From assembly GCA_964437985.1 (NCBI GenBank), contig CAYTIL010000025.1, positions 58,669 through 122,668 of the forward strand: a stretch of DNA of 64,000 nucleotides, written 5' to 3'. This document shows positions 1-64,000 of this stretch, piece by piece (position 1 is the stretch's first letter; every line of letters starts with the position of its first letter). A model generated the notes under the pieces. That model saw only the letters and a program-made list of their open reading frames with translations, searched no databases and was not told the origin of the DNA. The position numbers were made by a program, and so were the translations under genes. Source of the DNA: an uncultured Acidobacteriaceae bacterium (lineage in GTDB: Bacteria; Acidobacteriota; Terriglobia; Terriglobales; Acidobacteriaceae).

Positions 1-37
1 TGTAGCCGGTGGAGCCGGTGAGGAAAACAGTCATCAG

Positions 38-165
38 TTCAGTTGCCAGTACCCAGTTGCCAGTGGTCAGTATCCAGATGATCGCAGAGGTACGAACGAA
101 CGCACACTTGCAGATCTTGTTTTTTCTCTGGCAACTGGCAACTGGCAACTGGGTACTGGCAACTG
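38..165. repeat. Long imperfect inverted repeat (arms ~38 nt) built from tandem ttgccag / ctggcaa heptamers around a ~50 nt centre (family F)
   Basis: Left arm cagttgccagtacccagttgccagtggtcagtatccag and right arm ctggcaactggcaactggcaactgggtactggcaactg are reverse complements, read directly in the sequence. It lies 3' of the minus-strand M24 peptidase gene. Confidence 0.6.
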
Positions 166-168
166 CTC

Positions 169-1293
169 TTACCCGTCGCCGCCGCGGTAGAGGCGCCAGG
201 GCACGTCGCAGAGATTCTCGCCTTCGGTCTTGCCCACGCGGAAGGTGTCCTGGGTGTAGAGGCAGACCTTACCGTCCTGGTCCACCACCTGGGGATGGAC
301 GGAGAGCACCATGTTCTCGCGCAGCACCACGTCGCTGTGCGCGCCCACCGCGGGATACTCCAGCATGGTGGTGCCGATGGCGTGACCGGAAAGATGGCCG
401 AGCGAGAAACCGTACTCTTTAAAGACGTCGGTAATCGCGCGGTGGACGCTGGAGGCGAGTTCGCCTTCGCGCAGACGCTTGCGTGCCTCTTCCATGGCGA
501 TGGGGTAGCCCTGCTTCATGCGCTCGGTGACAGGATCCAGCTTGCCCTGAATGATGGCGCGGGAAAATTCCACCCAGTAGCCTTCGGCGTTGGTGATCTC
601 CAGCGAGTAGAGCATGAGGTCGTCAGCGCTCACGCGCCGGTGTCCCGGAACTTTGAAGGAAGCTTCGGCGGTGCCGTGCGTGCCCGAGAGCACGATGTTC
701 ATCATGCGCGGGCCGGCGCCGCGCGCGAAGTAGACCTCGACCGCCGGAGCCAGGATTTCCGCCTCGGTCTTGCCGGGAGCGTAGCTGCCCAGCAGCGCGC
801 GGAAACCCTCGACCACGATGTCCATGGCCTCGCGGACTTCCTTCATCTCCTCTTCGCTCTTCACGGCGCGCGCCATGTCGAAGGCGAAGTCCAAATCCAC
901 CAGCTCCAGGCCGGCGGCCACCAGCGCTTGATAGTCCACCACTGCCATCACGTGCTTGAGGCCGTAGACGCCCAGGCGCTTCCACTTTGTTTCGCGCGCG
1001 CGCTCGGCAATCCACTGCCCCGGAACCGCGGGCCAGACGTGGTCGCGCACCCAGGGCTTGGATTTGTCGCCGATCCAGCGCGCTTCCGCGGGAAACACCA
1101 GCGTCAGTTCGCCCTCCGGAGGCAGGAGCACGTAGGCGTAGCGGTGGACAATCTCGAATCCGGAAACGTAGCGAACCGCTCCCTCAAAACCGGAATACTG
1201 ATTGCCGCACACCAGCAGCGCGTCCACTTTCTCCGCCTGCATGGCGGCGCGGATGGCGGCGTAGCGGCGGGAGATTTCCTGCGGCGAGGGCAT
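169..1293 (-). CDS. M24 family metallopeptidase (Xaa-Pro aminopeptidase/creatinase-like)
   Basis: 374 aa ORF with a creatinase/prolidase N-domain plus the M24 pita-bread catalytic region (HGxGHxxG-like ...SGHAIGTTMLEYP). The long antisense ORF 295..1344 has no recognisable domain. Confidence 0.85.
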   Translation of the reverse strand: MPSPQEISRRYAAIRAAMQAEKVDALLVCGNQYSGFEGAVRYVSGFEIVHRYAYVLLPPEGELTLVFPAEARWIGDKSKPWVRDHVWPAVPGQWIAERARETKWKRLGVYGLKHVMAVVDYQALVAAGLELVDLDFAFDMARAVKSEEEMKEVREAMDIVVEGFRALLGSYAPGKTEAEILAPAVEVYFARGAGPRMMNIVLSGTHGTAEASFKVPGHRRVSADDLMLYSLEITNAEGYWVEFSRAIIQGKLDPVTERMKQGYPIAMEEARKRLREGELASSVHRAITDVFKEYGFSLGHLSGHAIGTTMLEYPAVGAHSDVVLRENMVLSVHPQVVDQDGKVCLYTQDTFRVGKTEGENLCDVPWRLYRGGDG

Positions 1294-1294
1294 G

Positions 1295-2551
1295 CTACTT
1301 CGCTCCGCATAATTCAGCGGCGGTCAGCGCGTAGATCTTGGTGATCTCCAGCAGCGTCTCGATGCGGACTTTCTCGCCTTCCTTGTCGCGCGGGCCGCTG
1401 GAAGGACCGTAGTTCACCGTGGGAACGCCGTAACGAGTGAGCACGGAGGCATCCGAGGACCAGAGCACGGTGTCGCGTTTGGGCGCTGCGCCGGTGATCC
1501 GGCGATGTTGTTTCTCGATGGCCTTCACCATCTCGTGGTCGGGAGCAATTTCGGCCCCGGGGACGGAAACGTAGGTCTCAAACTCCAGGCCGTAGCCGGG
1601 GAAACGCTTCTCCAGGTCAAGGAAAAGCGCCTTGAGTTCGTGACGCGCGTGGTTCATGGGCAGGGTGGGTGGAACGCGCACGTCAAGATAAAGGTCGGTG
1701 CGCTCGGGAGTACGGCTGGCGCGCCAAGGGTGTCCGCCGCGGATGCCGCCCAGGTTCACGAATCCCTGCTTGTTGCCGTAAGCGGTCTTGGCCTGCCAGG
1801 ACGGAATCCACTTGAGGATTTGCGCGATCACGTCGTGCATGCGGCGCAGCGAGTTCTCTGCTTCGCGGCCGGGGCCGAAGGCGGTGTGAACGTACAGCCC
1901 GCGCGTGGAGATGCGCACCCACAGCGAACCATAGTGGCCGAGGACGACTTGCATGTCCGTGGGTTCGCCCAGAATGCACATGTCAGGCACAGTGCCGTGA
2001 TTCACCAGGTAATGCGTGCCGCAGCCGTATCCGCGAAACTCCTTGCCGGTGAACTCACCCACTTGCGTCTTCTCGATTTCGCCGGCGACGGCGGCGATGA
2101 TCACGTCGCCTTCCAGCTTGACGCCGGCGGCCTGCAGCGCGCGCACCGCCTGCGTGTAGCAGACCAGCGCGCCCTTCATGTTGTAGATGCCGAGACCGTA
2201 GATCATGCCGTTCTTGACCACGGCGTGGGGCTTGTAGCCCAGCCCGGTGAGGAAAGGTTCGCGGCCGCTGTTGGAGGTATCCATGTGGCCGTTGAACATC
2301 AGGCAACGGCCGTTGCCTGAGCCGTTCAGCCGACCCACTACATTGGCGCGGCCTTCCTCCACTTCCTGCCATGCGACCTCCAGTCCCATCTGTTCGAAGG
2401 CGGCACGCATGTAGTTGGCCATCTCCAGTTCGGAGCCGGTGGGACTGGGGATGTTGACCACGTCGCAACACATCTCCACCAGAGCGCGCTCGTCAATGTG
2501 CGCGAGGATGCGGTCGGCGAGGGAGGACTTGGGTTTGGGGCGCTTGGACAT
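1295..2551 (-). CDS. M20 family peptidase (ArgE/DapE/acetylornithine deacetylase-like)
   Basis: 418 aa ORF with an M20 metal-binding core (…FNGHMDT…, …GEP(T/S)…), abutting the upstream M24 gene on the same strand. Confidence 0.85.
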   Translation of the reverse strand: MSKRPKPKSSLADRILAHIDERALVEMCCDVVNIPSPTGSELEMANYMRAAFEQMGLEVAWQEVEEGRANVVGRLNGSGNGRCLMFNGHMDTSNSGREPFLTGLGYKPHAVVKNGMIYGLGIYNMKGALVCYTQAVRALQAAGVKLEGDVIIAAVAGEIEKTQVGEFTGKEFRGYGCGTHYLVNHGTVPDMCILGEPTDMQVVLGHYGSLWVRISTRGLYVHTAFGPGREAENSLRRMHDVIAQILKWIPSWQAKTAYGNKQGFVNLGGIRGGHPWRASRTPERTDLYLDVRVPPTLPMNHARHELKALFLDLEKRFPGYGLEFETYVSVPGAEIAPDHEMVKAIEKQHRRITGAAPKRDTVLWSSDASVLTRYGVPTVNYGPSSGPRDKEGEKVRIETLLEITKIYALTAAELCGAK

Positions 2552-2593
2552 GGGCAGATGAGAATCTATATGAGGAGCAGCATTCCATCAACC

Positions 2594-2748
2594 GTCGTCA
2601 TCCTGAGCCCGCCGCAGGCGGGCGAAGGACCTTACGACCGCCGGCCGTGCCGTTGCCGTCCACAGGCAGAATGCTTCAGGCCCGTCATCCTGAGCCCGCC
2701 GCAGGCGGGCGAAGGACCTTACGACTGCCGGCCGTGCCGTTGCCGTCC
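2594..2748 (+). repeat. Two tandem copies (2594..2660, 2683..2748) of the family C element gtcatcctgagcccgccgcaggcgggcgaaggaccttacgac(y)gccggccgtgccgttgccgtcc
   Basis: Near-identical 66 nt units read directly, 89 nt apart, each with an internal hairpin gcccgcc-gcag-gcgggc. They sit immediately 3' of the GIY-YIG ORF, which ends at 2755. The ORF-track entries 2498..2908 and 2647..3090 are translations of these repeats. Confidence 0.8.
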
Positions 2749-2754
2749 GCAGGA

Positions 2755-3063
2755 TTACTTCTTGCGCCGCGCAACCGGTCGAACGTACCAGCCTGTACTG
2801 AGGTCACGCCACTTCGGGTTTACGGATTCGATCAGCGCGATCTTGCGCTCGCGGCGCCAGCCCTTGAGTTCCTTCTCGCGGTCAATGGCGCTCAGCATGC
2901 TGGCATAACGCTCGAAATAGACCAGCTTGTTCGTCTGGTACTTGGCGACGAAGCCCTTGGGCTCAAACTTGTGCTGCCAGACCCGCACCTCCAAATTGCC
3001 GGTGACGCCGAGGTAAAGCACGCGACGCTGGCTGGCCATGATGTAGGCGCAAGAGAACGCCAT
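2755..3063 (-). CDS. GIY-YIG nuclease family protein (small stand-alone YhbQ/UPF0213-like)
   Basis: 102 aa ORF. N-terminal CAYIMASQRRVLYLGVTGNLEVRVWQHK fits the GIY-(x10)-YIG/ LY.GvT.NL.rR..eH motif of the GIY-YIG superfamily. Confidence 0.8.
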   Translation of the reverse strand: MAFSCAYIMASQRRVLYLGVTGNLEVRVWQHKFEPKGFVAKYQTNKLVYFERYASMLSAIDREKELKGWRRERKIALIESVNPKWRDLSTGWYVRPVARRKK

Positions 3064-3100
3064 TGGGTGGTCCTTTCCACCGCATCGTGAGTCTCAACAG

Positions 3101-3157
3101 TCGTAAGATCCTTCGCTCGCTCCGTCGCTGCGCTCCGTCACGGCTCAGGATGACAAT
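3101..3157 (-). repeat. Family C element in inverted orientation (reverse complement ttgtcatcctgagccgtgacggagcgcagcgacggagcgagcgaaggatcttacga)
   Basis: It shares the conserved ends gtcatcctgagc ... cgaaggatcttacga with the copies at 2594/2683 and differs in the internal stem. It lies 40 nt upstream of the GIY-YIG start, so the gene is bracketed by inverted copies. Confidence 0.75.
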
Positions 3158-3177
3158 CGCCTGTGGAAGAGTGCTGT

Positions 3178-4359
3178 TCAGCTCAGCGTGCGGAAGTCGT
3201 CGGGGAAACTGCACAGCTTTTCGTTGCCGTCGCCGGTGATCCAGAAGTTGTCTTCCAGGCGCAGGCCGCCACCGCCTTGCCAGTAGATGCCGGGCTCGAT
3301 GGCCAGTACCATCCCTTTGCGAATCGTGCCGGTGCCGGCCTGGTGGGCGTAGGGAGGCTCGTGCGCGCGGGCGCCGACGCCGTGACACACCGGATGCGAA
3401 GGCTGGCCGGGATAGCCGCCCTCGGCAATGCGGGCGCGGATGAGGCGGTCGAGTTCGGGGAAGCTGGCGCCGTCGCGCGCGAAGGCCACGGCTTCGTTGA
3501 AGACTTTGAGCAGCAGGTCGAGCAACTGGTTGTACCGTGGCGTGAGCTTTCCCGGACACAAGTTTTTAGTGAGGTCGTTCCAGTAGCCGTCCACGCATAC
3601 CCAGATTTCAAACAGCGTGGGTTCGTTCTGCTGGATGGGGCGGTCGCCCGTGGCGGTGAAGGTTGCGATGCCGGGGCCGGACCACACCAAGGTGAAGGCG
3701 CGGGCCATCTCCACTTTGCCCTGGTAGCCGACGCCGACGCCGTGCACGTAGCCCTCAAACATCGCGCCCACTTCGCTTTCCTTCATGCCCACACGCATGT
3801 TCTGGCGAGTGTGCTCCATGGCCAGCGCCGCCAGTTCGTTGGCCAGGCGCATGCGCTCGATTTCCTGATCGGTCTTGATGGCTCGCGCCTCAATGAGCAA
3901 CGGCATGGCGTCCACTACCTGCCCGGCGACTTTCTCGAAAGCCTGGAAGTAAGGCTGGGTGTACACCGTGGGCTCGCCCACCATGCGGTCGGCGGCTTGC
4001 GAAGAGTTGGTGAGCTCGACGCCGACTTTGTCGGTGAGTCCGCGCTCCTTCAGCACCTGAAGCGCGAGGTCGAGCGCGCGCATGTTGGGCGGACGCGGGT
4101 CGCGCTCGTCGTAGCCTTTGAACAGGCGGATGTCGCGCGTCCAGGAGTTGCGCTCGGCGTCGCCAAGCTGCGGCTCAATGGCGATGAGTGTGGGCTCGCC
4201 TTCGCGCGGAAATACCACCGCATCGTATCCCTTCATGCACCAGTAGTTGGTGAGATAGAGGATGTTGTCGGGCGCGCGGCACACCATGGCCGCGAGGTCG
4301 TGCTGCTTCATCAGCGCGCGCACGCGGGAGAGTTTGGTTTCGTCCTTAGGCCACGGCAT
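3178..4359 (-). CDS. M24 family Xaa-Pro aminopeptidase/dipeptidase
   Basis: 393 aa ORF with an M24 catalytic domain (…HGVGVGYQG…, …GMVLAIEPGIY…). It is a second M24 paralog in the window. Confidence 0.85.
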   Translation of the reverse strand: MPWPKDETKLSRVRALMKQHDLAAMVCRAPDNILYLTNYWCMKGYDAVVFPREGEPTLIAIEPQLGDAERNSWTRDIRLFKGYDERDPRPPNMRALDLALQVLKERGLTDKVGVELTNSSQAADRMVGEPTVYTQPYFQAFEKVAGQVVDAMPLLIEARAIKTDQEIERMRLANELAALAMEHTRQNMRVGMKESEVGAMFEGYVHGVGVGYQGKVEMARAFTLVWSGPGIATFTATGDRPIQQNEPTLFEIWVCVDGYWNDLTKNLCPGKLTPRYNQLLDLLLKVFNEAVAFARDGASFPELDRLIRARIAEGGYPGQPSHPVCHGVGARAHEPPYAHQAGTGTIRKGMVLAIEPGIYWQGGGGLRLEDNFWITGDGNEKLCSFPDDFRTLS

Positions 4360-4363
4360 GATC

Positions 4364-4537
4364 AGGTGTCAGGTGTCGGGTGTCCGCGTAGTTTCAAGTT
4401 TCGAGCTTCACGTTTCAAGAGAAAAAGCAAAACCAAGATCCCTCGACTCGCCCGCCACGGCGGGCTTGCTCGGGATGACAATTACGAAGGTGACGTGCTG
4501 ACGACTGACAACTCACAACCGGCAACTGACAACTTTC
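4364..4537. repeat. Composite repeat block: family D (caggtgtcaggtgtcgggtgtc, 4364..4385), tttcaagtttcgag...tttcaagag, family C copy (4435..4481, inverted), family F ctgacgactgacaactcacaaccggcaactgacaac
   Basis: Read directly. The C copy has reverse complement ttgtcatcccgagcaagcccgccgtggcgggcgagtcgagggatctt. The block lies between the two minus-strand genes at 3178..4359 and 4538..5461. Confidence 0.7.
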
Positions 4538-5461
4538 TCATTTCTTCGTCCACGAAACTTCCCTGCCCTTGATCAGCCGGTAGAGCGCCGTGTGCAAGGG
4601 CGCAGGGACGCCGGCGCGGGCGGCTTCGCGGGCGATGGCGCCGCCCAGGAAGTCCACCTCGGTCGCCTGCCGGTGGCGGACATCATAGAGCATGGAGGGC
4701 GGATGGTTGGTGCGCGCGCCAATCTTGTTCATCTCCCAGGGGTCCTCGTGCAACTCGATGCCGAGAGCGGCGGCCACGGCCTTGCCTTCGTTGATCAGAT
4801 CGTGGAGCAGGTGGCCGAGGTCGGAGAATTGTTCCTCCATCGCCGTCTCCGGACAATGCGGCAAGTCAGCGAGCGCGCACACGCTGTTTACCGACGCGTT
4901 AAAGATGAGCTTGGACCACTGCGCGGGACGAGCGTCCGGGAGTGCTTCCGCCTTCAGGCCGCCGGCGATGATCAGGTCGGCCAGCTCTTTCACCAGCGCG
5001 AAAGGCGTATTCGTCGGCTCGAAGGGTCCCATCCAGGTTGGTGTGTCGAGTTCGTACTGCACGTGGGTGTCGTTGTGACGCGTGCCGCTCATGAAGGTGG
5101 TGCCGCGAATCACGTAGCCGCGGGTGTGTTGCGCGATGACTTCTTCACTGCCCAGCCCGTTCTGCGCGGAAAGCACCGCAGCTTTCTCGAACAAGTGACC
5201 GACGGGAGCAAAGGCCTCGGCGGTTTCTCGCGCCTTGGTGGCCACGATGCCAAAGTCGAACTGCGGGAGGTCGGCGGGGCGCGTTGATGCCTTCAGAGAA
5301 ACCTGAAAATCGTGCGTGCCGCTGACGCGCAGGCCGTGCTCATTGAGAGCGCGGGCATGATCTTCGCGGCGGACAAGGGCCCAGACTTCGGCCACGCGCG
5401 CCAAGTGCGCAGCGTACAGGCTGCCGATGGAGCCACAGCCGATGATGCAGATGCGTTTCAT
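4538..5461 (-). CDS. panE: 2-dehydropantoate 2-reductase (ketopantoate reductase)
   Basis: 307 aa ORF with N-terminal Rossmann motif IGCGSIGSLYA and the ApbA/PanE C-terminal domain. Confidence 0.8.
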   Translation of the reverse strand: MKRICIIGCGSIGSLYAAHLARVAEVWALVRREDHARALNEHGLRVSGTHDFQVSLKASTRPADLPQFDFGIVATKARETAEAFAPVGHLFEKAAVLSAQNGLGSEEVIAQHTRGYVIRGTTFMSGTRHNDTHVQYELDTPTWMGPFEPTNTPFALVKELADLIIAGGLKAEALPDARPAQWSKLIFNASVNSVCALADLPHCPETAMEEQFSDLGHLLHDLINEGKAVAAALGIELHEDPWEMNKIGARTNHPPSMLYDVRHRQATEVDFLGGAIAREAARAGVPAPLHTALYRLIKGREVSWTKK

Positions 5462-5483
5462 GAGGGCCAGTAGTCAGTCATTG

Positions 5484-5527
5484 GTCGTTAGTCGTTAGCA
5501 AAAGACCAACGACTAGCGACTAACGAC
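5484..5527. repeat. Hairpin from inverted tcgttag tandem units (gtcgttagtcgttagc-aaaagaccaa-cgactagcgactaacgac) overlapping the coxL stop
   Basis: An 11 bp perfect stem read directly, with no U-tract on either strand, so it is not a canonical intrinsic terminator. Confidence 0.5.
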
Positions 5528-8009
5528 TCTTCTTCGCTCGATGCTCAACCTGCACGCCGCTCTCGCGTTTTCCCGCGGCAACCCCGGCCAGGGCGTGGTA
5601 GAGGCTGTCGGCGGGGTTGTGGGAGTCCTTGATGATGATGCCGCTGGGAAAGAGCGCGTCCTGCAGCGCGGCGCAGATGGTGTGCAGCGGCGCGGCCCCG
5701 CCCTCGCCCATTCCCTTGGCGCCGTTGTAGGTGAAGGGCGAAGGGCTCTCAATGTGTCCGTACTTCACGTTGGGCATGTTGACGATGGTGATGGGCGTGT
5801 AGTCGCTGAACGTCGAAGTGAGCATGTTGCCGGCGTCGTCGTAAACGCAGCTCTCCATGATGGCGGCGCCGATGCCGTGCGCAGTGGCGCCCATCACCTG
5901 GCCCTTCACGATGGCGGGATTGATGGCGCGGCCGCAGTCGTCCACGGCCACGTAGTCGAGCACTTTCGGTTGGCAGGTTTCGCGGTCCACTTCGACCACC
6001 GCAATGTGAAGCTGCGCCGAGTAAGTGAGCGTCAAGTTGCCGTACTTGCGCTTCAGGTCGGGCACCTGGAAGGGCGGACGGTACACGTAGCGGCAGTTGA
6101 AGGTGACGTTGCGCAGTCTCTGTGGAAGCTCGGCGCCGTTTACGTTCACCAGGTTGGCCAGCGCCCAGTAGTTGATGGAGCGCGGCTTCCCTTTGACGCG
6201 AACCTCCGGGCCTTGCGCGCCCATACCGAACTCGAGCTGGCTTTCTTTGGCCTTGAGTGAGAAAGCGGCCACGCGCTTGATTTCCGCCTTGAGCATCTGC
6301 GCGGCGCCGTTGACGGCGGAAAGCCCGGAGACCACGAACTGGCTGGCGTAGGTGCCGGAGGTTCCGGTGTGGGCGTTGCGCTCGGTGTCGAACCCGACGC
6401 GCACGTTCACAGTATCGGGCGTAACTCCGAAGACGTCGGCCACCACCTGGGCGGTGGTGGTTTCGTGTCCCTGACCCTGAGGCACGCTGCCCACGGCCAC
6501 CACCAGTTCGCCGTAAATGTCGAGCTTGACGATGGCGGCCTGCGAGTTTCCGGAGAAGGGCAGGTGCGGATTGATGAGGCGCGACTGTCCGAAGTTGTTG
6601 GTGCCGGAGTCGAGCGTAGTGCCGATACCGATGCCCAGGCGGCGTCCTTGGCGGCGCGCTTCCACCTGCTTTTTCTTCCAGTCGTCCCAGCCGATGAGCT
6701 CCTGCGCCAGTTCGAGCATGCGCGGGTAATCGCCGGAGTCGTACACGCAGCCGTTGGGCGTGGTGTAAGGAAAATCCTGCGGGCGGATGTAGTTGCGGCG
6801 GCGCATTTCGTCGGCGGGAATGCCGAGCTGGTGGGCGCAGATGTCCACCACCCGCTCCAGGAACCAGAGCTGCTGCATGCGCGAGTAGCCGCGGTTGGGC
6901 CCGACGGGACACTTGTTGCTCACCACCTGGGTGAAATCCAGACGGAAGTTGCGGAAGCGGTAGGCGCCGGGCAGCACCTGCGCCCAGATGATGCATCCCA
7001 GCGGCTCGTAGCGCGGGTAGGCGCCGCAGTTGTCGAGATGGCGGGAGTCGATGGCGAGGATGCGGCCGTCCTTGTCGAGCGCGACGCGCGTATCCAGGAA
7101 GGTGCGCTCGTTGCCGTGCGCGCTCGAGGTCATGTGTTCGGAGCGCGTCTCCACCCACTTCACCGGCCGCCCACCGGCTTTGCGCGAAGCCAGCGCGCAC
7201 ACCGCCATCTGCGGATAGCTGGTGATCTTGATGCCGAAACCGCCGCCGATGTCGTGCGTCTCCACGCGGATGCGGTCCAGGGGAATGCCCAGCGCCGGCG
7301 ACAGGAACTGCATGGCGAAGGTGGGGAACTGGTTGTTGCACCAGTAGTGGAGAACGTTCTCGGTGGTGTTCCACTGCGCGATGATGGCGTTGCCTTCTAG
7401 TGGCGCCGAGGAGAAGCGGTGAAAGTGCATGCGGTCAATGCTGACCACATGGGCCGCATCCCGGAACGCCTTGTCCACTTTGCCGTACTCGAACTTGCCT
7501 TGCCAGACCACGTTGGTGCCCGAGGAGGCGTGCAGGATGCTCTGATCCTTGAGCGCGTCGGCCGCGTCCAGCACCGGGTCGAGGGCCTCGTAGTCCACGC
7601 GCACCAGTTCGGCCGCGTCTTCCGCGGCGAGTAGCGACTCGGCGACCACTGCGGCCACCGGCTCGCCCTGGTAGCGCACCTTGTCCGCGCCCATGGGGTA
7701 GTCCACAATCTTGCCGCCGGGCGGCGGGCCAATCTCGATGAAGGGCTTCACCATGGCCGCCACTTCCGTGCCGGCGAGCGTGCACACCACGCCGGGCTGG
7801 GCCGCGGCTTCCGCAACGTCCACGCTCAGGACGCGGGCGTGCGCGTAGGGGCTGCGCACGAAGCGCAGATGCAACATGCCCTGGAGCTTGTAGTCGTCCA
7901 CAAAACGGCCCTGCCCGCGCACCAGGCGCGCTTCTTCCTTGCGCAGCACGGACTGGCCCACCCAGAGGGGCGGGCCGTTCGTGGACTTCTTCGGTTTGCG
8001 TTTCGCAGC
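5520..8009 (-). CDS. Xanthine dehydrogenase family molybdopterin-binding large subunit (CoxL/aldehyde oxidase-like)
   Basis: It carries the GQSVLRKEEARLVRG N-terminal motif and GGGFGIK-type Mo-cofactor regions. The ORF track extends to 8108 from a TTG, but that extension translates the REP palindrome at 8050..8072. The true start is probably the GTG at 8007..8009 (VAAKRK...), which is uncertain. Confidence 0.85.
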   Translation of the reverse strand, partial: AAKRKPKKSTNGPPLWVGQSVLRKEEARLVRGQGRFVDDYKLQGMLHLRFVRSPYAHARVLSVDVAEAAAQPGVVCTLAGTEVAAMVKPFIEIGPPPGGKIVDYPMGADKVRYQGEPVAAVVAESLLAAEDAAELVRVDYEALDPVLDAADALKDQSILHASSGTNVVWQGKFEYGKVDKAFRDAAHVVSIDRMHFHRFSSAPLEGNAIIAQWNTTENVLHYWCNNQFPTFAMQFLSPALGIPLDRIRVETHDIGGGFGIKITSYPQMAVCALASRKAGGRPVKWVETRSEHMTSSAHGNERTFLDTRVALDKDGRILAIDSRHLDNCGAYPRYEPLGCIIWAQVLPGAYRFRNFRLDFTQVVSNKCPVGPNRGYSRMQQLWFLERVVDICAHQLGIPADEMRRRNYIRPQDFPYTTPNGCVYDSGDYPRMLELAQELIGWDDWKKKQVEARRQGRRLGIGIGTTLDSGTNNFGQSRLINPHLPFSGNSQAAIVKLDIYGELVVAVGSVPQGQGHETTTAQVVADVFGVTPDTVNVRVGFDTERNAHTGTSGTYASQFVVSGLSAVNGAAQMLKAEIKRVAAFSLKAKESQLEFGMGAQGPEVRVKGKPRSINYWALANLVNVNGAELPQRLRNVTFNCRYVYRPPFQVPDLKRKYGNLTLTYSAQLHIAVVEVDRETCQPKVLDYVAVDDCGRAINPAIVKGQVMGATAHGIGAAIMESCVYDDAGNMLTSTFSDYTPITIVNMPNVKYGHIESPSPFTYNGAKGMGEGGAAPLHTICAALQDALFPSGIIIKDSHNPADSLYHALAGVAAGKRESGVQVEHRAKKSR

Positions 8010-8049
8010 CACGGTGTTTTGGTTTCTGGTTTTTCGTTTTTCGTTTTTC

Positions 8050-8072
8050 GTAGAGACGCAGCATGCTGCGTC
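8050..8072. repeat. REP-like family A: gtagagacgcagcatgctgcgtc (GTAG head + palindrome)
   Basis: It contains the perfect palindrome gacgcagcatgctgcgtc. A related gagacgtggcaagcaacgtct lies at 8092..8112. Confidence 0.65.
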
Positions 8073-8136
8073 CTGAACGGTCTCACTATCCCGAGACGTG
8101 GCAAGCAACGTCTTTACGAGCAGGCATCCACAGGTC

Positions 8137-8577
8137 TCAACTCAGCGCTTTCTGCAAACCATCAATCAGTTTCTGGACGTTTTTTTTCGCCAGCGGTTCG
8201 AGCAGGCCGCCGGCCACGGACGCCAGTCGTCCGAAGATCTGGGCTTCGCCCTTCCAGGAAACGCGGGTGCCGGCGCCGGCGGGTGCGAGGTCAAAGCCGG
8301 CGGTGAGGCTCATCGAGCCTCCGGCCATGCTTCCCTTCCCCTGGTACTGGGCGCGGCGGGGGCGGTCGGCCTCGGCCAGGCGCAGGGTCACGTCGGCAGC
8401 GCCGCGGATGTGCGAAATGCCCACCTTCACCTTCACCGCAAAATTCCTGTCGTCCACCACGGTCATGCTCTGGTAGTCGGGCAGCAGCGGACAGAATCGG
8501 TTGGGGTCGGTGAGGAAGTCGTAGACCTCCGCCGGCGTCTTGCTGACCTCGAACTCGCCTCCAAAACTGATGGCCAT
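8137..8577 (-). CDS. SRPBCC family protein, CoxG-like (carbon monoxide dehydrogenase subunit G family)
   Basis: 146 aa ORF with the CoxG/SRPBCC fold signature, sitting between the small and large XDH-family subunits. Confidence 0.7.
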   Translation of the reverse strand: MAISFGGEFEVSKTPAEVYDFLTDPNRFCPLLPDYQSMTVVDDRNFAVKVKVGISHIRGAADVTLRLAEADRPRRAQYQGKGSMAGGSMSLTAGFDLAPAGAGTRVSWKGEAQIFGRLASVAGGLLEPLAKKNVQKLIDGLQKALS

Positions 8578-8578
8578 G

Positions 8579-9088
8579 CTACTGATGCTCCTTCTTCATT
8601 TTTTCGGTTTTCATCTTTTCTGCGGCGGAGCGCACCGCCTGAAAAATGGCCTGATAGCCGGTGCAGCGACAGGTATTGCCGGCCAGGCCCTTGCGAATGG
8701 CCTTCTCGTCTGGGTCGGGATTCTTCTCCAGCAATTGCAGCGCGGAACAGAGGAAGCCGGGCGTGCAGTAACCGCACTGCAGTCCGTAGTTTTCCAGAAA
8801 GGCCTGCTGCAACGGATGCAGTTCCCCGTCGCGCGCGAAGCCCTCGACCGTGGTGATGTCCCCGCCGTCGGCCTGCACTGCGAACAGGGTGCACGACTTC
8901 ACGCTCTGGCCGTTGAGCAGCACGGTGCAGGCGCCGCAGTAGCTGGTGTCGCAACCGATGTGGGTGCCCGTCAGGTCGAGATTTTCGCGCAGCAGGCTGA
9001 CCAGCAGCGTACGCGGCTCCACGGCGAGCGCGTGCGTCCGGCCGTTGACCTTCACCCGGATGGAGACGCGGGGCTCGGACTCAGGCAT
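8579..9088 (-). CDS. (2Fe-2S)-binding small subunit of the XDH/CODH family (CoxS-like)
   Basis: Two Cys clusters are present: CDTSYCGACTV (plant-ferredoxin type) and CGYCTPGF...CRCTGY. Confidence 0.9.
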   Translation of the reverse strand: MPESEPRVSIRVKVNGRTHALAVEPRTLLVSLLRENLDLTGTHIGCDTSYCGACTVLLNGQSVKSCTLFAVQADGGDITTVEGFARDGELHPLQQAFLENYGLQCGYCTPGFLCSALQLLEKNPDPDEKAIRKGLAGNTCRCTGYQAIFQAVRSAAEKMKTEKMKKEHQ

Positions 9089-9977
9089 AGAAGTGTCCTA
9101 CCTCCACGGATTCGTTCCGGCTCCGCCGCAGCGCCACGTCGAGGGCGCGGGCCACCAGAGTGCGGACCAGCGTGCGTTTGTACTCTGCCGAGCCGCGCAT
9201 GTCGGACTGCGGCTGGGCGGCGTGCATTGCGGCCTCGGACGCGGCGGCGATGGACCTGGCGTCCACGGTGCGTCCGCGCAGCGCAGCTTCAGCTTCCGGA
9301 GCCCGGAGAGCGGTCAGCCCCACGGCGCCCAGAGCGATGCGCGCCTCGCGGCAAACGGAAGCGTCCTCCATGGTGAGCTGCACGGCGGCACTGGCCGAGG
9401 CATAGACCGGCGCGCAACGCTTCACTGCCATGTAGGCCCCGCCGCTGCGGCCCACAGGCAGCTTCACCGCCACTTCGCTGATCAGCTCGTCGGGGGCGAG
9501 CACGGTGGTGAAGGCGTCGGTGATGAACGCCGGCAGCGCCACGGTACGCTCGCCGACTGGGCTTTCACATTGCACTTCGGTATCGAGCGTGAGCAGCACC
9601 GGAGCCCAGTCGCCGGTGGGGTCGGCTTCGGCGAGTGAGCCGCCCAGCGTGCCCCAGTTGCGTACCTGCACGTCGGCAATGCCGGCGGCGCAGTCATGCA
9701 GGATAGGCGCCTTGCGGGCGAGTGCGGAGTCTTCGATCTCGGTGTGGCGGGTCATAGGCCCGAATCGGAGCACGCCCTTTTCTTCGCGGATGTAAGACAA
9801 GCCGGGAATAAATCCCAAATCCACCAGATGCGCCGGGCTGGCCAGGCGCAGCTTCATCAGCGGGATAAGGCTTTGGCCGCCGGCCAGGAGGCGAGCGTCT
9901 TCGCCCAAGTCGGAAAGAATCTCCACCGCATCGCTCAGCGAGCCAGCGCGATAGTAGCGGAATGAGCGCGGATACAT
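9081..9977 (-). CDS. FAD-binding molybdopterin dehydrogenase medium subunit (CoxM-like)
   Basis: 298 aa ORF with an FAD-binding PCMH domain (…AGGQSLIP…, …GTLGGSLA…). It overlaps the coxS start by 8 nt. Confidence 0.85.
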   Translation of the reverse strand: MYPRSFRYYRAGSLSDAVEILSDLGEDARLLAGGQSLIPLMKLRLASPAHLVDLGFIPGLSYIREEKGVLRFGPMTRHTEIEDSALARKAPILHDCAAGIADVQVRNWGTLGGSLAEADPTGDWAPVLLTLDTEVQCESPVGERTVALPAFITDAFTTVLAPDELISEVAVKLPVGRSGGAYMAVKRCAPVYASASAAVQLTMEDASVCREARIALGAVGLTALRAPEAEAALRGRTVDARSIAAASEAAMHAAQPQSDMRGSAEYKRTLVRTLVARALDVALRRSRNESVEVGHFYA

Positions 9978-10203
9978 GGCTGGAAAAGAGAGAGCATGCT
10001 ACGTCGTGGGGAAGGGGCAGTCAAGGCTCTGCGATGCAGGCGATCAACGCATTGCGGGGGGAAACGGGCGAGGGGGGCCGCGCTGCACCAACTCGCTTGA
10101 CAAAGCCTCCTGAAATTTAGTTAACTTGCGGCCCTGCATGAGTTTCGGCGCTCCAAGCCGAGCGGGTTTTGGCGATCCTTATCTCCTTCGAGGTGATCCG
10201 GTG

Positions 10204-13200
10204 ATGAAACGTGCACTGTTTTTGTTGGCGATATCGTTCCTGCTGGTGCTGAGTGCGCAGGGCCAGAGCATCAACGCGACCCTGGAAGGCCGGGTGTTTG
10301 ACGCAACCGGCGCCGCCCTGCCCAATGCCAGCGTGACCGCCGTCAGCAGCGGCACCGCGCTGACGCGCTCCGCCACCAGCTCCGGCGGGGGCGACTACGC
10401 CATTCCCGGACTACCGGTGGGCGAGTACACAGTGACCGCGGAGCATTCCGGCTTCAAGAAGGACTCGCGCAGAGTGGTTCTGCAGATCGGCCAGAATGCG
10501 GCCGTGAACTTCAACCTGGCGGTCGGCCAGGTGGAGCAGCAGGTGACGGTGGAGGCGCTGGGCGAACTGGTGGAGCCGACGCGCACCTCGGTGAGCTCGG
10601 TGATCAGCGAAGTACAGATTCGCAGCCTGCCGGTGAACGGCCGCCAGTTCATTGACTTCGCGCTGCTGGCGCCGGGCGTGACCGTGGGCGAAACCACCTC
10701 GGGCTCCACCGACGTGATCATCGAGCCGGTGACCAAGATTTCCTTCGCGGGGCAGAACATCCATTACAACCTGGTGGCCATTGACGGCGCCGACAACATG
10801 TCCACGGCGTCGGGCATCCAGAAGACCACGCCCTCGCAGGAAGCGGTGCAGGAGTTCCGCGTCATCAACACCCAGTACTCGACGGAGGCGGGCCGCGCGG
10901 TGGGCGGCATTGTGAACATCATCACCAAGAGTGGAACCAACGACTGGCACGGGGCAGCGTACTGGTTCCATCGCAACGACGCCTTGGATTCCCCCAGCCT
11001 TCTGGCCTCGCCCAACCTCGACCGGCTGGACACTTGCAACACGCCCGGCTCGCTGGCCTCGGGCGGCTGCGAGCTGCTGGACAAGCTGATCCAGAACCAG
11101 TACGGGTTCACCATCGGGGGCCCGGTGAAGAAGGACAAGTTCTTCCTCTTCGCCAACTACGAAGGCCAGCGGCGGCGGGAAAACCCGGCTTACAACTCGG
11201 TGATCATCAACAACTTCAGCATTCCGGGCCCGCTCAACGACATTCAGGACGCCAAAGCCAACTTCGGACTTCCGGCCGAGAACCTGAACCAGACCCGGTC
11301 TTTCGACTACGACCAGTTTCTGATCAAGGCGGACGCACCGCTCTCCGAGCGCCACTATCTGTTTGTGCGCTACTTCTTCAACGACGCCACCTTGCTCAAC
11401 CAGTCCCCGCTCAACGACGGCTTTGACTTGCCCTCGGGCTTTAAGAACAACTTCTTCCGCGACCAGTCGCTGGTGGGCAGCCTGACTTCCACCCTGCGCA
11501 CCAACCTGCTGAACGAGCTGCGGGTACAGTACGCCAACCGCTTCTTCGACTTTCCCTCGGTGAGCGCCCAACCCCACCTGGAAGTGGCCAACACCTTCAC
11601 CATGGGCGTCAACCGCGGTAATCCGGAATTCTACCGCGAGCCCCGCTTCGAGATAAGCGACTCGCTCACCTGGACCAAGGGAAAACACACGCTGAGCTGG
11701 GGCGGAAACTTCAACCACGTGAACACGGAGGAGTCGTTCCCGCTGTTCTATCCCTTCGAGGCCAACTTCGGCACCTTCGCCGACTTCCTGGCCGGCAACC
11801 CGTTCGTGATTTTCTTCCAGCGCAACGATACCGCCAGCAGCTTTTTCGAACCATCCATCCTGCCCAACGGGACCGCGATTTACCAGGGCGGAGCCATTCC
11901 TCAGTCCATCCGCGACCTGGCCAAAGGCGAACTGTCTCACTCCTACTGGGGGTTCTTCATCCAGGACAAGTGGCGGGCCACCGACAAGCTGACGCTGAAC
12001 TTCGGAGTGCGCTACGAGTTTGAGACCTGGCCCGACGGGGTGCTGGATACCGATTCCGACAACTTGGACCCGCGCCTGGGTTTTGCCTACAACCTCGGAA
12101 CCAGCAAGAACATCGTGCTGCGCGGGGGCGTGGGCTTGTTCCACGGCATCGAACCCTCCAACCTGCTGCACTGCCAGCGCGGATCGTGCGGGGGCGTGCG
12201 TGGGCAGTTCCCCGGGCAGGAAACCAAAGAAAACGACCTGGATGCCGCCACCCGGCTGTTCGCGCTGGCCAGCGATCCCTTTGTAATGCAGGCGGCGCTC
12301 AGCGGACTGCTGCTCAACGGCACCTATCCCGATGCCACGCTTTCTCCCGGCCTGCTGACCTGCGCCGCCGGCTTGCCGCTGGCTACGGTGTTTTTCACCG
12401 GCTGCCCCAACAGCTTCCTGGCGGATGCGGTCATCGTGCGCTTCGCTCAGGACCACCAGGCGCCCTACGGCATCCAGATGAGCCTCGGGTTCGAGATGGA
12501 GCCCTTCAAGAACACCGCCCTGAACGCCAGCTACCTGCGGGTGCGGGGCGTACAGCTCTCCAGCTTCTTCAACATCAACCAGCCGCCCCCGAACGCCGAT
12601 CCCGCCCTCGACATCTTGTTCCACGATTCGCGCGGCAACACCGGCCCCAAGGACCGCTACTACGGGGTCTGTTTCGTTCCGCCGGCCTGCAATCCGGGAA
12701 CGTTCATCCCCGGCGTGGCTACCACCGGCTTCCTGCCCTTCGCGGTGTTCTTCGAAGCCGACTCCCGCTGGGGCTCGACCTATGACGGGCTGTTGGTGAA
12801 CTTTGCCAAACGGGCCACAGGCCACTTCGGATTCGGCATGAGCTACACCTGGTCGAAGGGCATCGACAACGGCCCCAACCCCAGCTTCGTGCTGATTCCC
12901 AACGACAGCGCCGACACCGGCTTCCGCCGCGAGCGGGCCATCTCCTCTGACCACATCGCCCACCGCTTCGTGGGCAACGCCACCATCCTCGGCCCCAAGA
13001 ACAAGCACTTCGTGGTCAACGACTGGGAACTGGGCACCATCATGAGCTTCCAGACGCCACGCTACTTCACCAAGTACGCCGGCTTCGACGCCAACGGCGA
13101 CGTCTTCGGAGTAAACGACCGCGTGGGCATCGAGCCGCGCAATACCTTCCAGGGCGATGGCTACGCGGCCGTGGACCTGCGCATCTCGCGCTCCTTCAAG

Positions 13201-13443
13201 CTGGGAGAGCGGGCCCGGCTGCAGGGCATCTTCGAGGCCTTCAACCTGTTTAACACGCTCAACATCCGTTTCTTCAACACCGTGTACGGGGCGGGCGACT
13301 TCTGCCCCGCAGGCGACGCCAATGGCTTCTGCCCGCCACCGGCCCAGCAATTCCTGGAAGGCTCGCCCAACCCGAATTACGGGACACCGCGAACCATCTT
13401 CAATCCGCGGCAACTGCAGTTCGCGCTGCGGCTGTCGTTCTGA
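10204..13443 (+). CDS. TonB-dependent receptor with N-terminal carboxypeptidase-regulatory-like domain
   Basis: Signal peptide MKRALFLLAISFLLVLSAQG, a CarbopepD_reg-like segment (GRVFDATGAALPNASVTAV…GEYTVTA), a plug/barrel region and a C-terminal …LRLSF ending in aromatic Phe. The ORF track starts at 10126; the first ATG with a signal peptide is 10204. Confidence 0.85.
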   Translation: MKRALFLLAISFLLVLSAQGQSINATLEGRVFDATGAALPNASVTAVSSGTALTRSATSSGGGDYAIPGLPVGEYTVTAEHSGFKKDSRRVVLQIGQNAAVNFNLAVGQVEQQVTVEALGELVEPTRTSVSSVISEVQIRSLPVNGRQFIDFALLAPGVTVGETTSGSTDVIIEPVTKISFAGQNIHYNLVAIDGADNMSTASGIQKTTPSQEAVQEFRVINTQYSTEAGRAVGGIVNIITKSGTNDWHGAAYWFHRNDALDSPSLLASPNLDRLDTCNTPGSLASGGCELLDKLIQNQYGFTIGGPVKKDKFFLFANYEGQRRRENPAYNSVIINNFSIPGPLNDIQDAKANFGLPAENLNQTRSFDYDQFLIKADAPLSERHYLFVRYFFNDATLLNQSPLNDGFDLPSGFKNNFFRDQSLVGSLTSTLRTNLLNELRVQYANRFFDFPSVSAQPHLEVANTFTMGVNRGNPEFYREPRFEISDSLTWTKGKHTLSWGGNFNHVNTEESFPLFYPFEANFGTFADFLAGNPFVIFFQRNDTASSFFEPSILPNGTAIYQGGAIPQSIRDLAKGELSHSYWGFFIQDKWRATDKLTLNFGVRYEFETWPDGVLDTDSDNLDPRLGFAYNLGTSKNIVLRGGVGLFHGIEPSNLLHCQRGSCGGVRGQFPGQETKENDLDAATRLFALASDPFVMQAALSGLLLNGTYPDATLSPGLLTCAAGLPLATVFFTGCPNSFLADAVIVRFAQDHQAPYGIQMSLGFEMEPFKNTALNASYLRVRGVQLSSFFNINQPPPNADPALDILFHDSRGNTGPKDRYYGVCFVPPACNPGTFIPGVATTGFLPFAVFFEADSRWGSTYDGLLVNFAKRATGHFGFGMSYTWSKGIDNGPNPSFVLIPNDSADTGFRRERAISSDHIAHRFVGNATILGPKNKHFVVNDWELGTIMSFQTPRYFTKYAGFDANGDVFGVNDRVGIEPRNTFQGDGYAAVDLRISRSFKLGERARLQGIFEAFNLFNTLNIRFFNTVYGAGDFCPAGDANGFCPPPAQQFLEGSPNPNYGTPRTIFNPRQLQFALRLSF

Positions 13444-13484
13444 GAAGGTCCTGCACCCCGACACGTCGGGGCGCTACAGGCTGG

Positions 13485-13512
13485 AAGGCGCCCGCGCGGG
13501 CGCCTTCTTTTT
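13485..13512 (+). terminator. Rho-independent terminator after the TonB receptor gene
   Basis: GC stem ggcgcccgcgcgggcgcc followed by ttcttttt, 42 nt after the stop codon. Confidence 0.7.
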
Positions 13513-13531
13513 GCCGTTTGGTCCGCGACCC

Positions 13532-14029
13532 ATGACGGTCAGCAAGGAAACATATCGCAAAGCCATGGCGCGCTTTGCCACCGGCGTGACCGTGGTTACG
13601 GTGGACCGCGGCGACGGCCAGGTGCATGGAATGACCGCCAACGCATTTACCAGCGTGTCGCTGGACCCGTTGCTGGTGCTGGTGTGCATTGATCATCGCT
13701 CGCGCACCCTGCCTCTGATCCAGAAACAGAAGCGGTTCGGAGTAAACGTGCTGGGGCAGCACCAGCGCGCCGTAGCCGAGTACTACTCCAAGAGCTCACA
13801 GGACCACGAGACCGGGCACCGGCTGGGCATTCGGTACACTCTCACCAAACGAGGCACGCCGCTGATCGAGCACGCCCTGGCACAACTCGACTGCAAGGTT
13901 GCCGACGCGCATGTGGAGGGCGACCACACCATCTTCATCGGCCAGGTGGAACAGGTGTCGGTCCACGAAGGACGGCCGCTGCTGTTCTATGGCGGCAAGT
14001 ACCACACCCTGGGCGGAATACCGCATTGA
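13532..14029 (+). CDS. Flavin reductase family protein (NAD(P)H-flavin oxidoreductase, RutF/HpaC-like)
   Basis: 165 aa starting at the internal ATG (MTVSKETYRKAMARFATGVTVVT…GMTANAFTSVSLDPPLLV-type motif). The N-terminal extension in the ORF track (from 13157) overlaps the receptor gene and the terminator. Confidence 0.8.
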   Translation: MTVSKETYRKAMARFATGVTVVTVDRGDGQVHGMTANAFTSVSLDPLLVLVCIDHRSRTLPLIQKQKRFGVNVLGQHQRAVAEYYSKSSQDHETGHRLGIRYTLTKRGTPLIEHALAQLDCKVADAHVEGDHTIFIGQVEQVSVHEGRPLLFYGGKYHTLGGIPH

Positions 14030-14045
14030 GCAGGAGTCGGGTGTC

Positions 14046-14066
14046 AGGTGTCAGGAGGATAGAGAA
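14046..14066. repeat. Family D copy (cgggtgtcaggtgtcagg)
   Basis: Same ggtgtcaggtgtc core as 4364..4385 and 53250..53270 (reverse complement). It overlaps the likely RBS of the LLM gene. Confidence 0.55.
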
Positions 14067-14070
14067 CGCG

Positions 14071-15126
14071 ATGCGATTTGGAATCTATACCGAGATGCAG
14101 ACGCCGCCGGGCAAGCCCCACGACCAGATGACCTGGGAAACCTTCCGCCAGATCGAGCACGCCGACGCGGTGGGCTTCGACGTGTTTTCCATCATTGACC
14201 ACCACTTCTTCCAGAAGTTTTCCATCTCCGCCAACCCGCTGGCCATGTTCGCGGCTGCGGCGCAGAAAACCAAGCGCATCCGCTTCCGCACCGCCCTGCA
14301 CACCTTGCCGCTGGAGAACCCGCTGCGCCTGGCGGGGATGATCTCCGAGGCCGATATCCTCACCGGCGGAAGACTGGAGTGCGGCCTGGGCCGCGGTCAT
14401 GCCTGGCTCTTCGGACCCACCAACGTTCCCCTGGAGGAGAGCCGCCCGCGCTATGAGGAGGCCATTGACCTGCTGCTGCTGGCCTGGACGCGCGAAAAGG
14501 TCACCTATGAGGGCAAGTATTACAAGGTGAAGGACGTGACCGTGGTGCCGCGCCCGCTGCAGAAGCCGCATCCGCCGCTGTCCACCGGAGGCACCAGCGA
14601 CGTAACCTACCAGATGGCGGGCGCACGCGGCTGGGGCATCCTCGTGCCGCCTCTGCTGCCTTGGGGCGTGCTCGAAGGCCCGCTCAACATCTACAAGAAG
14701 GCGTGCGCCGAGCACGGCCACGAACCCAACATCATCTACATCCGCCCCGTCTACCTCGACGACGACGAAAAGCAGATCCGCAAGGAAGTGGAGCAGGCCT
14801 TGCTCAACTTCCTGGCGTTCAACGCCTCGCCGGTGGAGTCCATTCAGAGCGAGGAGGAAAAAACCGAACTGCGCGCCAAGGGCTACGGCTTCTACGCCTC
14901 GGGGGCGCTGGAGTCGCTGACCAAGCTGACTTATGAGCAGATCGTGGAGCAGGAGATCGCCTACATCGGCACGCCCGGCAAGGTGATCGAGCAAATCCGC
15001 GCGCTGCAGAAGAAGGGTGGAATCGGAGAGTTGGCCATCGTGTCCAACTTCGGCGGGCTCGAGCCGTGGAAAACCATCAAGACCCAGCAATTGTTCGCCG
15101 ACAAGGTGATGCCGGCGTTTCGATGA
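14071..15126 (+). CDS. LLM class (luciferase-like) flavin-dependent oxidoreductase
   Basis: 351 aa from MRFGIYTEMQ. It has a TIM-barrel LLM signature and an RBS aggagg 12 nt upstream. It is paired with the upstream flavin reductase, the classic two-component monooxygenase arrangement. Confidence 0.8.
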   Translation: MRFGIYTEMQTPPGKPHDQMTWETFRQIEHADAVGFDVFSIIDHHFFQKFSISANPLAMFAAAAQKTKRIRFRTALHTLPLENPLRLAGMISEADILTGGRLECGLGRGHAWLFGPTNVPLEESRPRYEEAIDLLLLAWTREKVTYEGKYYKVKDVTVVPRPLQKPHPPLSTGGTSDVTYQMAGARGWGILVPPLLPWGVLEGPLNIYKKACAEHGHEPNIIYIRPVYLDDDEKQIRKEVEQALLNFLAFNASPVESIQSEEEKTELRAKGYGFYASGALESLTKLTYEQIVEQEIAYIGTPGKVIEQIRALQKKGGIGELAIVSNFGGLEPWKTIKTQQLFADKVMPAFR

Positions 15127-15136
15127 GTTGCCCCGC

Positions 15137-15163
15137 GTAGCCCGGCCGCCCTCGGCCGGGTAC
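15137..15163. repeat. REP-like family B: gtagcccggccgccctcggccgggtac
   Basis: GTAG head plus the palindrome cccggccg…cggccggg. It lies directly after the LLM stop and 6 nt before the next ORF. Confidence 0.65.
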
Positions 15164-15168
15164 ATCCC

Positions 15169-16293
15169 ATGTCTAGCAGTTCACAAACCGTGAGGGCAGC
15201 CGGCAGGAATGGGCTGGCGCTCGCGCCCTTTGCGCCCATGAGCGCCACCCGCCTGCTGGTCTTCAGCGGAATTGCGCTCATCGTGGCGGGGCTGATCTTC
15301 GGCGACATCTTCGCGGTGTTCGTCCTCCATCAGAACGCCGGGCGCGTCGGCGAGCACCTGCTGGCGGCCACGCGCGCCGTCGCCGCCCAGCAACCGGAAG
15401 CCGTGCTCAACCATTTCGGATCCATTGGCAAGCTGCTGGAGAATCGCGGCACCAAAGTGGACACTCACGTCCACATCATTGACTTCGGTTACATCGCGCT
15501 CCTGCTGGCGTTGATCCAGCCGTATGTCGCACTGAGCGATGCTGCCCGCAAGCGCCTGGCGAAGCTCTTCGTGGCGGGCGCCACCCTGCTGCCGCCGTCG
15601 GTGTTCCTGATCCACTACGTGGGACTCGCCTACAGCCCGCTGAGCTCCATCGGCTGGGCCAGCATCGCCGCCGACTTCGGCGGGTTGCTGGTGGTCCTGG
15701 CCTGTGCGGGCGAGCTGGTGGGATTGTGGCGCTACCGCGCCGGAGAGCGCGGCACGCAGGATGAGGCCAGGCTTTTCGACACCGAAAGCTGGGCCAGCCG
15801 CACGCTGTTGGCGGGCGGAACGCTGCTGGTGCTGGCGGGATTTGTGCACGGCACCTATTACGCCGCCGTGGACCTCTACGATCACGCCGCACAGGACACG
15901 GCCATCCTGCGCTCCATGATGGAGAACGCCGCGTCCGGAAAACTGCCTGCGGCAGAAGCCGCGGTGGCCGGCTACGGCGGCCTGCTGGGCAACAAGGCTG
16001 TGAAGATAGCCGCGCACGCGCACATCATCGAGTTCGGATTGCTGGCCATGCTGCTGGCCTTCATCCAGCCCTACGTCTATCTCAGCGAGCGCTGGAAGCG
16101 ACGCTGGGTGTGGGTGCTGCTGGCCGGATCGGTGATCCTGCCGGTGTTTGTGCTGGCGGAATTGCGCCTGGGCCTGCTGGCGGGCGGCATCGCGGATATC
16201 GGCGGCCTGCTGGTGGTGGTGGCGCTGCTGGGGATGCTGGTGGGCGTCCTGCGCTTCACCGGAGCGGCCGACGCTGCCGGAGGCGGGTCATGA
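15169..16293 (+). CDS. Polytopic membrane protein of unknown function with an internal tandem duplication
   Basis: 374 aa. The two halves share the module TM - KVDTHVHIIDFGYIALLLALIQPYVALSDAARKR / AVKIAAHAHIIEFGLLAMLLAFIQPYVYLSERWKRR - TM-TM. The start is uncertain (15169 or 15238) and there is no clear RBS. Confidence 0.55.
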   Translation: MSSSSQTVRAAGRNGLALAPFAPMSATRLLVFSGIALIVAGLIFGDIFAVFVLHQNAGRVGEHLLAATRAVAAQQPEAVLNHFGSIGKLLENRGTKVDTHVHIIDFGYIALLLALIQPYVALSDAARKRLAKLFVAGATLLPPSVFLIHYVGLAYSPLSSIGWASIAADFGGLLVVLACAGELVGLWRYRAGERGTQDEARLFDTESWASRTLLAGGTLLVLAGFVHGTYYAAVDLYDHAAQDTAILRSMMENAASGKLPAAEAAVAGYGGLLGNKAVKIAAHAHIIEFGLLAMLLAFIQPYVYLSERWKRRWVWVLLAGSVILPVFVLAELRLGLLAGGIADIGGLLVVVALLGMLVGVLRFTGAADAAGGGS

Positions 16294-16778
16294 GCGGGCC
16301 GCGCAAGCTGCTCATCAGCGGAGGCCTGGCCCTGCTGATCTGGGGAATGAGCTACGGGCTGTGGTTTGCCGTCTTCGACGAGCACCAGACCCTGGAACGC
16401 ATGGGCGGGTCGCTGGCCACCGGCTTCGCCAAGGCTGCCGAACGCAAGCTGCCGGAGGCGCACGCCGCCCTCGACACCTACGCCGCCACCCGCTTCGAAT
16501 ATGTGCGCGAAGTGGACGTGCATTCGCACTGGAGTGGGCTGGCCATGCTGCTGATCGTGCTGGGCGTGGTCTTGGACCGGGTCGGGTATGATGAGCGCAA
16601 GCGCCAGGTGCTGGCGGCGATGCTGCTGGCCGGAGCGGTGATTTTCCCGCTGGGGGTGATCCTGCAGACCTTCGACCGCGGCCCGGCGCCGCAGGCGATT
16701 GCGGTGGCGGGATCGGGGATGCTGATCGCGGCCCTGGCAGCAGTGGCAGCAGGGCTCCTGCGGCGAGAGAAAGAGTAG
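16290..16778 (+). CDS. Membrane protein, single-module paralog of the preceding gene
   Basis: 162 aa. It contains VDVHSHWSGLAMLLIVLGVVLDRVGYDERKRQ, homologous to the repeated module upstream. Its start ATG overlaps the upstream stop (ATGA), indicating translational coupling. Confidence 0.55.
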   Translation: MSGPRKLLISGGLALLIWGMSYGLWFAVFDEHQTLERMGGSLATGFAKAAERKLPEAHAALDTYAATRFEYVREVDVHSHWSGLAMLLIVLGVVLDRVGYDERKRQVLAAMLLAGAVIFPLGVILQTFDRGPAPQAIAVAGSGMLIAALAAVAAGLLRREKE

Positions 16779-16780
16779 CT

Positions 16781-16828
16781 GTAGAGACGTTGCTTGCAAC
16801 GTCTCGTTGCTGGCAACGTCTCGGCGAG
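16781..16828. repeat. REP-like family A doublet: gtagagacgttgcttgcaacgtctc + gttgctggcaacgtctcggcg
   Basis: The first unit is a perfect 10 bp stem (gagacgttgc/gcaacgtctc). The second is a related unit in opposite orientation. The ORF-track start 16794 of the next gene lies inside it. Confidence 0.6.
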
Positions 16829-16841
16829 CTGGGGGGGAAGC

Positions 16842-17597
16842 GTGCTGGTCCTGACGGGCGGTGTGCGGGTGTGGAGCGCCGGCTCGGGAGAGCTTCGCAC
16901 CGAAGGCACGCGCTCCTTCCGCAAACTGGTCTGCCGCGAGAACGGCTCCAAAGGCCTGGCCCAAACCCTCAGCGAGTACGCTCCCGGGCGTTCCGCGGTG
17001 CGCGTGAATCCGGTGGCGGAAGAAGTCGTGTACGTGATCAGTGGGCACGGCGCCTGCCGGGTGGCTGCGTCCGACTATGCGCTGGAAACCGGCGCCGGCG
17101 TGTTCATCCCGCCGCGCGCCGAGTGCAGCTTTGAGAACCCCGGGCCGGAGAAGCTGGTGGTGGTGGGCGTGACCAGCCCCGAAGATGATGTGGCGCACGT
17201 GGTGCAAGAACCCATCCAAAAACCCGATCCCAAGCGCAAGCCGCCGCGCCGCCTGGTGCGCGAGGAGGAGCGCAAGATCGCCATCTTCGGCGACCGCCAG
17301 TTCCGAATCCTGGTGGGAGAAGACATGAAGTGCCGGAACATGACGCAGTTCGTGGGCTACATTCCGCCCAGCAAGGACCCGCTGCACGCGCACACTTACG
17401 AGGAGGTGCTGTACGTGCTGCAGGGCTCGGGACTGGTTCACACCGAAACCGAGAGCTGCGAATTCAGCCCCGGCAGCACCATCTTCCTTCCGGCGGGCGT
17501 CACTCACTCCCTGGAGAATCCGCTCACCACCGCCGTCCGCGTGCTGGGTGTGTTTCAACCGTCGGGCAGCCCGGCTGCGCGTTATCATAAGCGCTGA
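16842..17597 (+). CDS. Bicupin (two cupin-domain) protein
   Basis: Two cupin motifs are present (…EVVYVISGHGACRV… and …HAHTYEEVLYVLQGSG…). The start is uncertain. GTG 16842 follows a G-rich RBS, while the ORF-track start 16794 overlaps the REP. Confidence 0.6.
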   Translation: MLVLTGGVRVWSAGSGELRTEGTRSFRKLVCRENGSKGLAQTLSEYAPGRSAVRVNPVAEEVVYVISGHGACRVAASDYALETGAGVFIPPRAECSFENPGPEKLVVVGVTSPEDDVAHVVQEPIQKPDPKRKPPRRLVREEERKIAIFGDRQFRILVGEDMKCRNMTQFVGYIPPSKDPLHAHTYEEVLYVLQGSGLVHTETESCEFSPGSTIFLPAGVTHSLENPLTTAVRVLGVFQPSGSPAARYHKR

Positions 17598-17691
17598 CCC
17601 GGACCCCCTCGTGACCTTCCCCTTCCAATCCGAAACCCAGGACACTCCTCCCCATCGCCAGCCGCCGCAAGGTGAAGGCGAATTGCAGGAC

Positions 17692-18840
17692 ATGCTGGAA
17701 GCAACGCGCGCCGGACGGCCGCTCACGCGCGAAGCCGCGTGCCGCCTCATCCGATGCGCGGACGACGAACTCCCCGCGCTGCTCGCAGCGGCGGTTGAAC
17801 GCAAGCAGCGTTTCAAGCCAGGCGTGATCACTTATTCCCCCAAGGTCTTCCTGCCGCTCACCAATTTGTGCCGTGACTACTGCGGCTACTGCACTTTCCG
17901 CCGCGATCCCGGCCAGCCGGGCGCGCACACCATGGCTCCGGAGGAAGTCCTGGAGGTGGCTCGCGCGGGCGAGCGCCTGGGCTGCCGCGAAGCGCTCTTC
18001 AGCCTGGGCGACAAGCCGGAGCGCGCCTTTCCCGAAATGCGGGCCACTCTGAAAAAACTCGGCTACCGCTCGACGCTGCATTATCTGGAAGCGATGTGTG
18101 AGCTGGTGCTGCGCGAAACCTCGCTGTTGCCACACGCCAACCCCGGATTGATGAGCGCCCAGTGGGTGCGAAGGCTGCGCAAGTTCTGTCCCAGCATGGG
18201 ATTGATGCTGGAAACGGTGGGCGGAGCTTTGCTCGCGCCCGGCGCCGCGCATGATCGCGCGCCCGACAAGGTCCCGGCGCGCCGCCTGGATACCGTCGCC
18301 GAAGCTGGCCGTCAGCAGGTGGCTTTCACCACCGGGCTGCTGATCGGGATTGGGGAGACGCTGGAAGACCGCGTGGATACGCTGCTGGCCATCCGCCATC
18401 TGCATCAGCGCTACGGTCACATCCAGGAAGTGATCGTGCAGAACTTCCGCGTCAAGCCGCAGATTCCCATGGCCCACTGGCCGGAGCCCTCGCGCGCCGA
18501 CATGCTGCGCACTGTGGCCGTGGCGCGGCTCCTACTTGGCGATATGAATTTGCAAGCGCCGCCTAACCTCTCGGCGCCCAACTATGCGGAGCTGCTGTCA
18601 GCGGGCATCAACGATTGGGGCGGGGTCTCGCCGCTCACGCCGGACTACATCAATCCGGAAGCGCCCTGGCCGCACCTCGACGAACTGGAGTGCCGCACTG
18701 CAGCGGCGGGCCAGCGGCTGAAGGCGCGGCTCACCGTCTATCCCGAATTTGTTCCGCAAGTGGTGGCGCGCGGCGGACTGCTGGCGCAGAAGGTGGCCGC
18801 GGCGGCCGACGCCGAGAGCTATGCGCGGAGGGCGGCGTGA
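17692..18840 (+). CDS. cofG: 7,8-didemethyl-8-hydroxy-5-deazariboflavin (FO) synthase subunit CofG, radical SAM
   Basis: Radical SAM CxxxCxxC motif CRDYCGYC and CofG-specific downstream regions. The start was taken at the internal ATG (MLEATRAGRPL) after the cupin stop at 17597. The ORF track begins at 17548. Confidence 0.85.
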   Translation: MLEATRAGRPLTREAACRLIRCADDELPALLAAAVERKQRFKPGVITYSPKVFLPLTNLCRDYCGYCTFRRDPGQPGAHTMAPEEVLEVARAGERLGCREALFSLGDKPERAFPEMRATLKKLGYRSTLHYLEAMCELVLRETSLLPHANPGLMSAQWVRRLRKFCPSMGLMLETVGGALLAPGAAHDRAPDKVPARRLDTVAEAGRQQVAFTTGLLIGIGETLEDRVDTLLAIRHLHQRYGHIQEVIVQNFRVKPQIPMAHWPEPSRADMLRTVAVARLLLGDMNLQAPPNLSAPNYAELLSAGINDWGGVSPLTPDYINPEAPWPHLDELECRTAAAGQRLKARLTVYPEFVPQVVARGGLLAQKVAAAADAESYARRAA

Positions 18841-19784
18841 TCGTTCTGCTCACCGGCGGCACCGGCGGCGCCAAGTTCCTCCAGGGGCTGATGCAGGTGG
18901 TCCCGCACGATCAGCTCACTTGCGTGGTCAATACCGGCGACGACTTCGAGTGCTGGGGCCTGCATGTTTCGCCGGACGTGGACTCCATCACCTACGCGCT
19001 CGCCGGAAAGCTGAGCCGCGAGCGCGGATGGGGCGTGGAGGGCGACACCTTCGAGTGCCTGGAAGCGATGCGCAGGCTGGGCGCGCCGGCGTGGTTTCAA
19101 ATCGGCGATCGCGACCTGGCGCTGCACGTCTTCCGGACGGAACAATTACGCGCCGGCCGGAGCCTCAGTCAGGTGACGGCAGAAGTGGCGCAGCAGATGG
19201 GAATCCGCGCGCGCGTTCTGCCCATGAGCGACCAGCGCGTGGAAACGCGCTTGACGACTCCGGACGGCGAACTGAGCTTCCAGGAATATTTTGTTCGCGA
19301 ACGTTACCGCGTGCCCGTCAGCTCGGTGCGTTTCGCCGGCGCAGAGCTCGCCCAGCCCGCGCCCGGAGTTGTGGAGGCAATCCTCCACGCGGGCGCGGTC
19401 ATCCTGGCGCCGAGTAATCCCGTGACCAGCATGGGTCCCATCCTGGCGGTGCCCGGCGTCCGCGAGGCGCTGCGGCAGACGCCGGCGCCGGTGGGCGCGG
19501 TGAGTCCCATCGTCGGAGGCGCCGCGGTGAGCGGTCCGGCGGCAGAGCTGATGCGCACCCAGGATCTACCGGCGTCCATCGCGGGAACGGCGAAGGCATA
19601 CGCGGATTTTCTCGATGTACTGATTGCCGATGAGCGCGACGCCGCGTCTGCCGCCGAGATTGAAGCTATGGGAATTCGCGTGCAGTGCACGGCGACCATC
19701 ATGAAGTCGGAGGCGGAAAAGGCCGCGCTGGCCGAAGCGGCGTTGCGTGCCCTACAGCCCCGAGGTTTGAAAGCGACGGCCTGA
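18837..19784 (+). CDS. cofD: 2-phospho-L-lactate transferase
   Basis: VIVLLTGGTGGAKFLQGL N-terminus typical of CofD/YvcK-like proteins. The GTG start overlaps the cofG stop (GTGA) with RBS ggaggg. It is in frame with track ORF 18615..19784. Confidence 0.85.
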   Translation: MIVLLTGGTGGAKFLQGLMQVVPHDQLTCVVNTGDDFECWGLHVSPDVDSITYALAGKLSRERGWGVEGDTFECLEAMRRLGAPAWFQIGDRDLALHVFRTEQLRAGRSLSQVTAEVAQQMGIRARVLPMSDQRVETRLTTPDGELSFQEYFVRERYRVPVSSVRFAGAELAQPAPGVVEAILHAGAVILAPSNPVTSMGPILAVPGVREALRQTPAPVGAVSPIVGGAAVSGPAAELMRTQDLPASIAGTAKAYADFLDVLIADERDAASAAEIEAMGIRVQCTATIMKSEAEKAALAEAALRALQPRGLKATA

Positions 19785-19788
19785 AGAC

Positions 19789-20442
19789 ATGATTCTTGTC
19801 CCCATCAAGAACCTGGAAGGCGCCAAGCAGCGGCTGTCGCCGGTGCTGGATGCGAACGAGCGCCGCGTTCTGGCTGCGGCCATGATGGAAGACGTGCTGG
19901 AGACGCTGGCTTCGTGGCATGCGCGGCCGCCGGTCGCCGTCGTCACCAGCGATGCGGTTGCCATTGCCCTGGCGCACCGCTACGGCTTCGAGATCATCGC
20001 CGAGCCGGATAATCGCAGCGAGACCGACGCCATCGCCGTGGCCACGCGCGTCGTGGCGGAACGCGGCTGGACGTTAGTCATCCCCGCCGACATTCCCCTG
20101 GTCGAAGCCGCGGAATTACAAAGCATCGTGGAGGCAGCGCCCGCCGTGGCGGGCTCGGTGCTGGTGCCGTCGGCGGATGGGCGTGGCACCAACGCGGTGT
20201 TGCGGCGGCCGGCGGCGCTGTTCCCCCTGCGCTTCGGTGACGACAGCTTTGCGCCCCACCGCCGCGCCGCCGAGGCCACGGGAACGGCGGTGGTCGTGCT
20301 CGAGCTCCCGGGAATCGCGCTGGATGTGGACCGGCCCGCCGATCTGGCCGAGCTGCTCGCACGCGGCGGCCACCGGCGCTCGCAGCGCCTGCTGCGCGCG
20401 TGGAACGTTGCTGAGCGGATGGCCGCGGCCCGCATCGCCTGA
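19789..20442 (+). CDS. cofC: 2-phospho-L-lactate guanylyltransferase
   Basis: 217 aa MobA-like nucleotidyltransferase (MILVPIKNLEGAKQRLSPVL…) in CofC position between cofD and cofE. Confidence 0.8.
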   Translation: MILVPIKNLEGAKQRLSPVLDANERRVLAAAMMEDVLETLASWHARPPVAVVTSDAVAIALAHRYGFEIIAEPDNRSETDAIAVATRVVAERGWTLVIPADIPLVEAAELQSIVEAAPAVAGSVLVPSADGRGTNAVLRRPAALFPLRFGDDSFAPHRRAAEATGTAVVVLELPGIALDVDRPADLAELLARGGHRRSQRLLRAWNVAERMAAARIA

Positions 20443-20448
20443 CCCGCC

Positions 20449-21201
20449 ATGGGCGAATTGCGCGCCATCCCGATCCGTGGCATCGGCGAGATCAAGCCTG
20501 GAGATGCCTTGGCCGACAAAGTCTTGAAGGCGCTGGCGCGGCAGAAGTTGCGCCTGGAGCGCGGCGACATCCTGGTAGTCACGCACAAGGTGGTTTCCAA
20601 AGCCGAAGGACAGGTGGTGCCGCTTCGTAAGGTGCAGCCGTCGCGCGTGGCCCGACGCTGGGCGAAGCGCCACCGTCTGGACGCGCGCGTGGTGGAGCTG
20701 GCGCTGGGGCAAGCCCGGCGCGTGGTGCGCATGCAGCGCGGAGTGCTGATCACGCAGACCCGGCACGGCTTGGTCTGCGCCAACAGCGGCGTCGACCTCT
20801 CCAACGTGGACGGAGGCCGCAGCGCGGTCCTGCCGCCTCGCGATCCCGACCGCTCCGCCGAGGAATTGAGGCAAGCGCTCCGGGAGCGCACCGGGCTCGA
20901 CATCCCGGTGATCATTACCGACAGCTTCGGGCGGCCGTGGCGCGAAGGACTGGCGGAAGTGGCCATCGGCCTGGCGGGGATGCGCGCGTTTCGCGACTAC
21001 CGCGGACGGCGCGACGCCGCGGGCTACAAGCTGCGCGCCACGTTGGAGGCCGTGGCCGACGAACTCGCCGCCTTGGCCGGCCTGGCCGGAGGAAAGCTTT
21101 CGCGCACGCCCGCGTGTATCATTCGAGGCTTCCCGTACTCCCAAGGCCGGGGACGCGCACGCGACTTGGTGCGCCCGGCAGCTCGGGATCTGTTTCGTTG
21201 A
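20449..21201 (+). CDS. cofE: Coenzyme F420-0:L-glutamate ligase
   Basis: 250 aa with the CofE signature (…ILVVTHKVVSKAEG…, …GLVCANSGVDLSN…, …PVIITDSFGRPWR…). Confidence 0.8.
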   Translation: MGELRAIPIRGIGEIKPGDALADKVLKALARQKLRLERGDILVVTHKVVSKAEGQVVPLRKVQPSRVARRWAKRHRLDARVVELALGQARRVVRMQRGVLITQTRHGLVCANSGVDLSNVDGGRSAVLPPRDPDRSAEELRQALRERTGLDIPVIITDSFGRPWREGLAEVAIGLAGMRAFRDYRGRRDAAGYKLRATLEAVADELAALAGLAGGKLSRTPACIIRGFPYSQGRGRARDLVRPAARDLFR

Positions 21202-21204
21202 CTA

Positions 21205-22437
21205 ATGCCCAGAACCGTCAGCAACGCGGAGTTGGAGAATTTCCCGGCGCGGAAGTGGCGCGAGGTAGAGCCGCTCATGAGCGCGGCCGTGCGCGCGGCG
21301 CTGGAGAAGGTGGAAAGATCGCGCGACGGCGGCTCGCTCTCCCGCAGCCAGTGCCTGTTGCTGGCCGAAGCCCAGGGCGACGATCTGCTCGGCCTGCTGC
21401 TGTTTGCCAACCGCCTGCGCCAGGAACTGGCGGGCGACACGGTGACCTACGTGGTCAACCGCAACATCAATTTCACCAACGTCTGTTTCGTGGGCTGCAA
21501 GTTCTGCGCCTTCAGCCGCGGGCCGCGGGAAGCGGATGCGTATTTCCTGTCCATGGAGGACATCGCGCGCAAGGCCACGGAAGCGTGGGATTGCGGCTCC
21601 ACCGAGGTCTGCATCCAGGGAGGCCTGCCCCGCAACCTGCCGCCCATGCACTATCGCGACATCCTGCGAGCGGTGAAGCAGGCCACGCCGCAGATGCACA
21701 TCCACGCCTTCTCGCCCATGGAGATCGTGTACGGAGTGGAACTCACGGGCATGCCGCTGGCCGAATATCTCAGCATGCTCAAGCAGAGCGGGCTGGACAC
21801 GCTGCCGGGCACGGCGGCGGAAATCCTCGATGACGAAGTGCGCGCCGTGCTCTCGCGCAATAAACTTTCCGCGCGGCAATGGCGCGAGGTCATCACCACC
21901 GCGCACCGCTGCGGCATCCGCAGCACTTCCACCATGATGTACGGGCACCGGGAAACTCCTGCGCACTGGGTGGACCAGTTGCTGCTGCTGCGGGAAATTC
22001 AGCGGGAAACCGGAGGCTTCACCGAGTTCGTGCCGCTGGGGTTCGTCCATCAGAACACGCTGCTGTTTCAGCAGGGACTGGCACGGCCCGGACCCACGCT
22101 CTCCGAGCATCTTCGCGTGCATGCGCTGGCGCGCGTTCTGCTTGCGGGCTCGATCTGCAATGTTCAGGTTTCGTGGGTGAAGCTGGACCTGAAAGTGTCG
22201 CAGCTCTGCATGCAGGCCGGCGCCAACGACTACGGCGGCACCCTGATGGAGGAAAACATATCGCGGCTTGCGGGCTCGACCGCCGGCCAGTACCTGAGTC
22301 CGGAAGAGTTCCAGCAGCGCATCCTCGCCCTGGGCCGCGTCCCGGCTGAGCGCAACACCACCTACACACGCCTGCGCTATCCGGGCAGCGGTGGCCGCGA
22401 ACAGCACCCGCTGGCAGCAGCCAAGGAGTGCGCGTGA
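21205..22437 (+). CDS. cofH: FO synthase subunit CofH (5-amino-6-(D-ribitylamino)uracil-L-tyrosine 4-hydroxyphenyl transferase), radical SAM
   Basis: Radical SAM motif CFVGCKFC and CofH-type C-terminal half. Confidence 0.85.
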   Translation: MPRTVSNAELENFPARKWREVEPLMSAAVRAALEKVERSRDGGSLSRSQCLLLAEAQGDDLLGLLLFANRLRQELAGDTVTYVVNRNINFTNVCFVGCKFCAFSRGPREADAYFLSMEDIARKATEAWDCGSTEVCIQGGLPRNLPPMHYRDILRAVKQATPQMHIHAFSPMEIVYGVELTGMPLAEYLSMLKQSGLDTLPGTAAEILDDEVRAVLSRNKLSARQWREVITTAHRCGIRSTSTMMYGHRETPAHWVDQLLLLREIQRETGGFTEFVPLGFVHQNTLLFQQGLARPGPTLSEHLRVHALARVLLAGSICNVQVSWVKLDLKVSQLCMQAGANDYGGTLMEENISRLAGSTAGQYLSPEEFQQRILALGRVPAERNTTYTRLRYPGSGGREQHPLAAAKECA

Positions 22438-23108
22438 GCCGGCGCATCGCGATTGTAGGCGGCACCGGGCCCGAAGGCCGCGGCCTGGCCGCGCGCTGGG
22501 CGCGCGCGGGAGACAGCGTCATCATTGGCTCGCGCGACGCCGAACGTGCCCGGCGCGCAGCGGAAGAGGTGGCGAAGCAAGCCGGCGCCTCGGGACGCGT
22601 GGAAGGCATGGCCAACGCCGACGCCGTGGCCGCCACCGACCTGGTGGTGCTCACGGTTCCCTTCTCCGCACACGCCGAAACGCTCCAACAACTGAAGACT
22701 GCGTTCCGGCCTGGGACGATTCTCCTGGATGCCACCGTGCCGCTGGCGGCGTCGGTAGGCGGACGCGCCACGCGCACCCTGGGGGTGTGGCAGGGTTCGG
22801 CTGCGGAACAAGCGGCGGAACTGGTTCCGGAAGGCGTCAAAGTGGTGGCCGCGTTCCAGAACGTCTCCCACGAATGGCTGCACGGTGAAGGTGTGGTGGA
22901 CTGCGACGTCATCGTGTGCAGCGACGACGCTGCCGCCCGCCAGTTGGGGCGCGCGCTGGCGGAGAAAATCCCCGGCGTGCGCGGCGTGGACGGCGGCCGC
23001 CTGGAGAACGCCCGCATCGTGGAGCAGTTGACCGCGCTGCTCATCGGCATCAACCTGCGCTACAAGGCCCACGCGGCCGGCCTGAGGATCACGGGCCTGC
23101 CCCTGTAG
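22434..23108 (+). CDS. npdG: NADPH-dependent F420 reductase
   Basis: Rossmann motif IAIVGGTGPEG and NpdG/Fno-type body. The GTG start overlaps the cofH stop and an RBS aaggag lies 5 nt upstream. The ORF track starts at 22428. Confidence 0.8.
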   Translation: MSRRIAIVGGTGPEGRGLAARWARAGDSVIIGSRDAERARRAAEEVAKQAGASGRVEGMANADAVAATDLVVLTVPFSAHAETLQQLKTAFRPGTILLDATVPLAASVGGRATRTLGVWQGSAAEQAAELVPEGVKVVAAFQNVSHEWLHGEGVVDCDVIVCSDDAAARQLGRALAEKIPGVRGVDGGRLENARIVEQLTALLIGINLRYKAHAAGLRITGLPL

Positions 23109-23190
23109 AGACGCAGCGTGCTGCGTCTCCTTTCCTGCGTCTCCCTTCTTACTTGCACCTCGCCGAGACGCCGCCAGCTACGTCTCTACC
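23104..23190. repeat. REPIN-like pair of family A REPs in inverted orientation (gtagagacgcagcgtgctgcgtctc ... gagacgccgccagctacgtctctac)
   Basis: Two GTAG-headed palindromic units facing each other about 35 nt apart, immediately after the npdG stop. Confidence 0.65.
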
Positions 23191-23301
23191 GAGGTACCCG
23201 CTCCGCAGGCCCTCAAGCCTCCCCTTCCACCCGCTGCACACTTTTTTGTGCTATCCCGCCTGTTTGATTTACAATTTGCGGCCTCAAGGCGGAGGTGGCA
23301 G

Positions 23302-23691
23302 ATGCCGAAGGCGAAACAGATTACGGTGTGGGTGGCGGACCGGCCCGGAGTGCTGGGCGCGGTGGCCGCGGCGCTGGGCGAGAAGAAGGTCAATGTTCAG
23401 GGATTCGTGGCCCATACCCAGGGAGACCAGGGAGCGATCCGGCTGGTAGTGGACAAGCCCGCGGCGGCCAAGAAGGCGCTCGCCGCCAAGGGCTGGAAGA
23501 CTTCCGAAGAAGACGTGGTGGCGGTGACCCTGGCCGACAAGCCGGGAGCGCTGGGCTCGGCTGCGTCCAGGCTGGGCAACGCCGGCATCAACATCCAGTA
23601 CGGCTACGTGGGTACCGCCAAGGGCGCGCGCAAGGCGAACTGCTATCTGGCGGTCAGCGACGCCGCGGCAGCCTTGAAAGCACTGCGCTAG
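23302..23691 (+). CDS. ACT domain-containing protein
   Basis: 129 aa from MPKAKQITVW with RBS ggaggtgg. It has two βαββαβ-like ACT segments (…VLGAVAAALGEKKVNVQGF…, …GALGSAASRLGNAGINIQYGY…). Confidence 0.6.
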   Translation: MPKAKQITVWVADRPGVLGAVAAALGEKKVNVQGFVAHTQGDQGAIRLVVDKPAAAKKALAAKGWKTSEEDVVAVTLADKPGALGSAASRLGNAGINIQYGYVGTAKGARKANCYLAVSDAAAALKALR

Positions 23692-23708
23692 GTTCCTTGC
23701 TGCAAGGT

Positions 23709-23785
23709 GTAGCCCGGCCGCCCCCGGCCGGGCCGCACCATCCTGCCGGTGTAAGGCCGTGTGGGGCCGGGTCTGCGACCCGGCC
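23709..23785. repeat. REP-like family B (gtagcccggccgcccccggccgggc, 23709..23733) plus a second hairpin ggccgggtctgcgacccggcc (23765..23785)
   Basis: Read directly. It lies between the ACT gene stop and the convergent minus-strand gene that ends at 23804. Confidence 0.65.
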
Positions 23786-23803
23786 ATCGCCCCAGCCACG
23801 ACT

Positions 23804-24307
23804 CTAGATGGGCGGGCTGTCGTGGGCGTCGAAGACTTCTTCTTCCAGCTCCGCGCCGGGCAGGCTCTCCAGCAGGCGCACGCAGCGGTTCCAGCGCAGG
23901 ATGGCATCGTCGTTGGCGGCCGGGCGGATCTTCTCCGCTTCGGCGAAGCGGCGCATGGCCTCCTCGAGGAGCGGCATCAGCGACGCCAGCGGGCGCCCGG
24001 CGCGCAATTGCGTCTTGGCCTTGCGCTCGTAAAGCAATCCGGTGAAATACAAGCGCTCGTAGGGATCGGTGAGCGCGTTCAGCAGTCCTTCCGCCTCAGA
24101 GAAGCGGTCGGTGGGATCGCCGGTGAACTGGTCGGTGATGGTCATGGCGAGCAGCCGCACCGCCATCTGGTGATCGGGCGCCACCGCCAGGATGTCCCGG
24201 CAAATGGACTCCGCCTCCTCCGGCTCGTTCAGGTAGCGGTAGAGCTGAATGCGGTTAATCGCCTGCGTGATTCCGTCCTTCGAAATGGGCTTGAGTTTCA
24301 GTTCCAT
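23804..24307 (-). CDS. Hypothetical helical protein
   Basis: 167 aa from MELKLKPISK with RBS ggagag 6 nt upstream. No recognisable catalytic motif. The ORF-track N-terminal extension to 24394 overlaps frdD. Confidence 0.45.
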   Translation of the reverse strand: MELKLKPISKDGITQAINRIQLYRYLNEPEEAESICRDILAVAPDHQMAVRLLAMTITDQFTGDPTDRFSEAEGLLNALTDPYERLYFTGLLYERKAKTQLRAGRPLASLMPLLEEAMRRFAEAEKIRPAANDDAILRWNRCVRLLESLPGAELEEEVFDAHDSPPI

Positions 24308-24323
24308 AGGGACTCTCCAGCGG

Positions 24324-24689
24324 CTAGGCGAAATTCCACAGCAGGTAGCCCGCAACCACCGTTCCAACGATCGCGCCGCCGTAACAGAATACAAAGATTA
24401 CCTCATTCAGGTGCTTGATTTGCAGGCCGTCATAAAGCGTGAAGCGAAAGCGGTGCGCCCAGTGGAAAAGCGGCAGCGAGCACAGCACGAACAGATAGAG
24501 CCGCGCGAAGGGGTGAGCAACCAGTTCGCGCAGGTGGTTGTAGGCGGGCGGGTCGATCCAGCCCAGCGGAAAGGCCAGTCCGAACAGAAACAGATGCACC
24601 GGCAGCAGGAAGGCCGCTACCACGCCGCCGGCGCTGAATAGTCCCCAGAAGAAAGGGTCGTTGGATCGTCCTGGCGTGCGCTTTCCCAT
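24324..24689 (-). CDS. frdD: Fumarate reductase membrane anchor subunit D
   Basis: DPFFWGLFSAGGVVAAFLLPV… aligns with the E. coli FrdD N-terminus ([21 protein letters not shown]). Confidence 0.75.
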   Translation of the reverse strand: MGKRTPGRSNDPFFWGLFSAGGVVAAFLLPVHLFLFGLAFPLGWIDPPAYNHLRELVAHPFARLYLFVLCSLPLFHWAHRFRFTLYDGLQIKHLNEVIFVFCYGGAIVGTVVAGYLLWNFA

Positions 24690-25091
24690 CTATCCTCGCA
24701 AAAGAAACCAGACCACAACCGCGGAAACACCGAGCCAGCCAACATAGTTGGGCGCGGCAATGAGCGCGTCGGGGACGCGCTTGCCGCGCACCCGCACGGC
24801 CATGGCGCTGGGCGCCAGGTTGAACCAGGTGATGGTGTGGTAGAGCACAAACAGCAGACTCACTCCATTCACCGCGACCAGCGCCGGCGTGCGCAGCCAG
24901 TCCTGCAGCTCGGCCAGCGCATGCGGGCCGTCCGCCAGGGCACGCACCAGGAGCAAGGTGAGCGCCACCGTCCAGGCCACGAAGATGCTGGTCATCTCGC
25001 GCAGGATGAAGCGCATGTAGGGCCAGCCCGCCAGCCACCAGTAGGTGGAAACGCGCTTGCGATACCAGCGGGGATGGAACTCGGTTGACAT
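24690..25091 (-). CDS. frdC: Fumarate reductase membrane anchor subunit C
   Basis: RKRVSTYWWLAGWPYMRFILREMTSIFVAW aligns with E. coli FrdC ([29 protein letters not shown]). Confidence 0.75.
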   Translation of the reverse strand: MSTEFHPRWYRKRVSTYWWLAGWPYMRFILREMTSIFVAWTVALTLLLVRALADGPHALAELQDWLRTPALVAVNGVSLLFVLYHTITWFNLAPSAMAVRVRGKRVPDALIAAPNYVGWLGVSAVVVWFLLRG

Positions 25092-25127
25092 CGGCCTTTT
25101 GCCTTTTTTACTTTTTACTTTTGCCTT

Positions 25128-25886
25128 TCACTTCCTGCCCCATGGCATCACAAACGCCTTGAACCACTCGGCGGCGGCGGTGAGCTTGTATTGTTGGATG
25201 GCGCCGGCCGGGTCCACGTGTTTGGGGCAGACGCGGGTGCACTCACCCACGAACGTGCAACCCCAGATGCCCTCATGGTCGCTCAGTTCCTCCAGGCGTT
25301 CGTGGGCGCCCTGGTCGCGCGAATCCTTGTTATAACGCTGCGCCAGCGCCAGCGCCGCCGGCCCGATGAATTGCGCGTCCAGCCCGACGACCGGACACGC
25401 GGAGTAGCACAGCATGCAGTTGATGCACATGGAGAACTGCTTGTAGGTCTCGAGCTGCTCGGGCGTCTGCAGGTATTCGCCTTCGGCCAGCGGTTTCTCC
25501 TGCTTGCGGATCAGCCACGGCTTGGCCCGGCGGAGCTTGGAGACGAAGTCGGCAACATCAGTCACCAGATCGCGAACCACGGGGAAGAAGCGCAGGGGCT
25601 CCACGCGCACCACGTTCTTCTTCTGGTAGTGAGAGAGAAAGGTGGCGCAGGTGAGCTTGGGCTCGCCGTCCACCATCATGCCGCAGGATCCGCAGATGCC
25701 CATGCGGCACGACCAGCGGTAGGAAAGCGTGCCATCGACGCGGTCTTTGATGTAGTTGAGTGCGTCCAGCACCACCCATTCTTTGCGATAGGGAACCTCG
25801 AAGCGCTCAAAGCGCGGTTCGGCGTCGCGCTCCGGTGAGTAGCGCGCGATTTCGACCAGGATGGTATCGGAAGTTCGGACGGGCAT
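25128..25886 (-). CDS. frdB: Succinate dehydrogenase/fumarate reductase iron-sulfur subunit
   Basis: It has a 2Fe-2S region ([15 protein letters not shown]) and 4Fe-4S/3Fe-4S regions ([25 protein letters not shown]). The start was taken at the ATG at 25886 ([19 protein letters not shown]) rather than the TTG-extended track start 25910. Confidence 0.9.
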
Positions 25887-25890
25887 GTCG

Positions 25891-26100
25891 TTAGGGCTGA
25901 TGCTTAGCAATCAGTTCGCGGACGACCGGCACCAGTTCGTGAGGAACTTCCATCACGACGTGGCCCTTGTCTTCCCAAAGGCCGCCTCGTCCTCCGCCAC
26001 CGCTTCTTCTTCCGTTTGCTCCGCGTAGTGGGACCGGACACGTCGAACTCGCTCCTCATCCCAGCCCGCGGGAAATTTACTTTGCCTCATTTCTGCCTCT
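25891..26100 (-). pseudogene. Small conserved-looking ORF in the frdA-frdB spacer, interrupted by a frameshift
   Basis: ATG 26100 with RBS agagg 7 nt upstream encodes MRQSKFPAGWDEERVRRVRSHYAEQTEEEAVAEDEAAFGKTRATS*. A second frame continues as …[27 protein letters not shown] and ends 4 nt before the frdB start. Both pieces look protein-like, which suggests one ~66 aa gene with a +1/-2 frame error near gcggcctttgggaagac. Confidence 0.3.
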
Positions 26101-26164
26101 TCTTACGCCTGCGCCGACGATACGCCATGAGCGGCTTCCCCTTCAACTCGTGCGCGAGTATCCA

Positions 26165-27922
26165 TCAAGCTTCCTTGCTCTGCTGCCCGTACACTCGCTC
26201 CCCCGGAGGCCAGCGCGTAATGGTGACCGGCAGATACTCGACGCGTGCCGAGCCGTCGGCATTGCGGTAAACCAGCGAGTGCGTCAAGTAATTGGCGTCG
26301 TCGCGCTTCGGAAAATCGGTACGCTGATGGGCGCCGCGGGATTCCTTGCGCTCCAGCGCGCTGCGGACAATGCACTCCGCCACGTCCAGCATGAACCCCA
26401 GCTCCAGCGCTGCTGGGAGTTCGGTGTTGAAGGTGCGGCTGGCGTCGTCGAGCATCACGTTGTGGTAGCGCTGCTGGAGTTCGCTGAGCGTCGCCGCCGC
26501 CTCGGCCAGGGAACTCCCGGTGCGGTAGATGCCCGCGCCCTGCTCGAGGGCTGACTGCATCTCTTCGCGAAGGGTGGCGATACGCTCCTTGCCTCCCTGC
26601 TTGAACAGATACTCCTGCTCGAGGCGCCGCTTCTCGTCATTGGCCTGGGCCTCGATGTGCGCTCCATGCCCCTGCTGCTCGGAAGCAAACTGCGCGGCGG
26701 CGCGGCCGGCCCGGGCGCCGAAGACCAGCAGCTCGGGCAGCGAGTTCGACCCCAGGCGGTTGGCACCGTTGATGGAGACGCACGCCACCTCGCCCGCAGC
26801 ATAAAGCCCGGCCAGCGGCGTGGCCCCGTGGATGTCGGTGGAAACGCCGCCCATCATGTAATGCGCTACCGGCCGCACCGGGATGAGCTCGCGCACCGGA
26901 TCAATGTTCTGGTACTTCAGGCAGAGTTCGCGGACGAACGGCAGCTTGGCGTTGATGAGCTTTTCGCCCAAATGGCGCAGGTCCAGGTGGACCACGGGGC
27001 CGTAGGGGGTCTCGATGGTGCGGCCCTTCTCCTGCTCTTTGACGAAGGCCTGCGACAAGCGATCGCGCGGGCCCAGTTCCATGGAGCGCAGCACCGGCGT
27101 GGGCTGCGGCGTGCCCAGGTTGTAATCCTGCAGGTAGCGGTAGCCGTCTTTGTTGAGCATGTAGCCGCCTTCGGCGCGCGCGGCTTCGGTAATCAGGATT
27201 CCGGTGAACGGCAGGCCGGTGGGATGGTACTGCACGAACTCCATGTCTTTGAGCGGAGCGCCGGCACGATAGGCCAGCGCCATGCCGTCGCCGTTCTTGA
27301 TGTTGGCGTTGGTGGTGAAGGGAAACACTTTTCCGCAACCGCCGGTGCACAGGATGACGGACTTGGCGGTGATGGCCGCGATGCGTCCGGTAGCAATCTC
27401 AATGGCCACCACGCCCTGCACGCGTCCCTCGTCGATCAGAAGGCGGGTGGCGAACCACTCGTCGTAGCGGGCGATGGCGTTGTATTTGAGCGAGGTCTGA
27501 AACAGCGTGTGCAGCATGTGGAAGCCGGTCTTGTCGGCGGCGAACCAGGTGCGCATCTTCTTCATGCCGCCAAAAGCGCGCACCGCGATGTGGCCGTCGG
27601 GGTCGCGGCTCCACGGACATCCCCAGTGCTCGAGCTGCACCATTTCCTCCGGCGCCTCGCGACAGAAGGCTTCCACCGCGTCCTGGTCCGGGAGCCAGTC
27701 GCCGCCGGAGATGGTGTCGTAGCAGTGGTCGTCGAGCGAGTCGTCGGGCTTGACCACCGCAGCCGCGCCGCCTTCCGCCGATACCGTGTGGCTGCGCATG
27801 GGATAGACCTTCGACACCACGGCCACGCTGAGCTTGGGATTCACTTCGGCCACGGCAATGGCAGCGCGCAGGCCCGCGCCTCCGCCGCCAATCAGGAGTA
27901 CGTCGTGGGAGGAAATGTCCAT
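26165..27922 (-). CDS. frdA: Succinate dehydrogenase/fumarate reductase flavoprotein subunit
   Basis: FAD motif [17 protein letters not shown], the covalent-FAD His region ([10 protein letters not shown]), and the active-site HPTG and R…H…R regions. Confidence 0.9.
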
Positions 27923-27982
27923 GCAGTGAGGGAAGGGAAAAACTATTCTGTGGCGTGCGCGATGTCAAGCGCATCGGCAGGG

Positions 27983-28867
27983 TTATGCGGCTGCGGCAGC
28001 CGCCCGGCGCTTGTGCTGGCGCAGCAAGGCGTGCAGCGACTCGGCAGCCAGGCCGTAGAGCATCAGGCGAAAGCCGGCCATGAGCGTGGACAGCGGAACC
28101 ATGGGGTGCTTATTGTTGACCAGCGCGATCTGTTCCGGAGCGCGCAGGATGCGGGCCACGTACAGGCCCACGGTCTCGTCCAGTTGCAGCGAATTCGAGG
28201 CGCGCCAGAAATCGTTATCGGTCAGGAAAAGCTGATAGAGCGGCGTGTAGAGCTCGATGGCGGTCTGCACGTCTATGAAGTTGCTCCAGCGGTTGGGGAA
28301 GTCCTCGATGGGGAAGGGTCCGTCGCTGATGGCATCGAAGTTGAAGCGCTCGGGCGTGTGCACGTCCAGCCCGGCTTCGCGCAGCTTGGTGTTCAGGCGG
28401 ATGACGAAGTTGAACAGGTTGAGGTCGTGCTTGAGGAAGAGGTCGTCCTTCACGCCTTCCAGCGAGCCGGGCTTGAGCGGATTTAGTTCCACTTCGATTT
28501 CCGGTGTGTTGGCGGCCACGAACGCCAGCACCTCCGACCCGATGTGGAAGTGGCGCAGGATGAGGAAGTTGGCCTCCGGGCTCACCCAGTACTTCAGTCC
28601 CCAGTAAATCAGGCGGTGCAGGATTTTCGAGGACGTGAAGCGGTTGGGGATGATGACCTTGAAGAGTTGAATCAGGATGATGGTCAGGCGCGCCAGCGGA
28701 CGCACCAGCGGCAGCAGAAACTGGCGAGAGCGCGAACGATTGCACAACAGCAGCGCGGCCTTGGCGTCGTCGTCGATGGGGATGCTGCGATCGAGGTACA
28801 GCGCCAGCCAGGGATCGGGGTCGCGCTGGTCGTAGGGGATCGAATCAAAGCGGTGCGCAAATTCCAT
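27983..28867 (-). CDS. Hypothetical protein
   Basis: 294 aa from MEFAHRFDS. No recognisable family. It lies downstream of, and probably co-transcribed with, the KASIII-HDO fusion gene. Confidence 0.5.
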   Translation of the reverse strand: MEFAHRFDSIPYDQRDPDPWLALYLDRSIPIDDDAKAALLLCNRSRSRQFLLPLVRPLARLTIILIQLFKVIIPNRFTSSKILHRLIYWGLKYWVSPEANFLILRHFHIGSEVLAFVAANTPEIEVELNPLKPGSLEGVKDDLFLKHDLNLFNFVIRLNTKLREAGLDVHTPERFNFDAISDGPFPIEDFPNRWSNFIDVQTAIELYTPLYQLFLTDNDFWRASNSLQLDETVGLYVARILRAPEQIALVNNKHPMVPLSTLMAGFRLMLYGLAAESLHALLRQHKRRAAAAAA

Positions 28868-28960
28868 GGCTGCTCCCCGTGAGAAGTGTCTCACGAACCT
28901 CCACCGTCCTGCTCACTTCGCAAATCACCCCATCGCAGATCGCCGATCACGATCGCCGAT

Positions 28961-30880
28961 CTAAGTGTTCCCCAGTTCCTCCAGTTGCAGGATGTATAAA
29001 CGCGCGGTGACGCGCGCCGTCTTCACGATGCGGTCCACCAGTTCCTTGGTCAGGATGCCGCTGGCCAGCGCCTCCTCCAGTTTGGCGAAGTGTTCTTCGT
29101 CGTTTTCACCGTGGTAGAGCAGGAAGGTCACCTGCTCGTTGCGCAAGTCGAGCTGCTCGCGGATCTTTTCTCCCCAGGGCCGGGCCAGGCGCATGCCCAA
29201 GCCTTCGATGATGAACATGGCGCCGATGAGGTCGAAGGGGTTCTCCTGGCCGGCGCGGTGGAACATCCATGCGGAAAGCGCCTCCGACCCGATGTTCTTC
29301 TCGCCGTGCTGGATGTCTTCCAACCGGCCGCCCACGGAGACGAAGTCGCGCTCCAGCATCTGAAAGTCGCGATGCTCTTCCTGGGCGTGCCCGATGAACA
29401 TGGAGCGCAGCGGAAAAGCGTCGGCGGTGATGTGCGACGCGGCGCGCGCGATCCAGCGCCCACCTTCCACCACCTGCTGGCGCAGGTTGAACAGCAACTC
29501 GCGGTAGTCCTCCACGCGCATTTTGCCGCGATTCATTTTGTCCACGATGGGGACGTGAGCCAGCCGGCCCTCGAAGTCCAGCCACACCTGCGCCAGGCGG
29601 CGCGTGAGCTCCGCCTGCAGGTCCGCAGTGTTGCGCGGCGGAGCGGGAGCTCCGGCGCCGCCCGAGCCGTTGGACTTCCCGGCCGCGGTTTCCGTCGCAG
29701 CCACGCCGCTGGGGTCGTGGTCGGCAGCCGTCACCACCGTCAGCAGCAGATAGGAAATCAGGAAGCGGCTGCTCTCCGGGACCATGCACAGAATCTTCTG
29801 CCCGGGCTGCAGGCGGCCTTCATTCATGAGTTCCTCGAGCATAATGAACAGCGACGCCGAGCCGGTGTTGCCCTTGGAGTAGAGGTTGGTAAACCATCGC
29901 TCTTCAGGGATCATGGCGCCGCCCTTGCGCAGCAGGTCGAAAATCTTGTCGCGGAAGATGTGCGACGAGTAGTGGCAGAGCATCCAGTCCACTTCCTGGG
30001 GACGGATTCGGCCGGCCTCGATCAGCTCGAAGTAGCGGCCTACGCCCAGCTTGACCACGTTGTCCAGCGCTTGCAGGTCCTGGCGCAGCAGGATGGCGCC
30101 GCTGGCGGCCGCGTCGCACACCGTGGGATAGCTCGACCAGGAGGTCAGGGCGCCGTCCTCACCCTTCACCGCGCCGGCGTACATGCAGACGTCGAGGCGG
30201 TTGGCGTAGGACACCAGATCAATCCACTCCACGCGCAACGAGAGTCCGCGCGCGTTGGGGCGCGACTCGAGCAGGGCGGCCCCCGCGCCATCGGAAAGCA
30301 TCCAGCGCAGAAACTCGGCGTCGAAGGGGATATGGCCGTCCTTCTGGTAGTCGCGCGTCCCCTCAAACAGGCCGGGACGAAAAAAGCGGCTGGCGAATTC
30401 GCTGGCACAGGCCACGGCGTTGTTGCGGTCTCCCGTGCGCACCCCCATCCAGGCGCTCTTCAGCGCCATCACTCCGCTGGTGCAGATGCCGTGCAGCGTG
30501 GCGATCTCGCAGGGCGGCAGCTTCAGCTCGCCGTGCACCATGCTGGCGAAACCGGGAGCCATCAGGTCTCCCTGGGAGGTGGCGGCAGCCAGATACTGCA
30601 CGTCGCGCAGGCCCAGCTCGGAGCGTTGCAGCGCGTCGCGCACGGCGTTGGCCGCGAGTTCGCAGTTGGTGTAGCGCGCGCGGCCCTCGCGATCAATGGC
30701 GTAGTGGCGGCTCTGGATGCCGTTTTGCTTCAGGATGCGGGCGCGCAGCCGCGAGGGCTTGCCTCCGATGCGCCCCAGGTGGTCTTCCATTTCGTCGTTG
30801 CCGACGGGATCCCCGGGCAGAAACTTCCCCAGGGCGGTGATGTATGCGGTGTTGCTCATGATGTCCTCCATCGTGGGCAT
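28961..30880 (-). CDS. FabH-like 3-oxoacyl-ACP synthase III fused to a C-terminal heme-oxygenase-like (iron-containing redox enzyme family) domain
   Basis: The N-terminal ~380 aa carry the KAS III catalytic triad (GICTSG Cys, CHYSSH His, KGNTGSAS Asn). The C-terminal ~230 aa (…DYRELLFNLRQQVVEGGRWIARAASHIT…EEHRDF…IIEGLG…) resemble the PF14518-type HO-like/diiron fold. The true start may be M8 (MSNTAYITALGKF). Confidence 0.7.
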   Translation of the reverse strand: MPTMEDIMSNTAYITALGKFLPGDPVGNDEMEDHLGRIGGKPSRLRARILKQNGIQSRHYAIDREGRARYTNCELAANAVRDALQRSELGLRDVQYLAAATSQGDLMAPGFASMVHGELKLPPCEIATLHGICTSGVMALKSAWMGVRTGDRNNAVACASEFASRFFRPGLFEGTRDYQKDGHIPFDAEFLRWMLSDGAGAALLESRPNARGLSLRVEWIDLVSYANRLDVCMYAGAVKGEDGALTSWSSYPTVCDAAASGAILLRQDLQALDNVVKLGVGRYFELIEAGRIRPQEVDWMLCHYSSHIFRDKIFDLLRKGGAMIPEERWFTNLYSKGNTGSASLFIMLEELMNEGRLQPGQKILCMVPESSRFLISYLLLTVVTAADHDPSGVAATETAAGKSNGSGGAGAPAPPRNTADLQAELTRRLAQVWLDFEGRLAHVPIVDKMNRGKMRVEDYRELLFNLRQQVVEGGRWIARAASHITADAFPLRSMFIGHAQEEHRDFQMLERDFVSVGGRLEDIQHGEKNIGSEALSAWMFHRAGQENPFDLIGAMFIIEGLGMRLARPWGEKIREQLDLRNEQVTFLLYHGENDEEHFAKLEEALASGILTKELVDRIVKTARVTARLYILQLEELGNT

Positions 30881-30940
30881 GATAGGCCGCCTCAGTTCGG
30901 AGCGCCACGAGGGTTGGGACAGCGTGGAAGGGTGTCACAA

Positions 30941-31025
30941 GTTACATCTGGTGACGTGGTCATCTGGTCAGGTGGTCATCTGAGGTTTTGAAGATGACCA
31001 GATGACTCGATGACCACATGACAAC
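30941..31025. repeat. Complex palindromic region: catctggtgacgtggtcatctggtcaggtggtcatctgagg-ttttg-aagatgaccagatgactcgatgaccacatgacaacatgg
   Basis: Tandem ggtcatctg units on the left are mirrored by cagatgacc units on the right around a tttt centre. It lies between the FAD-oxidoreductase stop and the KASIII-HDO start. Confidence 0.6.
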
Positions 31026-31029
31026 ATGG

Positions 31030-32316
31030 TTAGGCCTCGAACTGCCTTTTCTGGTTGATGAAAAAGGCGAGGTCCTTCGATTTGAAGCGCGCAAGGGTGA
31101 AAGACGGTTCCGGCTTCACTTCCCCGAGGACGGTGGCGGCGGCAAGTTCGCCGAGCGCGGGTCCGTGCTTGAAGCCGTGACCCGATCCTCCGCCCAGCAG
31201 CCACAGGTTCTGGGCTGCGGGATGGTGGTCGAGGATGAAGTGGCCGTCGCGCGAGTTCTCGTACTGGCAAACGCGGGCCTCGAGCAGCGGCGGGTCGCCC
31301 AGTGCCGGGAAGCGGGCGCGCAGGTAGCGGCGCGCCGCCGTGATGCCTTTTGCCGACGGCGTGCGGTCGCCGGTAGTGGGATCGAAGGCGCCGCCGTGGG
31401 AGTCGTCGGCGATCTTGAAGCCGCGCCCCTGGTTGCCGGGAACGCCGTAGAAAATGCGCACGCCGTTGTCAATCCAGGCCGGCATCGCGCCTTCGCTGAA
31501 GCGCGCGTCGCCCGGCGGTGTGCCGAAGAAGTAGACTTCCTGGCGCGTGGGCTGAATCAGTTTTCCCAGCACATCGGGGAAAAGTTTTTTCAGCCACGGC
31601 CCGCACGCGAACACGTATTGGTCGGCGGTGAGCGCGGAGCCGTCGGAGAGCATCAGTTGGGCCAGCTTCCCTGCCTGGATACCGCCGGGCGTGACTGCCA
31701 GTTCGCGATAGTCGCCGCCCTCGGCGCGGAATCCCTCCACCACCGCCTGGCAGGCCAGTCGCGCGGTGAGGTAACCGGCGTCTTTCTCGAAGATCGCCCA
31801 AGCGACACCCTCAAAGTTGATCTGCGGCCAGCGGCGGGCGGCGTCCGGCGCGCTGAGCTGGTCAAACTCCAGCTTGTTTTCGCGCAGCAGGGGCAGCGCG
31901 GCGCGTTCGTAACGATCGTCGTGGCCCGCCAGCCACAGCACCCCGGTGCGGTGGAAGAGCTTCCGCTGCCAGCGGGCTTCGTTCTCTTTCCACAGCGTGA
32001 GTGCGCGCGCCACCAGTTTGAAGTAGATGGCGTCCGGGCCGTAGATGGCGCGGATCACCCGGGTCTCGCCGCCGGAACTGGCGCGCGAATTGCCCGGCCC
32101 CCAGGCGTCGAGCAGCGTGACGCGCGCGCCCCGGCGCAGCAAGTGGAGCGCGGTCCATCCTCCAAAGGCCCCGGCGCCGACCACGGCTACGTGCATTCTT
32201 GCGCCTTCCGGCTTCGCGGCGTTCGCGGCGCCGGCCAAAGGCAGCGCTCCCAGCGATGCGGCGGAGAGCTGCAGAAACGAGCGCCGGGAGAAACCGACAC
32301 GCTTGCGGGTTGGCAT
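31030..32316 (-). CDS. FAD-dependent oxidoreductase (DAO family, glycine/D-amino-acid/sarcosine oxidase-like) with Tat signal
   Basis: Twin-arginine motif SRRSFLQLSAASLGAL. FAD motif VAVVGAGAFGGWTALHL. DAO-type C-terminal GHGFKHGPALG. Confidence 0.8.
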   Translation of the reverse strand: MPTRKRVGFSRRSFLQLSAASLGALPLAGAANAAKPEGARMHVAVVGAGAFGGWTALHLLRRGARVTLLDAWGPGNSRASSGGETRVIRAIYGPDAIYFKLVARALTLWKENEARWQRKLFHRTGVLWLAGHDDRYERAALPLLRENKLEFDQLSAPDAARRWPQINFEGVAWAIFEKDAGYLTARLACQAVVEGFRAEGGDYRELAVTPGGIQAGKLAQLMLSDGSALTADQYVFACGPWLKKLFPDVLGKLIQPTRQEVYFFGTPPGDARFSEGAMPAWIDNGVRIFYGVPGNQGRGFKIADDSHGGAFDPTTGDRTPSAKGITAARRYLRARFPALGDPPLLEARVCQYENSRDGHFILDHHPAAQNLWLLGGGSGHGFKHGPALGELAAATVLGEVKPEPSFTLARFKSKDLAFFINQKRQFEA

Positions 32317-32371
32317 TTTGGGATCACCGGATTCCTGGTTCTTCGCGCATGGGTTCGACGCCGAGGCCGAG

Positions 32372-35020
32372 CTACTTCTCGGCCAGCTTCTCCCAGTTGA
32401 GCACCAGGTTCAGGGGCGGCGCTGTGGCTTCTCCGGCGCGCTTCTGCACCAGAAAGCGCTTGCCATCGGGGGCCACATCGAACTGCGGCAAATTTGGATC
32501 CATGTCGAACAGCTCCCGCGCCGGCCCCAGCGAAAACTGGTCGGCATTAGGGATCTCCACTGTCCGCATCTTGTTTTCGCCCACGTAATAGAGCTCCTTT
32601 CCATCCGGACTCCATCGCGGCGAAACGCCTCCGCTGCTCGAAACCTGCCATCTTCCCCCGGGACCGGGGAAAGCGGTTACGTAGACTTCGAGCCTTCCCG
32701 ATTCACCAGAAGCGTAGGCCAGCCACCTGCCATTGGGCGAGAGCCGGGCGTCCAATTCCAGGAACGGCCCATTGACGATGGGTCGCGGCTTGGGCTCTCC
32801 CGTGAGGGACAGATGAAGAATGTCCCAGTCGTTCGTGACATCTTGCCGGCCCAGGATTACAGAGCGGCCGTCGCGCGTCCACTCATAGACTGCGAGGCCT
32901 GTGTCCGCCTCCATCAGTTTTTGCGCAGCTCCGCCCCCGGCGGCTGGCTGCCGCATCAGCGTACCGCTCCATCCCTTGCCCTCCGCCCAAATGATCTCTC
33001 TTCCGTCCGGCGAGAACACCGCGGATGCGGATTGGGTACGCAGGAAGGTAAGGCGCGAAGCCGCATTGCGTTCCACGTCCACCACCCAAAGATCGCCGGT
33101 TCCACCAGCTTCCCCGAGGAACGTGGCCAGCTTCTTGCCGTCCGGCGACAACCGCGGATCCGACAGGAAGCCGGGCGCTCCCACGCTTCCCAGCATCCTT
33201 CCGGCCCGATCCACCCACTGGTACTGCACTTGGGTGAACGGTTCCGGGCGGTACACCAGCGCGCCGCGTTCGCTGGCCGAGAAATTTCCGATATCGCGCT
33301 GGCTGAAGTATTCCACTTTCTCGGCAATGGCCACCGGGCTCCCGGAAACCGCCAGGTCCCGCAGGCTGAAGCCCTGGGCCACTAGGTTCCCATTCTTAAT
33401 GAACAGCAGGAAACCGCCCGCGTACTGGGCCACCGAGCCGGGAGAGAGCACCAACTTGGGCGCAGACCCGTCGAGAGACCCGGCGTAAAGATCGCCGACG
33501 GTCTCTTGCGCCGTGCCCCGCAAAATGAACACAAAGTGCTTGCCATCCGGCAGGAAACGCGGGAATCGGTGGCTCACTCCCTTTTCCGGCTGGGTGACAG
33601 CGCGCGGCGTGCCGCCTCCCTCCGGCACCTGGTAGAGCGCGTCGGCGATGTTGGGAGTGAATAGGATGACGCCCTCGGCGCCCCACGTGCCTCCCCGACC
33701 ATTAGGCGCGTCGCACAGGACCTCCACGGCTCCGCCCGAGGCGGCGATCTTCTTCAGCCGGCCGTCGGCAAAGAAGGCGAGAAAACGGCCGTCGAAAGAC
33801 CAGAAGGGAAACGCCGCTTCTTCGGTCCCGGCCAGAACCTGGGACTGGCCAGTAGCCAGGTCGCGCACCCACAAGGCCCTGCTCTTGCCGCTGAACCCGA
33901 GAAAAGCCAGCCGGTCGCCGCGGGGCGAAAGCGCGACGCTGCCGTTAACCACCCCACCGAATTCCTGCCCCGCCGGTGGATTGATGTCCGCCTTCACCAG
34001 TTGGGACGCCGTACCTGCCCGGCGCGCGTAGAAGCCCGTGGAAACCATCGCGGCCAGCGCCAGCACCCATCCGGTCACCGCCACTCCCACACGCGCCCAG
34101 CGACTGAGCCGTAGCGATCGAGCCGGGGTCGCAGGGGCAGCCCGCGAGCCGCTCTCCTCGATCCACTTCAGCTCGCGCATCACGTCGGCGGAGCTCTGCC
34201 AGCGCTCCTCCGGATCCTTGGCCAGGCAAACCTTGATTACGTGCTCCAGCGCCGCCGGCGCCAGAGGCTGAGCCGTGGTGATAGGCTCCGGCTCCTTTTC
34301 CAGAATCGCCGACGCCACCGAAAGCTGGCTTTTGCCCTCGAACGCGCGCTTCCCCGTGGCCATCTCGTAGAGCACCGCGCCCAAGGCGAAGATGTCGGAA
34401 CGGCCGTCCGCCTCCTTGCCCTCGATCTGCTCCGGCGACATGTACTGGAAGGTGCCCACGACAATACCCTTCTCCGTGATAGGACCGGTCGGACTGACCG
34501 GGCTCGGCGCCGTCACTGCCGACAGGCTGCTGGTGGTCGCCATCCTCGCGGGCTTGGCCAGGCCGAAGTCCACCAGCTTGGCGCCCGACTTGGTCAGGAC
34601 CACGTTTCCCGGCTTCAGGTCGCGATGGACCACACCCTGGCGATGCGCCCGCTCCAGCGCATCCGCCATTTCCATTCCGATTTTCAAGAGTTGAGGTGTG
34701 GGCAAGGGGCCGCGGAAGAGGCGCTGGGCCAGCGTCTCGCCTTCCAGGTACTCCATCACCAGGTAGTCGGTGCCGTCCTGGTGGCCCACGTCGTAGAGCG
34801 TGCAGATGTGCGGATGCTGCAGCGAGGAGATGGCCTTGGCTTCGCGCTCGAAGCGCTGCTTATGTTCGCTATTGGAGGAGAAATGCTCGGCGAGGACCTT
34901 GATGGCGACGATGCGCTCCAGGCGGGTGTCGCGGGCCTGATACACCTCGCCCATCCCGCCCGCACCAATGGGCGCGAGAATCTCATACGGCCCTAACGTG
35001 GTGCCGTTCGCGATCGCCAT
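32372..35020 (-). CDS. Serine/threonine protein kinase with C-terminal TolB-like beta-propeller repeats
   Basis: Hanks kinase motifs (GAGGMGEVY, VAIK, HRDLKPGNV, DFGLA, SPEQ), then a TM segment and repeated …SPDG(K/R)…F… propeller blades. Confidence 0.85.
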   Translation of the reverse strand: MAIANGTTLGPYEILAPIGAGGMGEVYQARDTRLERIVAIKVLAEHFSSNSEHKQRFEREAKAISSLQHPHICTLYDVGHQDGTDYLVMEYLEGETLAQRLFRGPLPTPQLLKIGMEMADALERAHRQGVVHRDLKPGNVVLTKSGAKLVDFGLAKPARMATTSSLSAVTAPSPVSPTGPITEKGIVVGTFQYMSPEQIEGKEADGRSDIFALGAVLYEMATGKRAFEGKSQLSVASAILEKEPEPITTAQPLAPAALEHVIKVCLAKDPEERWQSSADVMRELKWIEESGSRAAPATPARSLRLSRWARVGVAVTGWVLALAAMVSTGFYARRAGTASQLVKADINPPAGQEFGGVVNGSVALSPRGDRLAFLGFSGKSRALWVRDLATGQSQVLAGTEEAAFPFWSFDGRFLAFFADGRLKKIAASGGAVEVLCDAPNGRGGTWGAEGVILFTPNIADALYQVPEGGGTPRAVTQPEKGVSHRFPRFLPDGKHFVFILRGTAQETVGDLYAGSLDGSAPKLVLSPGSVAQYAGGFLLFIKNGNLVAQGFSLRDLAVSGSPVAIAEKVEYFSQRDIGNFSASERGALVYRPEPFTQVQYQWVDRAGRMLGSVGAPGFLSDPRLSPDGKKLATFLGEAGGTGDLWVVDVERNAASRLTFLRTQSASAVFSPDGREIIWAEGKGWSGTLMRQPAAGGGAAQKLMEADTGLAVYEWTRDGRSVILGRQDVTNDWDILHLSLTGEPKPRPIVNGPFLELDARLSPNGRWLAYASGESGRLEVYVTAFPGPGGRWQVSSSGGVSPRWSPDGKELYYVGENKMRTVEIPNADQFSLGPARELFDMDPNLPQFDVAPDGKRFLVQKRAGEATAPPLNLVLNWEKLAEK

Positions 35021-35066
35021 GCGCGGCCGCGATTATAGCTTAGGCTCCCCCGCGACACGCAGCCTT

Positions 35067-36632
35067 CTACTCCGGCCACGCCGCGTACGCGTACAACATG
35101 TCCACCATGGACTGCTCGGCGCGCGCCAGACCCGCGACCTTGTCGTTGCCTTCGATGACCAGGTACTCGTCAATCGAGTGGGCGCGGCCGCCGTGGCCCA
35201 GCCCGGCGGAGACCGCGGCCAGGTTCAGCGGAGGCCGGGTGTACTGCGCCTGCGGGCTGGAGCCGGCCGAGCGCGGCCACACCGCGGGCTCGATTCCATA
35301 CTGCTTGTAGACGCTGAGCGCGCACTGCACCGGCGCGGTCTTCACCGAGGTGCGCGACCACTCGTCGCCGCCACCCAGCTTGCGCATCTCCAGGTCCGGG
35401 AAGCCGTTCTTGTCCAGGTGCTGGCGGATGAGCGCCATCTGTGCGTCGATCTCCTGATTAGGAACCAGGCGGGAGTCAATCTTGCAGGTGGCCTTCTCCG
35501 GCAGGATGGTGGCCATGCCCGGCCCGGTGTAGCCCGACCACAGGCCGTCAATGTTCAGCGAAGTATCGAACAGCAGATGACGCAGGGCCTCGGTATCGCT
35601 CCAGCCGTTCATCCACACCTTGGCGTTCGTCTTCTCGCTGGCCAGGGCGCGCCCGCCGAATTTCTGGATGATGGCCGCCAGCAGTTGCTCCTCTTCTTCC
35701 GTGGGCGGCACGATGGCGTCGTAATAGTTGGGGATGAGGATGCGGTTGGTTTCGGAATCGAACATGGTGCGGAGGGCGGCAATGAGCCGCCAGTTGGGCG
35801 AATCGAGGATGGCCTTGCGCGAGGAATGGATGGGAATGTTTTGCGGTCCGCGTCCCCAACGTTTGCCGTGCGCCTCCAGCTCGAAGGCGGCAATGCCCTT
35901 CGTGCCCAGGGAAATCTCCACCGCGCCGTCGCTGTTCTGCGAGGGATCGAGGCTGAAGTGAGCGCTGCACTTCTTGAGCTGGTCGTAATAGGGAGCGAGC
36001 ACCTGGTGGAAGTGCGGCGAGCCCTGCTCTTCCTCGCCGTCGCAGGTAAAAAGGATGTTCACCGGGAGCTTGCCATCTACGGCGATGATGGACTCGCAAG
36101 CGTTGAGCAGCGCCACCAGCGGCCCTTTGGAGTTGTACGAGCCGCGCGCCATGATGCTCTTACCGAAGGGAGGACGGTCCACGACGCTCGCGGCCAGCGG
36201 CGGCGACGACCATTCCTTCTCGTCGTAGGGCTGGGTGTCGTACATGAAGTAATGGGAGATGGTCTTCTTCGCGCCCGCGTCGTAATAGGCAGCGGCCCCG
36301 GGAAGGCCGTCGGTCTTGGCAATCTCCGCCCACTGGCAGCCCATGCGCTTGAACATCGCCATGAGCGAATCCAGGCACTCGCTCATGTTCTCGCGGCCCG
36401 AAACCGGCGTCTTCCATCCCCAGCTTGAAATGCTGGGCAGACGCAGGAACTCCTGGATGCGGGCCACGTGATCGGACTGGTGGTCCTGGATGTGCTTGTG
36501 CGCCTTGCGCACCGCGGCCGAGTTCAGGACATCCTGGGCGAAGCCGTGAGGCTCGTCGAGAAATGCGAAAAAGCCGGCCGCGGCCGCCGTGCTGCCCAGC
36601 GTGCGTGAAAATTCCCGCCGTGTCACCGCCAT
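35067..36632 (-). CDS. M20/M28-type dipeptidase-like metallopeptidase with Tat signal
   Basis: Tat motif TRREFSRTLGSTAAAAGFF. It has an M20 metal-ligand region and dimerisation domain. Assignment is at family level only. Confidence 0.7.
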   Translation of the reverse strand: MAVTRREFSRTLGSTAAAAGFFAFLDEPHGFAQDVLNSAAVRKAHKHIQDHQSDHVARIQEFLRLPSISSWGWKTPVSGRENMSECLDSLMAMFKRMGCQWAEIAKTDGLPGAAAYYDAGAKKTISHYFMYDTQPYDEKEWSSPPLAASVVDRPPFGKSIMARGSYNSKGPLVALLNACESIIAVDGKLPVNILFTCDGEEEQGSPHFHQVLAPYYDQLKKCSAHFSLDPSQNSDGAVEISLGTKGIAAFELEAHGKRWGRGPQNIPIHSSRKAILDSPNWRLIAALRTMFDSETNRILIPNYYDAIVPPTEEEEQLLAAIIQKFGGRALASEKTNAKVWMNGWSDTEALRHLLFDTSLNIDGLWSGYTGPGMATILPEKATCKIDSRLVPNQEIDAQMALIRQHLDKNGFPDLEMRKLGGGDEWSRTSVKTAPVQCALSVYKQYGIEPAVWPRSAGSSPQAQYTRPPLNLAAVSAGLGHGGRAHSIDEYLVIEGNDKVAGLARAEQSMVDMLYAYAAWPE

Positions 36633-36663
36633 GGTTCGCCTCCCGGAAAGAAAAGGATTTTAG

Positions 36664-36840
36664 CATTGACGATTGCCAAGTGACGATGGGCGAGCAGTCT
36701 TGTGCCGCGTGCCTAAGGGTAGACGCGGCACGTAAGGTCCTTCGTCCGCCTGCGGCGGACTCGGGATGACGACGTGGAAGGGAGCACGCGAGAAATGCAA
36801 TCGTCAATCGTCAATGATGAAGTCGTCAATTTGACGAGAG
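36664..36840. repeat. Composite repeat block: family E (cattgacgattgccaagtgacgatgg), hairpin gtgccgcgt-gcctaagggtag-acgcggcac, family C copy (36729..36773, inverted), family E (caatcgtcaatcgtcaatgatgaagtcgtcaatttgacga)
   Basis: Read directly. The C copy has reverse complement gtcgtcatcccgagtccgccgcaggcggacgaaggaccttacgtg. This is almost identical, hairpin included, to the copies flanking the GIY-YIG gene 34 kb away. Confidence 0.7.
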
Positions 36841-36849
36841 CCACCCGCG

Positions 36850-39120
36850 CTACGACGGCTTTTCGTTTCCCGAGTCCAGCACTTCGCGCACCTTCTGCGC
36901 CAGTTCGAGAGGGCGAAACGGCTTGGAGAGCAGGAAGGTTCCCGGGTCGAGCACGCCGTGGTGGACGATGGCGTTGCCGGTGTAGCCGGAGACGAAGAGC
37001 ACGCGGGTGTCGGGCCGCAGGGTGGCAAGCTGATCGGCGAGGTCGCGCCCGCCCATGCCGGGCATGACCACGTCCGTCACCAGCAGATGGATGGGCGCGG
37101 CGTGCTCGCCACACCGGCGCAGCGCCTCCAGGCCGTTGGCCGCCTCGAGCACGGTGTAGCCCTGATCAGCAAGGTATTGCGCTGCCAGCTTGCGAACGGA
37201 TTCTTCGTCTTCCACCAGCAGCACCGTTTCCGTTCCCCGCAGGGACGCGGCCGGAACCTTCGCGTGGTTGACCGGTTCGGGCGTGACCGATTCTCCGGCG
37301 TGCGGCAAGTAGATCTTGAAGGTGGACCCCTTGCCCACTTCGCTGTACACCCAGATGTAACCGCCGCTCTGCTTCACGATGCCGTACACCGTCGCCAGGC
37401 CCAGCCCCGTTCCCTTGCCTTTTTCCTTGGTGGTAAAGAAAGGCTCGAAGATGTGGGACTGCGTGGCAGCGTTTATGCCGCTGCCGTTGTCGCTCACCGC
37501 GAGCATGACGTAGGAGCCGGGCTGCATGGAGGCGTGGTGGTTCAACTGCATGGCGTCCATTTCGACGTTGGCGGTCTCGATGATCAAGCGGCCGCCGCGG
37601 GGCATGGCGTCGCGCGCGTTCACCGCCAGGTTCATGATCACCTGTTCGATCTGCCCCGCATCTGCCTTCACCACGCCTCGCTCGGGGTCGAGCTGGAGAA
37701 CCAGGTCAATGTCTTCGCCGATCAGGCGCCGCAGCATCTTGTGGTTCTCGATCACCACCGCGTTGAGGTCGAAGACTTTCAGCTCCAGCACCTGCTTGCG
37801 GCTGAAGGCCACCAGTTGGCGGGTGAGCCCGGCCGCGCGCTGGCCTGCCTTGCGGATCTCCTCCACGTGCTTGCGCGCGGGATCGCTCAAACCGACGGCT
37901 TCCTCGAGTAGGTCGCTGTAGCCGATGATGATGGCCAGCAGGTTGTTGAAGTCATGGGCCACACCGCCGGCCAGGCGGCCAACGGCTTCCATCTTCTGCG
38001 CCTGCAGGAGCTGTGCTTCCAGTAAGCGATGCTCGGAAATGTCGCGCACCACGGCCACCAGGCAGCGCTGGCCGGAGAGATCAATGGCCTCAGCGGACAG
38101 CAGGCCAGTGCGTACGGCGCCCTGCTTATTGCGGAAGCGTAACTCCAGGTTGGTCACGCTGCCTAGCTGAAGGATGTCGGACGTAATGCGCTGTTGCTCG
38201 GCAGGGTCGGCCCAGAGGTTGAGGTCGGAAACCGTGCGTCCTACCACCTCGTGGCGTTCGTAGCCGGTCAGACGCTGGAAACTTTCGTTCACCTCCAAGT
38301 AGCGGCCTTCGTCCAACGTACTGATGCTGATGGCATCGGGCGTGGCGCGAAAAGCCTTGGCGAACTTTTCTTCCGCGCGAATCAGGGAGTCCTCCAGGCG
38401 TTTGCGCTGGGTGATGTCGATGGCCAGGCCGAGCGTGCCCACGATGTGGCCGCGAGCGTCGCGCAGGGGCTCAGCGTGAGCGTGGAACCAGCGGCCTCCC
38501 CACTCCAATTCGTAGCTCACCGCATCCCCGACGAGGGCGTCGAAGTGCGCGCTGGCCACCAGCGAGCGCGCGTCGCCGGCCTGAAAGATTTCCATCAGCG
38601 AACGGCCCATGAAACCGGCCGCGGCCAGGTCCAGGCCCGGCAGGCCGGAGCCTACGGCGGAGGTGAGGCACAGCCCTTCGTCGGTGCTCCACAGAGCGCC
38701 GGGAAGCTGCGCCAGCAGCGCTCGCAGCCCGGCCTCGGCATGCAGCCGCGCACCCAGTCCGCTCTGCCCGGTGCTCGGGCGCTCCGCCAGTTGCTGCAGA
38801 CGATAGGAAGAAATCTTGGCCGCCAACGCCGGCAGCGCATCTTCGCCTCCCGGCTGCACCGCGCGCACGATCAAGCCGTCGCACTTCACGCTGGCGCCTT
38901 CGCGTCCGGAGGACGTGCCCGGAAGCAGAAACGTGAACTCTGCGGGAGTTTCCGGATCGAGTAGTTCGGGCGCGCGGAACAACACCCCGGAACGGCTGAT
39001 GTTCCCCGTGGTCCCATCGTTCCAATACATGTCGCCGGCGCGACGGTAACGCAGCGGCATGCGCAACGCGTAGCGGGCCGCGCGCGATTGACCGCCTTCT
39101 CCCAAGATGGACCGTGCCAT
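36850..39120 (-). CDS. Hybrid sensor histidine kinase/response regulator with N-terminal PilZ-like domain and PAS domains
   Basis: N-terminal RYRRAGD … GTTGNISRSGVLF (PilZ RxxxR / DxSxxG). PAS segments. HisKA (…RLAGGVAHDFNNLL…), HATPase_c (…DNGSGI…GTGLGL…) and C-terminal REC (…LLVEDEESVR…DVVMPGM…). Confidence 0.85.
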   Translation of the reverse strand: MARSILGEGGQSRAARYALRMPLRYRRAGDMYWNDGTTGNISRSGVLFRAPELLDPETPAEFTFLLPGTSSGREGASVKCDGLIVRAVQPGGEDALPALAAKISSYRLQQLAERPSTGQSGLGARLHAEAGLRALLAQLPGALWSTDEGLCLTSAVGSGLPGLDLAAAGFMGRSLMEIFQAGDARSLVASAHFDALVGDAVSYELEWGGRWFHAHAEPLRDARGHIVGTLGLAIDITQRKRLEDSLIRAEEKFAKAFRATPDAISISTLDEGRYLEVNESFQRLTGYERHEVVGRTVSDLNLWADPAEQQRITSDILQLGSVTNLELRFRNKQGAVRTGLLSAEAIDLSGQRCLVAVVRDISEHRLLEAQLLQAQKMEAVGRLAGGVAHDFNNLLAIIIGYSDLLEEAVGLSDPARKHVEEIRKAGQRAAGLTRQLVAFSRKQVLELKVFDLNAVVIENHKMLRRLIGEDIDLVLQLDPERGVVKADAGQIEQVIMNLAVNARDAMPRGGRLIIETANVEMDAMQLNHHASMQPGSYVMLAVSDNGSGINAATQSHIFEPFFTTKEKGKGTGLGLATVYGIVKQSGGYIWVYSEVGKGSTFKIYLPHAGESVTPEPVNHAKVPAASLRGTETVLLVEDEESVRKLAAQYLADQGYTVLEAANGLEALRRCGEHAAPIHLLVTDVVMPGMGGRDLADQLATLRPDTRVLFVSGYTGNAIVHHGVLDPGTFLLSKPFRPLELAQKVREVLDSGNEKPS

Positions 39121-39292
39121 GGCGAAGATCCCCCTTTGAAATCTGGGTTTTCTACCACCTAGCCACCCGCCGGGAGACCGGAGGGTACGCCTATAGCATG
39201 AAGGCTGCGGAGCCTGGTGGGAACGTCACGAAGGGTCAGAAGCGACCGAGCGGGAGGGCATGTACGGAAGTAACCAGGCGGGCGAGTGGGGA

Positions 39293-39480
39293 GTGACGAT
39301 TGCAGATTGGCGATTGCAAATTGATGATTGCAAATTGCGCGCGCGGTGGCAGGACTTGTATCAGGGCACGGCTTCAGCCGCGTCGAAAAGGTTGTTTTCG
39401 GACATTGTCATCCCGAGCGAGTCCGACCGAGCCGCCCGCGCAGCGGGCGACGTAGGGAGGACGAGTCGAGGGATCTTGGT
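39293..39480. repeat. Family E variant array (gtgacgattgcagattggcgattgcaaattgatgattgcaaattg, 39293..39337) followed by a family C copy (39406..39480, direct orientation)
   Basis: The C copy is gtcatcccgagcgagtccgaccgagccgcccgcgcagcgggcgacgtagggaggacgagtcgagggatcttgg. The block lies upstream of the hybrid kinase gene. Confidence 0.65.
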
Positions 39481-39542
39481 TTTTTCTATGAGAAGGCTGT
39501 GTGCCGACCCTGCGGCACGCCTGAAGTGCCACTCCTAACGGC

Positions 39543-42500
39543 TTACGGCTTGCGACTGCCGTCGTAGCGGAAGCGATAGCCCGGAGCGGACCGGCCGGAA
39601 TCGTGGCGCGTGTTGTAGTTAAGCAAATAATCGAGCGACAGTGGGTCGTCCGGATAGGCCGTGCTTTCAGGATAGGGGTAGTGGCCCATGGAATGGAACG
39701 GCAGAGGCGAGACGCTGTGGCCGTGGGCAGCGTAGAAGTCCATGTCCTTGGTAAACCCGTCGGCGTAGAAGAAGTAATCGCGCGTCCAGCCTTCCGGGAG
39801 CGGGGGCAACGCAGCAGGATCGAAGTCGAGTGCCACTTCATCTCCCGAGCCCAGGATCACGAACCTGTCCTCAGGCGCTGCCAGCAACTCGCGAACGTCG
39901 CCGTAGCGCGTGTAATTGCCGGGGTGGCGTGTGTAAGGACCGGTGCGGCTCACTTGGTGGTAGCGGAAGTCCAGGTCGCTGCGCGGCGTGCCCTCCACCA
40001 TGCGCGGGTAGCCGAGGAAATCGAGCTCCGCCGCAGCCAGCGGCACTTCCTGCACGCGCACTTCTCCCGGCTCCCGCGTGCGGTCCACCAGCACCTGGTC
40101 CCAATAGATCTTGAGATTCGTTCCGATGCGGATCCGCCGGGTGCCCGCGGGCAAGCGGCCTGTGAGGTCGGTGACCATGGTGCGCGCCAGGCCGGCGGGA
40201 AAACCCATTTCGTCCACCACACGCACCCAGCGGCCGCTGGCGTCCTGCGCCTCGACGTAGGGCGCCACGGCGTGCACGCCCGCCTGGTGCGCGGCGTACA
40301 CCGAGGTGGCGGTGAAGTAGTCAATGTATCCATGCAGCAGCAGACGAAGCGGCCCGGATTGATACTGCTCGCCCAAGTCCAGCTCGAGGTGATGCTGCTC
40401 GGCGAAACCCTTGAACGACAGATCGCGGAAGCCGGTGACGTAGCGCCGGTCGCGATGCAGAACTTGCTCAAGGACGTTGCGGCCGCGCTCATCCCAGGCT
40501 CCGCCGGGCGGCTGCGCGCCGCGGCTGGAGACAATCTCGAAAGGAACGAACGGCGGCGCGACGCGGAAGTGTTCCAGCGGATACACCTCGGACGCGCGTG
40601 GATGGTCCACGGCCACCAGACGCACCTGGTCGAGGTAGATGGTCTCTTCCATGGGCTCGACGAATCGGAAGCTGAGCCGGCCGTTGCGCGGCTTCAGCAT
40701 TTCGCCGGGAACCTTGAGGTATTCGGTGGGGTCGGAAGTATTGCGCACGCCGGGCCCTACCCAATGCCCCACGATGCCCGCGCCAATCAAGTCGCTGACG
40801 AACTCGTACTGCTGCCCGTTCCACGCAAACAGGATGGGACAGGAACTGCCGCGGCGGTCAATTTCGTCGAGCGCGTGCGTGCGACGGCGCGCAAGTTGGA
40901 GCTCGTCCTGGATCACGCCCGTGGGCCAGAGCAGGCGCACCACGTCGGCCTCGCGCGCGCGATAAAGTCCGGCAATGATTTCCGGCGCGCTCTGCCCGAG
41001 ATACCCGGAAGCCGCGGGAACTTCCCACTTCTGCCACTGGCGCCCGGCAAAGACCTCGACCTTGGCGCCGATGGCGCTCTTGTTGTCGTTGAGTCCGCGC
41101 AGCGCAATCCGCAGCCAGGAGTTGCGATTGCCGCCATCGTTGCGCAGCAGCACCACCGGTCCGAAGTTCTGGGTAATCAGCAGGTCGGTGTCGCCGTCGG
41201 AGTCGTAGTCTGCGGTGAGCAATGCCCGTGGCCGTTCCAGCTTCAGCTTGTCGAGGCCTACGTCGGCGGTGACGTCGGCAAATCCCTTGGCACCGAGGTT
41301 GCGCACCAGACGGATGCGCGGGCCTTCTGATGGTTCCTTGGCGGCACCCCCGACGGCTGCGAGGTCAATCCAGCCGTCGTTGTCGTAGTCGAAGGCGGCC
41401 ACGCCCCATCCCATTGTCCAGTCGAGTTCAGGAAACTCCACTCGCTCCAGGCGTTTACCCTCCACGTTGCGCCACAGCGTAAGGCCCGGCGCCGCCCAGT
41501 GAGTCAACGCCAGATCCATCCAGCCGTCTTTGTTGAAGTCGAAGACGGCAACCCCGGCGGTCGGCGAAGGCACGGGCCTTGACCACGGGCTGAGCGCGGT
41601 GAACTTTCCTTCCCGCGGATTGGCAAAGATCGCCAGGTCCGGACCCGAGCCGGTCACCAGCAGGTCCACAGCTCGGTCGTTGTTGAAGTCGGTCAGCACG
41701 GCCGCCAGGCTGAAGCCCTCACCAGCAAGGCCCGTGGCCACGGTCACGTCAAGGAAGGTGCCGTTGCCGTTGTTGCGCCAGAGGGTGTTACCGACCACCG
41801 GCCCGGGAAGCCTGCCGGGCGTCGCGGGATCGGGGAGGGGGATCAGAGAGAACCTGACTGAAAAAAGATCGAGGTCGCCGTCATGGTCGTAATCTACGAA
41901 GGTCAAACCCGCGAACAAACCGGCGCCCGACGGATAGTCCGGCCGTGCAGCCGCCACGCCCGCAGCTTGACTGACGTCCTGAAATTTCCCTTTGCCCAGA
42001 TTGTGGAAGAGGTGCATGCCGCCCCACGCTCCCACTGCGAGGTCGGTTTTGCCATCGTTGTCGTAGTCACCAGCAGTACACCCTTGGGCGGCGACGATGC
42101 CTTCCAATCCGGCAGCAGCAGTTGCGTCCACGAAGCGTCCCGTGCCGGCATTGCGAAGCAACTTGAGGCCCGTCGAGTCTCTGGCACTAGCACCCGGCCT
42201 GCCACTGCTCAAGAGCAACAGGTCGTACCGGCCGTCACCGTCATAGTCCAGGAAGCAGGCACCCGGCCCCAGGCGCGCAGGTGCAAACCTGTCGAGGGCC
42301 CAGGGCTCTTCCCTCATCGCCTGCGGCGAGCCCTGAGGCATTCCAGCAAAATGTTCGAAACGTAAGCCCGCCTGCCGCGCAGCGGAAATGAAGCGCACCG
42401 GAATCGCCGGTGGAGCCGACTCAGGCGCGGTGGTGACGTCCTCGGCCAGCGAGTACTTGCCCTGATCGCCGTAGGAGAGGCTGATTGGCGAACCCAGCTT

Positions 42501-43127
42501 CTCCTGCGTCAGCTTCTGAAAGCGCGCCAGATGTTCACGCGACTTGTCGGTCGAGCCGGTGCGCTGGTAGGAGCGCGCCAATCCGAACTCAGCAGAAACA
42601 TGGAACGGATTCCGCGCCAGCGCGCGCTCATACGCGGCGATGGCCTGCGTGTGCTGCGAAAGCTGACCCGCCATCCAGCCGGCGAAGTAGTGCACATCGG
42701 CATCACTGGGATCGAGTTCGGCGGCGCGGCTGAAGGCCTCGAGCGCGTGCTCGGCATCGCCCTGGTTGCGCAGCAGCAGTCCCAGGTTGTACCAAGCGCG
42801 GATGCTGGCGGGCTGCTTCGCCGCCACTTCCTCCAGCGCCTGCTTCGCGGGCGGGTAGCGCTGCAGGTTGTAAAGCGCGATCCCCTGGTTGAGCCGCGCG
42901 GTAAGCAGCTTGGGATCCAGCGCGAACGCCTTCTCGAAGAGCCCCAGCGCCTGCTCGAAGCGCTGCTGGGTCATGTAGCCCACGCCCAACGTGTTCAGGC
43001 GGCGAGCTTCGGAAACGGGGTCGGCGGGAGGCGCGGCTCTCTTCGCAGCGGGACGTGGGGCCGGAGACTGTGCCGCTGCCAGCACCACCGCGGCCAAGAG
43101 CAGCGACAGGAGAGTTCGCTTCATCAC
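39543..43127 (-). CDS. CRTAC1 family protein (N-terminal TPR repeats, FG-GAP/VCBS repeats, ASPIC/UnbV domain)
   Basis: Signal peptide MMKRTLLSLLLAAVVLAAA. TPR-like helices. Repeated DYDNDG/DFNNDG/DYDSDGDTD FG-GAP calcium motifs. ASPIC-UnbV C-terminal region. Confidence 0.8.
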   Translation of the reverse strand: MMKRTLLSLLLAAVVLAAAQSPAPRPAAKRAAPPADPVSEARRLNTLGVGYMTQQRFEQALGLFEKAFALDPKLLTARLNQGIALYNLQRYPPAKQALEEVAAKQPASIRAWYNLGLLLRNQGDAEHALEAFSRAAELDPSDADVHYFAGWMAGQLSQHTQAIAAYERALARNPFHVSAEFGLARSYQRTGSTDKSREHLARFQKLTQEKLGSPISLSYGDQGKYSLAEDVTTAPESAPPAIPVRFISAARQAGLRFEHFAGMPQGSPQAMREEPWALDRFAPARLGPGACFLDYDGDGRYDLLLLSSGRPGASARDSTGLKLLRNAGTGRFVDATAAAGLEGIVAAQGCTAGDYDNDGKTDLAVGAWGGMHLFHNLGKGKFQDVSQAAGVAAARPDYPSGAGLFAGLTFVDYDHDGDLDLFSVRFSLIPLPDPATPGRLPGPVVGNTLWRNNGNGTFLDVTVATGLAGEGFSLAAVLTDFNNDRAVDLLVTGSGPDLAIFANPREGKFTALSPWSRPVPSPTAGVAVFDFNKDGWMDLALTHWAAPGLTLWRNVEGKRLERVEFPELDWTMGWGVAAFDYDNDGWIDLAAVGGAAKEPSEGPRIRLVRNLGAKGFADVTADVGLDKLKLERPRALLTADYDSDGDTDLLITQNFGPVVLLRNDGGNRNSWLRIALRGLNDNKSAIGAKVEVFAGRQWQKWEVPAASGYLGQSAPEIIAGLYRAREADVVRLLWPTGVIQDELQLARRRTHALDEIDRRGSSCPILFAWNGQQYEFVSDLIGAGIVGHWVGPGVRNTSDPTEYLKVPGEMLKPRNGRLSFRFVEPMEETIYLDQVRLVAVDHPRASEVYPLEHFRVAPPFVPFEIVSSRGAQPPGGAWDERGRNVLEQVLHRDRRYVTGFRDLSFKGFAEQHHLELDLGEQYQSGPLRLLLHGYIDYFTATSVYAAHQAGVHAVAPYVEAQDASGRWVRVVDEMGFPAGLARTMVTDLTGRLPAGTRRIRIGTNLKIYWDQVLVDRTREPGEVRVQEVPLAAAELDFLGYPRMVEGTPRSDLDFRYHQVSRTGPYTRHPGNYTRYGDVRELLAAPEDRFVILGSGDEVALDFDPAALPPLPEGWTRDYFFYADGFTKDMDFYAAHGHSVSPLPFHSMGHYPYPESTAYPDDPLSLDYLLNYNTRHDSGRSAPGYRFRYDGSRKP

Positions 43128-43237
43128 GATGAGTGAAAATGCGGAAAGGTCAGCCTAACGTAGCCGAAGGATGCTTGTCTACGCGCGTCCAGGCTCACAA
43201 TCCGCGAACATTGCGCAAGCTGGAGGCGCGGAACACC

Positions 43238-43272
43238 AAATCGTCAATCGTCAATGAAGAAATCGTCAATCG
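43238..43272. repeat. Family E array aaatcgtcaatcgtcaatgaagaaatcgtcaatcg
   Basis: Read directly, about 110 nt upstream of the CRTAC1 start. Confidence 0.6.
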
Positions 43273-43287
43273 CCCGTGAAGCCAGCC

Positions 43288-44721
43288 TCACGCCTCCCGC
43301 GACAAGGGAGGCTCCTCGTATCCGAACTCGCGGTCAAGAAATCCGGCCACGGCGAGCACTTCTTCCTCCTCGTTGGGGCGGCCCACAATCTGCACTCCAA
43401 TGGGCAAGCCTTCGGCAGACTGACTGACGGGCACCGCGGCTGCCGGATTCCCCAGCAGGTTGAAGCACTCGGAATAAATCATCACGTCGGGCTGGCCTCC
43501 GGGATAGCGGACGGTGGTCCCGTTCACGCTCCACTCGCGCTGGTAGTGGCGGAAAGCGGGAATGGAGCACACCGGGCAGAGCAGGATGGGAAACTCCTGC
43601 ATGCGGGCGAGAAGTTTGAGGCGCAGCACGTCGCGCTGCAGCCAGGCGTTGAGAAAGTCGTCGGCGGAAATGGGAGACCGCGATGCCACCACCGCCGCGT
43701 AGTCCTTCAGCACGGGCGAGAGCTCGGCTTCGTGCCCGGCGAGCATGGGCCCGAGCAGCATGCCTCCGGCGACGCCGAACAGCGTCCACCAGCAGCGATG
43801 GGCGAGCTCGAGAAAATCTGGCGCAAACGGCTGCACTTCGAAACCCTGCTGCCGGAGGACCTCGGCGGCGGCGTGGACGGCGGCACGGGTTTCCGACGTA
43901 ACCGGATTGCCCGGAGCTTCGTCGAAATATCCGATGCGGAGTTTCCGCGCTTCCACCTTGCTCACCTTGCGCAGAGGCACGCGCACGGAGCTGGTGTCGC
44001 CCGGGTCGGGGCCGGCGATGGCCTCGAACAGCAGCTTCACGTCGGCGATGGTGCGCGCCATCGGTCCCACCACGCCCAACAGGGCAAACGGCCCCAGCGA
44101 TTCCGGGTAGTGTCCGGTAGCGGGCACACGGCCGGGCGTGGGCTTGAGTCCGCATATGCCGCTGAAGTGCGCGGGCACGCGGATGGAGCCTCCGCCGTCG
44201 GAGCCCACGCCGCCCGCCGACATGCACGCGGCGATGGCCGCGGCCTCGCCCCCGCTGGAGCCTCCGGGAGTGCGCTCCAGGTCCCAGGGACTGGAGGTGC
44301 GGCCGTGGAGAACGTTGCTGGTCTCCCAGGCCATCAGCAGTTCGGCCACGTTCGTGGTCCCCAGAATCACGGCCCCCGCAGACTTCAGGCGCGCCACCAG
44401 CACCGCGTCCTTCCCAGGAATGTGGCCGGCGCGCAGACGCGTCCCCGCTTCGCAGCGCAGCCCGGCAACGTCAATCGAGCTTTTGATGCTGACCGGCACG
44501 CCGTGCAGCGATCCCACGTCGTCGCCGTGCATCAGCACCGCCTCGGCGGCCCGCGCCGCCGTCAGCGCGCGCTTTTCGTCCACACAGACGAAGGCGTTGA
44601 ACTTCGGATTGAGCTGCCGGATTCGCTTCAGGTGGGCCTTCACCAGCTCGACCGGCGAGACCTTGCGGGCGCGGACCGCGGCCGCCATTTCGATGGCGGT
44701 GAGGCGAGTGAGCGAGGACAT
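43288..44721 (-). CDS. Amidase (amidase-signature family)
   Basis: AS signature GGSSGGEAAAIAAC…GSDGGGSIRVPA with the catalytic Ser-cisSer-Lys arrangement. Confidence 0.85.
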   Translation of the reverse strand: MSSLTRLTAIEMAAAVRARKVSPVELVKAHLKRIRQLNPKFNAFVCVDEKRALTAARAAEAVLMHGDDVGSLHGVPVSIKSSIDVAGLRCEAGTRLRAGHIPGKDAVLVARLKSAGAVILGTTNVAELLMAWETSNVLHGRTSSPWDLERTPGGSSGGEAAAIAACMSAGGVGSDGGGSIRVPAHFSGICGLKPTPGRVPATGHYPESLGPFALLGVVGPMARTIADVKLLFEAIAGPDPGDTSSVRVPLRKVSKVEARKLRIGYFDEAPGNPVTSETRAAVHAAAEVLRQQGFEVQPFAPDFLELAHRCWWTLFGVAGGMLLGPMLAGHEAELSPVLKDYAAVVASRSPISADDFLNAWLQRDVLRLKLLARMQEFPILLCPVCSIPAFRHYQREWSVNGTTVRYPGGQPDVMIYSECFNLLGNPAAAVPVSQSAEGLPIGVQIVGRPNEEEEVLAVAGFLDREFGYEEPPLSREA

Positions 44722-44789
44722 GAGCGCCTCATTCTAATACGGCAGCGCCGGTGTCTCGCTCAGTGTGGAAGCGGGCGGCCTTGTCCGCG

Positions 44790-46373
44790 CTACTCTTTCC
44801 GCCAACTCCACTCGTTCGCGTATTTCGGAAACTCGTACCAGGAATCGCAGACGAACTCGCCCAGACCGGCCACCCGGACATCGGCCGCGAACAGGTAATC
44901 GGGATAGGCGATAGGCAGAAACACCGCCTCTTCCGTCAGCAGCCGCACCAGCCGCAGGTACAGGCGCCGCGCCAGCGGGCGGCGCGCGGGACCGACGGCG
45001 CGCACCCGCTCCAGCAACCGGTCCACTTCCCGATTGTTGTACGCCCCGTAGTTCTGGCTGCCGCGCGAGTGATACTTCTTGAACAGGTTATCGCCGGGAT
45101 CGAGCAGGCCGCCCCATCCGCCGATGAACCCATCGTAGCGGTCGCCCATGTTGTCCGAGAGGCGGGCGTACTCGGCGTTGTCCACCAGGTGCAGGTTCAC
45201 GCGGATGCCCAGCGGCGCAAGCTGTTCGCGCACCAGTTCGGCAGCGGTGCGGCGGAAGACTTCGTCCTTCCACACAATCAACTCCAGCGTGAGCATTTGT
45301 CCGTCGCGTTCACGCCACCCCTCCGCGTTCTTCTTCCAGCCGGCGGCCTCGAGCAGGCGCGCGGCCGCCGACGGATCGTGGCGGCGCCGGTTCATCACCG
45401 GGTCGAACGCCCAGGAAGCCGGAGGAATCGGGCTGTAGGCCGGCTGCCCGAATCCGGCGATGGCCTTCTCCACGATCTGCTCGCGGTGGATGGCCAGATC
45501 AATGGCGCGGCGCACACGCGCGTCCTTCAGCGCCGGACGCCGCAGATTCAGCGGCAGGGCGCGCCAGGCTCCAGTGCGCATCCGGTAAAGCCGCAGCTTG
45601 AGATTGGCCTGCAAGCGCGCCACGTGTTGCGGCTTCACTTGCGTCAAATGGACTTCGCCGCGGAGCAGCGCCTCGGCGCGCGCGTCGTCGTCGGCAATCA
45701 CGCGAATCACCAGGCGCGGGATGGGCGGCGCGCCGAAGTGGTAGGCCGTGTGCCCGTCCAGCACGAACTCGCCGGCGTTGTTTCGCCCGAAAAACTTGTA
45801 CGGGCCGGTCCCGACCGGGTTTTGGTTCAGATCGTGCGCGCCCGCGAGCTGGTGCGCAGGAAGCACGGGAACTTCAGTCAGCGGTGCGAGAAATCCGGTC
45901 TCCGGATAGTGCAGCCGGAAGATGACTTCGTGCGTGCCCGCCTTCTCCCAGGCGCGGACCATGGCCTGGTTCTGATCGAAGGAAGTTTCCGTCTGCGGGT
46001 CGAAGAGCCGCTTCCAGGTAGCGATGACGTCGTCGGCGGTGAAGGGCTGCCCATCGTGCCACTGCACGTTGCGCCGCAGGCGGATGCGCCATGTGAGGCC
46101 GTCGGAGCTGACGGTGTAAGACTCGGCCAGGTCGCCGACGATTCGTCCCTCGTGGTCCGGCCAGAAGAGCCGGCTGTAGACCGCGCTGGAAACTTCGTTC
46201 CACTCGTTGAGGTCGAGCGTAGGATCAAACCCGCGCGGCTCCAGGCCGGCACCGTAAATCAGCGCCGCAGGCTTCGGCGCTTCCTCTGCCCGGCCGCCCA
46301 GCGGACCCAGCAAGCACACACCGAGCAGGAGGGCGATGGGTCGCATTGCAGTTCGCAGCATTGCGGTCGGCAT
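44790..46373 (-). CDS. ABC transporter substrate-binding protein, family 5 (peptide/nickel, DppA/OppA-like)
   Basis: 527 aa with a signal peptide and an SBP_bac_5 body. No cognate permease genes lie in the window. Confidence 0.85.
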   Translation of the reverse strand: MPTAMLRTAMRPIALLLGVCLLGPLGGRAEEAPKPAALIYGAGLEPRGFDPTLDLNEWNEVSSAVYSRLFWPDHEGRIVGDLAESYTVSSDGLTWRIRLRRNVQWHDGQPFTADDVIATWKRLFDPQTETSFDQNQAMVRAWEKAGTHEVIFRLHYPETGFLAPLTEVPVLPAHQLAGAHDLNQNPVGTGPYKFFGRNNAGEFVLDGHTAYHFGAPPIPRLVIRVIADDDARAEALLRGEVHLTQVKPQHVARLQANLKLRLYRMRTGAWRALPLNLRRPALKDARVRRAIDLAIHREQIVEKAIAGFGQPAYSPIPPASWAFDPVMNRRRHDPSAAARLLEAAGWKKNAEGWRERDGQMLTLELIVWKDEVFRRTAAELVREQLAPLGIRVNLHLVDNAEYARLSDNMGDRYDGFIGGWGGLLDPGDNLFKKYHSRGSQNYGAYNNREVDRLLERVRAVGPARRPLARRLYLRLVRLLTEEAVFLPIAYPDYLFAADVRVAGLGEFVCDSWYEFPKYANEWSWRKE

Positions 46374-46497
46374 TAGGGTCGGGGAGAGGTTTTCATGCCG
46401 GGGCGGCAGGGGTCAACCTTACGCCGGGACGCGCCCCCTTCCGGTACAATCGAGTTCCAAGCAGTAACTCCTAAGGCAACACTGGCCGAACCGGGTA

Positions 46498-48855
46498 TTG
46501 ACTTCACAAGAGGAAAAATTCGCGCCCTCGGCCGCGCCCGTTTACTGGCGCGTAGAGGGCAGCCTGCTCAACCTGAGCGCGGTGCGCCCGGTGGCCTTCT
46601 TCACCTGGAACGCGCAGAGCTTCGTAGAGCGCTGGGCGCGCCGCGGCGGCCTGGCGCTGATGGCCCTGGTGCGGCCGCTGCTTTATGCCGCGCACCGCAC
46701 CTTCGCCACCCGCGTACTGCACGCGGTGCTGCGCGGCGTGAGCCGCGATCGCCTGGATCTGTTGGGCGAAGAATTCTTCCACTACAAACTGCTGCCGCAC
46801 CTGAAGCCCGGCGGCGTAGCCATGCTGAAGGAAGTGCTGGCCGCGGGCGAGCGCGTGGTGCTGGTGAGCCAGGGGCTCGACCTGGTGATGCGCCCCCTGG
46901 CGCGACACCTGGGCGTGGAGCGCATCCTCGCCAACCGTCTGGAGTTTCGCGACGGCCTGGCCACCGGACGCCTGCTCGATCCGGTGATTCGGCCGCGGGG
47001 CGGGTTGGCCCGGCTGTTCGGAGGAAATCCCGATGGCCGCGTGCCCGAAGAGCGCCTGGCGCAAAATCTCGACATAGCCGGCGGAGCCGACGCCTTGCGC
47101 CGCGCTGCTATCCCTCCCGGCCGCCAACCGCTCAAGCGGTCCCGGCCGGCTATCGTGTTCGATCATCAGAAGACTCCGGCGCAACTGAGCGTGCGCCGCG
47201 CCTTGGCCGGTAAGCACGTGATGCTCGTCGGCGTGACCGGGTTCATCGGCAAGGTGTGGCTGGTGAAATTGCTCGAAGACTTGCCGGAGATCGGCAAGGT
47301 GTATCTGCTCATCCGGCGGCAGAAGTCGAATCCTTCCGTGCGCCGCTTCGAGAAAATCGTGGAGGAGTCGCCCGTCTTTGATTTGCTGGAGGAACGCCAC
47401 GGCGCAGGCCTGGCGCGCTTCTTGAGCGAGCGCATCGAAGTGGTGGAGGGCGACGTTTCCGTGCCTGGCTTGGGCCTCGACCAGGCCACGCACGCGCGTT
47501 TGCACAAGCACCTGGATCTGGTCATCAACAGTTCCGGGCTTACCGACTTCAATCCCGACCTGCGCGACGCGCTGGCCGGCAACGTCGAGGCCGTGCTCCA
47601 CCTGATCGAGTTCCTGCGCGCCTGCGATCACGCCGCGCTGCTGCACCTTTCCACCTGCTACGTCGCCGGCTATGTGGACGGCCGCGTGCCCGAGGAGCTG
47701 GCGCCCAATTACACATCGGTGAGGATTCCGGGTTTCGATGCGGAACGCGAGCTCCAGTCGCTGCACGCGCTGGTGAAGACGGCCACCCAGGAATCCGAGG
47801 GCCCCAAGGTCGCTGAAGAGTTGCGCCGGCAGCTTGCGGAAAAACGCGGCGCCGCCGCGCCTCTTTCCGGCGAGGCCCTGGAAATCCAGTTGCGCCGCGG
47901 GCGCGTGCGCTGGCTGCGCAACCATCTGACCGAAGCCGGCGTGAAGCGCGCCAAAGAGCTGGGCTGGCCCAACACTTACACCCTCACCAAGAGCCTGGCA
48001 GAGTCGCTGCTAGCCACGCGTGGCAGCGGCTTGCCCATCGCGGTGGTGCGCCCCTCCATTGTCGAAAGCTCGACCCACCAGCCCTTTCCCGGATGGAACG
48101 AGGGCATCAATACCTCGGCGGCGCTTTCTTACCTGCTGGGGACTTACTTCCGCCAGCTTCCCTCGAACGAGCGCAAGTGCCTGGACATTATTCCCGTCGA
48201 CCTGGTTTGCCGGGGCATGCTGCTGATCGCCGCGGCGCTGGTCGAGCGGCAGCACCAGCCCTTGTACCAGCTTGCCACCTCGGCCAGCAATCCCTGCGAC
48301 ATGCGGCGCTCCATCGAGCTCACCGGCCTGGCGCACCGCAAGCACTACCGCGCCCAGGAAGGACTGGAGCACTGGCTGCGCCTGCGTTTCGATACCATTG
48401 CCGTCTCCAAGTCCCGCTACCAGCGGCTTTCGGCGCCGGGACAGAAAGCCATTGTGCGCGCCATCCGGCTGGTGGCGTCGCCCATTCCGCTCATGGGGCC
48501 GTCGCTGGTTCGGGCGGAGCGCAACCTCGACCGCGTGGAGCGGCTGATCGAACTCTACGAGCCTTTCATTCTCGAAAACGAGCAGGTGTTCGAGGCCGAA
48601 AACGTGGAACTGCTGGCGCACGCCCTGCCGCCCGCGGAGCAGGACGCTTTCGGCTACGACGCTCGCGCCATTGACTGGTGGGAGTACTGGATCAACATCC
48701 ACGTGCCCGCGCTGCGCCGCTGGTCGTATCCTCTCATCGAGGGACGCCCCTTGGAGACGCGCCCCAAACGCGACTTCCGGCTTGACGCCCAGCCCGGCTC
48801 CACGCCGGCCGCGGGCCCCGGCATCCCCGCAGGAGCGACATGGCCATCTTCCTGA
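46498..48855 (+). CDS. Fatty acyl-CoA reductase (NAD_binding_4/male-sterility domain) fused to an N-terminal HAD-IB-like domain that lacks the DxD catalytic motif
   Basis: The C-terminal part has [18 protein letters not shown]…YLLIRRQ… and [13 protein letters not shown], typical of FAR/thioester reductases. The N-terminal ~230 aa resemble HAD-IB. The position of motif I reads [10 protein letters not shown] instead of FDxDGTL and no GDxxND motif IV is seen. The TTG start at 46498 is uncertain. Confidence 0.7.
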
Positions 48856-49997
48856 CCGGCTGCACCGGCTACATCGGCGCGCATGTGGTCGCGGGCCTGC
48901 TGGAAAACCACCAGGACCCGCTCAACCTGCTGGTGCGCGCCAAAGATCAGCGCGAGGCCGAGGAGCGCTTGTGGCGCTCGCTGCAACTGCATCTGGATTT
49001 CCCTCGCTTCTACAACTTCCTCAAGTCGCGGGTCACAGTTTTCCGCGGCGACCTCACCCATCCTCGCTTCGGCCTGAACCCGGACGACTATCGCCGCCTG
49101 CTGGAAACCACGGATTCCGTAATCCACGTGGCCGCGTCGCTGAACCGCAAATCGGAGAAAAGCTGCCTGAACGTGAACCTGCGGGGGACGCTGGAGGTGG
49201 TGCAGCTGGCGCGCCGCGCCCAGGACCTCCACGGCCTGCGGCGCATGAGTCACGTTTCCACGGTCGCGGTGGCCGGGCAGAGGAGCCACGAAGTGGTCCG
49301 CGAAGACCAGGCGGTGGACTGGCAGCGCTCCGACTACGATCCCTACGCGCGCACCAAGAAGTTTTGCGAGCACATGATCCGCGAGCTGCTCCCCGAGGTG
49401 CCGCGGACCATCTTCCGCCCCTCCATCGTGCTGGGCGACAGCCGCCGCGCCGAAACCACGCAGTTCGACATGGTGCGCGCTTTCGTCTTTCTCGCCGGGC
49501 TGCCGGTGCTGCCCTTCCGCCCCAGCGACAAGGTGGATATTGTGCCCGTGGACTACGTCGCCGACGCCATCGTCACCCTGCACCAGAAGGAAAAGCCGGC
49601 GCACGAGATCTATCACCTGTCGTCGGGCACGGGCTCGCAAACCTTTCGTGAGCTCACCGACGCACTGGCCCAAGCGCGGCACAAATCGGGGCCGTGGTTT
49701 CTGCCCTCGCTGGAAGGCGCGTTTGGCTCCATCGTCAACTCGCTCGCCAGTCGCAAAGGCAGCGTGGGCCATGGAGCGTCGCTGCTCAAGGTCTTCTTCC
49801 CTTACCTGGTGTGGAACACGGTGTTCGACAACACCCGCGTGGTGGCGGAAATGGGACGGCAGCCGCGGCCGTTCTCCGAATACAGCCTGCCGCTGCTCAA
49901 TTTCAGCCGCGAAAACCATTTCACGTTCCGCTATCAGGATTGGCCCGTCGCCGAAGCCATCGCCGAGGGACGCCCGGCGGGAGGGCCGGCGACATGA
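48840..49997 (+). CDS. SDR-family NAD-dependent thioester-reductase-like protein (NAD_binding_4)
   Basis: [13 protein letters not shown] Rossmann motif, VTVFRGDL…FGL, and [11 protein letters not shown] (YxxxK). It overlaps the upstream gene by 16 nt. Confidence 0.7.
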
Positions 49998-51406
49998 TGG
50001 ACCTGGTGCTGGAAGCCTGGGTCAGTGGACTCATCGAGACCTCGAAGCTCGCCTGGATGCTGGGCGCCGGGCATCCATGGAAGCCCGGGGAGAAGCTCAG
50101 CCTGCTGTTCGCCGGATACAACGGAACCCGCAACACCGGCTCGGACGTGCGCGTGGAGGAGATGCTGCGCCAGGTGCGCCGCATCCTGGGCGACGACCAC
50201 CTGCGCGTCGCGGTGATGACCCAGAACTTCGACCTCTCGCGCGGATATTTTGCCGGCGCCGAGCAGGTCCGCCTGCCCGACATTTTTCCTCCCTTTCTGT
50301 TTCGCGAAGTGCGCAAGCACCACGGCGTGGTGGCGTGCGAAGGCTCCATGTTCAAGAGCAAGTTTGCCAACGCCCTGACCACCATGATGATCGGCTCGCT
50401 GGGCATCGCCTCGGCAGAGAACAAGCTGAGCGTGGGCTACGGCGCCGAGGCCGGACACATGGACAAGCTGCTGGCGCGCATGTGCAGCCGCTACTGCAGC
50501 CAGTCGCTCATCCTCACGCGCAACGACGAATCGCGCGACGTGCTGCGCGAACTGGCCGTGCCCACCGAGCCCGGCACCGACACCGCCTGGACCTTCGAGC
50601 CGCACCCGCGCGAATACGGGCAAAAGATGCTGCGCGACCTGGGATGGGACGGCCGCCAGCCGGTGCTGGCCGTGTGCCCCATCAATCCCTTCTGGTGGCC
50701 GGTGAAGGCGTCGGTGACGCGCTACGCCGCGCGCGCGCTCACGGGCGCATATCGCAACAGTCACTACCGCAGCGTGTATTTCCATAACTCGGGGCCGCAG
50801 GTGGACGCGGCCTACGAGCGTTATCTCACCGCCATCGCCAGCGCCGTGGAAGCGTTTCGCAAGGAGCACGGCGCGTTCGTCATCCTGGTGGCCATGGAGA
50901 TGCTGGATGCGCGCGCCTGTCATGCGCTGGCGGAAAAGCTGAAGGGCGCACCCACGCTGGCCTCCGACCAATACAACATGTACGAGCTGGTGAGCGTGCT
51001 GCGCGCCTGCCCCCTGATGGTGTCGTCGCGTTATCACGGCATCGTCACTGCCATGCCGGGGCTGGTGGCGTCGGCGGGCATCACCATGGACGAGCGCATC
51101 CGCAACCTGATGCACGAGCGCGGACACCAGCACCTGCTGCTCACGGTGGACGACCCCGAGCTCGAGGGTAAACTGCGCGGCGTTCTCGACCAGCTTTGCC
51201 GCGAGCGTGAGGCCGTGGCCGACGGCATCGGGCGCAGCGTGGTGCGCAACCTGAAGGCCATGGCGCGCATGGGCGTCTACTTCGAAGCGCACGTGCAGCA
51301 GCGCTATCCGGAGTTTCCCTTCCGCACCGGCCAACTGAGTTGGGAAGACTACCTGCCGCCGCTCAGCCCCGGCCTCCGCACCCTCGTGGAAACCCACGGC
51401 GGATGA
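49994..51406 (+). CDS. Polysaccharide pyruvyl transferase family protein (CsaB/WcaK-like)
   Basis: 470 aa from MMDLVLEAW. The start overlaps the upstream stop (ATGATGA). PS_pyruv_trans-like body (…[17 protein letters not shown]…, …[11 protein letters not shown]…). Confidence 0.65.
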
Positions 51407-53058
51407 ACTTCCTGGAAAACATCCTGCAGCGACTGGCGCGAGAGCCAGCACGCGTCGTGATCCAGGAAGTGCGCGACGGAAAGCTGGTTTCTGCTAACCC
51501 CGGCGAGTTGCTGGCGCTGGTGAACGCGGCGCGCTCGTTTCTCCGCAACGCCGGGCTGAAGCCCGGCGACCGCTGCGGGCTGCTGGCGAGCAACAGCATC
51601 CGCTGGACGGCGCTCGACCTCGCCATCATGGCCGAGGGCGGGATCGTGGTGCCGCTCTACGCGCGCCAGGCAGCGAAAGAGCTGGTGGCGATGATGAAGG
51701 ACTGCTCGCCCTCGCTGCTGTGCTGCGGCGACGCCGCCTTGCGCGACGCGGTCCGCAGCGAGTGGCCGGAGGCGCCCCGCGCAGTTCTCTTCGACGAGAT
51801 CTTCGTCGCTCAGGACGCCGGCGGCTCGGCGCCCGCGGCGCTTTCCGACGCCGACCCGGTCACCATCATCTATACCTCCGGCACTTCGGGTGAGCCCAAG
51901 GGCGTTGTGCTCAACGTGGGCAATCTGAACCACATGATTCCCTGCACCGGCGCACGGCTGGATTTGCTGATGGGCGGCGCGCGCTCGCAGCCCGACCGCA
52001 TCTTCCACTACCTGCCCTGCTGCTTTGCCGGGTCGTGGATTCTGATGCTCACCGCGCTCTCGCTCAACAGTGTGCTCACACTCTCTACCGACCTCACGAA
52101 GCTGGCCGACGAAATGAAGCTCGCCGCGCCCGATTATTTCCTGAATGTTCCCGCGCTACTGGAGCGGGTGCGCCGCGGCATTGAGGATCAGCTTGCGCAG
52201 CGCGGCGGGTTTGCGCAGAACGCTTTCAGCAAAGGCCGCGCCGCATGGATGCGGCGGCGTGAGGGCCAATCCGCTGGCTTCGACTTCGTGTGGCGGTCAC
52301 TAGCCGAAGGCATCGTGTTTCCCGCCATCCGCAAGAAGCTGGGCCCGAACCTGCGCGCGCTGATTTGCGGATCGGCGCCGCTGGCGGTCGAGACCCAGCT
52401 CTTTTTCATGATGCTGGGGCTGCCGGTGTTGCAGGTGTATGGACTCACCGAGACCACCGCCATCTGCACGCTCGATCATCCGCAGCGCGTGGAACCGGGC
52501 CGCGTGGGCCCGGCGATTCCGCAAGTGGAGATGAAGCTGGGTGAGAACAGCGAGATTCTGGTGCGCGGTCCCAACATCTTTCCCGGATACTGGAACCGTC
52601 CGCAGGAAACGGCGAAAGCGCTGCGCGGCGCTCCGGACGGCAAGTGGTTCCACACCGGCGATCAGGGCGAAGTGGATGCTGCGGGCAACTGGCGCATCAT
52701 CGGCCGGGTGAAGAACCTGATCATTCCCGCTTCCGGCCACAACATCGCGCCCGAACCCATCGAAGACGCGCTCCTGCAACGCCTCCCCGGGGCGCAGCAG
52801 GTGGTGCTGCTGGGCAACGGCCGCAGCTTCCTGGCGGCGCTGATTGCCGGCAGCGTTGCGCGCGAGCAAGTCCAGAGTGTGCTAGATGCGATCAACGACG
52901 GCCTGCCGCATTACAAGCAGGTGCGCCGCTTCCACCTGATCGCCGAGCCTTTCACCATCGAGAGCGGCCTGCTCACCGCCAACGGCAAGCTGAAGCGGGA
53001 CGCGATTGCAGCGCGGTATGCGGCGGAGATTGAGCAGATGTACCGTAACCCGGCCTGA
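51403..53058 (+). CDS. AMP-dependent long-chain fatty acid-CoA ligase (FadD-like)
   Basis: AMP-binding motif IIYTSGTSGEPKGVVL. Linker/hinge motifs (…GYGLTETT…, …WFHTGDQGEVD…, …GRVKNLI…). ATGA overlap with the upstream gene. Confidence 0.85.
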   Translation: MNFLENILQRLAREPARVVIQEVRDGKLVSANPGELLALVNAARSFLRNAGLKPGDRCGLLASNSIRWTALDLAIMAEGGIVVPLYARQAAKELVAMMKDCSPSLLCCGDAALRDAVRSEWPEAPRAVLFDEIFVAQDAGGSAPAALSDADPVTIIYTSGTSGEPKGVVLNVGNLNHMIPCTGARLDLLMGGARSQPDRIFHYLPCCFAGSWILMLTALSLNSVLTLSTDLTKLADEMKLAAPDYFLNVPALLERVRRGIEDQLAQRGGFAQNAFSKGRAAWMRRREGQSAGFDFVWRSLAEGIVFPAIRKKLGPNLRALICGSAPLAVETQLFFMMLGLPVLQVYGLTETTAICTLDHPQRVEPGRVGPAIPQVEMKLGENSEILVRGPNIFPGYWNRPQETAKALRGAPDGKWFHTGDQGEVDAAGNWRIIGRVKNLIIPASGHNIAPEPIEDALLQRLPGAQQVVLLGNGRSFLAALIAGSVAREQVQSVLDAINDGLPHYKQVRRFHLIAEPFTIESGLLTANGKLKRDAIAARYAAEIEQMYRNPA

Positions 53059-53082
53059 GCGGTATGATTTCGAATGAATACC

Positions 53083-53241
53083 ATGAAGAAAGCCCGCAGA
53101 GCGGCCCCCAACAGCGAAGGCCCGCGCCGACCAGACCGCGCACCGCTGGCGCGCGAGTGCGCCAAGCTCGATCCTAAGTCAGAACAGCGCCTGGCGGACG
53201 AAGGGATGGACGCCGAGCTGGAGCAATGGCCGGAATACTAA
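53083..53241 (+). CDS. Possible small ORF (52 aa, [52 protein letters not shown])
   Basis: Short ORF in the 250 nt gap after the acyl-CoA ligase. There is no RBS or homology support. It is followed by a family D repeat at 53250..53270. Confidence 0.2.
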
Positions 53242-53307
53242 CGGCCTGACGCCCGACACCTGACACCTGCTTCAGAACGGGGCCAACTGCCCGTCGGTGG
53301 GCTCGGC

Positions 53308-54681
53308 TCAACAGAACCAGGGCTCGGTGAGATACGGAATGGTGGCGCGCGCCGGGCCCGGCGCCACAGCCGGAAGCGCGGGGAGAGACTGCTGCAGCGC
53401 GCGTCGCGCCAGCTTCCAGACTTCGTAAAATATTGTCCTGCGGCCCCATTCTTTCTCGGCGCCGGCTTCGACCATCGCCGCCACCTCGCGCTGCAGCCGG
53501 TCCACGCGCGGGTGGGGATGCTGCCAGCGATAGCTGAGCGCTGCTTCGTCAAAAGGCCCGATCAGCTCCTGCACTTCTTGCAGCTCGAGCAGGCGCGAGC
53601 CCGCTGGAATCAGCAAGCGCAACATGAGCTGCACCGGCGGAACGTTTTCCACCAGATCGAGATCCGCCAGCGTGCGCAGCAGTTCTTCGTAGCCTTCGAG
53701 CGTGGTCCAGGGATGGAAAGCGACGAACGTAGGCGCCAGCACCAGGCCGGTCTCGCGGAACAGCGAAACCAGGCGGAAGAAATCGGCGCGGGTATGGCCC
53801 TTGTCGAGCAGTGCGAGCACGCGGTCGTCGAGCGACTCGACGGCGGTGGTAACGAAGGCGCAGCCGGTCGAGCGCAGCGCCGACAGATGCCGCGCGTGCT
53901 TCAGCAGGTGTTCGACTTTGATGGTGGCGTCGTAGCTGATTTGCGGATGCTCGCGGTGCAGCGCCTGCACCAGTTCGAGCGCATGGCGCACCCCGTTGAA
54001 GAAGTCGGGATCGCCGAAAGTAATGTGCTGGGCCCCGGCAGCCACCTGCCGTCGAATGTCTTCCAGCACCACTTCCCGCTCCACAATGCGGAACTTGCCG
54101 CCGTAAACCGGCACGATGGGACAGTGGCGGCACAGATGCTTGCACCCGCGGCTGGCCTCGGTGTAGCCCACGATGCGCTCGGTGCCGTCGGGCAGCACTA
54201 GATGCGAATAACGTTTGAGTTCCGGAAGGCCGCTGCGATCGGGCACGCGAAACTGTTGCCGCTCCAGGCTGATCTCGGGCTCGCGCTGCGGCTGCGGTCC
54301 GTTCCCTCCTCCTGCCGCGCGCAATCTTTGCGCCAGGGCCAGCAGGCCGGACTCGAACTCTCCTCCCAGAATGGTGGCCACGCCCGACCGCCGCAACATT
54401 TCAGCGTTCATGGGCGCATAGAGTCCGTAGGCGCACAGGTGCGCCGCCGGATTCAGCGCTCCCGCCCGAGCGATGACGCGCAGGGCAATGCGCGTGGCGG
54501 TGTGCATGGGCAGGTAGAAAGCGATCAGACTGGCGTCGCGCACCGCCGGTTCGTTCAGCGGCGTTTGCGAAAGGTCGAGGACGCCGGCGTAGAAACCATC
54601 TTCCCGCAGCCAGGCCGCCGGCGACGCCAGGCCGAAGGGCTGGTGGCCGGATTCGTAGGTGGAGACAAGAAGAACATTCAT
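53308..54681 (-). CDS. B12-binding domain-containing radical SAM protein
   Basis: N-terminal B12-binding Rossmann-like region. Radical SAM motif CKHLCRHCP (CxxxCxxC). The start was taken at the ATG MNVLLVSTYE rather than the track start 54726. Confidence 0.8.
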   Translation of the reverse strand: MNVLLVSTYESGHQPFGLASPAAWLREDGFYAGVLDLSQTPLNEPAVRDASLIAFYLPMHTATRIALRVIARAGALNPAAHLCAYGLYAPMNAEMLRRSGVATILGGEFESGLLALAQRLRAAGGGNGPQPQREPEISLERQQFRVPDRSGLPELKRYSHLVLPDGTERIVGYTEASRGCKHLCRHCPIVPVYGGKFRIVEREVVLEDIRRQVAAGAQHITFGDPDFFNGVRHALELVQALHREHPQISYDATIKVEHLLKHARHLSALRSTGCAFVTTAVESLDDRVLALLDKGHTRADFFRLVSLFRETGLVLAPTFVAFHPWTTLEGYEELLRTLADLDLVENVPPVQLMLRLLIPAGSRLLELQEVQELIGPFDEAALSYRWQHPHPRVDRLQREVAAMVEAGAEKEWGRRTIFYEVWKLARRALQQSLPALPAVAPGPARATIPYLTEPWFC

Positions 54682-54726
54682 GGCGCAGGCCGCATTTCTC
54701 CATTCCGAGCAAGGCTGAGGGAGCAA

Positions 54727-54838
54727 AGCGATCCGAGGGCGAGTCGAGGAAGCTCTACCCCAAACACAGATGCCCGAGGTAGGGGTTCCTCGACTCGCGC
54801 TTCCTCACTGCGTTCGGTCGCGCTCGCTCGGAATCACA
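54727..54838. repeat. Degenerate family C pair: a partial direct copy (…atccgagggcgagtcgaggaag) and a full inverted copy (reverse complement ttgtgattccgagcgagcgcgaccgaacgcagtgaggaagcgcgagtcgaggaacc)
   Basis: The 13 bp perfect stem gcgagtcgaggaa/ttcctcgactcgc joins the two copies. The block lies between the radical SAM start and the yggX stop. Confidence 0.55.
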
Positions 54839-54843
54839 AATCT

Positions 54844-55167
54844 CTAGCTCTTACTTTGCGGCGGGACGAAGCCCGGCGGGAGGGCGGCGCCTTCGCCGAA
54901 GAAGTACTCCTCCATCTGCTGGACGATGATCTCCTGCGCCTCTTTGCGCGCCGGGTTGAGGCGGTATTCGTTGATGACCATCTTGGCGTGCTCCTGCCAC
55001 ATCTTCCACGCCTCTTCGGAGACGTTCTCGTAGATGCGCTGGCCCAACTCGGTGTCGAACGGAGCCTCGTCCAGCCCGGGCAGCTCCTTCTGAAACTTCG
55101 CACACTTCACCTTGCGCGTGCCTTCGGTGGAGGAAACGGGTCCGGGCATGGGACCGGAACAGGGCAT
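54844..55167 (-). CDS. yggX: Fe(2+)-trafficking protein YggX family
   Basis: VKCAKFQKELPGLDEAPFDTELGQRIYENVSEEAWKMWQEHAKMVINEYRLN aligns with E. coli YggX. The start 55167 was chosen for an RBS aggaga 6 nt upstream. The ORF track starts at 55173. Confidence 0.7.
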   Translation of the reverse strand: MPCSGPMPGPVSSTEGTRKVKCAKFQKELPGLDEAPFDTELGQRIYENVSEEAWKMWQEHAKMVINEYRLNPARKEAQEIIVQQMEEYFFGEGAALPPGFVPPQSKS

Positions 55168-55224
55168 AGGCATTCTCCTAGCGTGACGCTGAAGTCATTG
55201 TAACAGCGGACAGCGGCCAGCGGC

Positions 55225-55259
55225 CATTGACGATGGATGATTGCTGATTGACGATTGCC
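55225..55259. repeat. Family E array cattgacgatggatgattgctgattgacgattgcc
   Basis: Read directly, about 60 nt upstream of the yggX start. Confidence 0.55.
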
Positions 55260-55269
55260 GGTCGCACCG

Positions 55270-55725
55270 CTACACCGCTTCGAAGCTCGCCGAGCCGTCC
55301 TCGCCCAGCGATGCGTAATACAGCTCGACTTGCCGGTTACCAAACCGCTTTTTCAGGAGGTCGCTCGTGTCGCGCAGGTCTGAGGTCATCCGTTGACGGA
55401 TGCGCCCAGGGTTGTGCCCGAAACGCGCATCCAGATACCAGCGGCAATCCTCGTGAGCGATTAGGACGAGCCTCGCCGGGTCAACCAGATCCACGATGAA
55501 CTGCACCCAGCGCCAGCCCGACCAGGAAAACTTGGGCAGGTAACCGGCGAGCGTCAGCAGCTGCGCCCCGCCCGGGGCCGCGATCAGGGCGTAGTTATCG
55601 AGCCCCAGGCCCTTTATCAGAAATTCCTGAAAGTGCGGCTGGTAACGAGGATCGCTGCAATGAATGACGACCGCGGCGCGCTCCATTCTTGCGGCGACCG
55701 CTTGGGTCCGGTAGAGCGTTGGCAT
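55270..55725 (-). CDS. Hypothetical protein, possibly beta-carbonic-anhydrase-like
   Basis: 151 aa. HCSDPR and HEDC resemble the β-CA CxDxR / HxxC zinc motifs, but the protein is short for a β-CA. Confidence 0.35.
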   Translation of the reverse strand: MPTLYRTQAVAARMERAAVVIHCSDPRYQPHFQEFLIKGLGLDNYALIAAPGGAQLLTLAGYLPKFSWSGWRWVQFIVDLVDPARLVLIAHEDCRWYLDARFGHNPGRIRQRMTSDLRDTSDLLKKRFGNRQVELYYASLGEDGSASFEAV

Positions 55726-55782
55726 GCCGAGATTCTAAGCCATGGCGCCGCCACCGCTGGTCGCGTGCGGCAAAACATGCGG

Positions 55783-57348
55783 CTAGGGCTTGGTCCGCTC
55801 CTTCTTGGACAGTTCACCCGATCCTCCGCCCGGCGTCTCGGCCGGCGTTCCACCGTTAGTCTGTTTTTGCACGCCCAGTTGTTCGAGGACGTTGGGCAGG
55901 TTCAGGCCCAGCGCCTCCAGTTGCTGCAACAGATTGAAGACGATCGTGGGACTGGTCTTGGCCAGGCGGGCCAAACCACCGCCGTCGGGGCCGCCGCCTT
56001 GATCAATCACCACCACCTTATCTATGTTGCCCAGTGGAGCGGCCACAGCGCCGAAGATGCCGGCGGAGGCCTGCAAAATCGCGGGCAGCTTTTCCAGGAT
56101 GGTCTGCATGCGCGCGGCTTCGTTGAACTGCTTCCAGGCCTCCGCCTTGCGCAGGATGGCGGTGGCTTCCGCCACCCCCTGGGCTTCGATAGCTTTGGCT
56201 TGCGCCAGCCCGATGGCTTCGATCTTCGCGGCTTCGGCCCTGCCTTCGGCTTCCACCGCGGCGGCGCGGCCCGTGCCTTCCATGCGCAATTTTTCCTGCT
56301 CCGCCTGGGCGATGGAGATCATAGCGAGACGTCTGCCCTCGGCTTCGAGGATGGCCGCCTGCTTGGAGGCCTCGGCGCGCGTGATGGCCGCCTGGCGGTC
56401 GGCCTCGGCGGGTTTGATCACGGTGGCTTCCAGCTCCTTCTGCCGGCGCTGCACTTCCTGCTCCTGCACGGAAATCATTTCCTGCGTGCGGATGCGCTCC
56501 ACCTTGACTTCTTCCGCCACCACCGCCTGCCGGGCCTTCGCATCAGAAAGCGGCCCGGCTTGCTGTGCCTTGGCCTTCTCGGTTTCGATCTCCGCCGTGT
56601 ACTGCGCCTGGCGGATGGCAAAGTCGCGCTGCGCCTGGGCAATATCGGCCTCGGCGTTGAACTTGGCTTTCTCGCCCTGCTGCAGCGCTTCCGACGATTT
56701 GATCTTGGCGTCGCGCGTGGCCTCAGCCTCGCCGATGCTGGCGTCGCGCTTCACTTCCGCGGTGCGCCGCTTGCCCAGCGCGTTCAGGTACTCTTCTTCG
56801 TCGCTGATCTCCTGGATGGTGAGCACGTCCACGCCCACGCCCATTTTTTCCAGGTCCACAGCGGCTTCCGAAGTCAGCTTCTGGGCGAAGCTGGCGCGAT
56901 CGCTGTTCACTTCCTCCACGGTCAGCGTACCCAGGATGGAGCGCAGGTGTCCTTCCAGCGTCTGGAAGATCACCTGCTGCAACTGCGGCGGAGTCATGCC
57001 CAGAAATCGCTCGGCGGCCGCCTTCATGGAGGTCTCGTCGCCGCGGATCTTCACGTTGGCCACCGCCTTCACCGAGACTGGAACGCCCTTCAAGGTGTAG
57101 GCGCGCTTGATCTCCAGCGGGATGGTGAGCACGTTCAGCGACAGGTACTCCACCTTCTCCAGGATGGGGATGCGCAGCGTGGAGCCGCCCCGCACCAGCC
57201 GGAACCCGCCCCGCCCGCCGCTGATCACCGCCACAACGTTGGGCGACACCTTGATGTAGTTGCGGCTGAACTGCCAGGCGGCGATGAACAGCGCCAGCAC
57301 CGAAAGCAGCACGATAAAGGGAAGAAACAGGTCTTTGAGTTCGGACAT
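55783..57348 (-). CDS. Flotillin family protein (SPFH/band 7 domain)
   Basis: N-terminal TM segment, SPFH domain, then a long Ala/Glu/Gln-rich coiled-coil flotillin region. Confidence 0.85.
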   Translation of the reverse strand: MSELKDLFLPFIVLLSVLALFIAAWQFSRNYIKVSPNVVAVISGGRGGFRLVRGGSTLRIPILEKVEYLSLNVLTIPLEIKRAYTLKGVPVSVKAVANVKIRGDETSMKAAAERFLGMTPPQLQQVIFQTLEGHLRSILGTLTVEEVNSDRASFAQKLTSEAAVDLEKMGVGVDVLTIQEISDEEEYLNALGKRRTAEVKRDASIGEAEATRDAKIKSSEALQQGEKAKFNAEADIAQAQRDFAIRQAQYTAEIETEKAKAQQAGPLSDAKARQAVVAEEVKVERIRTQEMISVQEQEVQRRQKELEATVIKPAEADRQAAITRAEASKQAAILEAEGRRLAMISIAQAEQEKLRMEGTGRAAAVEAEGRAEAAKIEAIGLAQAKAIEAQGVAEATAILRKAEAWKQFNEAARMQTILEKLPAILQASAGIFGAVAAPLGNIDKVVVIDQGGGPDGGGLARLAKTSPTIVFNLLQQLEALGLNLPNVLEQLGVQKQTNGGTPAETPGGGSGELSKKERTKP

Positions 57349-57370
57349 CTTTGGGCACCTCCTTGAGGCG

Positions 57371-57913
57371 CTATTGCTTCTCCACCACGACCGTCTCGCC
57401 CAGAACTTCTTTCACCACCACCGCGGTGTTTTCGGCAACCGGAGCGCCGTCCCGCGAGCGCGCGATCTTGTCCACCAGTTCCCCGTGCAGGCTGCATCGC
57501 ACTTGGCCCAAGCCTCCCGCAGGAATAGCCACCACGATGCGTCCGCTCAGCCCGACCAGGTCCGTCGAGACCATGTGGGTGGTGGACTGCTGGCCGTAGA
57601 GAAAGCGCGCAAAGGCGTAGATGACCCCGCCAAAAACCAGCCCGCTGGCGAAGCCGACTCCCGAGGCGGGCAGCGGGCCCAGTCCGTAGCGCGCGGCCAC
57701 TGCGCCAAAGCCGCCAAATGCGGTGACGAACACGCTCATCACCCGCACGCTGAAAAAGCCGGGGCCGCCGCTCTCGGCGTGGGCGTCGAAGTGTCCGTCA
57801 CCGAAATGTTCGAAGGCTTCGCCGAACACCAGCGACACCACCAGTAGGATGAACCCGATGGCAGCGATCGCCAGGAAGATGCTGAACGCGGAGAAGCCGG
57901 AGAGAAAATCCAT
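57371..57913 (-). CDS. NfeD-like membrane protein (flotillin-associated)
   Basis: About 181 aa from MDFLSGFSAFSIFLAIAAIGFILLV… with a C-terminal OB-fold segment. It is immediately upstream of the flotillin gene, the usual nfeD-floT pairing. The start was taken at the internal ATG, and the coordinate is accurate to about ±1 nt by my count. Confidence 0.65.
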   Translation of the reverse strand: MDFLSGFSAFSIFLAIAAIGFILLVVSLVFGEAFEHFGDGHFDAHAESGGPGFFSVRVMSVFVTAFGGFGAVAARYGLGPLPASGVGFASGLVFGGVIYAFARFLYGQQSTTHMVSTDLVGLSGRIVVAIPAGGLGQVRCSLHGELVDKIARSRDGAPVAENTAVVVKEVLGETVVVEKQ

Positions 57914-57980
57914 CCCTGGGACACCTCGGCGAACCGTAACTCTATGCGGGGGTGACGAGGAAGTCAATATTCAGGGCTGT

Positions 57981-58008
57981 GTAGCCCGGCCGCCCCCGGC
58001 CGGGCTAG
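57981..58008. repeat. REP-like family B: gtagcccggccgcccccggccgggctag
   Basis: Third copy of the GTAG + cccggccg/cggccggg palindrome, in the divergent region between nfeD and the cysteine-dioxygenase-like gene. Confidence 0.65.
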
Positions 58009-58039
58009 AATTCCCTATCCGCGAACAGGGGGCAAGGAC

Positions 58040-58642
58040 ATGAGCACGCTGGGACAAAAGGCTGCGGCCGCGCAAACCGTTTCCATCCAGGAGTTCGTCG
58101 CCGGGCTGCGCCAGTTTCCGGAAGCGGCGTTTAGCGGAACCCGGACCATCCAGGACTACCTTGCGCAGCATCCCGTGGATCCCGCTTCGCTCACGCCCTA
58201 TCTGTTCTGGGACCGCCAGCACTACACCCGCAACCTCATCGACGCCACCCCGCTGTACGACCTCATCGCCATCTGCTGGGAGGCTGGACATCACAGCTCC
58301 ACCCACAACCATCGCGACCAGAACTGCTGGATGGCGGTGCCTATCGGCCGGCTGCTGGTGCAGAACTATCGCGTGCTCTTCCAGGACCTGAAGGCAGGCA
58401 AGTGCGACATCCGCCCCACCGACATCGTGGAGATGAACGCCGCCAACCCACTGGCTGTGAATCCCGCCGAGCCCGTGCACAAGGTCTATAACCCGCGCGA
58501 GTTCGGTGAACGCGCCGTGAGCCTGCACCTGTATTCCCGCCCTTTCGATTCCTGCGACGTCTACTCCGAAGAACAGCACACCTGCGGGGAGATCAAGCTG
58601 AGCTACAACTCGCAGTACGGCGAGGTTTGCAAGAAGGCATGA
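58040..58642 (+). CDS. Cysteine dioxygenase type I family cupin protein
   Basis: Cupin metal motif …GHHSSTHNHRDQNCW… and the conserved Tyr region of CDO/MDO-type thiol dioxygenases. Confidence 0.65.
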   Translation: MSTLGQKAAAAQTVSIQEFVAGLRQFPEAAFSGTRTIQDYLAQHPVDPASLTPYLFWDRQHYTRNLIDATPLYDLIAICWEAGHHSSTHNHRDQNCWMAVPIGRLLVQNYRVLFQDLKAGKCDIRPTDIVEMNAANPLAVNPAEPVHKVYNPREFGERAVSLHLYSRPFDSCDVYSEEQHTCGEIKLSYNSQYGEVCKKA

Positions 58643-58645
58643 TTG

Positions 58646-58817
58646 TTCACCACGGAGACACGGAGGCACGGAGAACAGCAAGTCAAAAATCAAAAGGCAA
58701 AAGGGAAAAGGGAAAAGGCAACAAGCCGCTGGCAATACGCCATGAACGAGGCAAGAGGTCTTCTCTTTTGCCTTTTGATTTTTTACTCTTGCCTTCTCCG
58801 TGCCTCCGTGCCTCCGT
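58646..58817. repeat. Long imperfect inverted repeat (~55 nt arms) around a ~57 nt centre
   Basis: Left arm ttcaccacggagacacggaggcacggagaacagcaagtcaaaaatcaaaaggcaaaaggg. The right arm reverse complement is attcaccacggaggcacggagaaggcaagagtaaaaaatcaaaaggcaaaagag. It is A-rich, which is atypical for this genome, and lies between the CDO-like gene and the ABC ATPase gene. Confidence 0.65.
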
Positions 58818-58875
58818 GGTGAATCGTGACTCGCGAACTTTTGCCCCCGTTTCTGCGTAGTACCATCAGATAGCT

Positions 58876-59595
58876 ATGCCTGCCAACGGCGCTGCCATCC
58901 GCACCGAAGACGTCCGCCGCCACTACCGCATGGGCGAAGCCGAAATCCGCGCCGTGGACGGCGTGACCCTGGAAGTTCCCTCGGGAGAATTCGTGGCCCT
59001 GCTGGGCACTTCCGGATCGGGAAAGTCCACGCTGCTGAACCTGATCGCCGGCCTGGACCGGCCCACCACCGGCTCCATCGTGGTGCACGGGCGCGACCTG
59101 GCGAAGATGTCGTCGCTGGAGCTGGCCGAATACCGCCGCCACACCGCCGCCATGGTCTTCCAGGCGTTCAACCTTATTCCTTCGATGACCCTGCAGCAGA
59201 ACGTTGACCTTCCGCTGCGCTTCGCCGAAGTGGAGCGCCGCGAGCGCGAGCAGCGGGTGCGTGACGCCCTGGAGCGCGTGGGCCTGGGCGGGCGCAGCGG
59301 CCATCGCCCCAGCGAGCTCTCCGGCGGCGAGCAGCAGCGGGCATCGCTGGCGCGGGCGCTGGTGAACCGCCCCTCGCTGCTCCTGGCCGACGAGCCCACC
59401 GGTAACCTCGACAGCCGCACCGGCGAGGAAATCATGGGACTCATCCGCGACCTCAACCAGTCGCTGGGCATGACCGTGGTGCTGGTGACTCATGAACGGC
59501 CGCTGGCCGAGCGTTTCGCCGGCCGTTTCCTGTTCATGTCCGACGGCAAACTGGTGGCCTCGGAAGGCGCCTCCTCCCGGGGAGCACAGTCATGA
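58876..59595 (+). CDS. ABC transporter ATP-binding protein (MacB/LolD-type)
   Basis: Walker A GTSGSGKST, signature LSGGEQQR, Walker B LLLADEPTGNLD. Confidence 0.9.
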   Translation: MPANGAAIRTEDVRRHYRMGEAEIRAVDGVTLEVPSGEFVALLGTSGSGKSTLLNLIAGLDRPTTGSIVVHGRDLAKMSSLELAEYRRHTAAMVFQAFNLIPSMTLQQNVDLPLRFAEVERREREQRVRDALERVGLGGRSGHRPSELSGGEQQRASLARALVNRPSLLLADEPTGNLDSRTGEEIMGLIRDLNQSLGMTVVLVTHERPLAERFAGRFLFMSDGKLVASEGASSRGAQS

Positions 59596-60950
59596 AGGCA
59601 CCCGACCTGTTCGATCTGGCCACCCGCAATCTGCGCCAGTCGATGCTGCGCAATTCGCTGACCACGCTGGGCATTGCCGTGGGCGTGGCCTCGCTGGTGG
59701 CCATGCTGTCGCTGGGCATCGGCTTGCAGGAAATGGCCGGCCGCCGGCTGCAAAGCTCGGGCCTGTTCGACACTATCTTTGTGACTTCGCGCCAGGACTT
59801 CCGCGGCGTGGAGCGCGACGAGCCGCGCAAGCCGGCGGAGGATGTCCGCTCGCTCAACGACGCCGCCCGCACCCAGCTCCGTCAGCTCGACGGCGTGATT
59901 GAGGTGTTTCCGGAAATTCGCCTCACCACCGAAGCGCGCTACGAGGGCAAGATGCACTTTGCTTTCGTGGCCGCGCTGCCGCCCTCGGCACGCGAGAACG
60001 AAGCGTTTGAGACCCTCCAGGGATCGTTCTTCTCCGGGCCCGTGGCCGAGGAAGCCATCCTTGCGCAGGAGTTCGCCAAGGAACTGAGCCCGCAGCCCGC
60101 TTCGCTGCTGGGCAAGGAGATCGTGGTGCGCTACGCCGAGCGCCAGCCTCTGGCCGGCGGCGACGGCGCCGCTGCTGCCGGCGCCCAGAGCGCGAACGAC
60201 GACGACGACCCCTTCGGCTTCACCGTGGTACGCCGCGATCAGAAGCTGCGCATCGTGGGCATCGTGGAGCGCGAGCCCTTCGGCGGCGTGCGCGCGGTTT
60301 CCTCGGCGCGCATCTTCCTGCCCACCGGCCTCGCGGAAAATCTGAACGTCCTGCAGTTCTCCGACCTGCGCGGCGCCACCCGCTCCAGCAAAGAGCGCAC
60401 CTACGTGAGCCTGGCGGTCCGTGTGGACAGCCCGGGGCGCGTCGAGGAAGTGCAGAACGCCATCAAGAAGATGGGCTTCCGCACCTTCTCGGTTTTTGAC
60501 GCCGCCCGCAACCTGCGCCGCTTCTTCGCCGTGCTCGACCTGTTCCTCGGCATCTTCGGTAGCCTGGCGCTGGCGGTGGCGTCGCTGGGAATTGTGAACA
60601 CGCTGGTAATGGCCATCCTGGAACGGCGCCGCGAAATCGGCATTATGAAGGCCGTGGGCGCCTCCGACGCCGACGTCAAGCGGCTCTTCTTCGTCGAAGC
60701 CGGAGTGATGGGCGCATTCGGCGGAGCATTGGGCGTCCTGCTGGGCTGGGCCCTGGGCCGCTCCATCAACTGGGCAACCAACCTCTACCTCGCGCGCCAG
60801 CAGCTTCCCCCGGAGCAGATCTGGTCGGTGCCCTGGTGGCTGGTGGCCGCGGCCCTGGGCTTCGCGGTTCTGGTCAGCCTGGTCTCCGGACTCTATCCCG
60901 CGGCGCGCGCCTCGAAACTCGATCCCGTGCAGGCCCTGCGCTATGACTAG
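59592..60950 (+). CDS. ABC transporter permease (FtsX/MacB family)
   Basis: N-terminal TM segment, a large periplasmic MacB_PCD-like domain, then a C-terminal FtsX 4-TM bundle (…LVMAILERRREIGIMKAVGAS…). It overlaps the ATPase gene by 4 nt. Confidence 0.85.
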   Translation: MKAPDLFDLATRNLRQSMLRNSLTTLGIAVGVASLVAMLSLGIGLQEMAGRRLQSSGLFDTIFVTSRQDFRGVERDEPRKPAEDVRSLNDAARTQLRQLDGVIEVFPEIRLTTEARYEGKMHFAFVAALPPSARENEAFETLQGSFFSGPVAEEAILAQEFAKELSPQPASLLGKEIVVRYAERQPLAGGDGAAAAGAQSANDDDDPFGFTVVRRDQKLRIVGIVEREPFGGVRAVSSARIFLPTGLAENLNVLQFSDLRGATRSSKERTYVSLAVRVDSPGRVEEVQNAIKKMGFRTFSVFDAARNLRRFFAVLDLFLGIFGSLALAVASLGIVNTLVMAILERRREIGIMKAVGASDADVKRLFFVEAGVMGAFGGALGVLLGWALGRSINWATNLYLARQQLPPEQIWSVPWWLVAAALGFAVLVSLVSGLYPAARASKLDPVQALRYD

Positions 60951-60963
60951 CGCTGCCGCCTGC

Positions 60964-61884
60964 ATGTCAAAAAATCGAAGGATAACTGCGGTCTCCAACC
61001 CTCTGATGTCGTTCTTGTCATTTTGCATTTTTACTTTTGCATTGTGCCTTGCTCCTTCCGCCCACGCCGCCTCCAGCGCCGAATGTAAAACGGTGAAGAG
61101 CGCCATCCTCAAGCGCGCGGTGCGCTACTGCGCGCTGCTGCCCGCCGGCTACGCCACCGACAAGACGCGCCGCTTCCCGGTCCTCTATTACCTGCACGGG
61201 CTGGGCGCGGATGAGCAGTCCCTGGTGCGCAGCGGCGGATGGAACCTGGTAGAGAGCCTGCAGGAGGAGAAACGCATCGGAGAATTCGTCCTGATCACGC
61301 CCGACGGCGGCCGCAGCTTCTACATCAACTCCCGCGACGGACGCCTGCGCTACGAAGACTTCTTCCTCCGCGAGTTCCTGCCCGCCATCGAAAAGCGCTA
61401 CCGGGTGCAGGCGGTGCGTGCCGGGCGCGCCGTGGCAGGAACCTCCATGGGCGGCTACGGCGCGCTGCGCCTCGCCTTCAAGTATCCTCAGATCTTTTCC
61501 GCGGCCAGCGCGCACAGCGCCGCGCTCATGGAAAAGCTGCCGCCGGGCGCGGGCGAAACTCCCGGACTGGGAGGCAGCCGCGGCTGGATCCTAGGCGATG
61601 TGTTCGGTTCCCCGTTCGACCAGGCCTTCTACGACCGCAACAGCCCGCTCGCCCTGGCCAAAGCAGGAGCCGGACTGTCGCGCGTGAAGATTTACTTTGA
61701 CTGCGGCCGCGACGACGAGTACGGCTTCGACGCCGGCGCCGAGAAGCTCCATCAGGAGCTGAACTCGCGCCGCATTGCCCACGAATTTCACATCTACCCC
61801 GGCGGACACAGTTGGAGCTACGTGGCCGAGCATCTGGACGAATCGCTGGCGTTCCACTCGCGGGCCTTCGGGCTGACTCGATAG
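60964..61884 (+). CDS. Alpha/beta hydrolase, esterase family (esterase D/putative esterase PF00756-like), secreted
   Basis: Signal peptide …FCIFTFALCLAPSAHA. The GTSMGGYGAL nucleophile elbow and the FPVLYYLHG motif are present. The start is uncertain (60964 or 61006). Confidence 0.7.
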   Translation: MSKNRRITAVSNPLMSFLSFCIFTFALCLAPSAHAASSAECKTVKSAILKRAVRYCALLPAGYATDKTRRFPVLYYLHGLGADEQSLVRSGGWNLVESLQEEKRIGEFVLITPDGGRSFYINSRDGRLRYEDFFLREFLPAIEKRYRVQAVRAGRAVAGTSMGGYGALRLAFKYPQIFSAASAHSAALMEKLPPGAGETPGLGGSRGWILGDVFGSPFDQAFYDRNSPLALAKAGAGLSRVKIYFDCGRDDEYGFDAGAEKLHQELNSRRIAHEFHIYPGGHSWSYVAEHLDESLAFHSRAFGLTR

Positions 61885-61941
61885 CTCCAAGAGCACTTCA
61901 GCGGAAGTAGACTGGCATGAGTCTCAGATACCCTCGGCCCA

Positions 61942-63258
61942 CTAGATGGCCTTCGAGCACGCCACGAACACTTCGTCGAGAAACGCCTTACACCGCCTGA
62001 AGTTCCACCACGTGTCGGTGAGCGGATGAATGTAAACCCATTTACCGTTCAGCTCGACTAGGATGACATCTTCCATAAGTGTCTCTCGCTCGTAACGAGC
62101 CATTCGAGCGTTCGAGCGCAGCGTGTCTCGAAACTGGTCGCGTGCCTGACCGGGCGGGAAAAGACCCAAGCACCGATCAAGTCCAGCTTTGCGGATATCA
62201 TCATCTAACTCATCCACAGTTGGTTCGTGATCGGGCTTTTGAACCACCTTTCCCGGTGTCACCATTCCGCGATGCGCGGTGGTATGTCTTACGGTCGCTA
62301 CCCGATTAATAAATTCCGTGTGGGCTGGATTCTCGAATACAGCGTAGACCTCGGGCGATTTCGCTCGCAGGGCTTTCAGAAACTCTGGGCTTCTAGCACC
62401 AACCCGCCTTGAGGGTATTCCCAGGCCCAGCAAGCCACTTACTAGGACCGCAGCGTGGTCGAATGCGCCATACAGCAACAGATAATAAAAGTTTAGGTAG
62501 TAAGCAATTTCAGACGAGAACTTCTGCCGTTTCCATTGGGCACGCCTCGATACCGCCTGTTGCATCTCGTAGAAGAGCAAGCGATCCCGAGTAAAGGAGA
62601 GGTCACCTAGTCGGTTGTAAACCAGCGAACGCCCGGCCTCAACAGCCTCGGAGTCTGCGCCCTTTGTTTGACACAACGCCAGGAACTCCATTCCGGGCTT
62701 GAAGGTCCACGCTTCTGACAGCTGATAGGAAGCGGTCCAGGTGGTGAACCACGCTTTGTATGCAAATGCCCAAGGTACGTCGTGACCTCTCACGAATATT
62801 TCCGAGTACCGGAGCACGAAGTCAGGAGTGGTTAGCAAGAGGCCTAACTTCTCGAATTCTCTTATGTAGGGAAGCCACTCAGCGGCATCGGTTACTACGC
62901 AATCGGCGTCGCACGCTAGCGCCGTAGCCGCAACAATTTGTAGTTGGCCATCAAGCTGGTCCCGGATGGCCGTACCGATCGTAGAAATATCGGTGGACTT
63001 TGTGATTGGTGTCACATCAATGCCGATGCCGCGCATTATTGAGATCCCCATTTCATCGTCCGCGGGGATGAAAAGGTGGATCGAACAAATCGGTGGCTGA
63101 AAGTGGTTAAGGTACGCACGCAACTGCTCGAGCTCGTCGAATAGAACCAGGTTCTTCCGGTCCTGAGGTGAGGTCAGCCACACCAATACATCGAGAGACC
63201 GTTTTGTTCGTCCTGCATCTTCAACCTCGGGGATTATCCTTCCACGGACAAGCGGCAA
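61942..63258 (-). CDS. Hypothetical protein on a low-GC insertion; C-terminal region has an R-x4-H (HEPN-like, R[NH]xxAH) motif
   Basis: 438 aa ORF. The local GC is about 53% against about 67% in the flanks (estimated by eye from stretches such as ataataaaagtttaggtagtaagcaatttcagacgagaac). The motif FINRVATVRHTTAHRG resembles the HEPN/Abi_2 signature. No other family was recognised. Confidence 0.5.
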   Translation of the reverse strand: MPLVRGRIIPEVEDAGRTKRSLDVLVWLTSPQDRKNLVLFDELEQLRAYLNHFQPPICSIHLFIPADDEMGISIMRGIGIDVTPITKSTDISTIGTAIRDQLDGQLQIVAATALACDADCVVTDAAEWLPYIREFEKLGLLLTTPDFVLRYSEIFVRGHDVPWAFAYKAWFTTWTASYQLSEAWTFKPGMEFLALCQTKGADSEAVEAGRSLVYNRLGDLSFTRDRLLFYEMQQAVSRRAQWKRQKFSSEIAYYLNFYYLLLYGAFDHAAVLVSGLLGLGIPSRRVGARSPEFLKALRAKSPEVYAVFENPAHTEFINRVATVRHTTAHRGMVTPGKVVQKPDHEPTVDELDDDIRKAGLDRCLGLFPPGQARDQFRDTLRSNARMARYERETLMEDVILVELNGKWVYIHPLTDTWWNFRRCKAFLDEVFVACSKAI

Positions 63259-63264
63259 GTATTG

Positions 63265-64000
63265 TCACCTCGCTCTCGCGTTATCGGCTTGCTCCGTCGT
63301 GGGCGCCCGCAGCGGTCGCAAGCGGCGCTCCTCCTGTACGGCGCGCAGCGCCTCGATCACGAAGATCACGGTCAACCCCAGCAGCAGCACTGCCACCACG
63401 CCGTTGATGAGCACCGGGTCCCAGCGCAGCCCTGCCCTCCGCAGTGCGGCCAGGCCTTCGCCAGCCTGCACCACCAGCGCGCTGACGGTGACGGTCATCA
63501 GGAACATCATGGGCAGCAGGGTGTACCAGCAGCGGCGGCCGCTGCGGTACAGCCACACGCTCACCGCCAGCAAGGTGAGCGACGCCAGCAACTGGTTCGA
63601 GGTCCCGAACAGCACCCAGAAACTGCGCCACGAGCCTTCGCCGGAGGAAAGCAACACCACCAACGCGAGGCCGGCGGTGACCGCGGAGGCGACCACTCGC
63701 GCGGCCCGTCCGAAGAATGGTCCCAGCAGCCCGCCCGCCAGTTCCTCGAGCAGGTAGCGGCCCAGGCGTGTGGCTACGTCGAGCGTGTCGAAGACGAACG
63801 TGGAGAAGGCCATGGCGCCGAAGGTGACGGCGAAAATACGCCACTGCTCTCCGATCAGCACGGTCAGAAACGCGGCCACGCCGTCTCCGTAGAGCTTGCC
63901 GGGCGCGCGCCCTGCCACATCACCGGGGAGCACGATCATCACGGTGCTCAGCGCGATCAGCGCCACCAGTCCTTCCAGCAGCATGGCCCCGAAGCCAATG
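63265..64000 (-). CDS. cstA: Carbon starvation protein CstA, C-terminal part (gene continues beyond the window end)
   Basis: A polytopic membrane segment with a CstA-type LFGTSNQLLA region. The ORF is open at the window edge. Confidence 0.55.
   Translation of the reverse strand, partial: IGFGAMLLEGLVALIALSTVMIVLPGDVAGRAPGKLYGDGVAAFLTVLIGEQWRIFAVTFGAMAFSTFVFDTLDVATRLGRYLLEELAGGLLGPFFGRAARVVASAVTAGLALVVLLSSGEGSWRSFWVLFGTSNQLLASLTLLAVSVWLYRSGRRCWYTLLPMMFLMTVTVSALVVQAGEGLAALRRAGLRWDPVLINGVVAVLLLGLTVIFVIEALRAVQEERRLRPLRAPTTEQADNARAR

What the first reader, a model, noticed from the sequence alone, without database searches (positions are those of the whole stretch)
46498..54681. Translationally coupled FAR - thioester reductase - pyruvyl-transferase-like - acyl-CoA ligase operon facing a B12-radical SAM gene: candidate unusual-lipid (fatty alcohol/ether or modified lipid) pathway
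Four plus-strand genes are linked by 16, 4 and 4 nt overlaps (ATGA junctions at 49994 and 51403). The products are: a fatty acyl-CoA reductase with an extra N-terminal domain; a second NAD_binding_4 reductase; a protein of the polysaccharide pyruvyl-transferase fold, a family that also holds enzymes transferring enol-pyruvyl or alkyl groups; and a long-chain acyl-CoA synthetase. A B12-binding radical SAM gene (class B rSAM, typically a C-methyltransferase) is encoded divergently downstream. In sequence the encoded steps are activation of a fatty acid, reduction to an aldehyde or alcohol, and transfer of a three-carbon or alkyl unit. That combination recalls the components of bacterial ether-lipid or alkylglycerol (elb-type) pathways. 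In an Acidobacteria-like genome it could relate to the ether-linked or methyl-branched membrane-spanning lipids of that phylum. This functional assignment is inference, not established annotation.
Basis: inference. Interest (0 to 1): 0.7.

Follow-up and report, generated by a model that had tools for sequence, protein, structure and literature searches.

The report
Conserved fatty-alcohol lipid operon in Acidobacteria
Four overlapping genes form the core of an uncharacterised, widely conserved lipid-building gene cluster of soil Acidobacteria that may make fatty-alcohol or ether-type lipids, while the neighbouring radical SAM gene is an unrelated selenoprotein.

Summary
The four plus-strand genes and their 16/4/4-nt overlaps are real. 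They encode a pseudo-HAD-FAR fusion, a thioester reductase, a GT-B enzyme that is a distant pyruvyl-transferase relative, and a long-chain acyl-CoA synthetase. They keep this order in every one of 81 related Terriglobia loci where the contig allows, and in distant genomes (38-68% GC).

The fifth gene does not belong to the unit. It is convergent with the operon, not divergent. It is absent from all 81 loci. Its B12-domain hit is below the Pfam cut-off. It is a CUAEP-tail radical SAM selenoprotein (ArsL relative) that reads through TGA to 53272.

The window holds a truncated version of the cluster. Elsewhere the operon continues with an enoyl-CoA hydratase, ACP, a second adenylating ligase and a DAGK-type lipid kinase. 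One distant genome adds a PlsC acyltransferase. In about a fifth of the loci a Tes (tetraether synthase) homologue lies upstream.

The component set resembles a dissociated Myxococcus elb ether-lipid system with added PEP-transferase, hydratase and kinase. The product is unknown, and I found no paper describing this cluster.

The parts
46498..48855 (+). g1, 785 aa: fusion of an N-terminal HAD-IB-like domain with an alcohol-forming-type fatty acyl reductase (NAD_binding_4 + Sterile C-terminal domain)
   Evidence: Pfam HAD 1.6e-16, NAD_binding_4 3.4e-53, Sterile 2.7e-09. The PDB hit is fatty acyl-CoA reductase 7eoz, E 2.6e-41. GxxGxxG (GVTGFIGK) and YxxxK (YTLTK) are visible in the translation. 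Orthologue present in 68/68 loci.
46621..47016 (+). HAD-like domain of g1 (residues 42-173 matched by Pfam). It is a pseudo-phosphatase: motif I reads W-R-V-E-G-S-L instead of DxDGT
   Evidence: The nucleophile Asp is replaced by Arg and the motif is invariant in 67 orthologues. The same RVEG occurs in the stand-alone HAD gene of L088. The domain is a separate gene in L088, L090 and the P0123 contig.
47224..48216 (+). NAD_binding_4 reductase domain of g1 (residues 243-573)
48520..48720 (+). 'Sterile' FAR C-terminal domain of g1 (residues 675-741)
48840..49997 (+). g2, 385 aa: stand-alone thioester-reductase-type SDR (NAD_binding_4). Its start overlaps the g1 stop by 16 nt
   Evidence: Pfam NAD_binding_4 5.4e-50. 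TIGR01746 thioester reductase 140 bits (below the 213 cut-off). NRPS MxcG TR domain 109 bits. Junction sequence. Present in 75/75 loci.
49994..51406 (+). g3, 470 aa: GT-B fold enzyme, a distant member of the polysaccharide (ketal) pyruvyl-transferase superfamily; probably PEP-dependent. ATGA overlap with g2
51403..53058 (+). g4, 551 aa: long-chain acyl-CoA synthetase type adenylating enzyme (AMP-binding + AMP-binding_C_3). ATGA overlap with g3
   Evidence: Pfam 7.3e-54. FadD11 model 199.5 bits (below the 950 cut-off). YTSGTSGEPKG motif in the translation. Present in 74/75 loci. A natural g3+g4-type fusion protein, P0178 (967 aa), exists.

Best explanation
The four genes are the 5' core of a conserved, uncharacterised lipid-biosynthesis cluster. 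Its full form is HAD-like / FAR / thioester reductase / PEP-dependent GT-B transferase / acyl-CoA synthetase / enoyl-CoA hydratase / ACP / second adenylating ligase / DAGK-type lipid kinase, with a PlsC acyltransferase added in one distant genome.

Most likely mechanism, all steps inferred: a fatty acid is activated by g4 or by the ligase+ACP pair. It is reduced to a fatty aldehyde or alcohol by g1 and g2. A PEP-derived three-carbon unit is attached to the lipid hydroxyl by g3. In the full cluster the product is hydrated, reduced, phosphorylated and acylated to give a fatty-alcohol-derived (ether-type) polar lipid.

In function it is a dissociated analogue of the Myxococcus elb ether-lipid system rather than a demonstrated member of it. 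In this window's lineage the cluster is broken after g4, and the radical SAM gene next to it is an unrelated neighbour.

Shown: gene structure, domain identities, conservation and synteny, retention of catalytic motifs. Inferred: substrates, order of steps, product.
For: Synteny. g1-g2-g3-g4 are invariant in order and strand in 81 Terriglobia loci at 58-82% identity. At least 594 GTDB species carry a g3 relative.

Downstream genes in the same loci: ECH 71/71, ACP 67/68, second ligase 59/64, DAGK 59/63.

The same cluster occurs outside the class.
- L083 (g3 53% identical).
- L086 (48% identical, 38% GC), which has a PlsC with NHxxxxD and PEGG motifs.
- L087, a Pseudomonadota MAG.
- L088.
- L090, from an 11.1-Mb genome.

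Fusion and fission events link the parts. HAD is fused to FAR here and is a separate gene elsewhere. g3 is fused to a g4-type synthetase in P0178.

Catalytic motifs are intact.
- g1 and g2 carry GxxGxxG and YxxxK.
- g4 carries the P-loop-like AMP motif.
- The ECH has both catalytic Glu residues.
- g3 has the Arg and His that align with WcaK. The equivalent positions in CsaB are proposed PEP binders: H308A/R mutants were inactive, and R148 was chosen as a predicted PEP-site residue (PMC10435577).

The elb operon contains the same kinds of parts: ElbB is HAD-like, ElbD is FAR1-like+ACS+ACP+AGPAT, and ElbA/ElbE are NAD-epimerase type (PMC9131029).

A Tes homologue (NF045702, 318.9 bits) lies upstream on the same strand in 13/60 loci, and immediately adjacent in 7.
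Against: - No experiment or paper connects these genes to any lipid; literature searches found none.
- The window itself lacks ECH, ACP, the second ligase, the kinase and PlsC.
- The cluster is near-universal in Terriglobia, yet cultured subdivision 1 strains rarely show ether lipids (PMC13159169). The product may therefore not be an ether glycerolipid, or it may be made only under certain conditions.
- g3 homologues at 45-50% identity also occur alone in unrelated contexts (L082, L084).
- All characterised pyruvyl transferases act on sugars, not lipids.
Confidence: 0.55

Rival explanations
1. The cluster makes a fatty-alcohol- or diol-derived lipid that is not a glycerol ether. One example: ECH plus the reductases produce an alkane-1,3-diol, which g3 caps with a pyruvate ketal to give an anionic head group. 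g4 then activates that carboxylate for further coupling.
For: All characterised members of g3's family form ketals across two hydroxyls (PMC10435577). ECH with both Glu residues could supply a 3-hydroxyacyl thioester. The g3-ACS fusion fits activation of the new carboxylate. Ether lipids are rare in cultured subdivision 1 strains.
Against: No such lipid is known to me. The DAGK-type kinase and PlsC fit a glycerolipid-like acceptor better. The core retained in the window lacks ECH.
Confidence: 0.22
2. One reading: a five-gene pathway in which the adjacent B12-radical SAM enzyme C-methylates the chains of the lipid made by the four-gene operon.
For: Physical adjacency in the window and in the closest relative L085.
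Against: The gene is convergent, at the end of a different minus-strand gene run (YggX, SPFH). It is absent from 81/81 other loci that carry the operon. It belongs to the CUAEP-tail selenoprotein family, whose nearest characterised relative is ArsL, a 3-amino-3-carboxypropyl-transferring enzyme. Its B12-domain hit is below the cut-off.
Confidence: 0.03
3. g3 is an ordinary polysaccharide pyruvyl transferase for EPS or cell-wall glycans that merely sits among lipid-metabolism genes. The rest is fatty-acid activation and reduction for wax or storage lipid.
For: Source annotations name it 'polysaccharide pyruvyl transferase WcaK-like', and it passes the Pfam threshold.
Against: Neither the gene tables of nine loci nor the ORF clustering of all loci showed a glycosyltransferase, flippase or polymerase as a recurrent neighbour; one GT87 lies at the far edge of L001. 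The g2/g3 and g3/g4 overlaps, conservation across phyla and the fusion with the synthetase argue for one pathway. No WS/DGAT wax synthase is present. g3 scores far below the CsaB equivalog cut-off and carries an insertion of roughly 45 residues relative to WcaK.
Confidence: 0.06

Closest known systems
Myxococcus xanthus elb ether-lipid operon (elbA-E; ElbD = FAR1-like + ACS + ACP + AGPAT; Lorenzen 2014, as reviewed in PMC9131029)
   Same: Same kinds of parts. A HAD-like protein (ElbB) corresponds to the g1 N-terminal domain or the stand-alone HAD gene. A FAR-type reductase, an adenylating enzyme and an ACP are present in both. An AGPAT/PlsC acyltransferase is present in L086. NAD-epimerase-family reductases (ElbA/ElbE) correspond to g2. 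Elb-like clusters with DAG kinases and a split ElbD have been reported (bioRxiv 10.64898/2026.06.23.733905).
   Different: No multidomain ElbD: every activity is a separate gene, and HAD is fused to FAR instead. This cluster adds a PEP-transferase-like GT-B enzyme, an enoyl-CoA hydratase, a second adenylating enzyme and a lipid kinase. The window version has no ACP or AGPAT. Sequence orthology was not tested. Whether ElbC (unknown function) is related to g3 is unknown.
Ketal pyruvyl transferases CsaB / WcaK / Pvg1 (PF04230), and by chemistry MurA/MurB (enolpyruvyl ether reduced to lactyl ether)
   Same: GT-B fold. Homology to WcaK (hhalign 97.3%) and to the CsaB model (E 1.2e-18). The conserved Arg and His positions implicated in PEP binding are retained.
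   Different: Only about 25% identity over 254 aligned columns. An insertion of roughly 45 residues (about residues 229-290). No polysaccharide genes nearby. Always embedded between a thioester reductase and an acyl-CoA synthetase. The acceptor is presumably a lipid alcohol, which would be unprecedented for this family.
Eukaryotic/peroxisomal ether-lipid route (FAR1, GNPAT, AGPS, alkylglycerol kinase)
   Same: It starts from an acyl-CoA synthetase plus an alcohol-forming FAR carrying the same NAD_binding_4 + Sterile architecture. A kinase and an acyltransferase act late.
   Different: No AGPS (FAD-dependent alkyl-DHAP synthase) and no GNPAT. The ether-forming step, if there is one, would have to be carried out by g3.
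Tes (archaeal tetraether synthase) homologues of Acidobacteria, proposed but unproven brGDGT/iso-diabolic acid coupling enzymes (PMC8941075)
   Same: A Tes homologue lies upstream on the same strand in 13/60 related loci.
   Different: Not present in this window. It scores 318.9 bits, below the 450 equivalog cut-off. The linkage is partial.

Membership tests
elb-type ether-lipid cluster | Multidomain ElbD (FAR-like + AMP-binding + PP-binding + AGPAT in one protein, or split in two) | tested here: not met
   Pfam scans of g1-g4 show no PP-binding or Acyltransferase domain. In orthologous clusters these activities are separate genes.
elb-type ether-lipid cluster | HAD-like ElbB and NAD-epimerase-family ElbE encoded alongside | tested here: inconclusive
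   The g1 N-terminus is HAD-IB-like and g2 belongs to the Epimerase/NAD_binding_4 family.
elb-type ether-lipid cluster | Required for alkyl/vinyl ether lipid production | not testable with these tools
   Needs genetics and lipidomics.
Polysaccharide pyruvyl transferase (PF04230) | Pfam gathering score and homology to a characterised member | tested here: met
   28.0 bits against 25.3. hhalign against E. coli WcaK: probability 97.3%, E 1.9e-11.
Polysaccharide pyruvyl transferase (PF04230) | Conserved PEP-site Arg and His (CsaB R148, H308) | tested here: met
   R176 and H348 are invariant in 49 family members. They align with the R and H of WcaK's RESVS and TRLH motifs. The mapping onto CsaB numbering is inferred.
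Polysaccharide pyruvyl transferase (PF04230) | CsaB equivalog score | tested here: not met
   TIGR03609: 67.5 bits against a cut-off of 213.1.
Polysaccharide pyruvyl transferase (PF04230) | Glycan-biosynthesis gene context / saccharide acceptor | tested here: not met
   The recurrent neighbours in the 81 loci and in distant clusters are lipid enzymes, not GT, Wzx or Wzy genes. The acceptor itself was not tested.
Alcohol-forming fatty acyl reductase (FAR) | NAD_binding_4 + Sterile domains, GxxGxxG and YxxxK | tested here: met
   (7eoz, E 2.6e-41). Activity and chain length were not tested.
HAD phosphatase | Motif I DxD with nucleophilic Asp | tested here: not met
   The motif is W-R-V-E-G-S-L, invariant in 67 orthologues.
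Class B (B12-dependent) radical SAM methyltransferase (for the neighbouring gene) | B12-binding domain above threshold; membership of a methylase family | tested here: not met
   B12-binding 21 bits, below 32.1. The best families are the CUAEP-tail rSAM at 612 bits (above 500) and ArsL at 281.6 bits.
CUAEP/CCAEP-tail radical SAM selenoprotein (NF040546) (for the neighbouring gene) | Equivalog score and a C-U-A-E-P tail with an in-frame UGA | tested here: met
   612.4 bits. The sequence reads ...W-F-C-TGA-A-E-P-T-D-G-Q-L-A-P-F-stop. The tail is identical in L085, and the sequences diverge only after the second stop.

The most novel reading that the evidence does not exclude
The cluster encodes a previously unknown, O2-independent and radical-free way to make a glycerol ether. 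The three-carbon backbone is built on the lipid from PEP.

1. g1 makes a fatty alcohol.
2. g3 transfers enolpyruvate from PEP to it, giving a 2-O-alkyl enolpyruvate (MurA-like chemistry).
3. g4 converts this to the CoA thioester.
4. The crotonase hydrates the acrylyl double bond to 2-O-alkylglyceroyl-CoA.
5. g2 reduces it to 2-O-alkylglycerol.
6. The DAGK-type kinase phosphorylates it.
7. PlsC acylates it.

Together with the sometimes-adjacent Tes homologue, this could be the missing ether route of aerobic Acidobacteria toward brGDGT-type lipids.
Probability: 0.12. Interest if true: 0.9.

Novelty: new variant of a known kind. Interest (0 to 1): 0.62.

Why it matters
Acidobacteria are regarded as a main source of brGDGTs, which are widely used palaeotemperature and pH proxies. 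Most aerobic members lack Mss and Ger, and only subdivision 4 has elb. How they make ether or membrane-spanning lipids is therefore an acknowledged open question (PMC13159169, PMC11868695).

This operon is present in at least 594 GTDB species, is highly conserved, and in a subset sits next to the Tes homologue. No function was found for it in the literature library searched. It gives a concrete gene set of 4 to 9 genes for heterologous expression and knockout. It also predicts a new acceptor class, a lipid alcohol, for the PEP-dependent pyruvyl-transferase family.

Tried and rejected
- The search for related loci with the 49-sequence alignment A1 failed because the alignment was too divergent; a closer alignment, A2, worked.
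- Exact look-ups of the window g3 and of P0001 found no record.
- Sequence searches of PDB with g3 alone, or with its family profile, gave nothing meaningful. Only fold comparison and hhalign against WcaK were informative.
- Foldseek against PDB gave generic GT-B hits with TM about 0.5.
- The afdb50 library was unavailable, so I could not look for a Myxococcus ElbC or for cultured-strain homologues by structure.
- De novo ORF clustering of the loci was noisy because of antisense ORFs in high-GC DNA. I used tblastn with explicit denominators instead.
- Promoter and terminator scans of both operon ends found nothing.
- The RNA fold after the Sec UGA shows a hairpin but is no better than shuffled sequence (z = 0.46). 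The Sec call therefore rests on the family model and on the conserved read-through tail.
- No tRNA gene, and hence no tRNA-Sec, lies in the window.
- Considered and rejected for lack of defining genes in the Pfam-annotated gene tables of the loci: the sphingolipid pathway (no Spt, no ceramide synthase), ole olefin synthesis (no OleA thiolase), wax ester synthesis (no WS/DGAT), and the AGPS route (no AGPS).
- Literature searches for pyruvyl transferase together with FAR, ether lipid or Acidobacteria returned nothing relevant.

Full report
OBSERVATION

The region holds four plus-strand genes with strong coding signal (GC3 0.80-0.85).
- g1 is 46498-48855 and starts with TTG, the only in-frame start upstream of the conserved region.
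- g2 is 48840-49997.
- g3 is 49994-51406.
- g4 is 51403-53058.

The g2 ATG lies 16 nt before the end of g1. The g2/g3 and g3/g4 junctions are both ATGA. GGAG-type ribosome-binding sites precede g2 and g3.

The Pfam and NCBIfam scans confirm the products.
- g1 is HAD (PF12710) + NAD_binding_4 + Sterile. It matches the solved fatty acyl-CoA reductase 7eoz at E 2.6e-41.
- g2 is a stand-alone thioester-reductase-type NAD_binding_4 protein.
- g3 matches PS_pyruv_trans at 28.0 bits, just above the 25.3 cut-off. It matches the CsaB model at E 1.2e-18 over almost the full model length, but far below that model's equivalog cut-off.
- g4 is an AMP-binding + AMP-binding_C_3 long-chain acyl-CoA synthetase, closest to FadD11.

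THE FIFTH GENE IS NOT PART OF THE UNIT

The radical SAM gene lies on the minus strand downstream of g4. It is therefore convergent with the operon, not divergent. It is the last gene of a separate minus-strand run: an unknown gene, an SPFH/flotillin gene, another unknown, YggX, then the rSAM gene.

Its B12-binding match is 21 bits, below the 32.1 cut-off. Its family assignment is clear. It scores 612 bits on NF040546, 'CUAEP/CCAEP-tail radical SAM (seleno)protein' (cut-off 500). The next-best model is ArsL, the non-canonical radical SAM enzyme of arsinothricin synthesis that transfers the 3-amino-3-carboxypropyl group of SAM.

The apparent stop TGA at 53310-53308 is followed in frame by GCC GAG CCC ..., which gives C-U-A-E-P-TDGQLAPF-stop. 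In the closest relative, L085, this tail is identical, and the two sequences diverge only after the second stop. The gene is therefore a selenoprotein ending at 53272.

In 81 related loci carrying the operon this gene is never present. It is adjacent only in L085, whose g3 is 88% identical to the window's.

CONSERVATION OF THE FOUR GENES

g3 belongs to a large and tightly conserved family.
- A word-indexed search scored more than 7800 proteins at E ≤ 0.001, and the best 120 are 72-90% identical.
- The 50%-clustered library holds 845 representatives at E ≤ 0.001.
The best 80 are all Acidobacteriota-type contigs, a few binned under other names.

tblastn with explicit denominators finds g1 in 68/68 loci, g2 in 75/75 and g4 in 74/75. 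They are always in the same order and on the same strand.

THE WINDOW HOLDS A TRUNCATED VERSION OF A LARGER CLUSTER

In the other Terriglobia loci the operon continues as follows.
- An enoyl-CoA hydratase, in 71/71 loci.
- An ACP, in 67/68.
- A second adenylating ligase, in 59/64.
- A YegS/DAGK-type lipid kinase, in 59/63.
- In about 50 of the 81 loci, a small unknown protein, a VKOR and an esterase.

None of these is in the window or next to the operon in L085. The window's lineage has evidently broken the cluster after g4.

The cluster is also found well outside the class.
- L083 (g3 53% identical): g3-ACS-ECH-ACP-ligase-kinase.
- L086 (48% identical, 38% GC): FAR-TR-g3-ACS-ECH-ACP-ligase-DAGK-PlsC, mostly with overlapping or abutting genes. 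The PlsC carries NHxxxxD and PEGG motifs.
- L087, a Pseudomonadota MAG: FAR-TR-g3-ACS.
- L088: HAD, FAR, TR, g3, ACP and two ligases, with an ECH nearby.
- L090, from an 11.1-Mb genome: HAD-FAR-TR-g3-ACS-ECH-ACP-ligase.

Two g3 homologues at 45-50% identity stand alone in unrelated contexts (L082 and L084). The association therefore holds for the orthologous clade, not for the whole superfamily.

Gene fusions link the parts. HAD is fused to FAR in Terriglobia but is a separate first gene elsewhere. One representative, P0178 (967 aa), fuses g3 to a g4-type synthetase. That is a single sequence, so a gene-calling artefact cannot be excluded.

WHAT THE INDIVIDUAL PROTEINS LOOK LIKE

- g1 and g2 both carry GxxGxxG and YxxxK.
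- The HAD-like domain is not a standard phosphatase. Motif I reads W-R-V-E-G-S-L, with Arg in place of the nucleophilic Asp. This is invariant in 67 orthologues, and the same RVEG occurs in the stand-alone HAD of L088.
- Profile-profile comparison with E. coli WcaK nevertheless gives 97.3% probability, E 1.9e-11. Four motifs align: EGS with GGS, R176-N-D-E-S180 with R-E-S-V-S, D196-T-A-W with D-T-A-W, and S-R346-Y-H348 with T-R-L-H.
- The family-invariant residues include R176, D196 and H348.
- In CsaB, H308 mutants (H308A, H308R) are inactive and R148 lies in the predicted PEP site (PMC10435577). g3 is therefore most likely a PEP-dependent transferase. It carries an extra segment of roughly 45 residues (about 229-290) relative to WcaK.
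- The cluster's ECH keeps both catalytic glutamates, in GGGFE and FPE.

LINK TO MEMBRANE-SPANNING LIPIDS

In 13 of 60 loci with enough upstream sequence (16 counting partial hits), a ~715-727-aa radical SAM protein lies upstream of g1 on the same strand. In 7 of these it is immediately adjacent, with a gap of 147-903 bp. Its best NCBIfam match is tetraether lipid synthase Tes, at 318.9 bits over the whole model, below the 450 cut-off.

Acidobacterial Tes homologues are the proposed but unproven coupling enzymes for brGDGT and iso-diabolic acid (PMC8941075). This window contains no Tes homologue.

INTERPRETATION

The closest described system is the Myxococcus elb operon (PMC9131029). Its parts are as follows.
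- ElbB is HAD-like.
- ElbD is FAR1-like + ACS + ACP + AGPAT.
- ElbA and ElbE are NAD-epimerase-family proteins.
- ElbC has no known function.

The cluster described here holds the same kinds of parts as separate genes. It adds a PEP-transferase-like enzyme, a hydratase, a second ligase and a lipid kinase. I therefore read the four genes as the core of a dissociated, elb-like pathway for a fatty-alcohol-derived lipid.

It is not a demonstrated elb member. The defining multidomain ElbD is absent, and sequence orthology could not be tested.

The field states that ether-bond and membrane-spanning-lipid synthesis in most aerobic Acidobacteria is unexplained: they have no Mss, Ger in only two species, and elb only in subdivision 4 (PMC13159169; PMC11868695). 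No paper in the library connects a pyruvyl-transferase-like gene or this FAR operon with these lipids.

A caution applies. The operon is nearly universal in Terriglobia, whereas ether lipids are rarely detected in cultured subdivision 1 strains. The product may be a different lipid, or one made only under certain conditions.

MOST NOVEL READING (inference only)

Every gene of the full cluster can be given a necessary role in one scheme.
1. The FAR makes a fatty alcohol.
2. g3 adds it to PEP, giving a 2-O-alkyl enolpyruvate (MurA-type chemistry).
3. g4 makes the CoA thioester; the g3-ACS fusion fits these being consecutive steps.
4. The crotonase hydrates the acrylyl double bond to 2-O-alkylglyceroyl-CoA.
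5. The thioester reductase yields 2-O-alkylglycerol.
6. The DAGK-type kinase phosphorylates it and PlsC acylates it.

Against this scheme, from my own recollection and not checked here: the acidobacterial monoethers reported so far are 1-O-alkyl, and no pyruvyl transferase is known to use a lipid acceptor. I give this reading about 12%.

VERDICT

The unit is real, widespread and uncharacterised, and it bears on an open question in bacterial lipid and brGDGT biosynthesis. Its product remains inferred.

Noticed in passing
window 53272-54681 (-), Sec codon at 53310-53308: The radical SAM gene is a selenoprotein of the CUAEP-tail family (NF040546, 612 bits). An in-frame TGA is followed by AEPTDGQLAPF-stop, and this tail is identical in L085. 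Gene callers truncate the gene at 53308. The nearest characterised relative is ArsL (C-As bond formation). Neither the function of this family nor the role of its C-terminal Cys-Sec pair was found in the literature library.
   Followed up: partly
window 53074-53241 (+): A 55-aa ORF (MNTMKK...EQWPEY) fills the 213-bp gap between the g4 stop and the true end of the rSAM gene. It has no tblastn match in any related locus, and L085 has a much shorter gap there. It is probably spurious or lineage-specific.
   Followed up: partly
L006:1800-3983 and 15 other loci (e.g. L012:4210-6273, L054:4146-6305, L069:4214-6334): A Tes (tetraether synthase) homologue lies on the same strand upstream of g1 in 13/60 loci (16 counting partial hits). 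It is directly adjacent in 7. In the others it is separated by insertions such as a chromate transporter or an NHL-repeat protein.
   Followed up: partly
P0178 (967 aa) and P0131 (640 aa), representatives: These look like natural fusions: g3-like + g4-like synthetase (P0178), and FAR 'Sterile' C-terminus + g3-like (P0131). They could be Rosetta-stone evidence for coupled steps, or frameshift and gene-calling artefacts.
   Followed up: partly
window 46498-47187 (g1 residues 1-230); L088:6617-7297; L090:10001-10681: This HAD-IB-like subfamily replaces the catalytic DxD with R-V-E. It is conserved across phyla, both as a fusion and as a stand-alone gene. It is a pseudo-phosphatase of unknown role that always sits first in the cluster.
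   Followed up: partly
window 44790-46373 (-) and L087:4853-6529 (-): An SBP_bac_5 solute-binding protein gene lies upstream of the cluster on the opposite strand, both in the window and in a distant Pseudomonadota MAG. It is absent from all 81 Terriglobia loci, so this is probably coincidence.
   Followed up: no
window 58040-58642 (+): A cysteine dioxygenase type I gene lies next to a MacB-type ABC exporter pair (58876-60950). It is unrelated to the finding.
   Followed up: no
L001:16909-18628 and about 50 other loci: Downstream of the lipid kinase, a small unknown protein (~142 aa), a VKOR-family protein and an esterase are co-conserved in about 50 of the 81 loci. Whether they belong to the pathway is unknown.
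   Followed up: no

Follow-up and report, generated by a model that had tools for sequence, protein, structure and literature searches.

In a high-GC genome of the Terriglobales (Acidobacteriota), a foreign piece of DNA of about 1.4 kb with a single gene has entered between an esterase gene and cstA, as revealed by comparison with the same junction in three relatives. The product of this gene is a two-domain protein of 438 amino acids, in which a PIN-like N-terminal domain is followed by a predicted HEPN domain, and we regard it as very probably a HEPN-type RNase that was acquired horizontally. It is reasonable to treat the gene as a candidate new anti-phage or toxin gene. A role in anti-phage defence proper is proposed tentatively, as a candidate function to which we give somewhat less than an even chance. 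Here the window denotes the whole stretch of DNA that was analysed, 64,000 nucleotides from an uncultured Acidobacteriaceae bacterium.

A foreign one-gene insertion between the esterase gene and cstA

The features of the locus are as follows (coordinates in the window, strand where one applies).

61880..63300, no strand: inserted segment of about 1.4 kb, replacing the terminator hairpin between the two genes and about 7 codons at the 3' end of cstA (placed by the blastn breaks, the divergence of the CstA tail and the GC drop)
61885..61941, no strand: 57 bp separating the convergent esterase and inserted genes, with a weak hairpin only (RNAfold, -10.2 kcal/mol)
61942..63258, (-): ORF of 438 aa, PIN-like + predicted HEPN protein (TTG start; full-length homologues of 435-440 aa; AF2 model with pLDDT 90.8)
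63268..63271, (-): GAGG ribosome-binding site, 9 nt 5' of the TTG start and within the end of cstA (read from the sequence)

The TTG start codon (63256-63258) is located 6 nt past the stop codon of cstA (63265-63267). Homologues share the N-terminus of the long ORF, MPLVRGR... in the window protein and MPxVRGR... as a conserved pattern, which shows that this version is the correct one and that a public 369-aa version (P0001) results from a truncated start call. The flanking genes encode an esterase (PF00756, E 1.5e-31) and CstA (PF02554, E 5.5e-26), and beyond this pair lie, upstream, genes for an FtsX/MacB protein, an ABC ATPase and a cysteine dioxygenase (CDO). A scan for promoters and terminators gave no signal exceeding shuffled expectation.

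The base composition of the gene is clearly foreign. Its GC content is 0.537, compared with 0.644 in the 10 kb to its left and 0.675 in the right flank, a difference of 11-14 points which corresponds to z = -6.0 when the gene is set against 606 equally long windows (mean 0.649, sd 0.019, minimum 0.605). It is thus the lowest-GC stretch in the window, since no other stretch of this length falls below 0.605. The GC3 of the gene is 0.60, as against 0.80-0.87 in the five adjacent genes. A preliminary description made from the sequence had put the gene about 14 GC points below its flanks, with an abrupt change at both ends, and our measurements agree with both statements: the shift is sharp at each end of the gene and coincides with homology break points at 61877-61879 and 63302-63304.

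These break points were obtained by blastn against the contigs that carry the closest orthologues of the esterase (85%, 78% and 78% identity) in the relatives L020, L021 and L022. All three share with the window the gene order CDO-ABC-FtsX-esterase-[junction]-cstA-tricorn-like protease, and in each comparison homology ends at the left break point and restarts at the right one. The junctions of L020 and L021 measure 85-99 bp and are devoid of genes, whereas that of L022 holds a 394-aa PD40 beta-propeller protein and a 138-aa ORF, both unrelated to the window gene. Since synteny is kept while the junction is empty in two relatives and filled otherwise in the third, about 1.4 kb was inserted in the window, and the horizontal acquisition suspected in the preliminary description is supported by the very comparison of orthologous junctions that it had recommended. 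The absence of the gene from the closest syntenic relatives also shows that it is dispensable. The 'hotspot' evoked in the same description comes down to one junction, variable among the three relatives, which does not by itself establish a defence island.

The comparison also reveals what the insertion removed. The empty sites contain AT-rich hairpins of -32 and -37 kcal/mol (RNAfold) that look like bidirectional terminators, against the weak hairpin of the window. The CstA proteins agree as far as ...RPLRAP and then diverge, reading TTEQADNARAR* in the window and FAEGAGD*, SAVAGD* or FAAGAGD* in the relatives. The inserted DNA has therefore overwritten the terminator and the final codons of cstA, so that the new gene now lies directly behind cstA. 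No integrase or transposase was found in or beside the insert, and a repeat search around it detected none of the terminal repeats, inverted or direct, that usually mark an IS or a transposon. At the left junction there is a 20-nt direct repeat with 80% identity, which could be due to chance. The inserted segment leaves no room for a second gene, and a search of positions 60500-64000 against Rfam returned no RNA family, hence no sign of an RNA antitoxin. With empty and alternatively filled sites in close relatives, the locus is a very clean natural single-gene insertion and should be useful for studying how genes move without recognisable mobility machinery.

Protein family and domain organization

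We found 156 full-length homologues among 5.8 billion proteins, with 41-70% identity to the window protein, almost all of them 435-440 aa long and all of them unnamed or hypothetical. A profile search over 1.84 billion (1.84e9) cluster representatives retrieved only 319 proteins at E<=1e-3, many of which are fragments, and nearly every complete member is 400-460 aa long and matches the whole length of the profile. The family is consequently small and its architecture fixed. Among 185,579 species genomes we detected 11 loci, 10 in MAGs of Acidobacteriota/Terriglobia and one in a Janthinobacterium MAG (25% identity). Relatives were not found in phage or plasmid collections searched by tblastn, nor in a scan of IMG/VR viral contigs. 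The query protein matched nothing in NCBIfam, PHROGs or PADLOC; for PADLOC-DB v2.0.0, which the preliminary description had advised consulting, not a single family was reached at E<=10. Sequence searches of the PDB, whether by the protein itself or by either of two profiles, returned noise only (calmodulin, DEK, an antibody chain). When the full model was compared with the PDB by Foldseek, no match was significant, the best being the RNase P HARP at E 0.13. We dropped an RNase P reading in view of this non-significant score and of the lack of conservation of the acidic residues.

Two alignments were used to analyse conservation. The close one, of 41 sequences at 41-70% identity, contains 46 invariant columns, among them R324, H329 and R330. 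The broad one takes in 61 sequences, with identities as low as 17%, and G158, R324 and H329 are its sole invariant positions. This shows that the full-length two-domain protein is under strong purifying selection, with the strongest constraint on the canonical HEPN catalytic dyad. The protein is divided as follows.

62755..63258, (-): N-terminal alpha/beta domain, residues 1-168, with a PIN-like fold, ending in the motif E153-x-F-x-R-G158-H-D-x-P-W (domain model with pLDDT 91.6)
62083..62661, (-): predicted HEPN domain, about residues 200-392, with core helices 203-240, 248-276, 311-330 and 371-392 and inserts between helices 2 and 3 and between helices 3 and 4 (AF2 model)
62272..62289, (-): R324-H-T-T-A-H329, predicted catalytic Rx4H motif (translation; conservation in 61 sequences)
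61945..62082, (-): C-terminal extension, residues 393-438, formed of a beta-hairpin (393-410) and a helix (416-437) (model secondary structure)

According to Anantharaman et al. 2013 (PMC3710099), a HEPN domain is characterized by an Rx4-6H motif located where core helix 3 ends and the next loop begins, with N, D or H after the arginine; helix 2 bears an acidic residue, and insertions separate helix 2 from helix 3. In the window protein, R324-x4-H329 is contained in INRVATVRHTTAHRG (residues 317-331). An Rx4-6H string is not significant by itself, because the protein has three of them; what counts is that this copy is the one that is invariant in the 61 relatives. Its family-wide form is R-[H/N/D]-x-x-A-H: position 325, directly after the conserved arginine, is always polar (H in 40 sequences, N in 18 and D in 3), and A328 is kept in 57 of 61. 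The pair R324...H329 is located at the C-terminal end of helix 311-330 in the AF2 model (pLDDT 90.8), that is at the place expected for a HEPN domain. The preceding helix 248-276 carries acidic residues, as does HEPN helix 2, with D267 present as D in 59 sequences and as E in the other 2, and E250 kept in 45 of 61. Outside the core, P412 of the C-terminal extension is conserved in 57 of 61 sequences.

Profile comparisons point in the same direction. The query protein aligns with PF18730 (HEPN_Cthe2314) over residues 241-332 with E 0.19 and 12.1 bits, below the gathering threshold of 27.1 bits. We then scanned the 41 aligned relatives one by one against Pfam at E<=1, which yielded 20 families in all. 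PF18730 was matched by 30 of the 41 relatives, with a best E of 4.8e-6, in the region from helix 2 to helix 3 that includes Rx4H; HEPN_LA2681 was matched by 9 of them, and every other family by at most 4. Judging from these sequence scores, the family is related to the curated PF18730 yet outside its threshold. The Abi_2 profile was not matched by the query (E<=10) and was not among the 20 families matched by its relatives (E<=1). The preliminary description had assigned the motif to HEPN/Abi_2: the HEPN part of this assignment is strengthened by the invariance of Rx4H and by its position at the end of helix 3, whereas the Abi_2 part is not retained, the nearest family being the Cthe_2314-like HEPN. 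The motif, its position in the model and the profile matches together, rather than a fold match alone, lead us to predict a HEPN-type domain in the C-terminal half. The window protein may be considered a clean and credible candidate HEPN protein.

The N-terminal half had been described as a separate alpha/beta domain, and the model bears this out for residues 1-168, which adopt the three-layer alpha/beta/alpha arrangement of the PIN fold. The best structural matches of this domain are PIN proteins, the first being the degenerate PIN of Nmd4, and no CARF protein appears in its top 60 structural matches. The acidic tetrad of canonical PIN domains is not kept in the 61-sequence alignment. The candidate first aspartate, D23, is not conserved (R in 16 sequences, D in 12, N in 9 and K in 9), the acidic residues of helix 1 (D41, E42 and E44) are variable, and the only conserved acidic residues of the domain are D119 and E153 (57 of 61 each). 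A PIN profile matched neither the query nor any of the 41 relatives. We rejected a canonical PIN nuclease role because the tetrad is not conserved, and we infer that this PIN-like domain has no catalytic activity and serves in binding, sensing or gating.

Genomic context, proposed mechanism and alternative readings

The neighbourhood of the family was sampled in 77 loci from genomes and metagenomes, forming 56 non-redundant groups, with an all-against-all comparison of the neighbours. No recurrent partner gene emerged, every neighbour family being limited to at most 4 of the 56 groups. The sole repeated arrangement, in 3 groups, is a lineage-specific position of the gene between an aminotransferase gene and a dihydroorotase-like gene, which looks like stable vertical inheritance in one lineage. 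Neighbours are otherwise mostly metabolic, housekeeping or unknown genes, and the gene sits at synteny break points. Mobile or conflict-type neighbours are scattered: a tyrosine integrase directly upstream (L011), IS1595 (L006), a ParE pair (L004 and L009), a GIY-YIG gene (L019) and a type II methyltransferase. A distant relative of 656 aa (P0290) possesses an additional C-terminal AbiU2-like HEPN domain (E 5e-5, just below the cut-off), and its gene, in a region of unannotated ORFs with an Xre-type HTH, is immediately followed by a gene for a PycC-like (Pycsar) cyclase (E 7.8e-16); this fusion relative has no PADLOC match either. In 64 of 67 loci the GC content of the gene is below that of its flanks, by 1.6-12 points (gene 0.47-0.54, flanks 0.48-0.61). 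Low GC is therefore a property of the family, of the kind typical of accessory or mobile genes.

For the locus as a whole, the explanation that we consider fairly likely is an inserted conflict-system gene encoding a predicted HEPN RNase with a cis-acting degenerate PIN-like domain. The HEPN domain would be a metal-independent endoribonuclease, whose active site is probably built by dimerisation as in other HEPN enzymes. The degenerate PIN-like domain and the conserved E153...G158 linker motif may form a cis-acting module for RNA or ligand binding, or for gating, and could hold the HEPN RNase in check in cis. With such a cis-acting module, the protein would have no need of an antitoxin or partner encoded elsewhere. 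A conflict system, either an abortive-infection-type defence or a regulated toxin, would then be the most likely role of the protein. We count in favour of this role the solo occurrence of the gene, its low GC relative to the flanks and its location at synteny break points, as well as the integrase, IS1595, ParE and GIY-YIG neighbours at some loci and the AbiU2-like HEPN and PycC-like cyclase of P0290. A defence function in particular is weakened by the lack of PADLOC matches, of a recurrent partner and of phage, plasmid or viral copies, and by the predominance of housekeeping neighbours. A still more specific proposal, which we hold with clear reserve, is that the protein constitutes a self-contained, single-protein abortive-infection system of soil Acidobacteriota, in which a dead PIN-like sensor would release the HEPN RNase, and which might represent a bacterial counterpart of Swt1.

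The main rival to a conflict role is an accessory RNase of RNA metabolism or stress that would cut cellular RNA under starvation or stress rather than serve immunity, and that would be expressed here by read-through from cstA. We judge it unlikely, albeit worth weighing: the start codon immediately follows cstA with its own GAGG site and without space for a promoter, most homologues reside among metabolic genes, one lineage has the gene at a fixed position, and PADLOC is silent. However, its distribution is patchy and rare (11 of 185,579 species genomes; 319 representatives), its GC content is systematically foreign-like, and the closest syntenic relatives do without it. In addition, the coupling to cstA is specific to the window insertion and is not seen at other loci, and the relative linked to AbiU2 and Pycsar also speaks against this reading. 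The gene could alternatively be a selfish toxin or the leftover of a mobile element that brings no benefit to its host and is kept by addiction or not yet lost, as a single foreign gene without mobility genes might suggest, together with the relatives that adjoin an integrase, IS1595 or a ParE toxin-antitoxin pair. Such an origin appears improbable in view of the strong full-length conservation (46 invariant columns in 41 sequences at 41-70% identity) and of a catalytic motif that is invariant down to 17% identity; moreover, no antitoxin-like partner recurs, and no plasmid or phage copies were found.

Two further alternatives concern the nature of the C-terminal domain and the history of the junction, and we hold both to be very improbable. 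The helical domain might be a non-catalytic module whose R...H pair binds a ligand or a nucleotide, as in the HEPN domains of nucleotidyltransferases. Binding-only HEPN domains, however, have typically lost the Rx4-6H motif (PMC3710099), while in the window family no side chains other than those of R324 and H329 are invariant, and the arginine is followed by a polar residue of the catalytic type. The gene might also be ancestral at the junction and have been lost by the relatives, with low GC built into the family rather than due to a recent transfer. The compositional data are compatible with this, since the GC deficit is found almost everywhere, including at loci with conserved synteny, and the gene has a GC of 0.47-0.54 whatever the host. 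Because low GC is a family trait, it does not by itself prove a recent event here; this proof is supplied by the empty-site comparison. Ancestry would indeed require at least 2 precise deletions, each restoring the terminator hairpin and the shared CstA tail that the window lacks, while the third relative (L022) carries unrelated cargo and the GC3 of the gene, far from that of its neighbours, indicates no amelioration. If the protein is active as a self-regulated HEPN RNase, the known conflict and defence effectors encoded by one gene would gain a new family and a new pairing of domains, degenerate PIN-like and HEPN. They would gain them from Acidobacteriota, a phylum that is prominent in soils and in which immunity has hardly been studied. 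No long-standing question is opened here, and many HEPN proteins with no assigned role have been predicted.

Comparison with known systems

The nearest named family, and the only one that recurs in the profile scans, is the Cthe_2314-like HEPN (PF18730). Both are bacterial, conserve Rx4-6H and have no known operon partners, and the function is not known for either (PMC3710099, Table 1). The 2013 survey found neither domain architectures nor operon partners for the Cthe_2314-like clade (PMC3710099), and the literature searched contained no functional study of this clade. Unlike this clade, the window family has a fixed PIN-like N-terminal domain and a C-terminal extension made of a hairpin and a helix, and it is almost confined to Acidobacteriota. 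The solo Abi HEPN proteins (AbiD/AbiF = Abi_2, AbiU2, AbiV and AbiJ) resemble the window gene in being single-gene and horizontally mobile. These proteins, as predicted for the window protein, combine a HEPN RNase domain with an N-terminal domain peculiar to each family, which in the Abi proteins has been proposed to sense infection. They differ from it in that neither Abi_2 nor any other Abi profile matches the query or its 41 close relatives, and that PADLOC gives no match.

Eukaryotic Swt1 displays the same domain order, a PIN-type domain and then a HEPN domain, and an origin of this architecture in bacterial defence systems has been speculated (Anantharaman et al. 2013, PMC3710099). Swt1 is described as having its endoRNase in the PIN domain, and its HEPN domain is believed to be inactive; the situation appears reversed in the window family, with a dead PIN-like domain and an invariant HEPN motif. 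The HEPN domain of Swt1 belongs to the Abi2/Swt1 clade, and the likeness seen here is one of domain order. The toxins RnlA/LsoA and HEPN-MNT are countered by antitoxins of their own (RnlB, the phage protein Dmd, or MNT) and have N-terminal domains that differ from that of the window family, which has no recurrent partner. The CARF-HEPN effectors Csm6/Csx1 use a CARF sensor, in contrast to the N-terminal domain studied here, which best matches PIN proteins; no CRISPR or cyclase neighbours were seen in the loci of the family, except for the PycC-like gene beside one distant relative. The window family is thus not a demonstrated member of Abi_2, of the VapC-type PIN nucleases, of HEPN-MNT, of RnlA/LsoA or of the CARF-HEPN effectors. 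Compared with all of these, it is a real and probably new variant among predicted solo HEPN RNases.

The esterase-cstA junction in the window and in relatives

The insertion altered cstA at its 3' end, replacing its final ~7 codons: CstA ends in ...RPLRAPTTEQADNARAR in the window and in ...RPLRAPFAEGAGD or similar in three relatives. This new cstA tail also contains the inserted gene's ribosome-binding site. The corresponding junction was located on three relatives' contigs (L020, L021 and L022) that share the esterase-cstA gene order.

Esterase-cstA junction in the window and in relatives
Window 63265-63300: cstA 3' end, altered by the insertion
L020 9012-9096: empty junction
L021 9090-9188: empty junction
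L022 9023-10749: junction occupied by other cargo (PD40 beta-propeller protein of 394 aa; uncharacterised ORF of 138 aa)

Both empty junctions are themselves long, nearly perfect AT-rich inverted repeats (for example AAAAGGCAAAAGG... and its complement), with energies of -32 kcal/mol in L020 and -37 kcal/mol in L021. These repeats look like bidirectional terminators, conserved in structure and different in sequence between the two contigs. The junction of L022 carries cargo unlike that of the window, which shows that the site is variable; the GC of this cargo is ~0.60, against 0.625 for the locus.

The left junction of the window has an imperfect direct repeat of 20 nt (16/20 identical): one copy (61854-61873) lies where the esterase gene ends, and the other (61939-61958) overlaps the inserted gene's stop codon. 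The repeat may have served as microhomology in the insertion, or may be due to chance.

Base composition and start of the inserted gene

Base composition was compared at 77 loci carrying homologues of the inserted ORF (L001-L091), 67 of which had enough flanking sequence. In 64 of these 67 loci the GC of the family gene lies below that of the flanks; it stays at 0.47-0.54 throughout while that of the host flanks ranges from 0.48 to 0.61. The family thus holds its own composition whatever the host. A separate short low-GC stretch (0.52-0.55) lies at window positions 58500-58950 and spans the intergenic region that separates the cysteine dioxygenase and ABC ATPase genes.

The NCBI protein record P0001 is identical to the product of the inserted gene but comprises only 369 aa (84% coverage), its start being evidently the internal Met70 of the ORF. 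The missing region is the following:

Window 63052-63258, minus strand: first 69 codons of the inserted ORF, absent from P0001

Since homologues share the N-terminus that begins at the TTG start, the P0001 annotation cuts the N-terminal domain short.

Genes near members of the family

At 4 of 56 non-redundant loci, a large protein without Pfam or PADLOC match is encoded no more than 3 kb from the family gene, at varying distance and orientation; these large proteins resemble one another.

Large proteins and P0290 region at homologue loci
L013 11353-14322: large protein
L023 2660-5890: large protein
L045 5223-7880: large protein
L054 1-1242: large protein
L023 6001-9844 (also L024): P0290 region

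These proteins could form a loosely associated unknown family, or their resemblance could be low-complexity similarity.

P0290, a distant relative of 656 aa, carries two HEPN domains, the second of them C-terminal and AbiU2-like. Its gene is followed by those of a PycC-like (Pycsar) cyclase and an unannotated 238-aa protein, and the region around them consists of small unannotated ORFs with an Xre-type HTH. This region may be a composite defence locus.
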